Positions 1 through 64,000 of a DNA stretch of 64,000 bases are shown here, piece by piece. The stretch spans positions 123,814,001 to 123,878,000 of the forward strand of contig OX597819.1 of NCBI GenBank assembly GCA_951406725.2, given 5' to 3'. A model generated the notes under the pieces. That model made no database searches and was not told the origin of the DNA. It saw only the letters and a list, made by a program, of their open reading frames with translations. This stretch comes from Octopus vulgaris. Lineage: Eukaryota. Both the position numbers and the translations under genes were made by a program. Within the stretch, counting starts at the first letter, position 1. Each line of letters begins with the position of its first letter.

Positions 1-705
1 GTTTGATTCGGATAAGACTTAAATGTATAAAGAAAAGTAATATATAGTAATAAGCTGTATACTTAAGTATCAAATGAATATATGGGTAAATATATTCATA
101 GAAATTTGAGTAATATAAGTCAAAGCGTCAAAAATATTTTGGCAAATTAAATTTAAATGTTGAAGTGAATCAAACAGTTTTTGTGTGTTTCTTAAATGGC
201 TTATAAACACCTTCCACACTGCAATTATTAAATATCTTCTGGGTTATCATTAAAAAGTATAGAAATAATCAATATATAGTAAATTACCTTCTATTTAAGT
301 ATCATATTATTAGGGTGAATATACGTATAAACATTTAAATAATAAGGTTATAGTTATAGTTATAAGTAAGAATATATTTCTGAATACATATATAAATATT
401 TTCAAATATTTATACGTATAAAAATGCCAAAATTATATTTAAAAAAATAAAATAAAGAATAAGTCGGTAGAACAATAATCCCATCTTGCACATATATCTA
501 CGTATATTTACTCGCTCTTAAAAAAATAAATGCATGTATCTGTGAAGAAATCGCGTGCAAAATATTACATAAATATACAAGAGCTTTATACATATATAAA
601 TATACATATATATATATATATATATTGGACAGGTCAGTTATTTCTCTCCAATTTGAGCATAGGCTCAAAGCATTGTTTAGGTACATGCTCCGTTAATCAA
701 TATGA

Positions 706-1310
706 TAGGGCGATCTACTGGCGCAAATTAGTCAACCTGTTGACTGAATTATATATAGGGTTATAGCTTTATTCAGTTAATTCGGAATTTTCTCTCTTGG
801 ATGCATTTCATTGATAAATATCAAAAAACTCGAAACATCGATGTCTGAGATTCCCGAGGGTAGGCGACATTGAACTTATTGGGTGTTTTTTTTCACCTTC
901 TTACCATAAGAGAGATCTTTTCCATGGTAACTGCAGTGTATTTGCCTTTAGCAGTTGAAATATATGACATACATATTTCAAGTAACCTAAATTCTACTCA
1001 TACCTAAACACTGCTTTGCGTTAATTAATTACATCGGGCGACCTACAAGCGCAAAATCAGTGAAAGTTTTGACTGAATTATATACAAAGTTATAGCTTCC
1101 TCAAGTTCGTTCAGAGTGGCCTCTCTAAGGTACATCATATTGACAAGAGTCAAAAAACTCAAAACATCGACGTTTGTGATTCTCAAGAGATGGCAACACT
1201 GAACGAACTGCGTCTTTTCACAACTTTTTACTATAAAAGAGAGATTTTTCTCCAAGGTAACTACAATGTATTAACCCTTAGCAGTTGAAATATGTAACAA
1301 ACATATTTCA
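706..1310. repeat. Diverged direct tandem duplication, unit ~330 bp
   Basis: 706-1010 and 1036-1310 share ordered blocks such as TTGACTGAATTATATA, CAAAAAACTCRAAACATCGA and TTAGCAGTTGAAATAT. Confidence 0.75.
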
Positions 1311-1363
1311 ACTCACCAAAAAGTTCATATTCCATGTTTTCGCATTTCGTATTTCCAAGTAAG

Positions 1364-1422
<59 letters not shown>

Positions 1423-2007
1423 GTCCACTTCGTGGTCATCCCTCATATATGTATGTAATATAATTTTTCTGAATCTTCAGATTTTTACAATATGCTAAGC
1501 CAGTGGTAAGTTGATATTAATCAAATTAATATTCAAATTTTTACCCTTATTATTTAAATTTAAATAACCATGTTCTCTAGCCAGCAGGATCTACTGCAGG
1601 AAATTATTTTTCAGCAGAATTATTTCCGGTTTTTGGCGCGCGGAAACGAAGACTTTTGATTATATTTGTACCCCCAAAATATAATCAGCAAAGCTATATG
1701 CATGTTCAGTTTCATGTAGACGTCTCGTGTATAGTTCTGCAAATTATATTTTGCTCTGACGGTCACACTGGTGAATTGCGGGCATTTACGTATGTAAATA
1801 TGTAAGTGGTAACAATGAAACCTGGTATGTGACTAATCGTTATATTTTGTATCTTTTCATTTATCTTGCTCGCTTACGTTCTGAAGTTTGCTGAATTTTC
1901 TTGAGAACAATCTTTTCTTAGTGGTCAGACCATATGGGGTCTACATCTAGCATATTGGATGTCCACTTAGTGGTCATCCCTCTTGTATATATGTAACATA
2001 TATATGT

Positions 2008-2061
<54 letters not shown>

Positions 2062-2074
2062 TATATAATTCACC

Positions 2075-2795
2075 TTGATACTAATACAACGGGGGAGACG
2101 AACAAAACAATATCTTGAAAATTACTGTGAGTTAATAGAGTACTGTAGATTCCGGTTTTAACTTGTAAATTATAAATATATATATATATATATATATCAA
2201 TTTTTAAAAAAATAATTTATTCAAGTTATGAAGCGCACCTTGCTCAGCACGATTCCTCCACATTTACGAAGAAACACGAATAATTTTTTTAAATATTTCT
2301 TTATTCGTTCACACCAATTCGAATTTCAATGTAGAAAAATTATTACAATTCTTATCAAGGTGGATTATAGATTTTTTCGTCAAGTCATCTATGCTCTTCA
2401 ACATGTACAGACATGGCAGAAGCTACCCCTCCCTCTGATAATATACACAAACAGCGGGATGACCTCATTTCAAGGCTAAAACAATGCGAAGCGCATTGTG
2501 ACTAGCGATGTGTAGCAACATCTGATAGCCTGGTCGGTCACGGTGATATATATATATAAATATATATATATACGTGCAGAAGGTAATATTTTTTAAAATT
2601 TATTCATGTTTCCTTGTAAACGTGGAGCGATAGTGCTGATGAAAGTACATTTGACAATTTAAATTAAATAATTTTTTTAAATTGATTTATTTAATTTACA
2701 AGTTAAACCGGAAACTATACTAGGCTATTAACACAAAGTAATTTTCAAAATCTTGTTTTGTTCGTCGCGCGCGCTGTCAGCTCGTATTCGTATCA
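2075..2795. mobile_element. Old MITE/foldback-like element with diverged inverted arms and a SINE tail inside
   Basis: 2075-2290 is the diverged reverse complement of 2585-2795 (GACGAACAAAACAA...TTGAAAATTACT vs AGTAATTTTCAA...TTGTTTTGTTCGTC). Confidence 0.6.
2455..2548 (+). mobile_element. SINE family B2, 3' fragment
   Basis: Ends ...CTGATAGCCTGGTCGGTCACGGTGAT, matching the copies at 3033, 14101 and 41925. Confidence 0.8.
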
Positions 2796-2945
2796 TTAAA
2801 TGTTTATCGTTAAATCGCCATTTCAACATATACGGAAATAGTCGAAGTTATACTCCTGTATTTATCTTTATGTATATATAATTAAATTTGTCACCAGGCA
2901 GAATGTTGAAATCTGATAAGGAACCTAAGCTTTCTTTCATTCTTG

Positions 2946-2982
<37 letters not shown>

Positions 2983-3032
2983 CACCGTGATATATATATA
3001 TCACATATATATATCACATATATATATACATA

Positions 3033-3333
3033 TCACCGTGATCACCGTGACCGACCAGACTAACAGATGTCGCTATACATCGCTGGTCACAATGCGCTTC
3101 GCATTGTTTTAGCCTTCAAATGACACCACCCCGAGCAGGCCTACAGAAGAAAGAGTGAGAGAAAGTTGTGGCGAAAGAGTACAGCAGGGATCGCCACCAC
3201 CCTTTGCCAGAGCCGCGTGGAGCTATATGTGCTTTCGCTCAATAAACACTCACAACGCCCGGTCTGGGAATCGAAACTGCGATCCTACGAGCGCGAGTCC
3301 GCTGCCCTAACCACATGGGCCATTGCGCATCCA
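3033..3333 (-). mobile_element. tRNA-derived SINE family B2
   Basis: A/B-box head (TGGCCCA.GTGGTTAGGGC...GTTTCGATTCCC) on the minus strand with a GTCACGGTGAT tail. Confidence 0.85.
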
Positions 3334-3359
3334 CTATCTCTCTCTCTCTCTCTCTCTCT

Positions 3360-3398
<39 letters not shown>

Positions 3399-3570
3399 CA
3401 CATAGAGTGAGACAGATAACTTGCTAGATACAGTGACACACACATGCACACACATACATATATATATATGTACGTGTGTTTGTTTAAGTTTATGTAGGTG
3501 TATATATATTGCGATATGTTCATATATGAACGAGATTTTGAATTGGTCTTTATTGTGATAACATTTACAG

Positions 3571-3702
3571 ATTGCCTAGACCCCAAAGGGCTATGTATGT
3601 CCCATGAATCTAAATGGCGTGGTCTCATCGGAACTGCATGTGTATCATTTTACTGTGAGATTCACCAAGATATGGCGCAACTAAATGTTAAGTTTGATCT
3701 AA
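3571..3702 (+). CDS. Candidate isolated internal exon encoding a Cys-rich module (DCLDPKGLCMSHESKWRGLIGTACVSFYCEIH...)
   Basis: ATTTACAG acceptor, A|GTATGT donor, 132 nt, phase 1-1, stop-free, C-x6-C...W...C-x4-C pattern; no neighbouring exon confirmed. Confidence 0.4.
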
Positions 3703-3842
3703 GTATGTATATTCTATTTTACTGTCAATGTATCTACAGCATTTCGTCTTTAGATTTCAGATGCACAAGCCTACCAGATAATCACTAACATCATCCTACA
3801 TTATATATATGTACACATACATACATATATATGTACACATAC

Positions 3843-3928
<86 letters not shown>

Positions 3929-4183
3929 GTGTGTGTGTTTATAATGATAAGATCGTTAATTTAAATATCGATCTAATCAAGTGGCTTGCATGGGAATAAA
4001 AACCTTCAAAGGTAATAATTATTATTAAAATTATAATTTAGGGTATCTAAGAGGTAAAACCACGCTGGAAATAGCAGTCAAAACTTGACTCTAAAACAAC
4101 ATTTATATATATATATATATATATAATTAAATCTAAACTTATAGGGAAAAAATTCTATTTAGAAATTCTAAATTAAATTTCAT

Positions 4184-4260
<77 letters not shown>

Positions 4261-4262
<2 letters not shown>

Positions 4263-4500
4263 TCTTTACTCTTTACTCTTTTACTCTTTTACTTGTTTCA
4301 GTCATTTGACTGCGGCCATGCTGGAGCAGCGCCTTTAATCGAGCAACACGACCCCGGGACTTATTCTTTTGTAAGCCCAGTACTTATCCTATCGGTCTCT
4401 TTTGCCGAACCGCTAAGTAACGGGGACATAAACACACCAGCATCGGTTGTCAAGCAATGCTAGGAGGACAAACACAGACACACAAACACACACACGCATA
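4261..4500 (-). mobile_element. SINE family A, 3' half
   Basis: (ACTCTTTT)n tail plus TTGTTTCAGTCATTTGACTGCGGCCATGCTGGAGC. Confidence 0.85.
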
Positions 4501-4504
4501 TATA

Positions 4505-4804
4505 TATAAATTTAGAAAAAAAAACACCTTTTATCAATTCAAAATGAACAATTAAATTACACCATCTAGAAAATTACATATAATAGAAGTATCAAAATTA
4601 AAATAATAATAAAATGTCAATGATTAAGTAAATTGCAAAATAAATAATAAAAACGTAAATAATTGGTAGAATAACGACACATCTTTCGTGGCTATATTTA
4701 AGAAATGATTATAGTAGTAGTAAAATCATTTCGATATAAATATAGCCACTCATCAGGTTAAAAATAAACTAGAATAATAAAATAATTAACTAATAAATAT
4801 ACTT

Positions 4805-4868
<64 letters not shown>

Positions 4869-5221
4869 TAAATATAGATTAAGTGAAAACTAAAACAATA
4901 CTAAAATATTAAACACTGTAAAATTAATTAAAATACACAATGCTAATACAAGACATTATATAATAATAATAATAATAAAAATGAAATGGTTCAAATATAG
5001 ACAAACTCATTAAATAAGCTAACTATATAATTAATATACGTGTGTAGTATCTATAGATTTAATATATCAATCTATAACATATTTGACTAAATATCAATTA
5101 ATATAATACCTAATTAACTTAAAATTTAATATTACATAATAAATGTGTCACCTAATAATTAAATAATATATTGTCTAACGAAAATTAATTCTCAAATTAA
5201 ATTAAATGTAATACTTTAGAT

Positions 5222-5299
<78 letters not shown>

Positions 5300-5635
5300 G
5301 AAACTAAATAAATATATATAAGAATTAAAATCTATCGTAACTTATAGCTATCAATATATATAAAAATGATATAATGACGAGAATTATTTGTTAATGGAAA
5401 GTAAGAAAACTTATCAGCCCCAAAATTAAAGAAAGGTGCAAAAATATGGGAACCAATGGACAATACACTATGAAGATGTACAATCACAATCACCAGTCCT
5501 CTACAAAACCAGTCAGTAACAATAATAATAATAATAACGATCAAACTCAAATAATACAAGATCTAAATAATATTGATGAACAAACTAAGTTACTAAGTTC
5601 AATGATTAAATTAATATATCTGGATTTTAAATGTA
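4505..5635 (-). mobile_element. AT-rich non-coding hammerhead-bearing element (PLE 3' end or retrozyme-like), copy 1
   Basis: Near-identical to 7510-8575 and reverse complement of ~24990-26065; contains a hammerhead motif. Confidence 0.7.
4672..4760 (-). ncRNA. Type I hammerhead ribozyme with mutated stem III
   Basis: Minus strand: TAAC-CTGATGA-GTGGCTATA...TATAGCCAC-GAAA-GATGT-GTC-GTTA. Confidence 0.75.
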
Positions 5636-5639
5636 TTAG

Positions 5640-5836
5640 GGCGCAGGAGTGGCTGTGTGGTAAGTAGCTTGCTAACCAACCACATGGTTCCGGGTTCAGT
5701 CCCACTGCGTGGCATCTTGGGCAAGTGTCTTCTGCTATAGCCCCGGGCCGACCAATGCCTTGTGAGTGGATTTGGTAGACGGAAACTGAAAGAAGCCTGT
5801 CGTATGTATATATATATATATATATATGTGTGTGTA

Positions 5837-5885
<49 letters not shown>
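5640..5885 (+). mobile_element. SINE family A, 5' half
   Basis: tRNA-like head TGGCTGTGTGGTAAG...GGTTCAGTCCC, truncated at its internal (TG)n. Confidence 0.85.
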
Positions 5886-5887
<2 letters not shown>

Positions 5888-6270
5888 ATAATAAGATCGT
5901 TAATTTAAATATCGATCTAATCAAGTGGCCTGCATGGGAATAAAAACCCTCAAAGGTAATAATTATTATTAAAATTATAATTTAGGGTATCTAAGAGGTA
6001 AAACCACGCTGGAAATAGCAGTCAAAACTTGACTCTAAAACCACATTTATATATGGCCTCAGCCGGATGGCTGAAACAAGTAAAAGAGTAAAAGAGTAAT
6101 ATATATATATATAATTACTTGAGGGAATATAAATCTAAACTTATAGGGAAAAAATTCTATTTAGAAATACTAAATCAAATTTCATATAATATAATATATA
6201 TATATGTATATGTATGTATATATATATATGTATGTATATATATGTATCTATATATATATATATGTATCGA

Positions 6271-6651
6271 TGGAAGCATTCCGTCGGTTACGACGACAAG
6301 GGTTCCGGTTGATCCGAATCAACGGAACAGCCTGCTCGTGAAATTAACGTGTAAGTGGCTGAGCACTCCACAGACACGTGTACCCTTAACGTAGTTCTCG
6401 GGGATATTCAGCGTGACACAGAGAGTGACAAGGCCGGCCCCTTGAAATACAGGTACAACAGAAACAGGAAGTAAGAGTGAGAGAAAGTTGTGGTGAAAGA
6501 GTACAGCAGGGATCACCACCATCCCTGCCGGTATCTCGTGGAGCTTTTAGGTGTTTTCGCTCAATAAACACTCACAACGCCCGGTCTGGGAATCGAAACC
6601 GCGATCCTATGACCGCGAGTCCGCTGCCCTAACCACTGGGCCATTGCGCCT
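6271..6651 (-). mobile_element. tRNA-derived SINE family B1
   Basis: Reverse complement of 15556-15937. Confidence 0.9.
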
Positions 6652-6660
6652 ACATATATG

Positions 6661-6704
<44 letters not shown>

Positions 6705-6742
6705 TGTATATATATGTATCTATATATATATGTATATATATG

Positions 6743-6826
<84 letters not shown>

Positions 6827-6827
6827 G

Positions 6828-7221
6828 ACGGAGGAGTGGGTGTGTGGTATGTAGCTTGCTTACCAACCATATGCTTCTGAGTTCAGTCCCACTGCGTGGC
6901 ACCTTGGACAAGTGTCTTCTGCTATAGCCCCGGGCCGACCAATGCCTTGTGAGTGGATTTGGTAGACGGAAACTGAAAGAAGCCTGTCGTATATATGTAT
7001 ATATATATGTATGCGTGTATGTTTGTGTGTTTGTGTTTGTTCCCCTAGCATTGCTTGACAACCGATGCTGGTGTGTTTACGTCCACGTCACTTAGCGGTT
7101 CGGCAAAAAGAGACTGATAGAATAAGTACTGGGCTTACAAAAAAAATAAAGTCCCGGGGTCAAGTTGCTCGACTAAAGGCGGTGCTCCAGCATGGCCGCA
7201 GTCAAATGACTGAAACAAGTA
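6828..7221 (+). mobile_element. SINE family A, near full length
   Basis: Head, internal microsatellite and LINE-like tail all present. Confidence 0.9.
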
Positions 7222-7234
7222 ATATATTTATTAT

Positions 7235-7266
<32 letters not shown>

Positions 7267-7268
<2 letters not shown>

Positions 7269-7500
7269 TCTTTCTTTACTCTTTACTCTTTTACTTGTTT
7301 CAGTCATTTGACTGCGGCCATGCTGGAGCAGCGCCTTTAATCGAGCAACACGACCCCGGGACTTATTCTTTTCTAAGCCCAGTACTTATTCTATCGGTCT
7401 CTTTTGCCAAACTGCTAAGTAACGGGGACATAAACACACCAGCATCGGTTGTCAAGCAATGCTAGGGGGACAAACACAGACACACAAACACACACACGCA
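7267..7500 (-). mobile_element. SINE family A, 3' half (duplicate of 4261-4500)
   Basis: Near-identical sequence and same context. Confidence 0.85.
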
Positions 7501-7509
7501 TATATATAT

Positions 7510-8181
7510 TAATTTAGAAAAAAAACACCTTTTATCAATTCAAAATGAACAATTAAATTACACCATCTAGAAAATTACATATAATAGAAGTATTAAAATT
7601 AAAATATTAATAAAATGTCAATGATTAAGTAAATTGCAAAAAAAAATAACAAAAACGTAAATAATTGGTAGAATAACGACACGTGTTTCGTGGCTATATT
7701 TAAGAAATGATTATAGTAGTAGTAAAATCATTTCGATATTAATATAGCCACTCATCAGGTTAAAAATAAACTAGAATAATAAAATAATTAACTAATAAAT
7801 ATACTTTATTATATATATATATATATACTAAATATAGATTAAGTGAAAACTAAAACAATACTAAAATATTAAATACTGTAAAATACACAATGCTAGTACA
7901 AGACATTATATAATAATAATAATAATAAAAATGAAATGGTTCAAATATAGACAAACTCATTAAATAAGCTAACTATATAATTAATATACGTGTGTAGTAT
8001 CTATAGATTTAATATATCAATCTATAACATATTTGACTAAATATCAATTAATATAATAGCTAATTAACCTAGAATTTAATATCACATAATAAATGTGTCA
8101 CCTAATAATTAAATAATATATTGTCTAACGTAAATTAATTCTCAAATTAAATTAAATGTAATACTTTAGATCCCTTTATAT

Positions 8182-8238
<57 letters not shown>

Positions 8239-8575
8239 AACTAAATAAATATATATAAGAATTAAAATCTATCGTAACTTATAGCTATCATTATATATAA
8301 AACTGATATAATGACGAGAATTATTTGTTAATGGAGAGTAAGAAAACTTATCAGCCCCAAAATTAAAGAAAGGTGCAAAAATATGGGAACCAATGAACAA
8401 TACACTATGAAGATGTACAATCACAATCACCTGTCCTCTACAAAACCAGTCAGTAACAATAATAATAATAATAACGATCAAACTCAAATAATACAAGATC
8501 TAAATAATATTGATGAACAAACTAAGTTACTAAGTTCAATGATTAAATTAATATATCTGGATTTTAAACGTATTA
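7510..8575 (-). mobile_element. AT-rich hammerhead-bearing element, copy 2
   Basis: Duplicate of 4505-5635. Confidence 0.7.
7674..7762 (-). ncRNA. Type I hammerhead ribozyme, canonical core
   Basis: Minus strand: TAAC-CTGATGA-GTGGCTATATT...AATATAGCCAC-GAAAC-ACGT-GTC^GTTA. Confidence 0.85.
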
Positions 8576-8576
8576 G

Positions 8577-8762
8577 GGCGCAGGAGTGGCTGTGTGGTAA
8601 GTAGCTTGCTAACCAGCCACATGGTTCCGGGTTCAGTCCCACTGCGTGGCATCTTGGGCAAGTGTCTTCTGCTATAGCCCCGGCCGACCAATGCCTTGTG
8701 AGTGGATTTGGTAGACGGAAACTGAAAGAAGCTTGTCGTATGTATATATATATATATATATA

Positions 8763-8804
<42 letters not shown>

Positions 8805-9003
8805 TGTGTTTGTGTGTCTGTGTTTGTCCCCCTAGCATTGCTAGTGTGTTTACGTCCCCGTCACTTAGCGGTTCGGCAAAAGAGACCGATAGAATAAGTA
8901 CCGGGCTTACAAAGAATAAGTCCCGGGGTCGATTTGCTCGACTAAAGGCGTTGCTCCAGCATGGCCGCAGTCAAATGACTGAAACAAGTAAAAGAGTAAA
9001 AGA
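8577..9003 (+). mobile_element. SINE family A, full length
   Basis: GGCGCAGGAGTGGCTGTGTGG head through (AAAAGAGT)n tail. Confidence 0.9.
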
Positions 9004-9555
9004 GAGTGAGTGTATTAATATGTTTTAGCGTCTAATTAATATACCGAAAAACTATTACTAGTCATGAATAATACAATGAAAAATTAGAAATAGTTCAAAT
9101 ATACACAAATCCATTATTTAAACTAATCATTTTAATATCCATGTATAATATATATAGATTTAATATATCACACGATAAAAAAGTCAAACATAAAATTGAT
9201 ATCAAAATAAAAACTAGTTTACTTAAATATAATACTACTTAATAAAAATATTATCAAATTATTAAAAGAAATATAGTCTAACAAAACTAATTCTCAAATT
9301 AAATAATATGTAAAACGTTAAATTCCTATATAAAAAAAACCAAAAGATATATCCAATATTGAACGGAACAATTACTATCAAGAAACTATAAATAAATAAT
9401 AATATTACAACAACAATAATAATAACAACAATAATAATAATAATTTCAAACACAAAACGATTCAAAATTCAAATGAAATAGATAAACGATAAAATTTCAA
9501 ACTTCTCTTTGCGAAGCAAAAAAGTAACTAAAATAGTTAAAGGGTTTATAAAATT

Positions 9556-9596
<41 letters not shown>

Positions 9597-10204
9597 TTGT
9601 AGACCTCTGGACACCTGTCCATTGATCAATAGACTCATGGAAAGTGAATTAGAGTGCAGATTAAGCATTAAGTGTTTGAACGGACCCCAAACTCATTAAA
9701 TTGACGAGACACAACTTCAAACAGAGTTATACGCAGAAACAAAAAAAAAGGACCATTATAGTTAAGGCCAGAAAATACATGGGAAGGTGGGTAAATGCGA
9801 GTTCTGCATCACCGAAAAACCAAATATCATAACAAGGAACGTTATAGACATAATGGAGCCAACATTCTCCATTTTCATGCAAAAATAAGAAATCACGCTA
9901 AGAAATTTCAAGCACGACATCCATAATTCCGTTACCCCTCCAAACTGAATAAGTTCTTCTCTGAACATCAACTCTATGTATTCTTTGGTCAGTATGCGTA
10001 AAAGACACACGCTCCCATAAGCATGTACTGTATTTCCTCAATAAACAGATATATGTGCGTTATATGTATGTTTATATATGTGTATATATGTATGTATATA
10101 TACATATATGTATGTATTTATATATGTATGTATTTATATATATATATACACATATATATATACACGTATGCATAGATGTATATGTATTTTAGTATGTATA
10201 TATA

Positions 10205-10249
<45 letters not shown>

Positions 10250-10257
<8 letters not shown>

Positions 10258-10452
10258 GAGGGTACTATTATTCATAGGTACCGCACGCTAGGAGGGACTT
10301 TTGCAGTCAAAACTACTAAAATAAACAAATTGTACCGAATGCAAAACTTCAAAGCGAGTCATTTAAAAAACAGAATTTTATTTTAGTAGTTTTGACTGCA
10401 AAAGTCCCTCCTAACGTGCGGTACCTATGAATAATAGTACCCTCTATATAAT
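10250..10452. repeat. Near-perfect inverted repeat (~76-bp arms, ~50-bp spacer)
   Basis: TATAGAGGGTACTATTATTCATAGGTACCGCACG...CTACTAAAATAAA mirrored at 10377-10452. Confidence 0.9.
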
Positions 10453-10603
10453 ATAAATATTTTCAAAGTTGAAAAACTTTACAGATTTTTCTCTTACGAG
10501 GTTTTTCACGCTAACTACTGATAATTTCTTATAAAGATTTTATCCTTATTTAAAAAAAAAAAATATATATATGTATGTATATGTATATATATATCTGTAT
10601 ATA

Positions 10604-10660
<57 letters not shown>

Positions 10661-10739
10661 CGAATGGTTTACACCTGGTAGCTTACTGGTAAAGCACGGT
10701 CACTAGCAGAGTGATCGTTAGGTAAATAACAAATGAAAG

Positions 10740-11690
10740 ACAGAAGATGGAATATACGAGACCATATTATTAATCACAACAATTGTTTCCACACATCTAG
10801 CATCGATTCCTTTTGGGTGGGACACTCAACAACTGGTTCAGGAGTATCCGGTGGTGCAGACGTATTTCGTTGGGTGATAAATAAATTTTTTTTAAATTTT
10901 GTTAAAATTACTGTTCCATAATGCAACTTTCTGTTTTGTATTGAGAAATACAGCCAGGCAGAGGAAAAATCTTCATATATATAGAAGATTCAAAAATAAA
11001 ATTGCAGAAGATAAAAACGAAACGAACGTTGAATCCAGCGAGAAAAGTATTGAAAATAACCGTTAACAGATATGGATGTATAAACGCTGCATGGCACGAG
11101 TACACACGCTCATACAAACATTAGCAGAAATGTGAGAATACGCACGCGCAAGGTTAGGTGCACTCATGATTACAAAGAGAGTTACTTATTTAGCAGGTGT
11201 CTAGAAGAACGGGGACGTTAAAAGTAAACTTAAGTCATCCATACCTTAAAGTGAAATAAAATAAAATAGCACTAAGTTAACGGTTACTCCAGATTCGCTC
11301 TCACTGCATTGTGCGAAAGTACATTTGTAAGCGTGCAGGCATCTCGATAGTCGTTCAGAAATTCTGTTAAGTACCTTCTCATTAGTCCACATAATAGACA
11401 GGGATTCATCAGAGCAGAGTCGGCATCTCTTGGAAATTACACGGTATGGTTTTGCATGTCTAACTATGGACCAAGTAATGTATTAATTCGTATTAGCCTC
11501 CTTCGTATTAGCCTCTATCAGTCGCCATATAAAATCTGCCTAAGATGTCGAATGTCTCTTATTGATTGACCTAAAGCTGGCAACATCATTACGATAACGA
11601 TTCTTAAATGAATCGGCTAGACGTGTCGAAACAATTGTAGTGATTAATATATAAAGCAAGAAATTCCGCAACAGAATATTCACCATCTGA
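10740..11690 (-). mobile_element. Degenerate Naiad-type PLE 3' end (GIY-YIG C-terminus) with inverted pLTR piece
   Basis: Minus translation FKNRYRNDVASFR...KRHSTS*ADFIWRL...WSIVRHAKPY...KRCRLCSDESL...LNRISERLSRCLH; 10775-10800 is inverted at 11617-11648; degenerate hammerhead at ~10777-10878. Confidence 0.75.
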
Positions 11691-12427
11691 TCAGTAACAT
11701 GCCTAACAGGGCCCTTACATTGAAAAAGGCAAAGAGCATGTCTACTAAATATTAAATGTTCACATTGTAACAACTAACAAATAATTTGAATGTTTGATTT
11801 CAGATTTAAATAAATTTCAATGATTGTATCAGATCTCGATACAATGTAGGCTGAGATCCCCTTTGACCGGCCATTATGTAAATATGTAGCTTCATTTCTA
11901 GGTAGTTACTGGAATTGTTGACTATAATAATAGATTTCTTTGAGATTGGTAAAATTGATGTTGATACCTCTGATGAAAATCCAATAAGGTTAAAAAATCG
12001 ATTAAAGCTCTTTTTCATTTTCCAATTTACGAAGCCGATCTCAGCAGAATTTGAGGTCAAAATATGAAGACGGACAAAATGCTGCCAAGTATTCTTCCCG
12101 ACATGGCAACGATTCTGCCATGTCACCGCCTTATATTCTTGTACTAAATTAAAATTTCGAAATCCTTAAGACGAATATTCTTGTCCCCACTGAATGTATT
12201 GCAATGTAAAATAAATTTTGAATTTTTGTTTTATTTTGCAGTTTGTACGCCAGAACACGTCGTTTCAAATATATTGTACTTTATGGAACCCCGCCCCAAA
12301 CTATGTTAAAAAAATATTCGATATTGGATAGTTTCAATCTGGCAGCAATAGAATAATTTCAACACCATAAGCTGATACCTGAAATAAGAACTATTGATAG
12401 ATTACAAATACTGACAAAGTTCCTGTT

Positions 12428-12642
12428 CTATCTATCAGTCTATCTATCTATCTATCCATCTATCTATCTATCTATCTATCTATCAATTTATCTTTCTGTC
12501 TGTCTATCTATCTATTTATCTGTCTGTTTGTCTATCTATCTACCTACCTATCTATCTTCTTATCTATCTATCTATCTATCTACCTATCTATCTATCTACT
12601 TATCTATCTATCTATCTATATCTATCTATCTATCTGTCTATC

Positions 12643-12673
<31 letters not shown>

Positions 12674-12712
12674 TTATTTATCTATCTATCTGTCTATCTA
12701 TTTATCTATCTG

Positions 12713-12748
<36 letters not shown>

Positions 12749-12835
12749 CCTATCTATCTATCTACTTATCTATCTATCTATCTATCTATATCTATCTATC
12801 TATCTATTTATCTTTCTATCTGTCTATCTATCTAC
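12428..12835. repeat. (TATC)n microsatellite
   Basis: Direct inspection. Confidence 0.95.
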
Positions 12836-13078
12836 AAATATAATCAAAACAAGTAACAGGATGTCAATTATTAATGCAGTACGACAGTTTCAAGCGGATC
12901 CATCATCTTGATTTTATTCACTTTACTTCGGTTTGTGCGGATAATATAGGACTGACTTGATACCGCAATTTAAGTACCTAATTCAACTGAATCTTACTTT
13001 AGACTATAACTTCAAAAAATTGTAAGTTGGATTTATATTAGAAATTCTTTTATTTAGATATAAATTCTTAATGTTTTA

Positions 13079-13151
<73 letters not shown>

Positions 13152-13505
13152 AATAAGAAAATGGAGGAACAAATTCATTTCGATCATCAACTTACGGATA
13201 TTACAATTTCATATTATTTATTAATTATATAAAAAGGACCATGAAAATCGAACAAAACAATATATATCAATATGCATATTAATAATAAAATAAAAATAAT
13301 ACAAATAAACTGCCCCTTACAGCTGTTCCAGCCTATGGCCAAGAGACATTCCAATTAAATTGCCCATATATATGCCATTATAAGCATTTATGTATTTAGT
13401 ATTTGGGTTCTTTACCAGCAGTATATTGGATAACTGATATCCTGTAGTGGGTTACCTTCATAACCCCTATCTTACTTTGTATGATATATATATATATATA
13501 TATAT

Positions 13506-13543
<38 letters not shown>

Positions 13544-14075
13544 GCGTGTATAGAATTGTATATGTATGCATATTGTAAAAACATATATATACAGAGAGAT
13601 GCATAAGTAAACTTGTGTATGTGAATATGCATGTGTGTATACGTACGTGTGTGTATGTATACACGCATAAAGGGTTGGTTGTACGTGTGTATATATAAAT
13701 ATATATAAATATGTATATACGAATGTGTGTATTATGCAAATATATCGGTTATAGAACTAGATACTAATAGATTTATATTTAGGAATTTACATAATTTCAG
13801 TTAGATTAGTTATTTATGATTAAGCTCGTTCTCAAAAGGTGTTTTTTAAATGCGTTAGCAGTTATACAATTTTCAATTGTGAAATATTTAAGATATGTCG
13901 ATCTGATGAAACATCATTATATTTAAACTGGATTTTATTATTCTTGAAAACTTGGTTTTATAAATGAAGTGGAAACATTTGTAATTTATGAGATGTGTCA
14001 TTTGTTTATATAAAATAATTATAAATTGAATTGATTCTATCTTTTTACTTTTTATCAATCTTCCTCTATATCTCA

Positions 14076-14100
<25 letters not shown>

Positions 14101-14106
<6 letters not shown>

Positions 14107-14380
14107 CACGTGACCGACCAGACCATCAGATGTTGTTACACATCGCTGTTCACAATGCGTTTGCATTGTTTTAGCCTTCGAATGACGAGCAGGCCAACAG
14201 AAGAAAGAGTGGGAGAAAGAGTGGTGAAAGAGTACAGCAGGGATCACCACCCCCTGCCGGAGCCTCGTGGAGCTTTTAGGTGTTTTCGCTCAATAAACAC
14301 TCACAACGCCCGGTCTGGGAATCGAAACCGCGATCCTGCGACCGCGAGTCCGCTGCCCTAACCACTGGGCCATTGCGCCT

Positions 14381-14382
<2 letters not shown>
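14101..14382 (-). mobile_element. SINE family B2
   Basis: Same head as B1 with the B2 tail. Confidence 0.9.
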
Positions 14383-14476
<94 letters not shown>

Positions 14477-14512
14477 ATATATATACATATATATATATAT
14501 ACACACATATAT

Positions 14513-14600
<88 letters not shown>

Positions 14601-15555
14601 TCTAGCAAACACACCCGTCCTTTGGACAGTTTAAGTTACTTTCGTGGTATTTTTACGGAGAAGGTTTATGAGCAGCACGGCAATCTACGTTTCCGATTAG
14701 CCTAGGAACAGGAAACCAAATTGAAGGCTGGTTATTGTGGAGGTCGTTGCACGTTGATTATCATAGAACATATAAGATTGCAAGCGATGCAAGGTAGAGC
14801 TACTGAAATATTTGGGGAGTAGATTACAGATAATTACTACGAAATATAGTTGTTTTACATGAAAGTGAAATTTTTTGTCAGAATCAGCCACATAGATGGT
14901 ATAAGGAAACTGAAGGAAGACGGTGAAACTCTGCGAGTTTATTTTATTCAACATCAAAGGGAGCTATTATTGATGCGTTCAAAAATGGCAACATAATACC
15001 TAATTGAAAAAATACAGTTAAAGGAATGTATTTGCTACGTGCTTACAGCGTATAGTCTCTTTGTAATTGACTTCAGATAACGAAAAATAAAGTTTGACTT
15101 CAGTTCACGAATACTGCTTTGAATCTTCAGCAGTTCCTAGTGAAAAGTTGTCGCATTGAAAGTCAGACAGATAATTGTGAAGTTGTAAAGACGTAAAAGT
15201 GAGCAGAGTACACTTATATATGTACTCAAAATAACCAACATGAGTTTTATTGAGAGAAGAGAGTTTACTGAGAGTTGTTCCCTGCATATAGCGACAGTCG
15301 TTAATGAGCTATCATGAAGGATTAAAAAGGATCATGTCCGCCCACAAAGCACAATGAAAATTGGAGAATGATTGCGTTATATTCGAGGTTTTAGCTACTA
15401 GACCAAAGTCAGAATGTTGCCCAGTACACACCATGAAGATATAAACTCTCGTGAACCATCCCACGCCAATCTGCGCCGTCCCAAGTCGTTGTGCCGAAAC
15501 AGCTGCTAAAGAGTTGACCTGAAAAAGCGCATCGATGTATTGGTGAAGGAGATAG

Positions 15556-15937
15556 TGGAGGCGCAATGGCCCAGTGGTTAGGGCAGCGGACTCGCGGTCA
15601 TAGGATCGCAGTTTCGATTCCCAGACCGGGCGTTGTGAGTGTTTATTGAGCGAAAACACCTAAAGCTCCACGAGGCTCCGGCAGGGGTTGGTGGTGATCC
15701 CTACTGTACTCTTTCACCACAACTTTCTCTCACTCTTACTTCCTGTTTCTGTTGTACCTGTATTTCAAAGGGCCGGCCTTGTCACTCTCTGTGTCACGCT
15801 GAATATCCCCGAGAACTACGTTAAGGGTACACGTGTCTGTGGAGTGCTCAGCCACTTACACGTTAATTTCACGAGCAGGCTGTTCCGTTGATTCAGATCA
15901 ACAGGAACCCTCGTCGTCGTAACCGACGGAGTGCTTC
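15556..15937 (+). mobile_element. tRNA-derived SINE family B1
   Basis: A box TGGCCCAGTGG, B box GTTTCGATTCCC; flanked by AAGGAGATAG repeats (likely TSD). Confidence 0.9.
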
Positions 15938-15949
15938 TTACCTCCTACT

Positions 15950-17015
15950 AAGGAGATAGCCATGTAGTCGACGGTGTGGCTTCATCGGGACGGCAGAGCA
16001 GAGCTGCAACTTCATTAACATGTGACTGGTTAAAGCATCCTAGGTACTCTCCGATAGGCATTCGGTCAGTCCTTATGATACCTTCGAAGTTGGGCTCACC
16101 TGTATGTCGGCATTGTATAGCAGTTTTAAAGTCCCTCACATATCGGTTTGGGGTGTTGAGCATTTCCTGAAGTTCATTCAAAATAGGCAATTTTGTTCCA
16201 GGTGTTACCTGATCTCGGCGAGCCATTTGCTCAGTGGTAGCTCGCATGAAGTAAATTTGAAGGAATCGGTTTTCAGCGCTGTTGAGAGGAAGATGATAGG
16301 TTTGGCCCTAAATTTTTAACTTTGTCATATAAGAGTCTTCATGAACGGGTTTGTGACCGAAACTTGTCATCTGGAAAGCAGAGTTATAAGTGCAAATTTC
16401 CTATATAAATTGCTGCAAAGGCTGGGGAGTATTTTGTAGGCCAAAGAAGCGATCCTTTCCGTTTGAGCAGCATAGTCCATTGTCTTCTCCAACCGACTTG
16501 AGGGCCTTGCAAAATGGACATATTACAGACATATCCTCCATAACAGTCTCTCGGTGAGTGGCGTAATCCTCGGTATGATCATAGTTAAGCCCTTTTGATG
16601 CCCATCGACTACTCGATAGCTTCCAATAGCCATGGGCAAGACCCTTCCGGTGAACATTAGACTGAAGTTCGATAGTAATCATCATCTGCCAATCCTCCGG
16701 CAGAAGTGGAGGCAGCGTTTCGTGCCTGACTGATAGCAATCTCTTCTGGGGCTTTTTTCGGCCTTTATGGTAGAGGTGGATGCAGCGTTGTGTGCCCGAC
16801 GGATAGTACTCTTTCTGGGGTTTCTGCGGCCTTTGCGTCAGCAGCGGGTACTCGATAGGTTTCACGCTGCTCTGGACTACTAGCAGCTCTAGCAGCGGCA
16901 GATATCTTCAACAATCTACAAGACCTCTGGTTCTTAGTTTCCTTATTCTGCCAGCACTGATGACCGCTGCAAAAGAATATCGGCTAACGCGCACTCGCTT
17001 TTTAGGTGGTATGCT
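15950..17015 (-). mobile_element. Helitron RepHel N-terminal pseudogene fragment
   Basis: PPKKRVR start, CPFCKALK...GLCCSNGK zinc finger, LQEMLNTPNRYVRDFK, VNEVAALL; frameshifted. Confidence 0.8.
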
Positions 17016-17453
17016 TGTATTGTCTGGAAAAGGAAAATGGCTTTTAGTGTACCAAGTGATTATCGATTCTATTATAAGGTACCAAAAGCCTCTTTATTCT
17101 GTCTTCCCACATACCCTGCGCATAAAGTAACAGCGAATGTTGCATAAATTTAAATTGGTATGGAGGGTTTCTTAAAGATAAGAATAACTTTCACTAGTGG
17201 AAGCAAAACTCTTATTTAAAGGTTGATTCTTTGGGACGAATCATATGTGATTGTTTAAAAAAGCTTGAACGATAATGCTAAAATGTATTTGAAACAATGG
17301 ACAACAGTCGAAACATAATGAATGGGTAAATAAACATCCTTAAAGTGAAATGACGCATTGGTCGGTAAACAAAGGTAGTCGTCCACTGTCTATCTACTCC
17401 TCATTTCGAGCCACATATAAACATACATGCATAAATGTATACACACACACATG

Positions 17454-17503
<50 letters not shown>

Positions 17504-17504
17504 T

Positions 17505-18195
17505 ATTATATTATATTATATTAAATTAGAGATAAAACCACTATTAGGCAAATCAAACAGTGAAAAACATAAGCCAATACATCCTAGAAGGTATTGGAAT
17601 ATCCTTCAAAGATGAATTCCAAAATAGCGGTTCTATCTTATCTGTAAATTCCATAATTTAAGAAATTGAGATAGTACATTCAATATATGTAATTTATCAA
17701 TATATTAATTAATAATAATAATATTAGGGAGTAAATCCAAACTTACAGGGAAAAATTAGATTTAGGATTAAATCCAATTTTATAGTATAAATATATTATA
17801 TTATATTATATTAAATTAGAGATAAAACCACTATTAGGCAAATCAAACAGTGAAAAACATAAGCCAATACATCCTAGAAGGTATTGGAATATCCTTGATA
17901 AATTACGTATATTGAGTGCAATATCTCAACTTCGTAAATTATGGAATTTACAGGTAAGATAGAACCGCTATTTTGGAATTCATCTTTGAAGGATATTCCA
18001 ATACCTTCTAGGATGTATTGGCTTATGTTTTCCACTGTTTGATTTGCCTAGTTTTTCACTGTTTGATTCGCCTAATAGTGGTTTTATCTCTAATTTAATA
18101 TAATATAATATAATATATTTATACTATAAAATTGGATTTAATCCTAAATCTAATTTTTCCCTGTAAGTTTGGATTTATTTCCTAATATTATTACT
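17505..18195. repeat. Direct plus inverted rearranged terminal repeat of an AT-rich PLE-like family
   Basis: 17505-17605 repeated at 17795-17896; 17895-18195 is the reverse complement of 17715-17800 plus 17505-17700; terminus resembles 6120-6175 and 26100-26150. Confidence 0.7.
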
Positions 18196-18861
18196 ATATA
18201 TATATATATATATATCAGAAACTGAAAATGAAAATTCACGAGATTCATTATTAAAATACGCTACAGTTGTTCTGTGTCCTGATGTTTCTATTAATTATCA
18301 GGTGCTTCTATTAATTATCTTGTATGACATATAAGGACTGCGTGTCGTCTGATGACTTTTTAAAAATTACCTCACCTTTTATTCTCTTTTTTTTTTCACC
18401 CAGCTCTATTAAGATATAAATTTTGGTTGTCTACTACACTCTAGCAGTTCTCACAAGAAATTGAGAGAATATATAGTTTCTTCTCTCAACCGAGTGAAAT
18501 AGAGAAAAGAAAGAGCGAGATATTTATTCTAAAAGTCACCTGCGGTTACCCAATCTGTGCCTGTGTTACAAGATAATTGTTTGCACAGCATCTTACCTGT
18601 AAGGTATAAATGCAGGATAACTCAAAACAATTGCAGTGTTAATCTTATTTTCTGTCTTTGATCAATTCGAATAAGCTCCACGGTCACCAAGTAATTCTTG
18701 AAACGAACCCAGAGTTGATTTTGACATCGGGTAATCAATAACTATAGACATGTATTAGACAGCATCCTACATGGTTTATACACGAATATAATTACAAATA
18801 TTAGTCATAATAGTGTTACCAACTAGATAGATTATGCTCCGATGAAGACATCAAATGACAC

Positions 18862-19090
18862 CTATTTCTTTACTACCCACAAGGGGCTAAACACAGAGGG
18901 GACAAACAAGGACAGATAAACGGATTAAGTCGATTATATCGACCCCCAGTACGCAACTGGTACTTAATTTATCGACCCCGAAAGGACGAAAGGCAAAGTC
19001 GACCTCGGCGGAATTTGAACTCAGAACGTAACGGCAGACGAAATACGGCTATGCATTTCGCCCGGCGTGCTAACGTTTCTGCCAGCTCGC
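18862..19090 (-). mobile_element. SINE family C monomer
   Basis: GCGAGCTGGCAGAAACG head, GAGTTCAAATTCC B box, GCCTTTC.TCCTTTCGGGGTCGATAAA central domain. Confidence 0.9.
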
Positions 19091-19271
19091 TCTGCCCTGG
19101 TGCGTGTCTTTATTATTATCATTATGACCCTCCTGAGATAAAAATTAATAAAAAAATAAATAAATAAAATGTGTTGTTTGGACAATTTAGACAATTACCC
19201 TAAATTCTAAATTTATTTGTATTATATCTAGTCCCGGGTAGGTTTATAAATTACCACATCTTGAGAAACAT

Positions 19272-19545
19272 TACGCACTGGGGTCGATATAATCGACTTA
19301 ATCCGTTTGTCTGTCCTTGTTTGTCCCCTCTGTGTGTAGCCCCTTGTGGGTAGTAAAGAAATAGGCATTTCGTCTGCTGCTACGTTCTGAGTTCAAATTC
19401 CGCCGAGGTCGACTTTGCCGTTTATCCTTTCGGGGTCGATAAATTAAGTACCAGTTACGCACTGGGGTCGATATAACCGACTTAATCCGTTTGTCTGTCA
19501 TTGTTTGTCCTCTCTGTGTTTAGCCCCTTGTGGGTAATAAATAAA
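19272..19545 (+). mobile_element. SINE family C tandem (partial unit plus headless unit)
   Basis: Junction AAGAAATA|GGCATTTCGTC near 19363. Confidence 0.85.
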
Positions 19546-19904
19546 TATATATATACACAGAAGAAAACAAGAGAGGCCCAAGTGATTGAATGTGAACGAC
19601 ATGATACCAAAAACAGTACAACTCCTGCTTCGCAGAACTTGTCGCCTCTCTTCGCCTCTTGTATTCAAAGGATAATGTTTTATGCTTTCTGACAAGTTAC
19701 GTTGTCTGTTTCCCGTCTTCTTGTCCTTTATCGTTCACATGCCACATTTCCATTTACTAAAAAATAATTCCCTTCAATATCAGCTGCGATACGAACTCAC
19801 TGTCCGCAATACAACTTTAACTTTATACTTTCACAAATATCAAAAAAAATACAGTTGAAATTGAATATTTATCAAGCTTTCACTTCAGTATGTGCATATA
19901 TGAA

Positions 19905-19994
<90 letters not shown>

Positions 19995-20153
19995 TGTGCG
20001 CCTCTGCATAGACTAGCGTAACAGCAAATTATGAGAAATTGGCAAGGGAAAGCAATCCTATTATATGAAGCAAGAGTTATTCCCCATGTTTATATTTTGT
20101 CTATTCTTATTTCGCTAAGAATGCTGGATTCCCGTGTTGATTTGGTCGTCATA

Positions 20154-20752
20154 TATTTCTTTACTACCCACAAGGGGCTAAACACAGAGGGGACAAACAA
20201 GGACAGACAGACGGATTAAGTCGATTACATCGACCCCAGTGCGTAATTGGCACTTAATTTATCGACCCGAAAGGATGAAAGGCAAAGTCGACCTCGGTGG
20301 AATTTGAACTCAGAACGTAGCAGCAGACGAAATACCTATTTCTTTACTACCCACAAGGGGCTAAACATAGAGAGGACAAGCAAGGACAGACAAACAGATT
20401 AAGTCGATTACATCGACCCCAGTGCGTAACTGGTACATAATTTATCGACCCCGAAAGGATAAAAGGCAAAGTCGACCTTGGCGGAATTTGAACTCAGAAC
20501 GTAGCAGCAGACGAAATACCTATTTTTTTACTACCCACAAAAGGGCTAAACACAGAGCGGACAAACAAGGATATACAAACGGATTAAGTCGATTATATCG
20601 ACCCCAGTGCGTAATTGGTACTTAATTTATCGACCCCGAAAGGATGAAAGGCAAAGTCGACCTCGACGGAATTTGGACTCAGAACATAATGGCAGACGAA
20701 ATACCGCTAAGCATTTTGCCCGGCATGCTAACGTTTCTGCCAGCTCGCCGCC
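20154..20752 (-). mobile_element. SINE family C trimer
   Basis: One headed unit plus two ~183-bp headless units. Confidence 0.9.
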
Positions 20753-20827
20753 TTGATTTAGTCGATATAGTGGTTTTAGTTGTACTACAGAGATAATACG
20801 CGCGCGCGAACGCACGCGCACACACAC

Positions 20828-20896
<69 letters not shown>

Positions 20897-21407
20897 AGGC
20901 TAACACACGGTTTCCGTTTTACCAAATCTAACAGTTTTCTTTTACCAGTTGCCTTTCACTCAAAGCATAGAACGGCCGGGGTCTATAGCAGAAACATCTA
21001 TCTAAGATCCCGCGCAATGGGGCTGAACCCGAAACGGCGTTGTTGCAAAGCGAACTTCTGAAGCACACAGCCATTCTTAGATTAACAATGTGCTAAAGCA
21101 TCTGGTTTCTGAATGTAGGTTCAAATTTCAATAGATGCCATCTGCACATCTTCGTGCCATAAGTCGTTACGATTTCCCGGTGGAGTATATTTTCCGGTGG
21201 AGGCACAGAACCTTTAATAAATTTCGAGGAAGATTACTTTCCTCTCAAATGGTTTGTAATATTCTCCTCTTCCATTCGCAACATGTGCCTCTCTACAACA
21301 AGCACTCATGGCTGCATTAAACGACTGTCGGGACGAATGCTTTTCTTTGTCTCATGTTCAATTACCGGACTCTATATCAAAGAAAAATTGGAAAATGTCT
21401 AATAAGG

Positions 21408-21822
21408 TTTCTTTACTACCCACAAGGGGCTAAATACAGAGAGGACAAACAAGAACAGATAAAGGGATTAAGTCGAATACATCGACCCCAGTGTGAAACT
21501 GGTACTTAAGTTATCGACCCCGAAAGGATGAAAGGCAAAGTCGACCTCGGCGGAATTTGAACTCAGAACGTAACGACAGACAAAATACCTATTTCTTTAT
21601 TACCCACAAAGGGCTAAACATAGAGGGGACAAACAAGGACAGACATGGGTATTAAGTCGATTACATCGACATCCAGTGCGTAACTGGTACTTAATTTATC
21701 GACCCCGAAAGGATGAAAGGCAAAGTCGACTTCGGCGGAATTTGAACTCAGAACGTAACGACAGACGAAATACCACTAAGCATTTCGCCCGGCGCGCTAA
21801 CAATTCTGCTAGCTCGCCGCCT
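21408..21822 (-). mobile_element. SINE family C dimer
   Basis: Headed unit plus headless unit, junction near 21589. Confidence 0.9.
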
Positions 21823-22143
21823 ATGTCTAACAAGGTATAATTAAAATCAATATGTTGTTCAAATCTCTCTCCATGACACATATACTTGAAAAGCCATCAA
21901 AGAGGTTGTCATTGGCAAATAAATCGGTTCCAGCTGGCACTGGTTGACAAGAGACCGTAGGTGGAACCCTGCAACGGTCCAGTACTCAGTCCTCGCAGCC
22001 CCCACTCAACTAAAGGTGACAAGCTAAGGGGCAAAACACTGGTGACCTTGAGATATCAGCAGAAGGATTCAGAAGATCTTGCAAAATTTCTAATATACTC
22101 TTGAGGCTTCGACGTTAGGCAAATCATCTCCGATATTTATTTG

Positions 22144-22283
22144 TGGCGAGCTGGCAGAAACGTTAGCACGCCGGGCGAAATACGTAGCCGTATTTCGTCT
22201 GCCGTTACGTTCTGAGTTCAAATTCCGCCGAGGTCGACTTTGCCTTTCATCCTTTCGGCCTTGTGGGTAATAAAGAAATAGAT
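22144..22283 (+). mobile_element. SINE family C, internally deleted
   Basis: Head joined directly to the CCTTGTGGGTAATAAAGAAATA tail. Confidence 0.85.
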
Positions 22284-22803
22284 ATTTATTTGCCCTAGGC
22301 TTTACTAAAAACGACATCGTACTAAGGACACCAAAATGAATAATTTTCTCTGAGATAAAATTAATTTATCCAATACAACTAGCACTTATCTGCTCTTTAG
22401 GATTGACTCTATATTCCAACCTCGTTACTAATCATGGTACCTGAGCCAATGTAGATTCTGCTTCACCCTTCATATTTCCGACATTAGATATCGCATTTTG
22501 ACAGCTAGTTCGTAAACCCTAGATTTCCTCTGGTTTATCTGAACACATGTTCATTTGCAACATTCAAATGTATCTAAGCATTCTGGAGTTCACAAATGGC
22601 TTTTGTTTGTATGCCAAGGGTCCTGGAATATCACTCAGGTTTATCCTAATAGCAAACTCAATGACGACCTCTTTACAACAAATGTCTATACAGCAAGCCC
22701 TCTATTTGTCTCAGATCACTGATATCTGCGTAAAACCACCGTATGGATAGAAGCATTTCTTCTCTGCTTAGTCAATTACCAAGCTCTATATGAAATAACG
22801 TAA

Positions 22804-23139
22804 AGGCGCATGGCTCAGTGGTTAGAGCGTCGAGTTTACGATCGTGAGGTCGTGAGCTCGAATCCCGGACCAGGCTGCGTGTTGAATTCTTGAGCAAGAC
22901 ACTTTATTTCATGTTGCTCCAGTTAACTCAGCTGTAGAAATGAGTTGCGACGTCACAGGTGCCAAGCTGTATCGGCCCCTTTGCCATTCCCTTGGATAAC
23001 ACTGGTGGCGTGGAGAGGGGAGGCCGGTATGCATGGGCGACTGCTGGTCTTCCATAAACTACCTTGCCCAGACTTGTGACTCAGAGAGTAACTTTCTAGG
23101 TGCAATCCCATGGTCAGTGCCGTGACCGAAGGGGGTCCC
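22804..23139 (+). mobile_element. tRNA-derived SINE family D
   Basis: TGGCTCAGTGGTTAGAGC A box, GCTCGAATCCC B box, followed by CTTGAGCAAGACACTTT...CTCAGCTGTAGAAATG central domain. Confidence 0.8.
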
Positions 23140-23974
23140 GATATGAAATAGCAAACACATAAAAATGCCTAATAAAGAACATACAATTCAATGCATTGCC
23201 CATACCTCTTTTTATAACACCAATATTCTTAGAATTAAATTCCAGTCTTTACAGTACATTATCTCCAACAACCAGTGGCACATATCCCTTCTTCAGGGCA
23301 GATTCCATATTCCAGTTTCTTTCCTAATTATGGTATTCTGAACTACGCAATCCGATTTTCTCATCATATATCCGGTATTAGAGATCGGTTTTTGTTCTTT
23401 TATTGTTCACGTTTAGCGCTTGATCTCATTCTGTCATGTTTATTCGGCTGGAATTTTTCTTTTACTGTCAGTCGCATTTTAAATTTTCTAGATGTCTTTA
23501 GGTCGTCATTGATTCTGCTGCTAGGATACACTTCAGGGATATTCCAAGTAGTGAGGCATACAAACAAAAGCCATTATTGAACTCCAGAATGCTTAGAAAC
23601 ATTTGAATGTTGCAAGTAAGCATGTGTTCAGATGTAATCAGAAGAACTACGTTGCAATTGATAGTGAAAGAACATCCATCAAATTTAAAATGTAAACATG
23701 AAAATACAATAAATTTACTGTAACTTTAATGGGAACAGATACACAACACGTGTAAATCTAATATGTTATGTAACAGCTGGAAAAATGAACGTGGAAATGG
23801 CTATATAGGATCAATAAATTATATCTCTAAGAATTTGTGACAGCAAAGTGTTGAGTATTTTCACAAACAATATTGCATTTCTGGTGAATATTGTAATGAA
23901 GGCCCAACTTCATAACCTTAATAGATAGTAATTATATATATATATGTATATATATATATTTGTATGCATATGCA

Positions 23975-24330
23975 TATAATAATAATTGTGTACAGTGCTC
24001 AGGTGCACTACAACTCATCTAAAGTGTATATATAACCAGGTGTAGTTTCGGCGGATTTCGGAAAGCATGAGGGCCTTAAAGGATGCAGTGTCATGGCAGT
24101 CAACAACTGACACAGGCAGTTTATTCCATGCTTCAGCAACTCTGAGCGTGAAAAAATGTTTCCGAAAGTCATGGGAGCTGTGCTGTTTTCTGACTTTGTA
24201 GGCATGTCCACGTGTGTTAGACACATGGAGATCAAAAAGGTGTTCAGTGTTGTTGTTGGTGAGGTGGTTGATAACTTTGTGGATGTTTGCCAAGTCCGTC
24301 GCCAGACGCCGGAGCTTCAGTGAATCCATG
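23975..24330 (-). mobile_element. CR1-group LINE 3' end
   Basis: LKLRRLATDL...NTRGHAYKV...RKHFFTLRVAEAWNKLP and short (TTA)n tail. Confidence 0.85.
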
Positions 24331-24348
24331 TATGTATATATATGTATG

Positions 24349-24414
<66 letters not shown>

Positions 24415-24415
<1 letters not shown>

Positions 24416-24605
24416 TCTTTTACTCTTTTACTTGTTTCAGTCATTTGACTGTGGCCATGCTGGAGCACCGCCTTTTGTCGAGCAAATCGACCCCAGGACT
24501 TATTCTTTGTAAGCCCAGTACTTATTCTATCGGTCTCTTTTGCCGAACCGCTAAGTGACGGGGACGTAAACACACCAGCATCGGTTGTCAAGCAATGCTA
24601 GGGGG

Positions 24606-24636
<31 letters not shown>

Positions 24637-24805
24637 CATATATACGACAGGCTTCTTTCAGTTTCCGTCTACCAAATCCACTCACAAGGCATTGGTCGGC
24701 CCGGGGCTATAGCAGAAGACACTTGCCCAAGATGCCACGCAGTGGGACTGAACCCGGAACCATGTGGTTGGTTAGCAAGCTACTTACCACACAGCCACTC
24801 CTGCG

Positions 24806-24807
<2 letters not shown>
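24415..24807 (-). mobile_element. SINE family A, full length
   Basis: Reverse complement of the 8577-9003 type. Confidence 0.9.
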
Positions 24808-24856
<49 letters not shown>

Positions 24857-24859
24857 ACA

Positions 24860-25545
24860 CACAAAGTGTTCAAAAAGCCTCTCCGCAGTAAGTATTTATA
24901 AGATGGTATAAGACTACTAAAGCATATATATTAGATTTTACAAGACTTTAAAAAACTTCATAAGAGGTGTTGAAAGTATTGTCCTTCATTTGTAGTGGAC
25001 TGGTGATTGTGATTGAAAATTTTCATAGTGTATTGTTCATTGGTTCTAATATTTTTGTACCTTTCATTAATTTATGGGGCTGAAATGTTTCTTACTTTCC
25101 AGTTACAAATAATTCTCGCCATTATATCATTTTATATATATATATTAATAGTTATAAGTTACGGTAAATATTAATTATTATATCTATTTATTAAGATTTT
25201 TTATATAGGGATCTAACGTATTACATTTAATTTAATTTGAGATTTAATTTCGTTAGACAATATATTATTTAATTATTAGTTGATATATTTATTATGTAGT
25301 ATTAAATTTTAAGATAATTAGGTATTATATTAATTGATATTTAGTCAACTATATAATAGATTGAGATATTAAATCTACAGATACTACACACGTATATTAA
25401 TTATATAGTTAGTTTATTTAATGAGTTTGTCTATATTTGAACCATTTCTTATTTTGATTACAATTTAGTGACTTGTACTAGCATTGTGTATATTAATTAA
25501 TTTTAAAGTATTGAATAATTTAAGTATTGTTTTAGTTTTCACTCA

Positions 25546-25581
<36 letters not shown>

Positions 25582-25713
25582 GTAAAAAGTAAAAAAACTA
25601 CAGAAAGCTTGTTTTAAAAGGTTAAAGAATATATATTTAAGTCAATATGTCTGAAGAATATTATGAATTTTTTTCTTTACAATGACATAGTTTAGAAGAA
25701 ACCAACTTTCTTA

Positions 25714-25762
<49 letters not shown>

Positions 25763-26165
25763 GTATATTTATTAATTATTTTATTATTCTAGTTTATTTT
25801 TAACCTGATGAGTGGCTATATATATATCGAAGTGATTTTACTACTACTATTAATTTTTTACTATAATCATTTCTTAAATATAGCCACGAAACACGTGTCG
25901 TTATTCTACCAGTTGTATACGTTTTTATTATTTTTTGCAATTTACTTAATTATTGGTATTTTATTGTTATTTTAATTTTAATATTTCTATTATATGTAAT
26001 TTTCTAGATGGTGTGATTTAATTGTTCATTTTGAAGTGATAAAAGGTGTTTTTTTCTAATTTTTATATATATATATTATATTGTGTGAAATTTGATTCAG
26101 TATTTCTAAATTGAATTTTTTTCCCTGTAAGTTAGGATTAATATTCCCTCAAATAATAATAATTA
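24860..26165 (+). mobile_element. AT-rich hammerhead-bearing element, diverged copy 3
   Basis: Reverse complement of 4125-5520; flanked by (TA)n. Confidence 0.7.
25801..25903 (+). ncRNA. Type I hammerhead ribozyme, canonical core, long stem II
   Basis: TAAC-CTGATGA-GTGGCTATAT...ATATAGCCAC-GAAAC-ACGT-GTC^GTTA; predicted cleavage after 25899. Confidence 0.85.
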
Positions 26166-26166
26166 T

Positions 26167-26238
<72 letters not shown>

Positions 26239-26244
26239 TATATA

Positions 26245-26425
26245 AAGGGAAAGCTTACGAAAATAAACAAAAGACGATGGCAGGTGGAGTACAAACAAAC
26301 AAATGTATTAGTATAGCGCTCAGGAATAGAAAAGGTCTTTTGCGTTTCGAGCCTACGCTCTTCAACAGAAAGATACACAGAAAAAAAAAAGAGAGAAACA
26401 AGGAGAGAAAAAAAAGGAGGGAACC
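26245..26425 (-). mobile_element. Solo Neptune-type pLTR fragment with minimal variant hammerhead (26337-26372)
   Basis: Minus: CTTT-CTGTTGA-A-GAGC GTAG GCTC-GAAAC-GCA-AAAG; flanks resemble 60230-60400. Confidence 0.65.
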
Positions 26426-26774
26426 AGACATTTACACCGTTGAATTTTTGTTTCCTTTCTACAGGCTGTGCTGTGATTTACAGTTTTCGTAATTGTACAG
26501 TTTGAATATATTGACAGCCGCTTATCTCCTTCATTTTTACCATGCGTTTAATCGTGTTATTGTAATAAAAGGTATTTGGGAATTCAGGGAGAAAGGAAAG
26601 GTTAAATATTCACAGAAAAATGTAGATCTTAAAATGTTTTAAGTTTCTAAAGATGATTGTTTGTGTGTCCGACAAGAGAAAACTGTAGTGATCTTACAAT
26701 CAAATGTATGTTTATATTTTCGAATTGTCAGGGATAAAGGAAAGGTTAAATATTCAAAGAAAATTCTAGGTGCG

Positions 26775-27325
26775 CTAATCAGCCCACGTCCACCTTTACC
26801 TCTCTTCATTTAGAGCCTGTGTACATTTGTCTTAGGGTGGAGGGCATCATGCATTGTCATTGTCTTTCGGGTGGTGCTATCGAGTTGGTCAATCTCTGCT
26901 TGTGTCCATTTCAGGATGGGTACACTAAAGCGGACTGCAGCAATAGCCCATATGTTGATGCCATTCACAAGGTTCCTTGAGTTGAGCTTTGATTTAAAGA
27001 GAAGTCTGAGGTCTTTGAAATATGCAGTGATGACCTTGTCTTTCATTTCTTTGTGCAAGATATTGTCTAGCTCCAGTATTCCGAGGTACTTGTACACATC
27101 ATCACCCGGGTCTTCCATTCTCTGTCCGTTTGGCAACTCTAAGCCCCTACAATTTACTATTTTCCCCCGGTTCAACGTAAGCACCGCACACTTCGAGATA
27201 CTGAATTCCGTCTCTATATCTTTGTTGCACATTTTCACAGTCTCAACCAGCCTCTCCATTTCAGGCTCTGTTTTTGCGAACAGATTTAAACCAGCTATGA
27301 AGAGAAGATGGTTGAAAAGGAGCTA
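26775..27325 (-). mobile_element. R4/Dong-like non-LTR retrotransposon RT fragment
   Basis: KCAVLTLNRGK, YKYLGILE, SKLNSRNL, ALHPKTNVHRL*MKRGKGGRGL. Confidence 0.75.
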
Positions 27326-27379
27326 GAGACTGAATGCGGAAATGTATCACCAGTATCAAAGCATAAAAAGCATTTTAAA

Positions 27380-28007
27380 CGCTCTGAAACATCAGAACAT
27401 CTGAATTTATCCAGCAAGTTCAACAGACCAATGATTAGAATCCCAGAAGGTCCATGAGGTCAATTGCAAAAGATCTCCATGTGTCAGAAGGAACAGTCAG
27501 AAATGTTGTCCACGAAGACATTAGATATAACCCTTATCTGATGAGGAAAGGTCAGTTTGTCAGAAAAAGCAAAAGAAAATCGCTACATCAGATCTAAAAG
27601 TTTCTTAAACAAACTGAAAAATCCAGCAGAAGATTTGATTTGGTTTTACTCAAACGAGAAAAACTTCGACCAAGATCAAAAAGTTAACAGAAGAAATGAC
27701 AGACCCTTATAAAGTTCCAAGTGTCATGCATACAAAATTTCCGACAGCTGTCGTGGTTTTAGGGGTTGTCAGCAATAAAGGACATCTGATACTTCTTTCC
27801 ACAAGGCTTTAGAGTTAACTCTGCTACCTACATTGAGGTCCCAGAAATAATTGTTAAGCCCAGGATAGACAGTGTATGCAAGGGAAGGTCATATGTGTTT
27901 CAGTAAGACTCTGCACTATCACACATGGCTCTAGTAACACAGGAATAGATGGATGAAAATTTTCATGATCACATAACCCCTAACATTTGGCCTCCTAATT
28001 CCCAGAT
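27380..28007 (+). mobile_element. Tc1/mariner (maT-like) transposase pseudogene fragment
   Basis: WFYSNEKNFDQDQKVNRRND, MHTKFPTAVVVLGVVS, YVFQ*DSA, WPPNSPD. Confidence 0.75.
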
Positions 28008-28081
28008 CAAGTAAAAGAGTAAAAGAGTAAAAAGCTCTTGAAAGATGTGTCGTTAAAAAACTGACGCAAGTTCTATATGTG

Positions 28082-28112
<31 letters not shown>

Positions 28113-28116
<4 letters not shown>

Positions 28117-28463
28117 CCTTAAATCCTTAAAAATGTTTCAGCCCGAAGGCTGCGGCCATGCTGGGGCACCACCGTTGAATGAGCTACACTAATATGTGAA
28201 ACCACCTCTGATACGTGGCACTTGATCAACAAGGGAGTTCGATGCCGCTGCCCGCATCTGTGTTTCCTGCCGAGAAGTAGGTTTATCTGGGACCTCCGAC
28301 AAGAAGAGATCCAGTTTAGTTTTACAGAAACCCACATCCACACCATACAGGTCTCTCAAGCATTTAGGAAGGATATTGAAGAGCTGTGGTTCCCTGAAAC
28401 CCAAGCTATTGCAGTATATGGTCCTGTATTTTGATGGTGATGTTGGGATCTTCGGCACCATGC
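28113..28463 (-). mobile_element. CR1-group LINE 3' end, same family as 46140-47096
   Basis: Reverse complement of 46745-47096, including the (TTAAGGAT)n tail. Confidence 0.9.
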
Positions 28464-28475
28464 AGATAAATATAT

Positions 28476-28863
28476 ACTCTTTACTCTCCTTTCCTTGTTT
28501 CAGTCATTTGACTGCGGCCATGCTGGAGCACCGCCTTTAGTCGAGCAAATCGACCCCGGGACTTATTCTTTGTAAGCCCAGTACTTATTCTATCGGTCTC
28601 TTTTGCCGAACCGCTAAGTGACGGGGACGTAAACACACCAGCATCGGTTGTCAAGCAATGCTAGGGGGACAAACACAGACACACAAACACACACACATAC
28701 ATATATATATATACATATATACGACGGGCTTCTTTCAGTTTCCGTCTACCAAATCCACTCACAAGGCATTGGTCGGCCCGGGGCTATAACAGAAGACACT
28801 TGCCTAAGATACCGCGCATGTGGCTAGTTAGCAATCTACTTACCACACAGCCACTCCTGCGCC
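28476..28863 (-). mobile_element. SINE family A with B-box region deleted
   Basis: Family A sequence lacking the GGTTCAGTCCC segment. Confidence 0.85.
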
Positions 28864-29577
28864 TATATATATATATATATATATATATTTATCTGCGAAG
28901 TTATACATTAAGATGCGTAGATCGGTGAAAAACAATAACTCGCGTCTTTTAGTTATTTATAACGATAGTGAAAGATAAAACAAAATGCGACAGAAGGATG
29001 CATTTAACACACTGAGAATCAAAGGCGATTAGCTCATGATGTTACGAATATTCATGTAAGTGCTTAATCATGTAATTCAGATGCCGTTGCAGAAACTGTT
29101 CTTTCCATCTCTCTCCACAATATAAAAGATATCTTTAGTTGACAGACAATAGTTTTTGCTGTCAATAATATCCCATTAAACTATGACATTATATAAACTG
29201 ATTTATTACCACCAGCTGTTTATTAGTATTGGCGGTGTTGCATTAGGTATAAAAACACATCTTTTCCGCATTCGTAATTCTTTAAAGTTTTTTCACTCTT
29301 TTCTTCTTTTTGAAATACGTAAGTGAACTTTTAAAAATATTTTATTTTCATAAGAAATTTGTATGAAACATTTACATGATTGCTTTGAATTATAGCTCAG
29401 CATTTGTTCATCAATGTATTCTTACAGCACATAAAATGAGAAACGCGTTTAATATAAATTTATATGACACCATTTTGATTTGATTTTACTGGGAAAGAAC
29501 AGAAAATATAAGGGCTATACCTAAGCTAATTGTATTTTCTCTGCTTCTCTATCTGAATATGTGTGCGCTTTTGTATC

Positions 29578-29744
29578 AGTCTGTCTGTCTGTCTGTCTAT
29601 CTATCTACCTACCTACCTACCTACCTACCTACCAACCTATCTATCTATCTATCTATCTTCCTATCTATCTATCTACCTATCTATCTATCTATCTCTCTTC
29701 CTATCTATCTATCTATCTATCTATCTTTATCTATCTTTCTATCT

Positions 29745-29788
<44 letters not shown>

Positions 29789-29947
29789 CCTATTTATCTA
29801 TCTATCTTCCTTTTTTTCTTCTTTCCCTTTTACGATCCCTTTTGATCGAAAACCTACTCCACTTTTTTTTATCTCCCCAAAAAAGAAAAGCTCTACTTTG
29901 TAATCTGTCCTGTCTGTGTGCAGCCCTGTGTGGCTAATAAAGAAACA

Positions 29948-29985
<38 letters not shown>

Positions 29986-30113
29986 ACTGTCCCTCCGCCT
30001 GTCTGTCTATCTCTCTCTCTATCTATCTATCTATCTATCTATATATTTATCTCTCTATCTATCTATCTATCTCTATCTATCTATCTATCTCTCTATCTCT
30101 CTATCATTCTATC

Positions 30114-30148
<35 letters not shown>

Positions 30149-30173
30149 CTATCTATCTATCTATCTATCTCTG

Positions 30174-30206
<33 letters not shown>

Positions 30207-30215
30207 CTATCTCTG

Positions 30216-30279
<64 letters not shown>

Positions 30280-30337
30280 ACTGTCCCTCCGCCTGTCTGT
30301 CTATCTCTCTCTACCTATCTATCTATCTATCTATCTA

Positions 30338-30390
<53 letters not shown>

Positions 30391-30416
30391 ATCTATCTAT
30401 CTATCTATCTATCTAC
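29578..30416. repeat. Compound (TATC)n/(TC)n microsatellites
   Basis: Direct inspection; unique spacer TTACTGTCCCTCCGCCTG occurs twice (~29983 and ~30278). Confidence 0.95.
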
Positions 30417-30519
30417 CATCTGGGATACTGCATTTACTCGGAAAATAGAGGCGTTAATAGCGTGCGTATTAATAACCAATCCTGATACTAAAATGTATGT
30501 CTACAAATACAAATAACAA

Positions 30520-32176
30520 GGTAAAATTACAGATTAATACCCGCACGATTTTCACTAAGAAAAAAAAAAAAAAACTCGGATTTTTTGCGTGGAATCAAGT
30601 ACCCTGACCTCCTAATATGCTGCAAATCCCATATTTTGGTCCGGAATTGCTCCGGAAAGGGGGGGGTTACCCCCCCACCGGAATTTTCACAAGGAAAAAA
30701 AAAACCTCAGATTTCTTGCGTGGAATCAAGTACCCTGACCTCCTAATATGCTGCAAATCCGGAAAGGGGGGGGGTAACACCAACCCCCCGGAATTTTCAC
30801 ATGGAAAAAAAAATCTGATGGACTTTTAAATGGAGCTTGAGAAAAATGGTTTCAATTAGAAAAGCAACATTTCTAGAAAATAGTAAATTGAAGTGTGAAC
30901 ACAGCACCTTACAGAGTATAAGTATATGACATTTATTTTTAAAATTTAACTTCATTTGTTTTATATTCTAAATAATTTGCAATTTCAAAAGATATATTAA
31001 TTTTGCGTTTTTTAATTTGATAAATTCTACGGAATAATTTTGCGCGTTTTTTGATAAATTCTACGGAAAGAATTTAGTGCGAAAAATTTATACATTTATA
31101 CACAAAGACCTGTTGAGGCAAGCGAAGTTGATATCGAACCTCATAGGGCAAGTGTGGCACCCGGCAGATGCCAGGACCCTGGACTGGTGGTACGTAAAAA
31201 GCACTATCCGAATCGTGGCCGATGCCAGAGCCGCCTCGACTGGCACCAATCCGACCGTGGCCGTTGCCAGCCTCGCCTGGCACCTGTGCGGGTGGCATGT
31301 AAAAAGCACCCACTACACTCTCGGAGTGGTTGACGTTAGGAAGGGCATCCAGCTGTAGAAACATTGCCAGATAAGACTGGAGTCTGGTGCAGCCTTCTGG
31401 CTTCCCAGATCCCCGGTCGAACCGTCCAACCCATGCTGGCATGGAGAACGGACGTTAAACGATGATGATGATGAGAAGAAATTAATTCATTAAGTTTACC
31501 AAATTATATACGTCTGTAAAAAAAAAAAGTTTCAGAAATTATATACGTTCGCGTTTGTGTAAAAAAAATTATTATTTAAGTTTTATAAATTATTTACTTT
31601 GTTCAAAAAATATTATTAATATTAATTAATTTTCAAGAATTATTTAATTTATATAATTAATTAATTAATTTTATTCTGTAAAATAGTAATTAATTCATTT
31701 ATCTGTAAATCGCTATGTTGTCATTCAGGCAGCTAGAAATAGCAGCCAGATTTCCCTCCAATAACACTTTATTGTCTTAAAAAGCAGAAAGGTATCTAAA
31801 AAATCCGTTTTGTTTTTGTTTTTGAGGTCAGGTTACTTGATTCCACGCAAAAAATCAGATTTTTTTTTTCCATGTGAAAATTCCGGGGGGGGTAACCCCC
31901 CCCCCCCTTTCCGGACCAAAATATGGGATTTGCAGCATATTAGGAGGTCAGGGTACTTGATTCCACGCAAGAAATCTGAGGTTTTTTTTTTCCCTTGTGA
32001 AAATTCCGAGGGGGCGGGTAACCCCCCCCCCCCACTTTCCGGAGCAATTTCGGACCAAAATATGGGATTTGCAGCATATTAGGAGGTCAGGGTACTTGAT
32101 TCCACGCAAAAAATCCGAGTTTTTTTTTTTTTTTTTCTTAGTGAAAATCGTGCGGGTGTTAATCTGTAATTTTACC
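30520..32176. mobile_element. Non-autonomous foldback DNA transposon with long modular TIRs and 8-bp TSD
   Basis: GGTAAAATTACAGATTAA...TTAATCTGTAATTTTACC ends; TSD AATAACAA at 30512-30519 and 32177-32184; TIRs built of ~100-120-bp subrepeats. Confidence 0.85.
31108..31473 (+). mobile_element. SINE family E, 3' part, nested in the foldback element
   Basis: GTTAGGAAGGGCATCCAGCTGTAGAAAC domain and GGACGTTAAAC(GAT)n tail. Confidence 0.8.
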
Positions 32177-32678
32177 AATAACAATATCTTCACAAAAATC
32201 AGGATCTGTGTTAACAATGCTAACCAAACTACAAAAGAAAATATTAGTATAAACGAAGAGGAAAATAACAAAGATATATGCAATTATAAGGATTGTTCTA
32301 TAGATTCGTATTGGCCGCAGTATTTTAGTACCATAGTTGGGACCAAGTCTGAAAATAGGACTTTGATTTATCTACACGGCGTACCAAAGTTAGTATTGGT
32401 CATGTTACTTCTGACATTACTCCGACCGTCACGAACGATAATAAAGGTTATAGACGTTTACGTAAGAGAATTTCAGTCGGTTTAATCCTCCATCAGACTA
32501 AATGATACAATTAATATCTCCACAGATGTTTGTTTTTTTTTCTGGCTCCCGGATAAGCATTGCGATGCAAATAGCCTGTATCGTAAAATCACTAACAGAC
32601 ATAGAGATACGGTAGTCAACCCCACGGCTCTTAACATTGCTTAATACCTACCTAGATTTAAAAGTATAAAAGTATAAC

Positions 32679-33127
32679 TATTTCTTTACTACCCACAAGG
32701 GGCTAAACACAGAGGGGACAAACAGGGACAGACAAACGGATTAAGTCGATTACATCGAGCCCAGTATTCATCTGGTACTTAATTTATCGACCCCGAAAGG
32801 ATGAACGGCAAAGTCGACCTCGGCGGAATTTGAACTCACAATGTGGCGGCAGACAAAATACCACTAAGCATCTCGCCCGGCCTGCTAATGTTTCTTATTT
32901 ATTTACTGCCCTCAAGGGACTACAAACAGAGGGGACAAACAAGGACAGACAAACGGATTAACTTGATTGCTTCGACCCCAGTGCGTAACTGGTACTTAAT
33001 TTATCGACCCCGAAAGGATGAAAGGCAAAGTCGACCTCGGCGGAATTTGAACTCACAACGTGGCGGCAGACAAAATACCGTTATGCATTTCGCCCGGCGT
33101 GCTAACGATTCTGCCAGCTCGCTGCCT
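32679..33127 (-). mobile_element. SINE family C dimer with a different junction
   Basis: Two units; the downstream unit keeps part of the head. Confidence 0.85.
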
Positions 33128-33619
33128 TTAAAAGTATAAAAGCATACCGCCCATATTATAAAAATATTAACCCTACAGAACCAAGTCCAAATTATACAAC
33201 TAACATTCACAATAACGGCATACGTGAATTGAGATCTAATAAACATGATTAGAAACTAATTAATGATAGTAAACCTCCAACAAATAGTAAACCTGATATA
33301 TCATATATAGCGTTAAAAAAAACTGTGTAATTGTAGAAATAGAGCAATGTGTATACATGTTGGATATTGCCTTAGAAAGGAGATCGTTTATTAACGTTCT
33401 GTATGTGCACTTGATGAAGTGCAGGTGAATAATGCTGCTTGTAATGACTTTAAATCTTGATGGAATAATCATAAAAACAACTGTAGGAATAGACGTAAGA
33501 TTTATTTCTCATCGCTAGTTAATTTCCTGGTATAGCTGCTGTCCCTATATGAAAGGTTTCATTACACACTAACAACACGAAAATCCCACTCCCAGTAGCA
33601 ACTGTTGAAATTCATGAAC

Positions 33620-34460
33620 CAATGTACTCGACCAGGGTTCCATGATTTAAAGAAACCACCTGGATCTGTCTGAAAGAATGTCAGATTTTCCCATGATGTG
33701 ATCGTCAGAAAACATGGTACCTACCAAGCAGAGACCTAAGTGAAGCCAAGTTCATTACTCTTACTCTTTTACTCTTTTACTTGTTTCAGTCATTTGACTG
33801 CGGCCATGATGGAGCACCGCCTTTAATCGAGCAACTCGACCCCGGGACTTATTCTTTTGTAAGCCCAGTACTTATTCTATCGGTCTCTTTTTGCCGAACC
33901 GCTAAGTAACGGGGACGTAAACACACCAGCATCGGTTGTCAAGCAATGCTAGGGGGACAAACACAGACACACAAACATACACGCACACACATATATATAT
34001 ATACATATATACATATATACGACGGGCTTCTTTCAGTTTCCGTCTACCAAATCCACTCACAAGGCATTGGTCGGCCCGGGGCTATAGCAGAAGACACTTG
34101 CCCAAGGTGCCACGCAGTGGGACTGAACCCGGAACCATGTGATTGGTTAGCAAGCTACTTACCACACAGCCACTCCTGCGCCACATTATGCAGAATATTC
34201 TCAAAGCACTCGCGGTATATGCTAATAGCGTTGACTATTACATTTATAGTCATTCGCCTGTCATCTATTGACACGTCAATGTTGTCATCGGTGCGGAACT
34301 TGCAGGACATCCAGACATTAGGCCATCTTCAACACTCCGTTCCTCTCCTAAATTCAACTGCCCACTTTTTATCTGTTTGTAACATTCGAGCGTCGTCCCA
34401 TAAAACAGCAACCACCTCAGTGTGAATATCGTTGGGAGCTGAGCCCTTTTATCAAATTTT
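33620..34460 (-). mobile_element. Mariner transposase N-terminal remnant split by a SINE
   Basis: DIHTEVVAVLWDDA...KKWAVEFR and ELGFT*VSAW*VP (WVPR-like) motifs. Confidence 0.6.
33757..34182 (-). mobile_element. SINE family A, full length
   Basis: Complete head, microsatellite and tail. Confidence 0.9.
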
Positions 34461-34681
34461 CTTCATCTTCAAGACAAGTCGCTGGTTGCTACTTTTGAAG
34501 ACGTTTATCAACAACGAGATGTCAGTTTTCCTGAAAGAAAAAAGTGCAGCCATTTATAAGTCGTATTGAATTTTATGCTTGCAATATTTCCCAGCTCTTC
34601 CGTAACAGCCTATAAACCTCTCAGCCTATCCCCTTATAAATTCATATATACGTTAAGTCTAATTCATACGTAATTAATATA

Positions 34682-35083
34682 TATTTCTTTACTACCCACA
34701 AGGGGCTAAACACAGAAGGGACAAACAAGGACAAACAAACGGATTAAGTTGATTATATCGACCGCAGTGCGTAACTGGTACTTAATTTATCGACCCCGAA
34801 AGGATGAAAGGCAAAGTCGACCTCGGCGGAATTTGACCTCAGAATGTAACGGCAATACCTATTTCTTTACTACCCACAAGGGGCTAAACACAGAAGGGAC
34901 AAACAATGACATACAAACGGATTAAGTCGATTATATCGGCCCCAGTGCGTAACTAGTACTTAATTTATCGACCCCGAAAGGATGAAAGGCAAAGTCGACC
35001 TCGGCAGAATTTTAACTCAGAACGTAACGGCAGACGAAATACGGCTACGCATCTCACCTGGCGTGCTAACGTTTCTGCCAGCT
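34682..35083 (-). mobile_element. SINE family C dimer
   Basis: Headed plus headless unit, junction near 34859. Confidence 0.9.
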
Positions 35084-35157
35084 CTATATGTATGTATGCG
35101 TGCATGTGTGTATATATCCATTCATATGTGCATGTATGTATGTTTGTAATATATTAT

Positions 35158-37275
35158 AATCTTTTTATATAAATGACAAATTTATATAAAAATCTGTCTC
35201 TATCTGTCTGTTATTATCTTACTGCCCAAACCAGTGAACTAGTCTTCACCAAACTTTGCATACATGTTGAACTAACATCCAGTTCATTTATAGGATAACT
35301 GGACTTCGATAAAAATCGGTAATGTGCCGACTACTGGGTTTGGACTATAATATGATAAAATGAGAAGGGTGAAAAAGTGTTAGATTCAGAGAAACGTGTT
35401 GTCATAATGAGGGTGGTTGATATCCGGGGAGGGGAAGAGACAGGAAGAGGTAGGAAATGTAAGAGAGAGACAGGGAAAAAGACAGACAAGGACAGAGTGG
35501 GAGAGACAGAATGTGCTTACTGCAGGGAGGAGCGAATTTTAATACTTTGTTCTTTTATTCTGGCTGTTCATCTTGAAAATGGCCAGCTTGTGTATTTTAC
35601 AGAATATACTGCACGAAACGTGGTTGAGCAACCCCCAGAGACCACACTGCCAGCTTCCTTTAGGCTATCCATGTTTGAACTGTTTGCAAGAACACTGCTG
35701 TGTATTGAGGTTCCTGCCTACTACACCTGAGCACACACTATATGGAACAAACGCAAGCAAGGAGTACAAGTTGAGGGCTAGGACAGGGATGCAGCCTTCA
35801 GAAGCGAAGGTTGTACACTGTGTATCTCAATCAGCAGGAGTGCTTCTTTCTGCATCTGCTGCTGCACACTGTCAGAGGTCCTACCTCGTTCACAGGCCTG
35901 CGAAGGTGTAGTGGAGAGGACTGTACGACCTACAGAGAAGCCTCTGCCAAACATGGGCTACTGGATGATGATGCCCACTGGTATCAGATACTGGGAAAGG
36001 CAGAAGTTAGCAGAGCGCCAAGGTGACTGCGCCAGTTATTTTTCATCATCCTAATGACATGTGGTTTGGGTGAGTCTCTCAGGCTTTGGGAGACCCTCAA
36101 AAAAAGCATGGCTGAGGACATCCTGCATAAGATTCAGAGACAGGACTCAGCTGAAAATATATCAATATCAATGATGCAATTTACCATGAGTCACCACTTG
36201 ACCTGGACACCCGAGTCCAAGCTATGGGGGTGGGGCAAAGAAACCGCCACTTTTGGCCTTCCCTAACCAGAATAGGCAACTAACACTCTAGCGATTGAGC
36301 AAATGTGGGAGATCAACTATGATATCGAACAAATGACATGTTACTAATAACGAGCACCAACTGATAGAGGAACAAAGGGATGCTTATAACTCAACTATTT
36401 CGAGCATTGAAGATGAAAGGGGGGGTGTATTTTTCTTGGATGACCCGGATGGAACTGGCAAGACATTTGTCATCAACCTTCTATAGACTAAAATTCAAGT
36501 GGAATGGATGCAATCCTCTTAAATGGTGGCTGCACAGCCCATTCATCCAAGACAGAGAAGGCAACCTGAAACATCAGTTGTGGCATAATAAATGGTAAAC
36601 TCTTGAGTGAGGGCAAGTTGATTATCTGAGATGAGGCGACAATGAGCCATAAGGGTGTCTTCGAGGCTCTTGGCATGGCACTGAAGGATCTGAGGCACAA
36701 CACACAGGTGCAACAGTCCTGCTTGCAGGACACTTTAGACAGGTCCTTCCAGTGATTTCAAAGGGAACAAGAGCTGATGAACTCCGATGAAGTTATGAAC
36801 TATCCTACCGAATTTTTGAATAGCCTGGTACCAGCTGGCCTTCCATCTTACAACCTGCACCGCGCGATTGACGAATCAGTCATGCTTTTAAGAAACCTGG
36901 ATTCACCCAAGCTTTGCAATGGCACACGACTTCAAATAAACAAGGTAATGCCAAGACATAGAGGTGACCATTCTCCCTGGCAAAGCAAGTGGTGAAGTTG
37001 TCTTCATATCACGAATTCCGCTAATTCCTTATCACATGCTATTTGAGTTCAAGCGACCGCAATTTCCTGTACACGTGAGTTTTGCAATGACCATAAACAA
37101 GGCCCAGGGACAGTCCGTGGACATGGTAGGCCTAAACCTTGCTGACCCTGTTTTTTCCTATGACCAGCTGTATGTAGGATGCTCATGAGTCGGCAATCCA
37201 AATCATTTATTTGTTTATGCTCCAGAGAGCAGGACCAAAAGTGTAGTATATCAAGAGGTTCTGCAAAATCGATAA
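35158..37275 (+). mobile_element. Helitron with decayed PIF1-like helicase
   Basis: AVHLENGQ, PPETTL, TYREA...GLLDDD, GTGKTF, DEATM, YPTEFLNSL, LRNLDSPKLCNGTRL, FAMTINKAQGQS, QLYVGCS; many frameshifts. Confidence 0.85.
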
Positions 37276-37464
37276 TGATCACCCATCAATCAGTAGTGAT
37301 CGACATCCCACGGCTTGACAATCGATTACGGATTTTTTATGTCTTCGTAACTTGGCAGTTCGATTAAAGAGAATGATAAAATAAGTACGGTACTTTAACT
37401 CAATAATCACTGTAGACGATTTTATATACATATGTATATATATATATACTTTAGGACTAACGAA

Positions 37465-37760
37465 TATTTTGCATTTGTGGCTCCGTTGGTGGCTGATGAG
37501 CCCTGCTCTTGACAAGCATACACGACTGCAAACATTGCAGACCAAGCTTTCCCCATTCACTATACCAGGAGTGCACTTTCGATCAGTACGCCCAAATTCT
37601 TCATGCACAATACGTGCTCTCTCAAAGGTGCCGATCCCCTCCTTAACCTGCTTCCTCAATCTGTGGCGATGACAGGCATTGTTCTCCCAGTCAGTCTCCT
37701 GCATATCACAGGTCTTTAATGACGATTTGACCCAGTCCTTAAATCGCAGCCTTGGTCGCT
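37465..37760 (-). mobile_element. RTE-clade LINE 3' end
   Basis: RPRLRFKD...CNVCSRVCLSRAGLISHQRSH C-terminal zinc finger. Confidence 0.8.
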
Positions 37761-38295
37761 ATTAAGTGGAAACAGAATATTTTTTATATACATTGCTTTA
37801 CCCTTAATGCCAATCCTTAACTTTTCCTCAAACTCCATTTATTTTACCTCTCTTTCTATTTATTTAATTCTCTTTTTACAACTTAATAGCCACCTCGGCT
37901 ACCATTCTGTTGGTGAGCGTTGATATGTTCGCGTCTTTTTTCTGGATGTTTACACTATCAGGACTTTAACACACATGGTTTTGCGCAGGATTGCCCCTAA
38001 CGACTTATGGACCTAATTCTACAAGATCGGAAAGTTGAACTGTGAACTTTTATAATTCTATTTTCTCCTCTTTCTTCATCTCCTTATTCTTTTATTCCTG
38101 CCATGTATGCCGTCATTTCATTAATCTATACCCTTTTCGTTTTCCCTATTTGTTTCCTATAACGGAAAATATCATACTCTAGGATATCCCAGAAACAGTT
38201 GTAAGCGTTTCAATTTCTCTTCCTATAATAATATGTATGGTTTGAGATGTTTGCCTTGCCTTAACGCTTGTTGTCCTCTTTAACAATTATATATA

Positions 38296-39966
38296 CAGGA
38301 ATTGGACAAAATAATGGAAACACCTTAAAATTTCAAACAAATTTATTTTAATATGTGGTAGGATCGCCTTTGGCAGTATTTACAGCTTGAATTCTACGAG
38401 GTATGGACTCATACAAAGTTTGAATTGTTTCCAAAGGAATTTTTTACCATTCTTCAGCAAAAACAGTCTCCAGTTCTTGTAGCGATGATGGTGGAGGATA
38501 TCGACTCCTTACTTATTTTTCTAAAATGCACCATAAATGTTCAATAATATTGAGATCTGTGGACTGTGGTGGCCAGATAAGATGTTCAGCTTCCATAGAA
38601 TGTTCCTCGCGCCATTCAGTAGCAACTTGAGCTGTGCAAATTGATACATTATCATCCTACAAGATTGCGTTTCCATCTGGAAAGAGTTCTGCAACAATAG
38701 GATGAATTTGATCAGATAAAATACTTAAATAGCCTTGACTATTAATTCTACCATTAAGGGAAACCACTGGGCCGGCGGATTTAGACCAGCAGATCATCAC
38801 ATATCCTCCTCTATGTTTAACAGTTGGAAGAAGGCAGTCTGAGTCAAATGCTTCTTTTGGCTGTTTCCACACGTATACTCGGCCGGTGGCTGGAAATAAC
38901 ATAGAGGATGTGTGGAAGCACTCCGTCGGTTACGACGACGAGGGTTCCGGTTGATCCGAATCAACGGAACAGCCTGCTCGTGAAATTAACGTGTAAGTGG
39001 CTGAGTACTCCACAGACACGTGTACCCTTAACGTAGTTCTCGGGGAGATTCAGCGTGTCACAGAGAGTGACAAGGCCCTTTGAAGTACAGGTACAACAGA
39101 AACAGAAAGTAAGAGTGAGAGAAAGTTGTGGTGAAAGAGTACAGCAGGGATCACCACCATCCCCTGCCGGAGCCTCGTGGAGCTTTTAGGTGTTTTCGGT
39201 CAATAAACACTCACAACGCCCGGTCTGGGAATCGAAACCGCGATCCTATGACCGCGAGTCCGCTGCTCTAACCACTGGGCCATTGCGCCTCCACTACATA
39301 GAAGATGACTCATCCGGAAAAGGACATTTTTCCACTGCTCTAGAAACTAATTCCGTAGGTTTTTACTCTACTCTAAACGCTTTTCAACGTTTGTTTTGAT
39401 AGTAGTGGTTTTCGGATTGCAGCCCACCCGTGAAATCCAGCTTTGCGCAGCTTCCGGCGAACAGTTTTTGTGGAAACTGGGTTCTCGGGTGACCATTAAG
39501 CTTTGCAGTAATTTGGGGAGCTATAATTTTGTGATCCTTTATGACAATTCGCGTAAGAAGCCGACGGTCCGTACTTGAAAGTTTTGGTTTTCTTCCAGAG
39601 TTTTGTTTCCACAAGGATTATTTTCCCTCTTTATCAAAAGCTGTCATTACTTTCGAGACAGTACTTCTTGATACACCAAACGTTTCGGCTGTTTTTCGTT
39701 ACGCTAGCGCCTGCCATACGAGCATCAACAATTTGACCTCTTTGAAAGTCCTATAGATCGGTCATTTTAATGACTTTTAATTACCTTTTTCTGATGATAT
39801 CTGAAAAGAAACAGCAACTTTAGCAAAACATATTAAGCAACACTATTAATAAATGAATAAAAAAACATAAAAATAAACAATCTTTTGACGGTTTTATAGA
39901 TACTTCAAAATTATGATGCTATGATGCTGGGTCTTTCCATTATTTTGTCGTTTTGTCCAACTCCTG
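38296..39966 (-). mobile_element. Tc1-like DNA transposon with both TIRs and decayed transposase
   Basis: TA|CAGGAATTGGACAAAATAATGGAAA ... TTTCCATTATTTTGTC...CCAACTCCTG|TA; NSGRKPKL, CLLPTVKHRGG, WPPQSTDLNIIEHLW. Confidence 0.9.
38911..39293 (-). mobile_element. SINE family B1 inserted in the Tc1 element
   Basis: TSD ACATAGAGGATG (38899-38910) / ACATAGAAGATG (39296-39307). Confidence 0.9.
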
Positions 39967-40006
39967 TATATATATATGTATGCATGTATGTATGTATGTA
40001 TCTATC

Positions 40007-40038
<32 letters not shown>

Positions 40039-40076
40039 CATACATACATACATACATACATACATACATACATACA

Positions 40077-40107
<31 letters not shown>

Positions 40108-40391
40108 TACAAATAAGAAAATGGAGAAGCACATTAGTTGGTTGGTTCATCAGTTTTAGGACATTAAAATGTTGACTTATTTATTTATCAAAACGACAAC
40201 CATAATAACATACATACATACATATAGTATATTATTCAATACATATAAGATAATAAAACAAGTAGTTATTAAAAAACATGAATATAAATTATTAAAATCA
40301 CTTACAGCTGTTTCAGTCTATGGATAATAGTGACTCATTGTACCTATATAAGTTAAGTGTATTGAGGTGGTAGGCAGTTGAAAATGAGTTA

Positions 40392-40540
40392 CCCAGTTTC
40401 CACAAAAACTGTTCGCCGGGAGATGCGCAAAGCTGGATTTCACGGGTGGGCTGCAATCCGAAAACCACTACTTTCAAAGCAACCGTTGAAAAGCGTTTAG
40501 AGTAGAGTAAAAACCTACAGATTTAGTTTCTAGAGCAGTT
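40392..40540 (+). mobile_element. Inverted internal fragment of the same Tc1 family
   Basis: Reverse complement of ~39335-39481. Confidence 0.8.
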
Positions 40541-40620
40541 TCTAGGCCCCGTCAGAGATTATAAAGAAAAATAAAAAATATTAATATATATGAAACAAGA
40601 TACACGCACAATCTAATATA

Positions 40621-40671
<51 letters not shown>

Positions 40672-41214
40672 ACACATATAAACACATATATACACATATA
40701 CGTGTACATAAATATATAAATAGACATAATTATACATACATACAAGCATATAGACAATTTATTATATTTACTAGAGCGTACATATACATCCATATCCATG
40801 AGTACACGTATAATATTCAATTATTATTATTATTATTGTTATTATTATTATTGTTGTTGTTATTATTATTTTTTTTATTATTATTATTAATATTAATATT
40901 AGGTTCTCTGTATTCATCACTTCACAATACATAGTGTAAGAAATTCAGATATAGAATATACTATAATATAATATAAACAGATATTTATGAAAGATGTAAT
41001 CTTATTAATTTTAAAATCACAGTCAATATATTCAGATATCATACAGTTAATATAGAGTTATTACATTATTATTCCGCATACACATATGTACATGCGTGTG
41101 GGCAACAAATACATGCACATGTATATATATACCTCGTACAACTATACACAAATACTTATATGAAATTTTTCTTTTCATCATAATGAAAATATACATACAT
41201 ATTACAACAACTTA

Positions 41215-41355
41215 TTCATAATATAATTTCCCGGAATAAAGCGTAATAAAAGATCATATACTAAGAGATAAGAGATAAGCTATGTGAGCAACAAAGCGCT
41301 TGATAAGCTTAATAATCCTAACTTAATCCCGGGCAACACCGGGCTAAACTGCTAG
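41215..41355 (+). mobile_element. Helitron 3' terminus
   Basis: CCCGGGCAACACCGGG hairpin, short spacer, then CTAG|T. Confidence 0.8.
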
Positions 41356-41924
41356 TATATATATGTATATATATGTATATGTGTGTGTGTGTGTGTGTGT
41401 GTGCGTGCGTGCGTGCGTGTGTACGTGTGTGCATGTGCAGTGTGGGTGTGTAAATATGTTTAAATAACTCTGGATGTGCGTATATGTTCTTGTATGCCTG
41501 TGTGCCTATAGAGATGGGTGGAATTTAACCTATTATGGGGCAAAGTTTGTATATAATCTTAAATTCTACGTGTTCTTGGATTACAACCCTGAGTCTTACG
41601 GTGCCGGTTATTCTCACAATTGAAGAAGGGAAGTAGCGGAATATTAAATAACGAAATACATTTGTAAATATATCGAAACAGACGTAGTTATTTAATTGTT
41701 TGACTGCTTGCTAAAATGTACGCCAACACACGCACATACACACTTATAGTCATATACCTATACACATGCATGGGTTTATAGATACATACATATATTAGGA
41801 TATTTTCCTGCATTTCTTAACATGAAATTAATTGTAGCCTTAATTCACAATCATATCCGCCAATCCGGTGTTGAGCACACATTTTCATCGCTGGACATTT
41901 ATGTACATATATATATGCACATCA

Positions 41925-42143
41925 TCGTGTTCACCGTGACCGACCTGGCTATCAGAGGTTGCTACGCATCGCTGGTCACAATGCGCTTCGCATTGTTTTA
42001 GCCTTCAAATGACGCCACCCCGCTGGTTAAGCGAGCAGGCCAACAGAAGAGTACAGCAGAGATCGCCACCACCCCCTGCCGGAGCCTCGTGGAGCTTTAG
42101 CTGTTTTCGCTCAATAAACACTCGCAACGCTCGGTCTAGGAAT
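41925..42143 (-). mobile_element. SINE family B2, 5'-truncated
   Basis: B2 tail and body. Confidence 0.85.
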
Positions 42144-42381
42144 ATTATATATATATATATATATATTTGTTGAAATGGAAAGATGAATTTTCTTGTTACG
42201 GATTATTCAAAAGTTTAACCGATACCTGGGTAGCAAAAATTACAGCAGAAAAAAACACGGTTGGAGATAAGACCATATGGTGTTGCAACCGTCCGTTGGT
42301 GCGGATAATTGAAGTTTAATATAATTAGTGAATGGAAGAAATGGAGTTGAACGAAGATTGTACAGAATTCCTTTTATTACA

Positions 42382-42461
42382 TTCTACACATGTTTCAAAG
42401 GCCACAATTTTCCAAATTCTGATTAAATAAGGATACCATATTGCAGCTTTCTCTTCAGGAA
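42382..42461 (-). ncRNA. Hammerhead ribozyme in 3' pLTR (sense to the element)
   Basis: TTC-CTGAAGA-GAAAGCTGCAAT...ATTGTGGCCTTT-GAAAC-ATGT-GTA^GAA. Confidence 0.75.
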
Positions 42462-43107
42462 AAACCAGGAATTACGTTGTCAGAACAAAACAAAACAAAA
42501 CAGAGGCGCAGCAAAGCAATTCGAACGAGGACGCTCCTTAAGAGCCCATGGATAAACTGTTTATTAATGTACGTTGAAATCGGGGGGTTGGTTGGGTCCG
42601 TTGGAATACTTACAGGTCAGGCCGCGGTCAAATCTAGTAGGTGAGGAATTAATGAGAACAAGGGGTGTGGAGATGTTCTGTGTGACCAAAACTAATGTTC
42701 TGAATATTTAAAGAATACATGGTGTATTTCTTAGGGGCGAGACAAAACCTACCTAAAAGCATGTATGTGTATACTAGCCTATGTGTGCGCCCCCGTGTGT
42801 TGGCGAGGGGCGCTAGATAATGAGCACTGCTGAAAAAGGCCTGTCACGCGGCTGAAAAAATTTTTCTGTGTTCGTGTGTTCGTCTGTGGCCTGCTTGTAT
42901 AAAAATTAACATCGTCAAAGAATCACAAGGGTATATAATTCCGGCGTTTGCTTCTAAAAAAACAAAAAACAGACCAATCGCATAAGGGGAGTAATTTCCC
43001 CTTGCAAGAGTTATTCAGAGAATTTTTTCTTTTTAATTTTTTCAAAAATTATTTCCAAAATTTTTTTTCATTTTAATAGGGTAACAATGTGTTAATTGTC
43101 CTAGGTA

Positions 43108-45302
43108 TCATTTATATGTAAGATAAGTATGACGCCGCCAATGGGGACATCGAAAAGCCGTCTGTAAAAGCCCATTTACCAAACGGCCTCTGGCGAACAA
43201 TATGTGGAAAAGCTCAGAGTTACAAAGATTACACCTCCTTCTGCCCCTATCAAACGGGAGGGCCACCGACAAAATCGACCATTCCAGCCTAAAGCTGAAT
43301 TCGCGTTCTTCAAACGCCAGATAAGTTTGCTAAGTCCTGTAGCTTGGTATTTATTAACGTCGCGAAAAGTTGCGAAATGGTTCGATATTCTCAAGGCCAA
43401 TTTTGACGATGAGGCCCCGACATACGAGTAGACATCTGAATCCGTGTAAACATTGCATTGGTAAATGGCATTTCTGATCTTGGAGTTACTAGACAAGAAC
43501 CTTATTCTATTGGGATTAGCTTCTGATATTAATACTGCGTTTCTGTTACTATATTGACTGTGAGAACTGCGGCCGCCTACTACATTATACTCCTCATTAT
43601 CACTATTAATTAACGGACTATCCCCTGTGTATTCCCTATCGGTGAGAACGCTGTAATTGCTAGTATCCGTGGACCTGCTATTGCCGGAAACGATGCTAAG
43701 GTTGCTATTAGGACTCTCTACATCAATGACCCGACCTGCGCTCACCTCCCTATTACCATTACTAACGTTATTAACATCACCATTTCTTCTATCGCTAAAC
43801 CTATTATTTACTCCCTGGTTGGTACTGAGATTACCAGTCACTGTACTGGCTCTTTTATCATTATTACTACTATTATTATTCCTACTGCGCGTTAAACTGG
43901 AATTAGACGGAGCTGCGCCTCCGGACAATGGTGGTAGGGTCTTAATAAGCAGCCTATTATTATGGGAGGCGATTATCTGGGAAAGGTTTTTGTGTTGGAG
44001 AAAGCTATCCTAACTTTATGTGAATTAACCGAGGAGTAATATTTGGAATTTCTGGGGAAGTTACTGGCAATGGCTTGGCGAAACAGGAGGGGAAGATTAG
44101 TTCTAATCTGCTTACCAAAGGGAATTACAAACCAGATATGTTTATTCCTATTTTTGTGGTGGGTCGGGTAGTCAGCTCTGACATTAGGGTGGGTGATTCT
44201 AGGTTGAATAAAAGGTTTTGGTTTAGTATGACCTCCCCGGACCGTAAATTATCTCTGTTCCCTAAATTAAATCCAGAAGTACCTGCCCCAACACTCCCCC
44301 GCTCCCATCACTACTTAAATTATTTATGTTATTATAGACGGCCCTATCCTGATGACCGAATGGTGGCATCGGAAGGGCTGGATCAATATATACTACCTTC
44401 TGCTTATAACCGGCTTTGGATAGTGCGGCGTTATAAAATTCCGCTTTCTGCATAAAGATGTCGGCACTAGCGGACAAGTTAGACAATCTTAGAGAGATGT
44501 TTTTAACCAAATTGTCTGTTACGGTTTTGGCATGATTGGAGAAGACACTAACATACTTTAAATTAGTGGAAGGCTTATGGTAAGGGCAGTATGAATCGCT
44601 ATGGAGGTTTAGTGTGACGTCTAGGAAATTAGCCTTAGTGAGTTCATTATCAAAAACTATATTCATGCCCATTCTATTAAAGAACCTAGCTAACCTATTT
44701 TTAGTTTTCTGTACGATTCTGTTCGTGGTGTTTTGCAGGTAAAACAAACAATCGTCACGATACAGGCCGCTCGCGATGTCCGGGAATTGGTCGGATAATT
44801 CGTAGAGAATATAGATTCCGACCAAATCGGCTATCTGCGCGCTATCCGAACTACCCATAGGCACATCGAATTCGTTGGGAGTATCTTTACGAATCCACAA
44901 CTTATTTTCAAACTTTATAAATGATTTTCTGGCAACTAAAATAATATCAATTTCTTCTCTAGTGAGGCCTGCCTTGTTGTGAGCATGCCACAGGGCCTTA
45001 TTTAGTACACTAGGGTTAATCGAGGGGTAGAAGCTGGCGATATCAAACTGAATAAACCTAGTACGGTTCTTATTAGGGATGGAAGAGAACCACTTCACGA
45101 CCTGCGAGGAGTTAGCCCAGAGGCTAAGCTTCAGCTTATTTACTAAACTAGGGATATATTTATCTAAAATATACTTACTGATGGTCCCGATATCGGAACT
45201 AGCAGGGCATATGAGTCTTAACGCTGGGTTGGTGTAGAAATTCGGTTTGTGGTCCTTCACTATGAATCTAGGTTGTTTAGGGCTAAGTGGCTGCGTTCTC
45301 AT
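43108..45302 (-). pseudogene. PLE RT plus GIY-YIG polyprotein, frameshifted near 44230-44290 and 43295
   Basis: KDHKPNF, FDIASFYPSI, MGSSDSAQIADLVG, GLYRDD, NFLDV, HIWFVIPF...IIASHN, AIYQC...YVGAS, RCNLCNSE...RCPH. Confidence 0.9.
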
Positions 45303-45354
45303 TGCTGCGCCTCTGTTTTGTTTTGTTTTGTTCTGACAACGTAATTCCTGGTTT

Positions 45355-45434
45355 TTCCTGAAGAGAAAGCTGCAATATGGTATCCTTATTTAATCAGAAT
45401 TTGGAAAATTGTGGCCTTTGAAACATGTGTAGAA
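45355..45434 (+). ncRNA. Hammerhead ribozyme in the inverted pLTR copy
   Basis: Inverted copy of 42382-42461. Confidence 0.75.
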
Positions 45435-45719
45435 TGTAATAAAAGGAATTCTGTACAATCTTCGTTCAACTCCATTTCTTCCATTCACTAATTATATATA
45501 TATATATATATATATATTTAAATAATGAGGGAGATAAATTAATATTAATTTAAAACCAGTAGCCTAGCATACAAAATCTGAAAAATCAGAGAAAATTCTA
45601 ATACATGTGTATATTCAAAGGGCAAGACCGCTAGGTAGTCAGCCGTATGCTAGAAATAGATCACCAACGATCAAACTACAAAGAATGTTCTCTAGAGGAA
45701 AATTCAGCTGATATATACA

Positions 45720-45832
<113 letters not shown>

Positions 45833-45847
45833 CATATATATATTTAC

Positions 45848-45878
<31 letters not shown>

Positions 45879-46139
45879 TAAACATATATATATATACATA
45901 TATATATATACATATATATATACATATATATACATATATATATATACATATATATACATATATATATATACATATATATACATATATATACATATATATA
46001 TACATATATATACATATATATATATATACATATATATACATATATATATATATAAATATATATACATATATATATATATAAATATACATATATATATATA
46101 TATACATATATATAAATATATATATACATATATACAAAA

Positions 46140-47096
46140 CCCTGAAAATATTGCGCATCTGCAACATGAGCTGGACACAATATACAGGTGGGCTGAGGAC
46201 AACTACATGCATTTTAATGCAGGTAAGTTCCAGGCCCTGCGCTACTGGCACACAAAGGTAAATGACGTGAAGACTGGATACACTGGCCCAGGAAGAATTG
46301 CAATCCCTGAGTCAAAATCAGTGCGTGACCTGGGCATTGACATGAGCAATGATGCATCTTTCCAAATGCATATTGCTAATCTGGTGATAAAATGCAGACG
46401 GCTAGCTGGATGGATTCTCCGAACTTTCAGAACAAGAGAGAAGGAGACACTGATGGTCCTATGGAAAACATTCGTCCTCAGCCGCTTGGACTACTGCTCC
46501 CAACTTTGGTCACCACACAATATAAAACAAACAGCAGAACTCGAAGCAACTCAGAGAAGCTACACAAAGAAAATCGTCTCAATGCAAAATGTCAGCTACT
46601 GGGAAACACTGAAGGTATTAAACCTCTTCTCCCTGGAGCGGAGGCGGGAGAGATATGCAGTGATATACATCTGGAAAATCCTGGAGGGTCTTGTCCCAAA
46701 CTTTGGCATTCAAAGTTACTCCAACCGCAGAACGGGGCGCCGCTGCGTGGTGCCAAGGATTCCAACATAACCATCAAAATACAGGTCCAGATACTGCAAC
46801 AGCTTGGGTTTCAGAGGACCACAGCTCTTTAACATCCTTCCTAAATGCCTGAGAGACTTACATGGTGTGGATGTGGGTTTCTTTAAAACTAAACTGGATC
46901 TCTTCTTGTTCGGAGTCCCAGATGAACCTACCTCACGACAGGAGACGCAGATGCGGGCAGCAGCATCGAACTCCCTTGTTGATCAAGTGCCACGTATCAA
47001 AGGTGGATTCACAAACTAGTGTAGCTCATTCAGCGGTGGTGCCCCAGCATGGCCGCGGCCTTCGGGCTAAAACATTTTTAAGGATTTAAGGATTTA
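46140..47096 (+). mobile_element. CR1-group LINE, 5'-truncated (RT C-terminus plus tail)
   Basis: [40 protein letters not shown]; premature stop at 46770; (TTAAGGAT)n tail. Confidence 0.9.
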
Positions 47097-47125
47097 TACA
47101 TATATATATATATACATATATATAC

Positions 47126-47159
<34 letters not shown>

Positions 47160-47174
47160 ATATAAATATACATA

Positions 47175-47208
<34 letters not shown>

Positions 47209-47229
47209 AATATACATATATATATATAA

Positions 47230-47270
<41 letters not shown>

Positions 47271-47287
47271 TACATATATATATATAA

Positions 47288-47338
<51 letters not shown>

Positions 47339-47339
47339 A

Positions 47340-47480
<141 letters not shown>

Positions 47481-47493
47481 TATATGTACATAT

Positions 47494-47559
<66 letters not shown>

Positions 47560-47584
47560 TACATATATATATACATATATACAT

Positions 47585-47617
<33 letters not shown>

Positions 47618-47620
47618 AAT

Positions 47621-49993
47621 ATATTGTTATATTTCGGAATGGTCATATTGCCAGTTTAGCCAATAAAAACACACGCACTATATATTTGGTGTTATTTTGC
47701 TTCAGTGATATTTATTTTTTACATTAATCTTAATCTTATTTCGGCCAAAGTTCTTTCGTCACACTCCTGTGACCGCATCAGTGGTCCTTTGTTTTCTTCT
47801 CACTTACTTGTGTCTCTCCTTACTAACCGTCAGCCATTTTATATTTCTATTGTATGTCTTCATTTGCGCATGTTTATATCTCTATGTGCGTCTATGTTTA
47901 TTTAGTGTGTGTGTGGGGGGGATGCCTGTAATATTTGTATCTTCTGGTTATATACATTCTTGTAATTTGTATTTTGTTTTTGTTGTTGTTGCTTTTGTTC
48001 TAATTTTGTTCATGTGTTTACATCCACCCATTATTATCATTACATATGCTTGTATGTATGTATAACAACAATATTAGTAATAATAATAATAAATCTAATG
48101 GAAAAAAAAAAAAAAAAAGGAATATACATATACATATATATATATACATACACATACATATACAATATATATATATATACACACACATATATACACATAT
48201 ACATATACATATACATATATATAGATATTCATTTCTATTTCTTTAATTACCTGTGTATTTATTATGTTTGCAGGATCCACTATTGTCATATGTTGTGGTG
48301 TGCGCTATTGCTCCATTCTAGTTTTCTATTCAGGCTAGGTTTATTTTCTATTATATGTGTAGCTTCTGTAATTTGTCTAATTGTTGCATCTGTTCTATGT
48401 GTGGACAATATCTTAATCTCTATGTTATTGATTGATCCCCCGTGTTCTTGTTCGGCGTGTTGGTACAGAATCGATGAGCTTTTACCTTCCTTGAGTTGTC
48501 TCCAATGTTCATTCACCCGCTCACCAATGCTTCTTGCAGTTTCCCCTACGTATGTTACTGTCTTGTTACTGCATCGTCCCTCTATACATCTTATACTATA
48601 GACCACATTTCTGGCTTTACAGTTCGTTTGTGGGCTAAATCTACATACAGTGCAATAGTTATCCGTACAGAGAGTTCTACTAAAAGGATAGCTTCTACCA
48701 ATTATAGATCTGATAGGGTTGCCTGGCTTTTCAACAACCTTAATTCTTAGTTTAAGTTTATCTAGGGTCCTTCTAAAGCGGTACGCTAGTTCACCTCCAG
48801 GGGTGGTGTCAACGAACATGACACTCTGGTATTTATGGCTATCATACCAAGAGTTGGCCTTCCTATTTTCTTTTTTGTCCTTTCTATAGTGTTCCATGAC
48901 TTGTTCCTATAGAGTGGGCAAATCCATTCCTATCATTACATAATATATTATCAAATTTCTTCATGGCTCCTTTGTATACTCTGATCCTTTCTTTATGGCT
49001 GTAACCTGAGAACTGCATGCGGTGAATGAAGTACTGTATGTGTCTTTTTAATTCTGTAGGCTCGCACATGCGTGACACATTTCTCATTATTCTGACGAGG
49101 TCTGCCATCAAAATATTGAATTTGGCATTGCCCGCAATGGCTGAGTTCCGGTGGATCAGGTATTTTGAGGCCATAGGTTTTGCATAGTATGAATGAAGGA
49201 TTTGGGTTTTATTTTCACAATTTCTAGCCAGAGTTCAGTGTCTAGTACTGGTAGTCTATGGTTGGGGTGTTTAGTGGGGTAGTCTATTGTGACCTTAATA
49301 CTCTGGTGGATGGAGTTAGCTATTTGCTGGATGCTCTCCATAGTATTAGTTTCTATTACTATATCAACAGTACTCTCTTGTGGGGGTGCCTTTACTACTA
49401 TATTGATATCATCAACATAGCGAGAGTACATGTTTACGAGTATGGATTTCTGCAGTAGGCATTCTTTAAGCCTTCTGTCCCACCATACCATGAAGAGGTT
49501 GGCCACATCACCAGCGATACTAACACCGATGGCTGCCCCCTCGTCCTGGGCATATATTTTATTATTAAATTTAAATGTGTGGCCTTTTAGGGTAACTCTT
49601 ATACTAGCTCCTAGTGCATGTGCGATCATTTTCTTTACCTGATGGACATTTGCGGGGCTCCGTATGGCTCTGGTCCATCCGCGCCATCTTTCTATATGTG
49701 TCTTCCTAGCCATAGAAGTAATTGTAGGCGGTCTACCTCTTAAACATCTACTGGGGCAGAAACTACTAAGATTATGTTTATCTAAGTATTCACTATTATA
49801 TGTCAGTCTAAGTAGGAGGCCCAGTTCTTCTGTGTCGACATTACAGAACTCCACCTGGCTCTCGTTGATCATCTCCACGCACTTCTCCACTGCAAAATCT
49901 ACGTCAATCGATGGGTATAGGGATACCACATCCATGCTACCTACTATACATCCTGTCAAGTCACAAGTTTTGTTACAGTCACTGATCCTGCTT
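47621..49993 (-). mobile_element. PLE (Nematis-like), left arm of palindrome
   Basis: Reverse complement of 50088-52457; ORFs 49156-49959, 48884-49174 and 48286-48897 mirror the right arm. Confidence 0.95.
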
Positions 49994-50025
49994 CTGTAAT
50001 TGCTAGAATCTCCTACTTCCTCTCA

Positions 50026-51797
50026 ATGATCATACGCCCTATAATCAGGATGTCACCTGATGTGTGTGACAGCACAGAAGATCTCCTAAGCAGGATCAGT
50101 GACTGTAACAAAACTTGTGACTTGACAGGATGTATAGTAGGTAGCATGGATGTGGTATCCCTATACCCATCGATTGACGTAGATTTTGCAGTGGAGAAGT
50201 GCGTGGAGATGATCAACGAGAGCCAGGTGGAGTTCTGTAATGTCGACACAGAAGAACTGGGCCTCCTACTTAGACTGACATATAATAGTGAATACTTAGA
50301 TAAACATAATCTTAGTAGTTTCTGCCCCAGTAGATGTTTAAGAGGTAGACCGCCTACAATTACTTCTATGGCTAGGAAGACACATATAGAAAGATGGCGC
50401 GGATGGACCAGAGCCATACGGAGCCCCGCAAATGTCCATCAGGTAAAGAAAATGATCGCACATGCACTAGGAGCTAGTATAAGAGTTACCCTAAAAGGCC
50501 ACACATTTAAATTTAATAATAAAATATATGCCCAGGACGAGGGGGCAGCCATCGGTGTTAGTATCGCTGGTGATGTGGCCAACCTCTTCATGGTATGGTG
50601 GGACAGAAGGCTTAAAGAATGCCTACTGCAGAAATCCATACTCGTAAACATGTACTCTCGCTATGTTGATGATATCAATATAGTAGTAAAGGCACCCCCA
50701 CAAGAGAGTACTGTTGATATAGTAATAGAAACTAATACTATGGAGAGCATCCAGCAAATAGCTAACTCCATCCACCAGAGTATTAAGGTCACAATAGACT
50801 ACCCCACTAAACACCCCAACCATAGACTACCAGTACTAGACACTGAACTCTGGCTAGAAATTGTGAAAATAAAACCCAAATCCTTCATTCATACTATGCA
50901 AAACCTATGGCCTCAAAATACCTGATCCACCGGAACTCAGCCATTGCGGGCAATGCCAAATTCAATATTTTGATGGCAGACCTCGTCAGAATAATGAGAA
51001 ATGTGTCACGCATGTGCGAGCCTACAGAATTAAAAAGACACATACAGTACTTCATTCACCGCATGCAGTTCTCAGGTTACAGCCATAAAGAAAGGATCAG
51101 AGTATACAAAGGAGCCATGAAGAAATTTGATAATATATTATGTAATGATAGGAATGGGATTTGCCCACTCTATAGGAACAAGTCATGGAACACTATAGAA
51201 AGGACAAAAAAGAAAATAGGGAAGGCCAACTCTTGGTATGATAGCCATAAATACCAGAGTGTCATGTTCGTTGACACCACCCCTGGAGGTGAACTAGCGT
51301 ACCGCTTTAGAAGGACCCTAGATAAACTTAAACTAAGAATTAAGGTTGTTGAAAAGCCAGGCAACCCTATCAGATCTATAATTGGTAGAAGCTATCCTTT
51401 TAGTAGAACTCTCTGTACGGATAACTATTGCACTGTATGTAGATTTAGCCCACAAACGAACTGTAAAGCCAGAAATGTGGTCTATAGTATAAGATGTATA
51501 GAGGGACGATGCAGTAACAAGACAGTAACATACGTAGGGGAAACTGCAAGAAGCATTGGTGAGCGGGTGAATGAACATTGGAGACAACTCAAGGAAGGTA
51601 AAAGCTCATCGATTCTGTACCAACACGCCGAACAAGAACACGGGGGATCAATCAATAACATAGAGATTAAGATATTGTCCACACATAGAACAGATGCAAC
51701 AATTAGACAAATTACAGAAGCTACACATATAATAGAAAATAAACCTAGCCTGAATAGAAAACTAGAATGGAGCAATAGCGCACACCACAACATATGA
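50026..51797 (+). pseudogene. PLE RT plus zinc finger plus GIY-YIG, one frameshift near 50865
   Basis: GSMDVVSLYPSID, QDEGAAIG, YSRYVDD, LPVLD, KPMAS, CTDNYCTVC, NVVYSIRC, YVGETARS, R..EH, RQITEA. Confidence 0.9.
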
Positions 51798-52290
51798 CAA
51801 TAGTGGATCCTGCAAACATAATAAATACACAGGTAATTAAAGAAATAGAAATGAATATCTATATATATGTATATGTATATGTATATGTGTATATATGTGT
51901 GTATATATATATATATGTATATGTATGTGTATGTATATATATATATGTATATGTATATTCCTTTTTTTTTTTTTTTCCATTAGATTTATTATTATTATTA
52001 CTAATATTGTTGTTATACATACATACAAACATATGTAATGATAATAATGGGTGGATGTAAACACATGAACAAAATTAGAACAAAAGCAACAACAACAAAA
52101 ACAAAATACAAATTACAAGAATGTATATAACCAGAAGATACAAATATTACAGGCATCCCCCCCACACACACACTAAATAAACATAGACGCACATAGAGAT
52201 ATAAACATGCGCAAATGAAGACATACAATAGAAATATAAAATGGCTGACGGTTAGTAAGGAGAGACACAAGTAAGTGAGAAGAAAACAAA

Positions 52291-52335
52291 GGACCACTGA
52301 TGCGGTCACAGGAGTGTGACGAAAGAACTTTGGCC
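52291..52335 (+). ncRNA. Variant minimal hammerhead-like motif (mirror copy at 47743-47787, minus strand)
   Basis: GGACCA-CTGATGCG-GTCACA GGAG TGTGAC-GAAAG-AA-CTT^TGGCC; core deviates from CUGANGA. Confidence 0.55.
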
Positions 52336-52659
52336 GAAATAAGATTAAGATTAATGTAAAAAATAAATATCACTGAAGCAAAATAACACCAAATATATAG
52401 TGCGTGTGTTTTTATTGGCTAAACTGGCAATATGACCATTCCGAAATATAACAATATCTGTTTCAACACACGACTTCACATAAAAAATCTTGCACAACAA
52501 ATATTTAAACGTACTATATAAATATACATATATATATATATGTCTACATATATATATATATAAATATACATATAACTTAGAATAACTTAGAAAGGTTTTG
52601 GCCAGTATTGGCCCAGGCCATGTCTAACTTAATAGCACCACCTGGTGAAGTCTTTCAGT

Positions 52660-54165
52660 TCAGGATTTGGGCACCAAGGCCCATTCGAGCAGAGAGTTAT
52701 TGTTTGCGGAGACATATCCGGGTGTGGGTGGTTTGTCCGGTACTGTTTGAAGGAATTTGTCCAAAGACTTCTTGAATTTTGTGTGGTCAGTTTCTTTTTT
52801 GACGTGCCCTGGTGTAATGTTGAAGAGAGCAGGTCCAATTGAGGTGAAATAGTTGTGCCGTATTGTCGTTATGTGATGTGATTTAGATTTTTGTTGTGGA
52901 CGGATGGCACGTGGTCCAAGCCTTGGATGCATTTTGAAGGTGATGCCAACATCATTCGGACAGTCCTGGTGGAATATTTTCCACATCATACAGATAATGT
53001 AGCGTTCACGGCGTCGTTGGAGTGAATACAATTTCAGCTTCTCTAGTCTAGCCCAGTAGTCAAGGTCTGACATGCCATCTATCTTTTTTGTGATTGACCT
53101 TTGGGGAGCTTCAATTCTCATAATATTTTGTTTTGTGTAGGGAGACCACAGTGGACAGCAGTATTCAAGGTGGGGTCGGGCAAAAGTGGAGAAGAGAAGG
53201 ATAATAGCGTGGGAATCTCTCGACTGGAAGGTTCTGAGAATCCAGGAACACATTCTGCGGGCCATGTCAACTTTGCTGCTTATATGTGTAGCCCAGCTTA
53301 TGTTGTTGTCCACTGTTACTCCCATGTCTCTGATGTTGTTGGATGCCATGAGAATTTCTCCAGAAGGAAGAGAGTATGGGAGTTTCAGAGCGTCCTCCCT
53401 TCCAAAGTGGATCAGTTCAAATTTGTCTTCATTTAGCAACATGTTATTCTTTTCCGCCCATTGGACAACAGCCAGTAGGTCTGACTGAAGGTTTATTCGG
53501 TCATCCACGCCATTGATGACCTTCTGGAGCTTGGAATCATCAGCGAAGGTTCTGATGTTACTGTGTTTGATGGTGTCAGTAATATCATTTATGTAGATGA
53601 TGAAGAGAAGTGGGCCCAACACAGTGCCTTGTGGGACACCACTGCTGACTTTGGCTGGGCTGGATTTGACTCCTTCGACTACAACATGTTGGGTTCTGTT
53701 AGACAGGAAGCACTTGATCCACTGCAGCAACTTTCCAGTGACACCAATATTGGACAGCTTTCTCAGAAGGATCTTATGATCAACCCTGTCAAAGGCCTTG
53801 CTGAAATCAAGGTAGATGACATCAGTGTTGGAACCTTCTCCCAAGGCTCTCAAAATGTCATCAAAATGATGCAGTAGCTGCGTCAGGCAATCTCTCCCAT
53901 TACGGAATCCATGCTGGTTGGGGTTCAGCATATTATGACTCTCAAGGAAGTGAGTCATACGCGATCTCAGCACCCTCTCAAATACCTTGATGATATGAGA
54001 GGTGAGTGAGATTGGACGGTAATTCACGGCAAGCGATTTGTTTCCTTTTTTGAAAACTGGGACAACAGACTGGGATAGAAGGTCCTCTGGTATATATCCA
54101 GCATCCAGTGAGTTCCGCCACAGATTGGCTAGAGGGGGTGCAAGTTGGTTTTGACACATCTTCAA
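52660..54165 (-). CDS. LINE reverse transcriptase domain (open part of ORF2)
   Basis: 501-aa ORF with all RT motifs. Confidence 0.9.
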   Translation of the reverse strand: MKMCQNQLAPPLANLWRNSLDAGYIPEDLLSQSVVPVFKKGNKSLAVNYRPISLTSHIIKVFERVLRSRMTHFLESHNMLNPNQHGFRNGRDCLTQLLHHFDDILRALGEGSNTDVIYLDFSKAFDRVDHKILLRKLSNIGVTGKLLQWIKCFLSNRTQHVVVEGVKSSPAKVSSGVPQGTVLGPLLFIIYINDITDTIKHSNIRTFADDSKLQKVINGVDDRINLQSDLLAVVQWAEKNNMLLNEDKFELIHFGREDALKLPYSLPSGEILMASNNIRDMGVTVDNNISWATHISSKVDMARRMCSWILRTFQSRDSHAIILLFSTFARPHLEYCCPLWSPYTKQNIMRIEAPQRSITKKIDGMSDLDYWARLEKLKLYSLQRRRERYIICMMWKIFHQDCPNDVGITFKMHPRLGPRAIRPQQKSKSHHITTIRHNYFTSIGPALFNITPGHVKKETDHTKFKKSLDKFLQTVPDKPPTPGYVSANNNSLLEWALVPKS

Positions 54166-54251
54166 GACACAAGCAGGGAACCTATCGGGACCTACTGCTG
54201 AATTATGCTTAATTTCCTTTATTGCTGCTAAGACATCAGGAGCGCCAAATG

Positions 54252-55469
54252 TTATGTCCGATAAAGTGTATACAGCCCAGATACAGCCCAGATACAGCCC
54301 AGATCAGTCATATCAGGATTACTGAAAACAGAGCAATATTGTTTCTGCAATATCTCTCCCATGGTTTTGGCATTGTCTTGAAGAGTACCATTTTCATCAA
54401 TCAGAGGGCCAACAGTAGAACCAGTGACTCTGTGTTTTTTTGCAAATGAAAAGAACACTTTGGGATTGAGTTTGATCTTCTCAATGGCCCAGGCCTCTTC
54501 AGCTCTTCGCTGACTATTGATGATAGACATCATGTTGTTTTGGAGTTTATGTTTTTTAATCTCTAGCGACGAGATGGCAGTCAGGTTGGTGTGTTGCTGT
54601 TGACAGTATTTCAGCATGTTGATCTTTTTGTTGATTCTTTTAATTTTCCTTATGAGAGATTTTCTATTTCTAGGGATTCGACACTTAGATTTGTTTGCAG
54701 ATCTTAATGGGGTGTGTCTTGCACATATGTTCATGATGGTGTCTACAAGTGACTGCCAGGACTTTTTAATGTTAGTGGGTGTGTATGTGTGCGTGAAGGA
54801 CCAATCGACTTGTGCAAGATCATTATTGATCGCTTCCCAGTTTGCATTGTGGAAATCCATAGTGTCAAATGGATGAACAGGAGGGATGACATTTGTTTTG
54901 CATTTTGGCCAGTAAAATCTCAGATCACAGAGAACCATGTCATGGTCGGAGAGTAGGGTTTTCTCCACTGCAATATTGTGGATAGTATCAGTGTGATTGC
55001 TGAAAATTAAGTCTAAGACGTTTTTGTGACATCTCGTTGGTTCGAGTACCAGTTGGGACAAGAAGAAGTCATCCATGAAGTCAAGAAGCGATTCCACTGC
55101 CTCCCTGTCAGGGGTTGAGAGAGAAGAACCTGGCGGCAGACTGTTTGTAGACCAGTCAACCCCGGGAAGGTTGAAGTCTCCCATCATTAAAATGTTGTCA
55201 GGTTGACACTGCTGAATGAAACACTTTATACTGTTGAGGCATTCCTTGAAGCATGGTAGGGGCGTTTGGGGTGGTCTGTAGAGCCCAACTACTGTTAAGT
55301 TGTTGGTTTGACTGAATACAGCGACTGCTTCGCAGTATCCATTCGAAAATATGTTCATGGCTTCTGTTGAGAATGAATCATGGACATAAATGGCAGTCCC
55401 ACCCTTTCTTCTGCCAGCACGATCAGCACGAATGGTTTTGAAATTTTTAACTTTCACCTCGGCTTCCAA
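54252..55469 (-). CDS. LINE apurinic-like endonuclease and linker (part of ORF2)
   Basis: 405-aa ORF with EEP motifs. Confidence 0.88.
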   Translation of the reverse strand: MEAEVKVKNFKTIRADRAGRRKGGTAIYVHDSFSTEAMNIFSNGYCEAVAVFSQTNNLTVVGLYRPPQTPLPCFKECLNSIKCFIQQCQPDNILMMGDFNLPGVDWSTNSLPPGSSLSTPDREAVESLLDFMDDFFLSQLVLEPTRCHKNVLDLIFSNHTDTIHNIAVEKTLLSDHDMVLCDLRFYWPKCKTNVIPPVHPFDTMDFHNANWEAINNDLAQVDWSFTHTYTPTNIKKSWQSLVDTIMNICARHTPLRSANKSKCRIPRNRKSLIRKIKRINKKINMLKYCQQQHTNLTAISSLEIKKHKLQNNMMSIINSQRRAEEAWAIEKIKLNPKVFFSFAKKHRVTGSTVGPLIDENGTLQDNAKTMGEILQKQYCSVFSNPDMTDLGCIWAVSGLYTLYRT

Positions 55470-55795
55470 GTGGAAGATGGGTTTCAGTGAGGACGAAGAA
55501 AGGGATGTGGTTTGGATGGGCCTCGACCCAGTCCTCCAGGAATCTTATCTTCCATTGGTGGAAGGGCTGATGCCTTGGGCATTAAGCAGAAATGTTGAGG
55601 CGAGAGTGGATGGTTTTAATTGTTTTGGTGATTTGTTTATTTGATTGCTTTTTAATGGCATGTGCAGTGGGGTATTTGTGGTGGATGGTGGTGGGTGATA
55701 GCTCGGATGTTTTTTTCCAGTTCTTTTGCTAGATTCATTATAGATATATTATAGATATATATATATATATACATATATATATAAATATACATATA

Positions 55796-55829
<34 letters not shown>

Positions 55830-55864
55830 AATATACATATATATATATACATATATATATATAC

Positions 55865-55928
<64 letters not shown>

Positions 55929-55940
55929 ATATATATCCGT

Positions 55941-57184
55941 TTGGCTGAGCTCGTCCTCACCCTCAATTGCTTCACATTCGCCGGGGAAACGTACCAACAG
56001 GTGTCCGGGGTCGCGATGGGAACTAGGATGGGCCCCAATTTCGCCAATCTCTTTCTTGGCTACATTGAGGCCCAAGTGTTCTCCCAGTTCTCTGGGCCGA
56101 CCCCGAACTATACGGTCGCTATATCGACGACTGTGTAGGTGCCACCTCCCTTTCCCGGGAACGTCTCGGCCAATTCATCTCTTTCCTTTCCAACTTTCAC
56201 CCCTCTCTTCAATTCACCTCCACCATCTCCAACACCTCTGTCAACTTCCTTGACATCTCTCTCCGCATCGATCACCCCTCCAGCTCTCTCACCACCACCG
56301 CCTTCTTTAAACCTACGGATTCCCACCTCTATCTCAACTTCTCTTCCTCCCACCCCTTCCACACCAAACGAGCCATCCCCTACTCCCAGTTCCTCCGCCT
56401 CCGACGTTTGTGCAGCCGCGACCAGGATTTCGAGACCCAATCTCAATACCTGGCCCGCATGTTCAGACTCCGAGGTTGCCCACCCACACTCCTCTCTGAT
56501 GCCCTCACCCGCGCCCGTCGCATCGACCGCACTACCGCCTTGTCTCCTTCCCCCCGCCCACCCCCCAACCGCACCCCCTTCCCCCTCCTTTTCCACCCCT
56601 CTACCCTACCCCTTCGTCGCAAGATACTACGTGCCTTCCGTCGCCTCCAGCTTGATCCCACCACCCGCCCCATTTTCCCTAACCCACCCCTGTCCTCTTT
56701 CAAACGAGCCCGCAATCTGCGTGACCTCCTGGTCCACAGCACCCTCTCCCCTTCCCCCTCAGCCCCACACGGATCATTCCCTTGCTCTAGATCCCGCTGC
56801 AACACTTGCCCCTTCATCACCAACACCACCGCTGTCACCGGCTCCAACCTGCATACTGTACGCATTAGGCACTCTTTTACGTGCACCTCGTCTGGCCTTA
56901 TTTACTGCATTAAATGCAACCTATGCGGGATGCTGTATGTAGGTCAGACGGGACGCCGGTTGTCCGACCGTTTCACTGAACACTTGAGGGACGTTCGCCT
57001 ACACTCTTTTTCTCCCGTCGCACGCCACTTCCGCTCGGCCGGCCATTCCCGAGATGACATCTCAGTGTTTGGTCTCGCCCCCCACAATGGTCGCCCACTT
57101 TCCAGGCTCCACTTGGAGCAACGCTACATCTTCACCCTACAAACTACCACCCCACACGGACTTAACACAGCCCCCTCCTCTTGA
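55941..57184 (+). pseudogene. Neptune PLE RT C-half plus zinc finger plus GIY-YIG; frameshift near 56102
   Basis: [73 protein letters not shown]. Confidence 0.92.
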
Positions 57185-60073
57185 GACCGTTTTTTTTGTT
57201 TTTTTTTTTTTTTTTTTTTCCGGACACACCACCCACACACACCCACCCACCTACCTCCCACCCACCTACCTACCTCCCACACGCCTGTTCACACACACAC
57301 ATACGTAGACCCATCTACGTACATACATTCACACATTTAATCACACACACTTACAGACACACATGCACATACACACACACATACATACACACACGCATAC
57401 ATACTTACACACACACACACAGACATACATACACACATACACACACACATACATACGCACATACATACACACACACTCACACACACACACCGCACGTACA
57501 TACCTCACACACACACACATGCACACATACATGTAGGCACATACATACATACATACCCACACATGCACACCCGTACACTGAATGCACACACACATACACC
57601 TTTTTGCATCCAGGCAGCCCCCCCCCCTCTTTTCTGCTTTCCGGTTTTGGCTGATGGATCCTCGGTTCCCGCGTAGCGGGGCGTTCGAGGGCCTTTGCGC
57701 TCGCGCGCCTTGGCGCGCGCTGGGGGCTCGGTCGGCCCCTTTGGGCTTGCGTTGCACTGCTTGTGCGTTGTGTGCGTGAGCGCGCTTCGTGTGTGTGGGC
57801 TTGCTTCGGATGTGCGCTTGCGTATGTTTGCATACATACCCACACACTCGCATGCATCCCTACCCACATACATACACGCACACCTACTCACACACACACA
57901 TACACACACACACATACCCGCACACACACACACATACATACATACACACACATACCCACTTCAGACATACACACACACAGACATACACCCATACACCCAC
58001 ACTCACACGCATACACACACACACATACACACGCACACGTACACATACACACACACACACACCCACATACATACATTACACTTGTATACGCACACACTTA
58101 CATTCATACACACACACCTACACAGCCATACCCTCACTCAGACACACACATCTACCTACACACACACAAACACACACTGACACACACCCATACATAGATA
58201 CATCTACACACTCACGCCTACACACATACATACACACATACATAAACACACACACATACACATACACACACATACGCACACACGCATATACTTATACACA
58301 TGCACACACACACACATACATACACCCATATACATACACACACACATACCTACATACTCCTATACGCACATACATACACACAGACATACACACATACACA
58401 CTCACACAAACATACACACACACATACTTACACACACACTCACCTGCACGCGCACACACATGCATGACAAACACTCATACACTCACACTCACATACGCAC
58501 ACACCAACATAAACACGCACACGCACACACACACCTACACTCCCACACACATACACACGCACCTACATACACACACGCACGCATACACACGCATACACAC
58601 ATACATTACACACGTACACACACACCTACATACACATGCACACACACACACACACAAACATGCACGGACACACCCAGACATACATACATACACCTATATA
58701 CACACGCCTACACACCTACATACACACACATATACACACGCCCACACAGCTACATACACACACATACATACACACATACACGGACACACCCATACATACT
58801 TACATACATACACCTATACACACACGCCTACACACCTACACACACACATGCACACACACACACATGTACGCACATACACACACATATACGCACACACATA
58901 TATACCCACACACATGCACACACACACACATACGCACATACATGCACGCATGCACACGCGCACACCTACACGCATACACACACACACACGCACGTACACA
59001 TACATACATACACACACGCATACATACACCCATACACATACATGCATCCTACACACACATACATACACACTCACACATACATACACACACACGCACTCAC
59101 TCACACACCTGTATGTTCGCGCACACACATGCACATACACACACTTCCCCACACCCACACGTACATACATACACACTCATACACACACACACACACACAC
59201 ACACGGACATACATCTATGCACACACATATATACACACATACTCACATACATTCATCGGACACACTGCCACCCAGACATACACACAGACACACTCACACA
59301 TCCACACGCACACATACGTACGCGCACACTCGCAGGCTCGCGCACACACGCGTTTGCGCCGGTTCGCGCACGCATGCGCCCGCATGCACCTCGCCCTTGG
59401 ACCCGACGAGACCTCCCGCCCGTTCCTGGGATGTCGCTTGTCGTTGGGTTTTCCCACGCCCGTCTCCGCGGGACCACTCCTCCATCTTCCCCTCCGCTGG
59501 AGTCCTTTTCCTAACCCCCCCCCTTTTTTTTTTTTTTCGTTACACACACGCGCACACATATACACACATTGCTTAAACATATACATCACTCTTACACACA
59601 TTCAATCTACTCGCCACTAATACTACCACGACACTGGACACACACACACACTACTACTCAACACACGCTGGCACGCTACATACGCCCCCACCCCTTCCCC
59701 TCCCTCCCTTCCTCCTTCCTCCCTTTTCTCACTACTGACCTTTGTCTGCTATGCTGCTGCTATGCTGACCACCGTCTCGCCCTACCTCACACGCCTACAC
59801 ACAGACGCACACACTAACACATACATATATTTTTTGTTTTTTTACCTCGCCTCACACACACACATACACACACGCACACGCACACACTCACACATACACA
59901 CACATCTGTTGCGTTACCAACCTTGTCTCCACTCTTTTGCCTTTAAAAACCCACTTTGCTCTTGTTATCGTAAACATCCGCCTTTCACCATGTGCTTCTG
60001 CTAACACCAGCCGTTTTTTTCTATCTCCGTTGCCCGCTCCGGGATCTTTCTTTCCTCTCTCTTCCTTCTTTAT

Positions 60074-60108
60074 GTTTCCGACGAAGAGCTCCGCTCGAAA
60101 CGTCATAC
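60074..60108 (+). ncRNA. Minimal variant hammerhead (CCGACGA core)
   Basis: GTTT-CCGACGA-A-GAGC TCC GCTC-GAAAC-GTC^ATAC. Confidence 0.6.
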
Positions 60109-60194
60109 CTCCCTGCTTCCATTTCCTGAGCGCCTATTAATAATAATACTGTAATTGTTCCCTTGTTGTTGTTTTTTTGTTTCCCGTTTGGATT

Positions 60195-60227
<33 letters not shown>

Positions 60228-60231
<4 letters not shown>

Positions 60232-60518
60232 TAATCCAAACAAGAAAACACAGAAAAAAAGAGAAAAAAACACAGCAACGCAGGACGTGGAACAATTAAA
60301 GTATTATTGACGCTCAGGAAAGAAGGGAAGGAGGGTTTAACGTTTCGAGCGGAGCTCTTCGTCGGAAACAAGGAGAAGGAAAGATCCCAAGGAGGGAAGA
60401 CAGAGGAGACAATATTTGAGCTGGTGGTGCTTAAGAGATCACATGTTGAAAAGAACAGAATTTGGAGGTAGTTGAAAAATGGTTTTATAATGCAAGAGAG
60501 TTCCAAAAAAAGGGAATG

Positions 60519-60551
<33 letters not shown>

Positions 60552-61291
60552 AAGATGACAAGTGTGTTTGTGCGTGCGTGTGTGTGTCTGTGTGTGTATT
60601 TTTTGATGAATAAAGGTAATGACAAAGCCAGCTGTGGTGATGACTGCTAGCTGTTTGTGTCAAGCTAGGACAAAGCCAGGTCAAAAAACAAAGGGCTATA
60701 TGTATCATAGTGTATGTGTTGTTTGTAGTGTGTGTGTGTGTGTGTGTGTGCATGTGTGTGTTCGTGTGTGTATGCGTAGAGTGTGGGTGTGTGGCGTAAC
60801 CTAGTACGTGTGTGCTTGTACGTGCGTGTGTGTGTGTAGGGATGTATATGTGGGTTTATTTGTGTGTGTGTATGTATGTGTGTATGTGTGTGCGTGTATG
60901 TGTGCGTTTGTATGTGTTTGTGTGTATGTGTGCGTGCGCGGTAGGTGTATATTGTGTATGTATATCTGTCGGTGTGTATGTGAGTTTGTGTGTGTTTGTA
61001 CGCGTGTATGTGTGTGTGAGTGTATAGTATATATATATGTAAATGTGTGTGTGTGTGTGCGTGTGTGTGTACGTGCGTGCGAGTGAATGTATGTATATAT
61101 GTGTGCGTGTGTGTACAATGTAGGGGGCTTATATGTGTGTTTATATGTGTGTGTGTATGTATGTGTGTATGTGTGTGTGTGTGTATGTATGTATGTATAT
61201 GTATGCGTGTGTGTATGTATGTATGTGTGTGTGTGTGTGTGTATGTGTGTATGTATGCGTGTGTGTATGTATGTATGTGTGTATGTGTGTA

Positions 61292-61322
<31 letters not shown>

Positions 61323-63185
61323 ATGTATGTGTATGTATGTATGTATGTATGTATGTATGTATGTATGTATGTATGTATGTGTGTATGTATGTATTTTTGC
61401 ATGCGTGTATGTGTGTATGTGCGTGTGTGTACATATGTATGTTTATGTATGTGTGTGTATGTATGTATTTATGTATGTAGTGTATGTATGTGTGTGTGTA
61501 TGTATGTATGTATGTATGTATGTGTGCATGCGTGTATGTGTGCATGTGTGTGTGTATGTATGTATGTATATATATGTGTGTGTGTGTGTGTGTATGTATG
61601 TATATGTGTGTGTGTATGTGCGTATGTATGTATGTGTGTGTATGTGTGTGTGTATGTGTGTATGTATGTATGTATGTGTATATGTGTAAGTTTGTGTGTA
61701 TGTATGTATGTATGTACGTGTGTGTGTATGTATGTGTGTGTATGTATGTATGTGTGCGTGCGTGTGTGTGTGTATGTATGTATATGTATGTTTGTGTATG
61801 TATGTATCTATGTATGTATGTGTGTTTGTATGTGTGTATATATGTATGTATGTGTGTATGCGTGTGTGTATGTGTGTGTGTATGTGTGTAAGTGTGTATG
61901 TATGTGTGTGTATGTAAGTGTGTGTGTATGTATTTATGGACGGGTGTATGTGTGTAAGTGTGTGTGTGTGTATGTGTATGTATGTATATGTACGCGTGTG
62001 TGTATGTATGTATGTGTGTATAGTATGTGTGTGTGTATGTATGTATGTGTCCATGCGTGTATGTGTGCATGTGTGTGTCTGTATGTATGTATGTATATGT
62101 ATGTGTGTGTGTATGTATATATGTGTCTATGTATGTATGTGTGTATGTATGTGTGTATGTGTGTGTGTATGTATGTGTGTGTGTATGTATGTATGTATGT
62201 AAGTGTGTGTGTATGTATGTGTATATATGTATGTGTGCATGCGTGTATGTGTGTATGTGCGTGTGTGTACGTATGTGTGTATATGTATGTGTGTGTATGT
62301 ATGTGTGTATGCATATATGCATGTGTGTATGTGTGTGTGTATGTATGTGTGTATTTGTGTATGTGTGTGTATGTATGTATGTATATGTATGTGTGTGTAT
62401 GTGTGTATGTATGTGTTTGTGTGTATGTGTACGTGTGTGTATGTATGTTTGTGTGTATGTGTGTATCTGTGTATGTATGTGTGTTGTATGTATGTATGTA
62501 TTATGTGTGTGTACGTGTGTGTATGTATGCATGTATGTATGTGTGTGTATGTATGTGTGCGTGCGTGTGTGTGTGGCTATGTGTGTGTGTATGTATGTGT
62601 GTATGTATATGTATGTGTGTGTATGTATGTATGTGTGTATGTATGTGTGTGTGAATGTATGTATGTGTGCATATGTGTATGTATGTGTGTGTGTATGTAT
62701 GTGTGTGTATATATGTATGTGTATGTGTATGTATGTATGAATGTATGTATGTATGTATGTATGTGTGCGTGTGTGTGTATGTATGTATGAATGTATCTAT
62801 GTATGTATTATGTGTGTGTATGTATGTATGTGTGTGTGTGAATGTGTACGTGTGGGGGTGGGGTTGGAGTTGTGTGGGCGTAAGGTACATGTGCGTGTGT
62901 GCGCTTACGTGCGTGTATCTGTGCGTCCCAGCTAGGTGTTTACAGGAGTGTGCGTATCTGTATGAGTATTGTCCCTGGTGTGTGTGCACGGGCATGTGTG
63001 TGTGTGCACGTGTGTGTGTGCACGTGTGTGTGTGCACGTGGGGGTGTGTGGGTGTGTGTATGGGTGTGGAAGTATGTGTGCGTACATGTGCATGTACGTT
63101 GTGTGTGTGTGGTGTGTTGGGAGTAGGTGTGTACGTGGGTACGTGAGTATGTGTGTGTGTGTGTGTGTGTGACTGCATAAGGACA
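60228..63185 (-). mobile_element. 3' end of a second Neptune-like PLE (pLTR plus CA-rich UTR), tail-to-tail with the first
   Basis: 60290-60370 is a diverged reverse complement of 60073-60160 with hammerhead at 60335-60369, followed by ~2.6 kb of GT/GTAT repeats. Confidence 0.7.
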
Positions 63186-63248
63186 ATTATAAAAATTTTT
63201 TAAAAAAATAATAATAATAATAATTAATAAACAATTTATTTATATATA

Positions 63249-63331
<83 letters not shown>

Positions 63332-63341
63332 TTATATATAT

Positions 63342-64000
63342 TGTAACGAAACGGACTGGATCGCCCGTCGTCGCCCGTCCCGAACGGCTCACACAAGTTC
63401 CGCCACGGAACCCAAAGAGGCGGAGAGAGGAGATACAGATAGATACTGCCACAACCTCAACAGCACAGAGATACAGAGGCACAACCCGAGATACAACCCA
63501 AAGAGGCAAGGCAACAACTGGCAACACTGGCTTATATTCAAACAACAGTTTATATGACAATCAATTGCTACACATCAAATACATTTAAGGCAGACATTTA
63601 AAGGAAGACATGCACGTGACTACTCAATACATCATACAACAGATCAAACATTTAACAACAGCATTTCAAGATTACAATTCAAAGCATAATACAACATCAT
63701 GTAACAATTCAAGAGTACACGTCCCAAGACAACAGTTCTCTTAAAGTCTCTTTCTGAACATCAATACCACAACTCGATAATCGACACATCGACAGAGTCT
63801 CTGACTGTTCTCTTCACTGTTCAATACACCGTGACACATATCAATGCACAACACATACCTCAATTCCCAATTGAATCTGCCAGTGTCCCATTCCTCTCAA
63901 TACTGCTAAATCCTCTGAATACTCTGCTAATTCCCCTCTGTGCATATTCCAATCGCTCGCTCCTAGGCCTCCTCGCATCCCAGCTCGCTCCCAGGAATTC
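63342..64000. mobile_element. Probable LTR edge of an LTR retrotransposon
   Basis: Begins TGTAACG directly after (TA)n with an abrupt composition change; the other end is not in the window. Confidence 0.45.

Follow-up and report, generated by a model that had tools for sequence, protein, structure and literature searches.

The window, by which we mean the whole stretch of 64,000 nucleotides of Octopus vulgaris DNA that was analysed (contig OX597819.1, positions 123,814,001 to 123,878,000), carries a 5'-truncated copy of a Penelope-like element (PLE). Its ORF ends at 57184, the element itself ends at 60195, and the insertion is into TA repeats. In coordinates of the window, the features are:

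55739..55936, no strand: TA microsatellite bordering the insertion on its 5' side; another TA run lies at 60200-60227
55937..57184, plus strand: truncated PLE ORF (end of RT, CX4CxxC linker, GIY-YIG endonuclease), 5'-truncated, read from the translation
57190..57604, plus strand: start of the 3' UTR, a poly-T run and then the first CA-rich block, read from the sequence
57605..57830, plus strand: arm 1, the 5' arm of a predicted hairpin; inverted duplicate of the arm-2 segment and of the adjacent CA repeat
57836..59299, plus strand: CA/CATA microsatellite forming the loop, G-poor, about 1.47 kb, of variable length among copies and subfamilies
59300..59512, plus strand: arm 2, the 3' arm of the predicted long-range hairpin and the subject of this report, derived from a native A-rich UTR segment; ancestral A>G, then T>C compensation
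59540..60195, plus strand: end of the element with the tail of the UTR; contains a minimal hammerhead-like motif at about 60077-60105
60228..63170, minus strand: inverted UTR of the sister family B, with neither arm present; used as outgroup

In terms of type, the element fits the EN+ Penelope-like elements of the Neptune/Nematis type. As far as the available parts of the published descriptions go, these have a RT followed by a C-terminal GIY-YIG endonuclease, a CX2-5CxxC linker, tandem copies with pseudo-LTRs and microsatellite targets (PMC8557442; the mechanism is described for a Poseidon element in PMC11167929). A sibling copy (L043) has an open frame of 1008 amino acids, with RT and C-terminal GIY-YIG in a single ORF, and the linker ahead of the endonuclease reads CSRSRCNTC in translation. 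Matches to the Pfam models GIY-YIG and RVT_1 are weak, both being under the curated cut-offs. Tandem arrangement with pseudo-LTRs was also found, with units about 6.2 kb apart. A full copy of family B has 89% amino acid identity. The assembly searched comprises 2.8 Gb in 227 contigs.

The surroundings of the element are also rich in repeats. The 3' UTR of family B (60228-63170, minus strand) lies tail to tail with the element in the same TA repeat and is without the source segment known from a further family, F. On the minus strand at 52660-55544, two long frames (547 amino acids, RT-like, and 430 amino acids, endonuclease-like by eye) of a LINE-type element adjoin the PLE. Tandem arrays with a related repeat unit of 178-217 nt are found at 20154-20705, 21408-21774, 32679-33112 and 34682-35032. 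As for the presumed hammerhead-like motif, it occurs at 60077-60105 and again at 60342-60368 on the minus strand, with C in place of the usual core U. It is invariant in the subfamily consensuses, and neither occurrence has a Rfam match.

The first-pass annotation had singled out a patch within arm 2 where CA repeats grade into CG repeats. The repeat that it quoted is found at 59320-59370, and CA indeed grades to CG at the left edge. It had also counted seven A after a G among the ten A in 59391-59505. This count is correct (10 A in 115 nt; binomial p=0.003-0.005 at local G content) and the pattern is real, but its origin lies mostly in A gained later and not in survivors of editing. Only two of the ten (59411 and 59484) are A along the whole lineage and six are later gains, while the remaining two are A in the outgroup and G in the oldest hairpin subfamily. 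Poly-C/poly-T runs adjoin both this patch and its counterpart in arm 1, as had been observed. They carry no signal, however, since their length varies between copies and they are absent at arm 2 in older subfamilies.

The patch is a feature of a young family with at least 313 near-identical copies. We found 313 genomic matches to a 32-nt patch pattern in which A was permitted at all eight G positions. Among the 100 of these matches that were listed, 98 are all-G and two have one or two G>A. The best 40 matches to the patch are 95-100% identical, and siblings that are 97-99% identical carry the same G, so the edit is not confined to a single insertion. With a pattern from the tail, away from the arms, we found 390 copies, and 60 young ones were examined (the first 64 listed minus 4). 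None of these 60 shows private hyper-editing or unedited arms. Unedited siblings are likewise absent from the 100 listed of the 313 matches and from the 38 matches to a pattern of the older subfamilies. Among these copies, the proposed comparison with siblings yielded no unedited one, but an unedited source was found in the outgroup family F.

According to the predicted folds, the two patches together make up a single imperfect inverted repeat, one arm each, within the 3' UTR of this young Penelope-like family. The region 57635-57835 against 59305-59510 gives a predicted duplex of -221.5 kcal/mol, compared with -144±7 for dinucleotide shuffles (0/500 as good; z -10.6). The non-repeat halves of the arms alone reach a duplex z of -5, also with 0/500 shuffles as good. 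A consensus fold across the older subfamilies has 114 long-range pairs, from 57643/59492 to 57799/59321. G-U wobbles are common in this predicted duplex and A.C mismatches are nearly absent (0-1 of the 114 consensus pairs), which assigns the structure to the sense RNA. No comparable duplex is present in family B, where the best 120-nt tile pair has -26 versus -104. The arms are kept as a predicted duplex of -147 to -286 kcal/mol in all 34 two-armed copies of one set and in 14 of 20 of another, with a loop of variable length. Pairing is also better between cognate arms than after swapping (double-centred diagonal of -6 to -21, against +5 to +12 for A x D).

As for the role of the predicted hairpin, we would guess that the CA array is looped out by it, so that the end of the ORF comes close to the 3' terminus of the RNA. 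A Rfam search over 55900-63300 gave 111 sub-threshold matches; not one reached the gathering score or was particular to the arms. By eye, a ribozyme or a SECIS element was considered for each patch, an idea that was dropped when the arms were found to pair mutually. Stalling of the RT at the hairpin was also discarded: 39 of the 60 young copies are truncated, and their 5' truncation points are spread over the UTR (7 in arm 2 and 2 in arm 1), with no clear enrichment. Three 5' truncation points (L121, L109, L041) lie within 11 nt of each other in arm 1, at the equivalent of 57688-57698.

Older relatives of the family were recovered with a codon pattern and with searches using diverged arms, and comprise the subfamilies A2, A3, C, D1, D2, E1 and E2. 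Trees built from the ORF end and the terminal region, with the arms excluded, give a ladder that starts from B and has E2 as a side branch. The order of the lineage is E>D>C>A. E1 (7 copies) is the oldest hairpin-bearing subfamily, and the step from F to E1 is the comparison used for the founding event. These comparisons are made on consensuses of 2-11 copies, with an alignment that is uncertain in the CA part and with ladder steps that are not independent.

Family F was reached through an A-rich 18-mer, predicted by reverting the wobbles of the oldest subfamily. This 18-mer has 58 exact matches in the genome (control 0), and no two of them are close together in opposite orientation. The 12 loci that we fetched belong to family F, a PLE in which the source segment is present once, A-rich and with no arm 1; 11 of them were used, leaving out L217, which is truncated. 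F is placed between B and the hairpin-bearing subfamilies, with a bootstrap of 100 on the F/E split, and is a relative, not the direct ancestor, that differs near 59465-59480. No hairpin copy with unedited or partly edited arms was found among the 38 older-pattern and 58 18-mer matches, and so one burst of conversion and several rounds of it are indistinguishable.

Some variation was observed around the source segment itself. In the family F copies (L207-L218), the GT-rich core of the segment varies between G and A from copy to copy, and its pairing with the CA array is weak (-50 to -71 kcal/mol); an earlier small hairpin and editing round may lie behind this. Three E2 copies (L175, L180, L185) have a second inverted GT-rich insert 3' of arm 2, with more A>G on its flanks than E1. 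From the sequence, duplication and editing seem to have happened here a second time. The E2 count of 26 A>G is inflated by a misaligned insertion and was left out of the comparison.

From F to E1, arm 1 had 24 of its 34 A turned into G, and arm 2 had 14 of its 36. Both arms together have 60 substitutions, of which 38 are A>G and 7 are T>C. The APOBEC-type change, G>A on the sense strand with F as outgroup, accounts for 3 against the 38 A>G. The conversion reaches 54% of the A in the arms (38/70) compared to 3% (6/213) in the ORF end, tail and terminus (p=1e-21), and in these flanks, on the same branch, C>T is more frequent than A>G (10 and 6). In terms of pairs, A-U became G-U in 37 of 80, while G-C became G-U in 2 of 57 (p=7e-9). 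Tolerance of wobbles alone cannot explain such a difference. In both arms the A>G changes are on the sense strand of the ORF and limited to the predicted paired region. The G sites are a founder pattern common to the old copies, with G in at least 80% of them at 15 arm-2 sites (28/34 copies passed the alignment filter) and at 27 arm-1 sites (17/34).

The conversion is real, surprising and well supported at the level of sequence. The first-pass annotation is borne out in its central claim, namely that, compared with an unedited relative, the patch has undergone A-to-G conversion of its sense strand, clustered within predicted dsRNA. Its argument from two patches with the same strand polarity to clustered editing holds for the polarity and for the sense-strand A>G, but there are neither separate segments nor one recent transcript. 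The idea of a second, independent patch on its own dsRNA segment is refuted, as the patches are reverse complements that pair mutually and come from one source segment. Nor was the edit made in the transcript behind the present copy: it is shared by the oldest hairpin-bearing copies, and private hyper-editing is seen in 0/60 young ones.

The neighbours of the changed A show a weak bias. A 5' G precedes 2/67 changed and 5/31 unchanged A in a per-copy count (p=0.03). On the consensuses, where only 7 A with a 5' G are available, the figures are 3/38 and 4/26 (p=0.43). A before T was spared, making up 10/38 of the changed and 16/26 of the unchanged A (p=0.009). ADARs dislike a 3' U. Depletion of 5' G is an ADAR preference across metazoans, according to the accessible part of PMC5625713. 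A wobble-context test inside the old subfamilies, made without the outgroup, was uninformative (p=0.15-0.75).

After the founding step, the arms kept changing together. Original A-U pairs that became G-C increase from 4 in E1 to 23 in the window, those that are G-U decrease from 37 to 9, and mismatched or gapped columns increase from 15 to 40. Changes of U>C affect 15/138 G-U versus 2/82 A-U pair-steps (p=0.03) in a register taken from homology to F, which is fold-independent. In a fold-based register, which leans toward pairing, the counts are 17/111 and 2/115. Taken as a single step from E1 to the window, compensation is not significant (16/35 versus 7/24, p=0.28). The present patch has a diluted signature, with 12 A>G, 22 T>C, 9 A>T and 6 A>C relative to F over 59372-59503.

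The evidence for editing that continued after the founder is equivocal. A>G per A-step is 14/183 in the arms and 30/2182 in the controls, and a 5' G was missing from all 20 A losses, though 43 of the 183 opportunities had it (p=0.005). On the other side, post-founder A>G and C>U have similar rates in the fold-independent register (5/82 versus 12/287, p=0.55), and singleton A>G in young copies shows no excess (2/1444 A site-copies in arm 2, 0/282 in arm 1). Contigs from three runs guessed to be RNA and from one DNA run have no A>G place over 59318-59520, which is no evidence either way, as contigs drop rare variants.

We give a probability of about 80% to the following reading: the patch is the 3' arm of a predicted RNA hairpin of about 150 bp, and its G-richness is likely a fossil left by ADAR, which would have edited A to I in the RNA of an ancestral element; this RNA was then reverse-transcribed into the germline and inherited by all later subfamilies. 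Homology shows that the A-rich segment, single-copy in F, underwent an inverted duplication about 1 kb upstream. The sense transcript would then have formed a near-perfect duplex in vivo, and about half of the A on both arms, and on the arms only, changed to G, presumably by ADAR. ADAR as the responsible enzyme is inferred from the sequence pattern, and the genome has four loci with predicted ADAR/ADAT-type deaminase domains. The RT of the element would read inosine as G and so fix the edits, and the edited copy would have founded the lineage E>D>C>A, whose members carry the founder pattern. The U opposite the new G were then replaced stepwise by C, turning G-U into G-C as the arms co-evolved. 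Selection on pairing probably acted on the hairpin, and the present stem, A-poor, GC-rich and broken by mismatches, would be a poorer ADAR substrate.

We rate a wider claim somewhat short of even odds. Host ADAR may be a recurrent germline mutagen on an active retrotransposon. An accidental inverted duplication would be hyper-edited and inherited, and a ratchet from A-U to G-U to G-C would then lead to a selected, editing-resistant hairpin, now a cis element of the most recent, expanding subfamily.

The changes could be explained without any editing enzyme, by ordinary mutation and selection for pairing in which G-U is tolerated. Pairing is indeed maintained and compensated, and the similar post-founder rates of A>G and C>U, both of which form wobbles, are what this explanation expects. 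We nevertheless consider it improbable, and for the founding step it is largely refuted. C>U gives an equally tolerated wobble but is found at 2/57 G-C pairs against 37/80 for A>G, the flanks of the same branch have more C>T than A>G (10 versus 6), and the change in 54% of A in the arms compares with 3% outside. Drift of the microsatellite, with slippage and homogenisation from CA to CG, could draw on the CA/GT-derived inner halves of both arms and on a loop that evolves by slippage. Its chance, which the first-pass annotation had already held to be the lesser one, is negligible: the unedited outgroup segment already refutes it, the non-repeat halves have the same A>G and the same complementarity, and CA repeats outside the duplex changed far less often than arm 2 (A>G in 11/839 and 11/146 A-steps).

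A different process on structured templates, either misincorporation by the RT within the stem or deamination of adenine in hairpin or hybrid DNA during retrotransposition, seems very unlikely. In vitro, ADARs can act as deaminases on the DNA strand of model DNA:RNA duplexes, according to the available part of a review (PMC12925331). Deamination of first-strand cDNA, however, would appear as T>C on the sense strand, and both arms have A>G; the change is also limited to the paired region, with a weak neighbour bias in the direction of ADAR. The literal version of the earlier proposal, in which the transcript behind this copy underwent independent editing on two separate segments of dsRNA, has next to no chance and is already refuted. 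Each patch folds locally (z about -1.8) and both have the same strand polarity, yet mutual pairing is far better, there is one source segment, and the pattern is common to at least 313 copies and to seven older subfamilies.

As a rule, edits in RNA are not passed on to offspring. In this case a pattern of the ADAR type is recorded in germline DNA via a retrotransposon that was still mobile afterwards, and the implication is that ADAR is active on the RNA of retroelements in the germ cells or the early embryo. With the unedited source and a ladder of subfamilies in one genome, the evolution of an edited duplex can be followed site by site. The locus would also give a record of past ADAR specificity, and it makes it possible to ask directly if the structure and the GC content of mobile-element RNAs are shaped by editing.

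In the literature consulted, mostly open papers and abstracts, we found no published case in which edits of the ADAR type are passed down a lineage of retrotransposons, which is not proof of absence. The accessible descriptions of Neptune/Nematis-type PLEs (PMC8557442, PMC11167929) mention neither a long internal hairpin in the 3' UTR nor inherited A>G, unlike the element studied here. As for other deaminases, APOBEC G>A editing is made on cDNA and fixed in vertebrate LTR retrotransposons, and it was absent from 19 invertebrate genomes screened, going by the parts seen of PMC4866542 and PMC2873906. Our case resembles it in being a strand-biased deaminase cluster kept in genomic copies and found by comparison with an unedited source element; it differs in being A>G, limited to a hairpin and in an invertebrate PLE. 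Hyper-editing of repeat-derived dsRNA is described in metazoan transcriptomes, including octopus and lizard Penelope RNA (PMC5625713, from the portion available). The likeness lies in the clustered A>G within repeat dsRNA and the 5'-G depletion, and Penelope RNA can evidently be heavily edited. Those edits, however, are in somatic RNA reads, while here they are inherited DNA changes. Finally, A-to-G hypermutation of an inverted repeat is known in avian retroviruses, as summarised in the part available of the review (PMC12925331). There, too, an inverted-repeat region of a reverse-transcribing element has about half of its adenosines turned into G. In the octopus, on the contrary, the element is a non-viral PLE, and the changes are in the germline, in a lineage of hundreds of young copies, with compensation through at least seven subfamilies.
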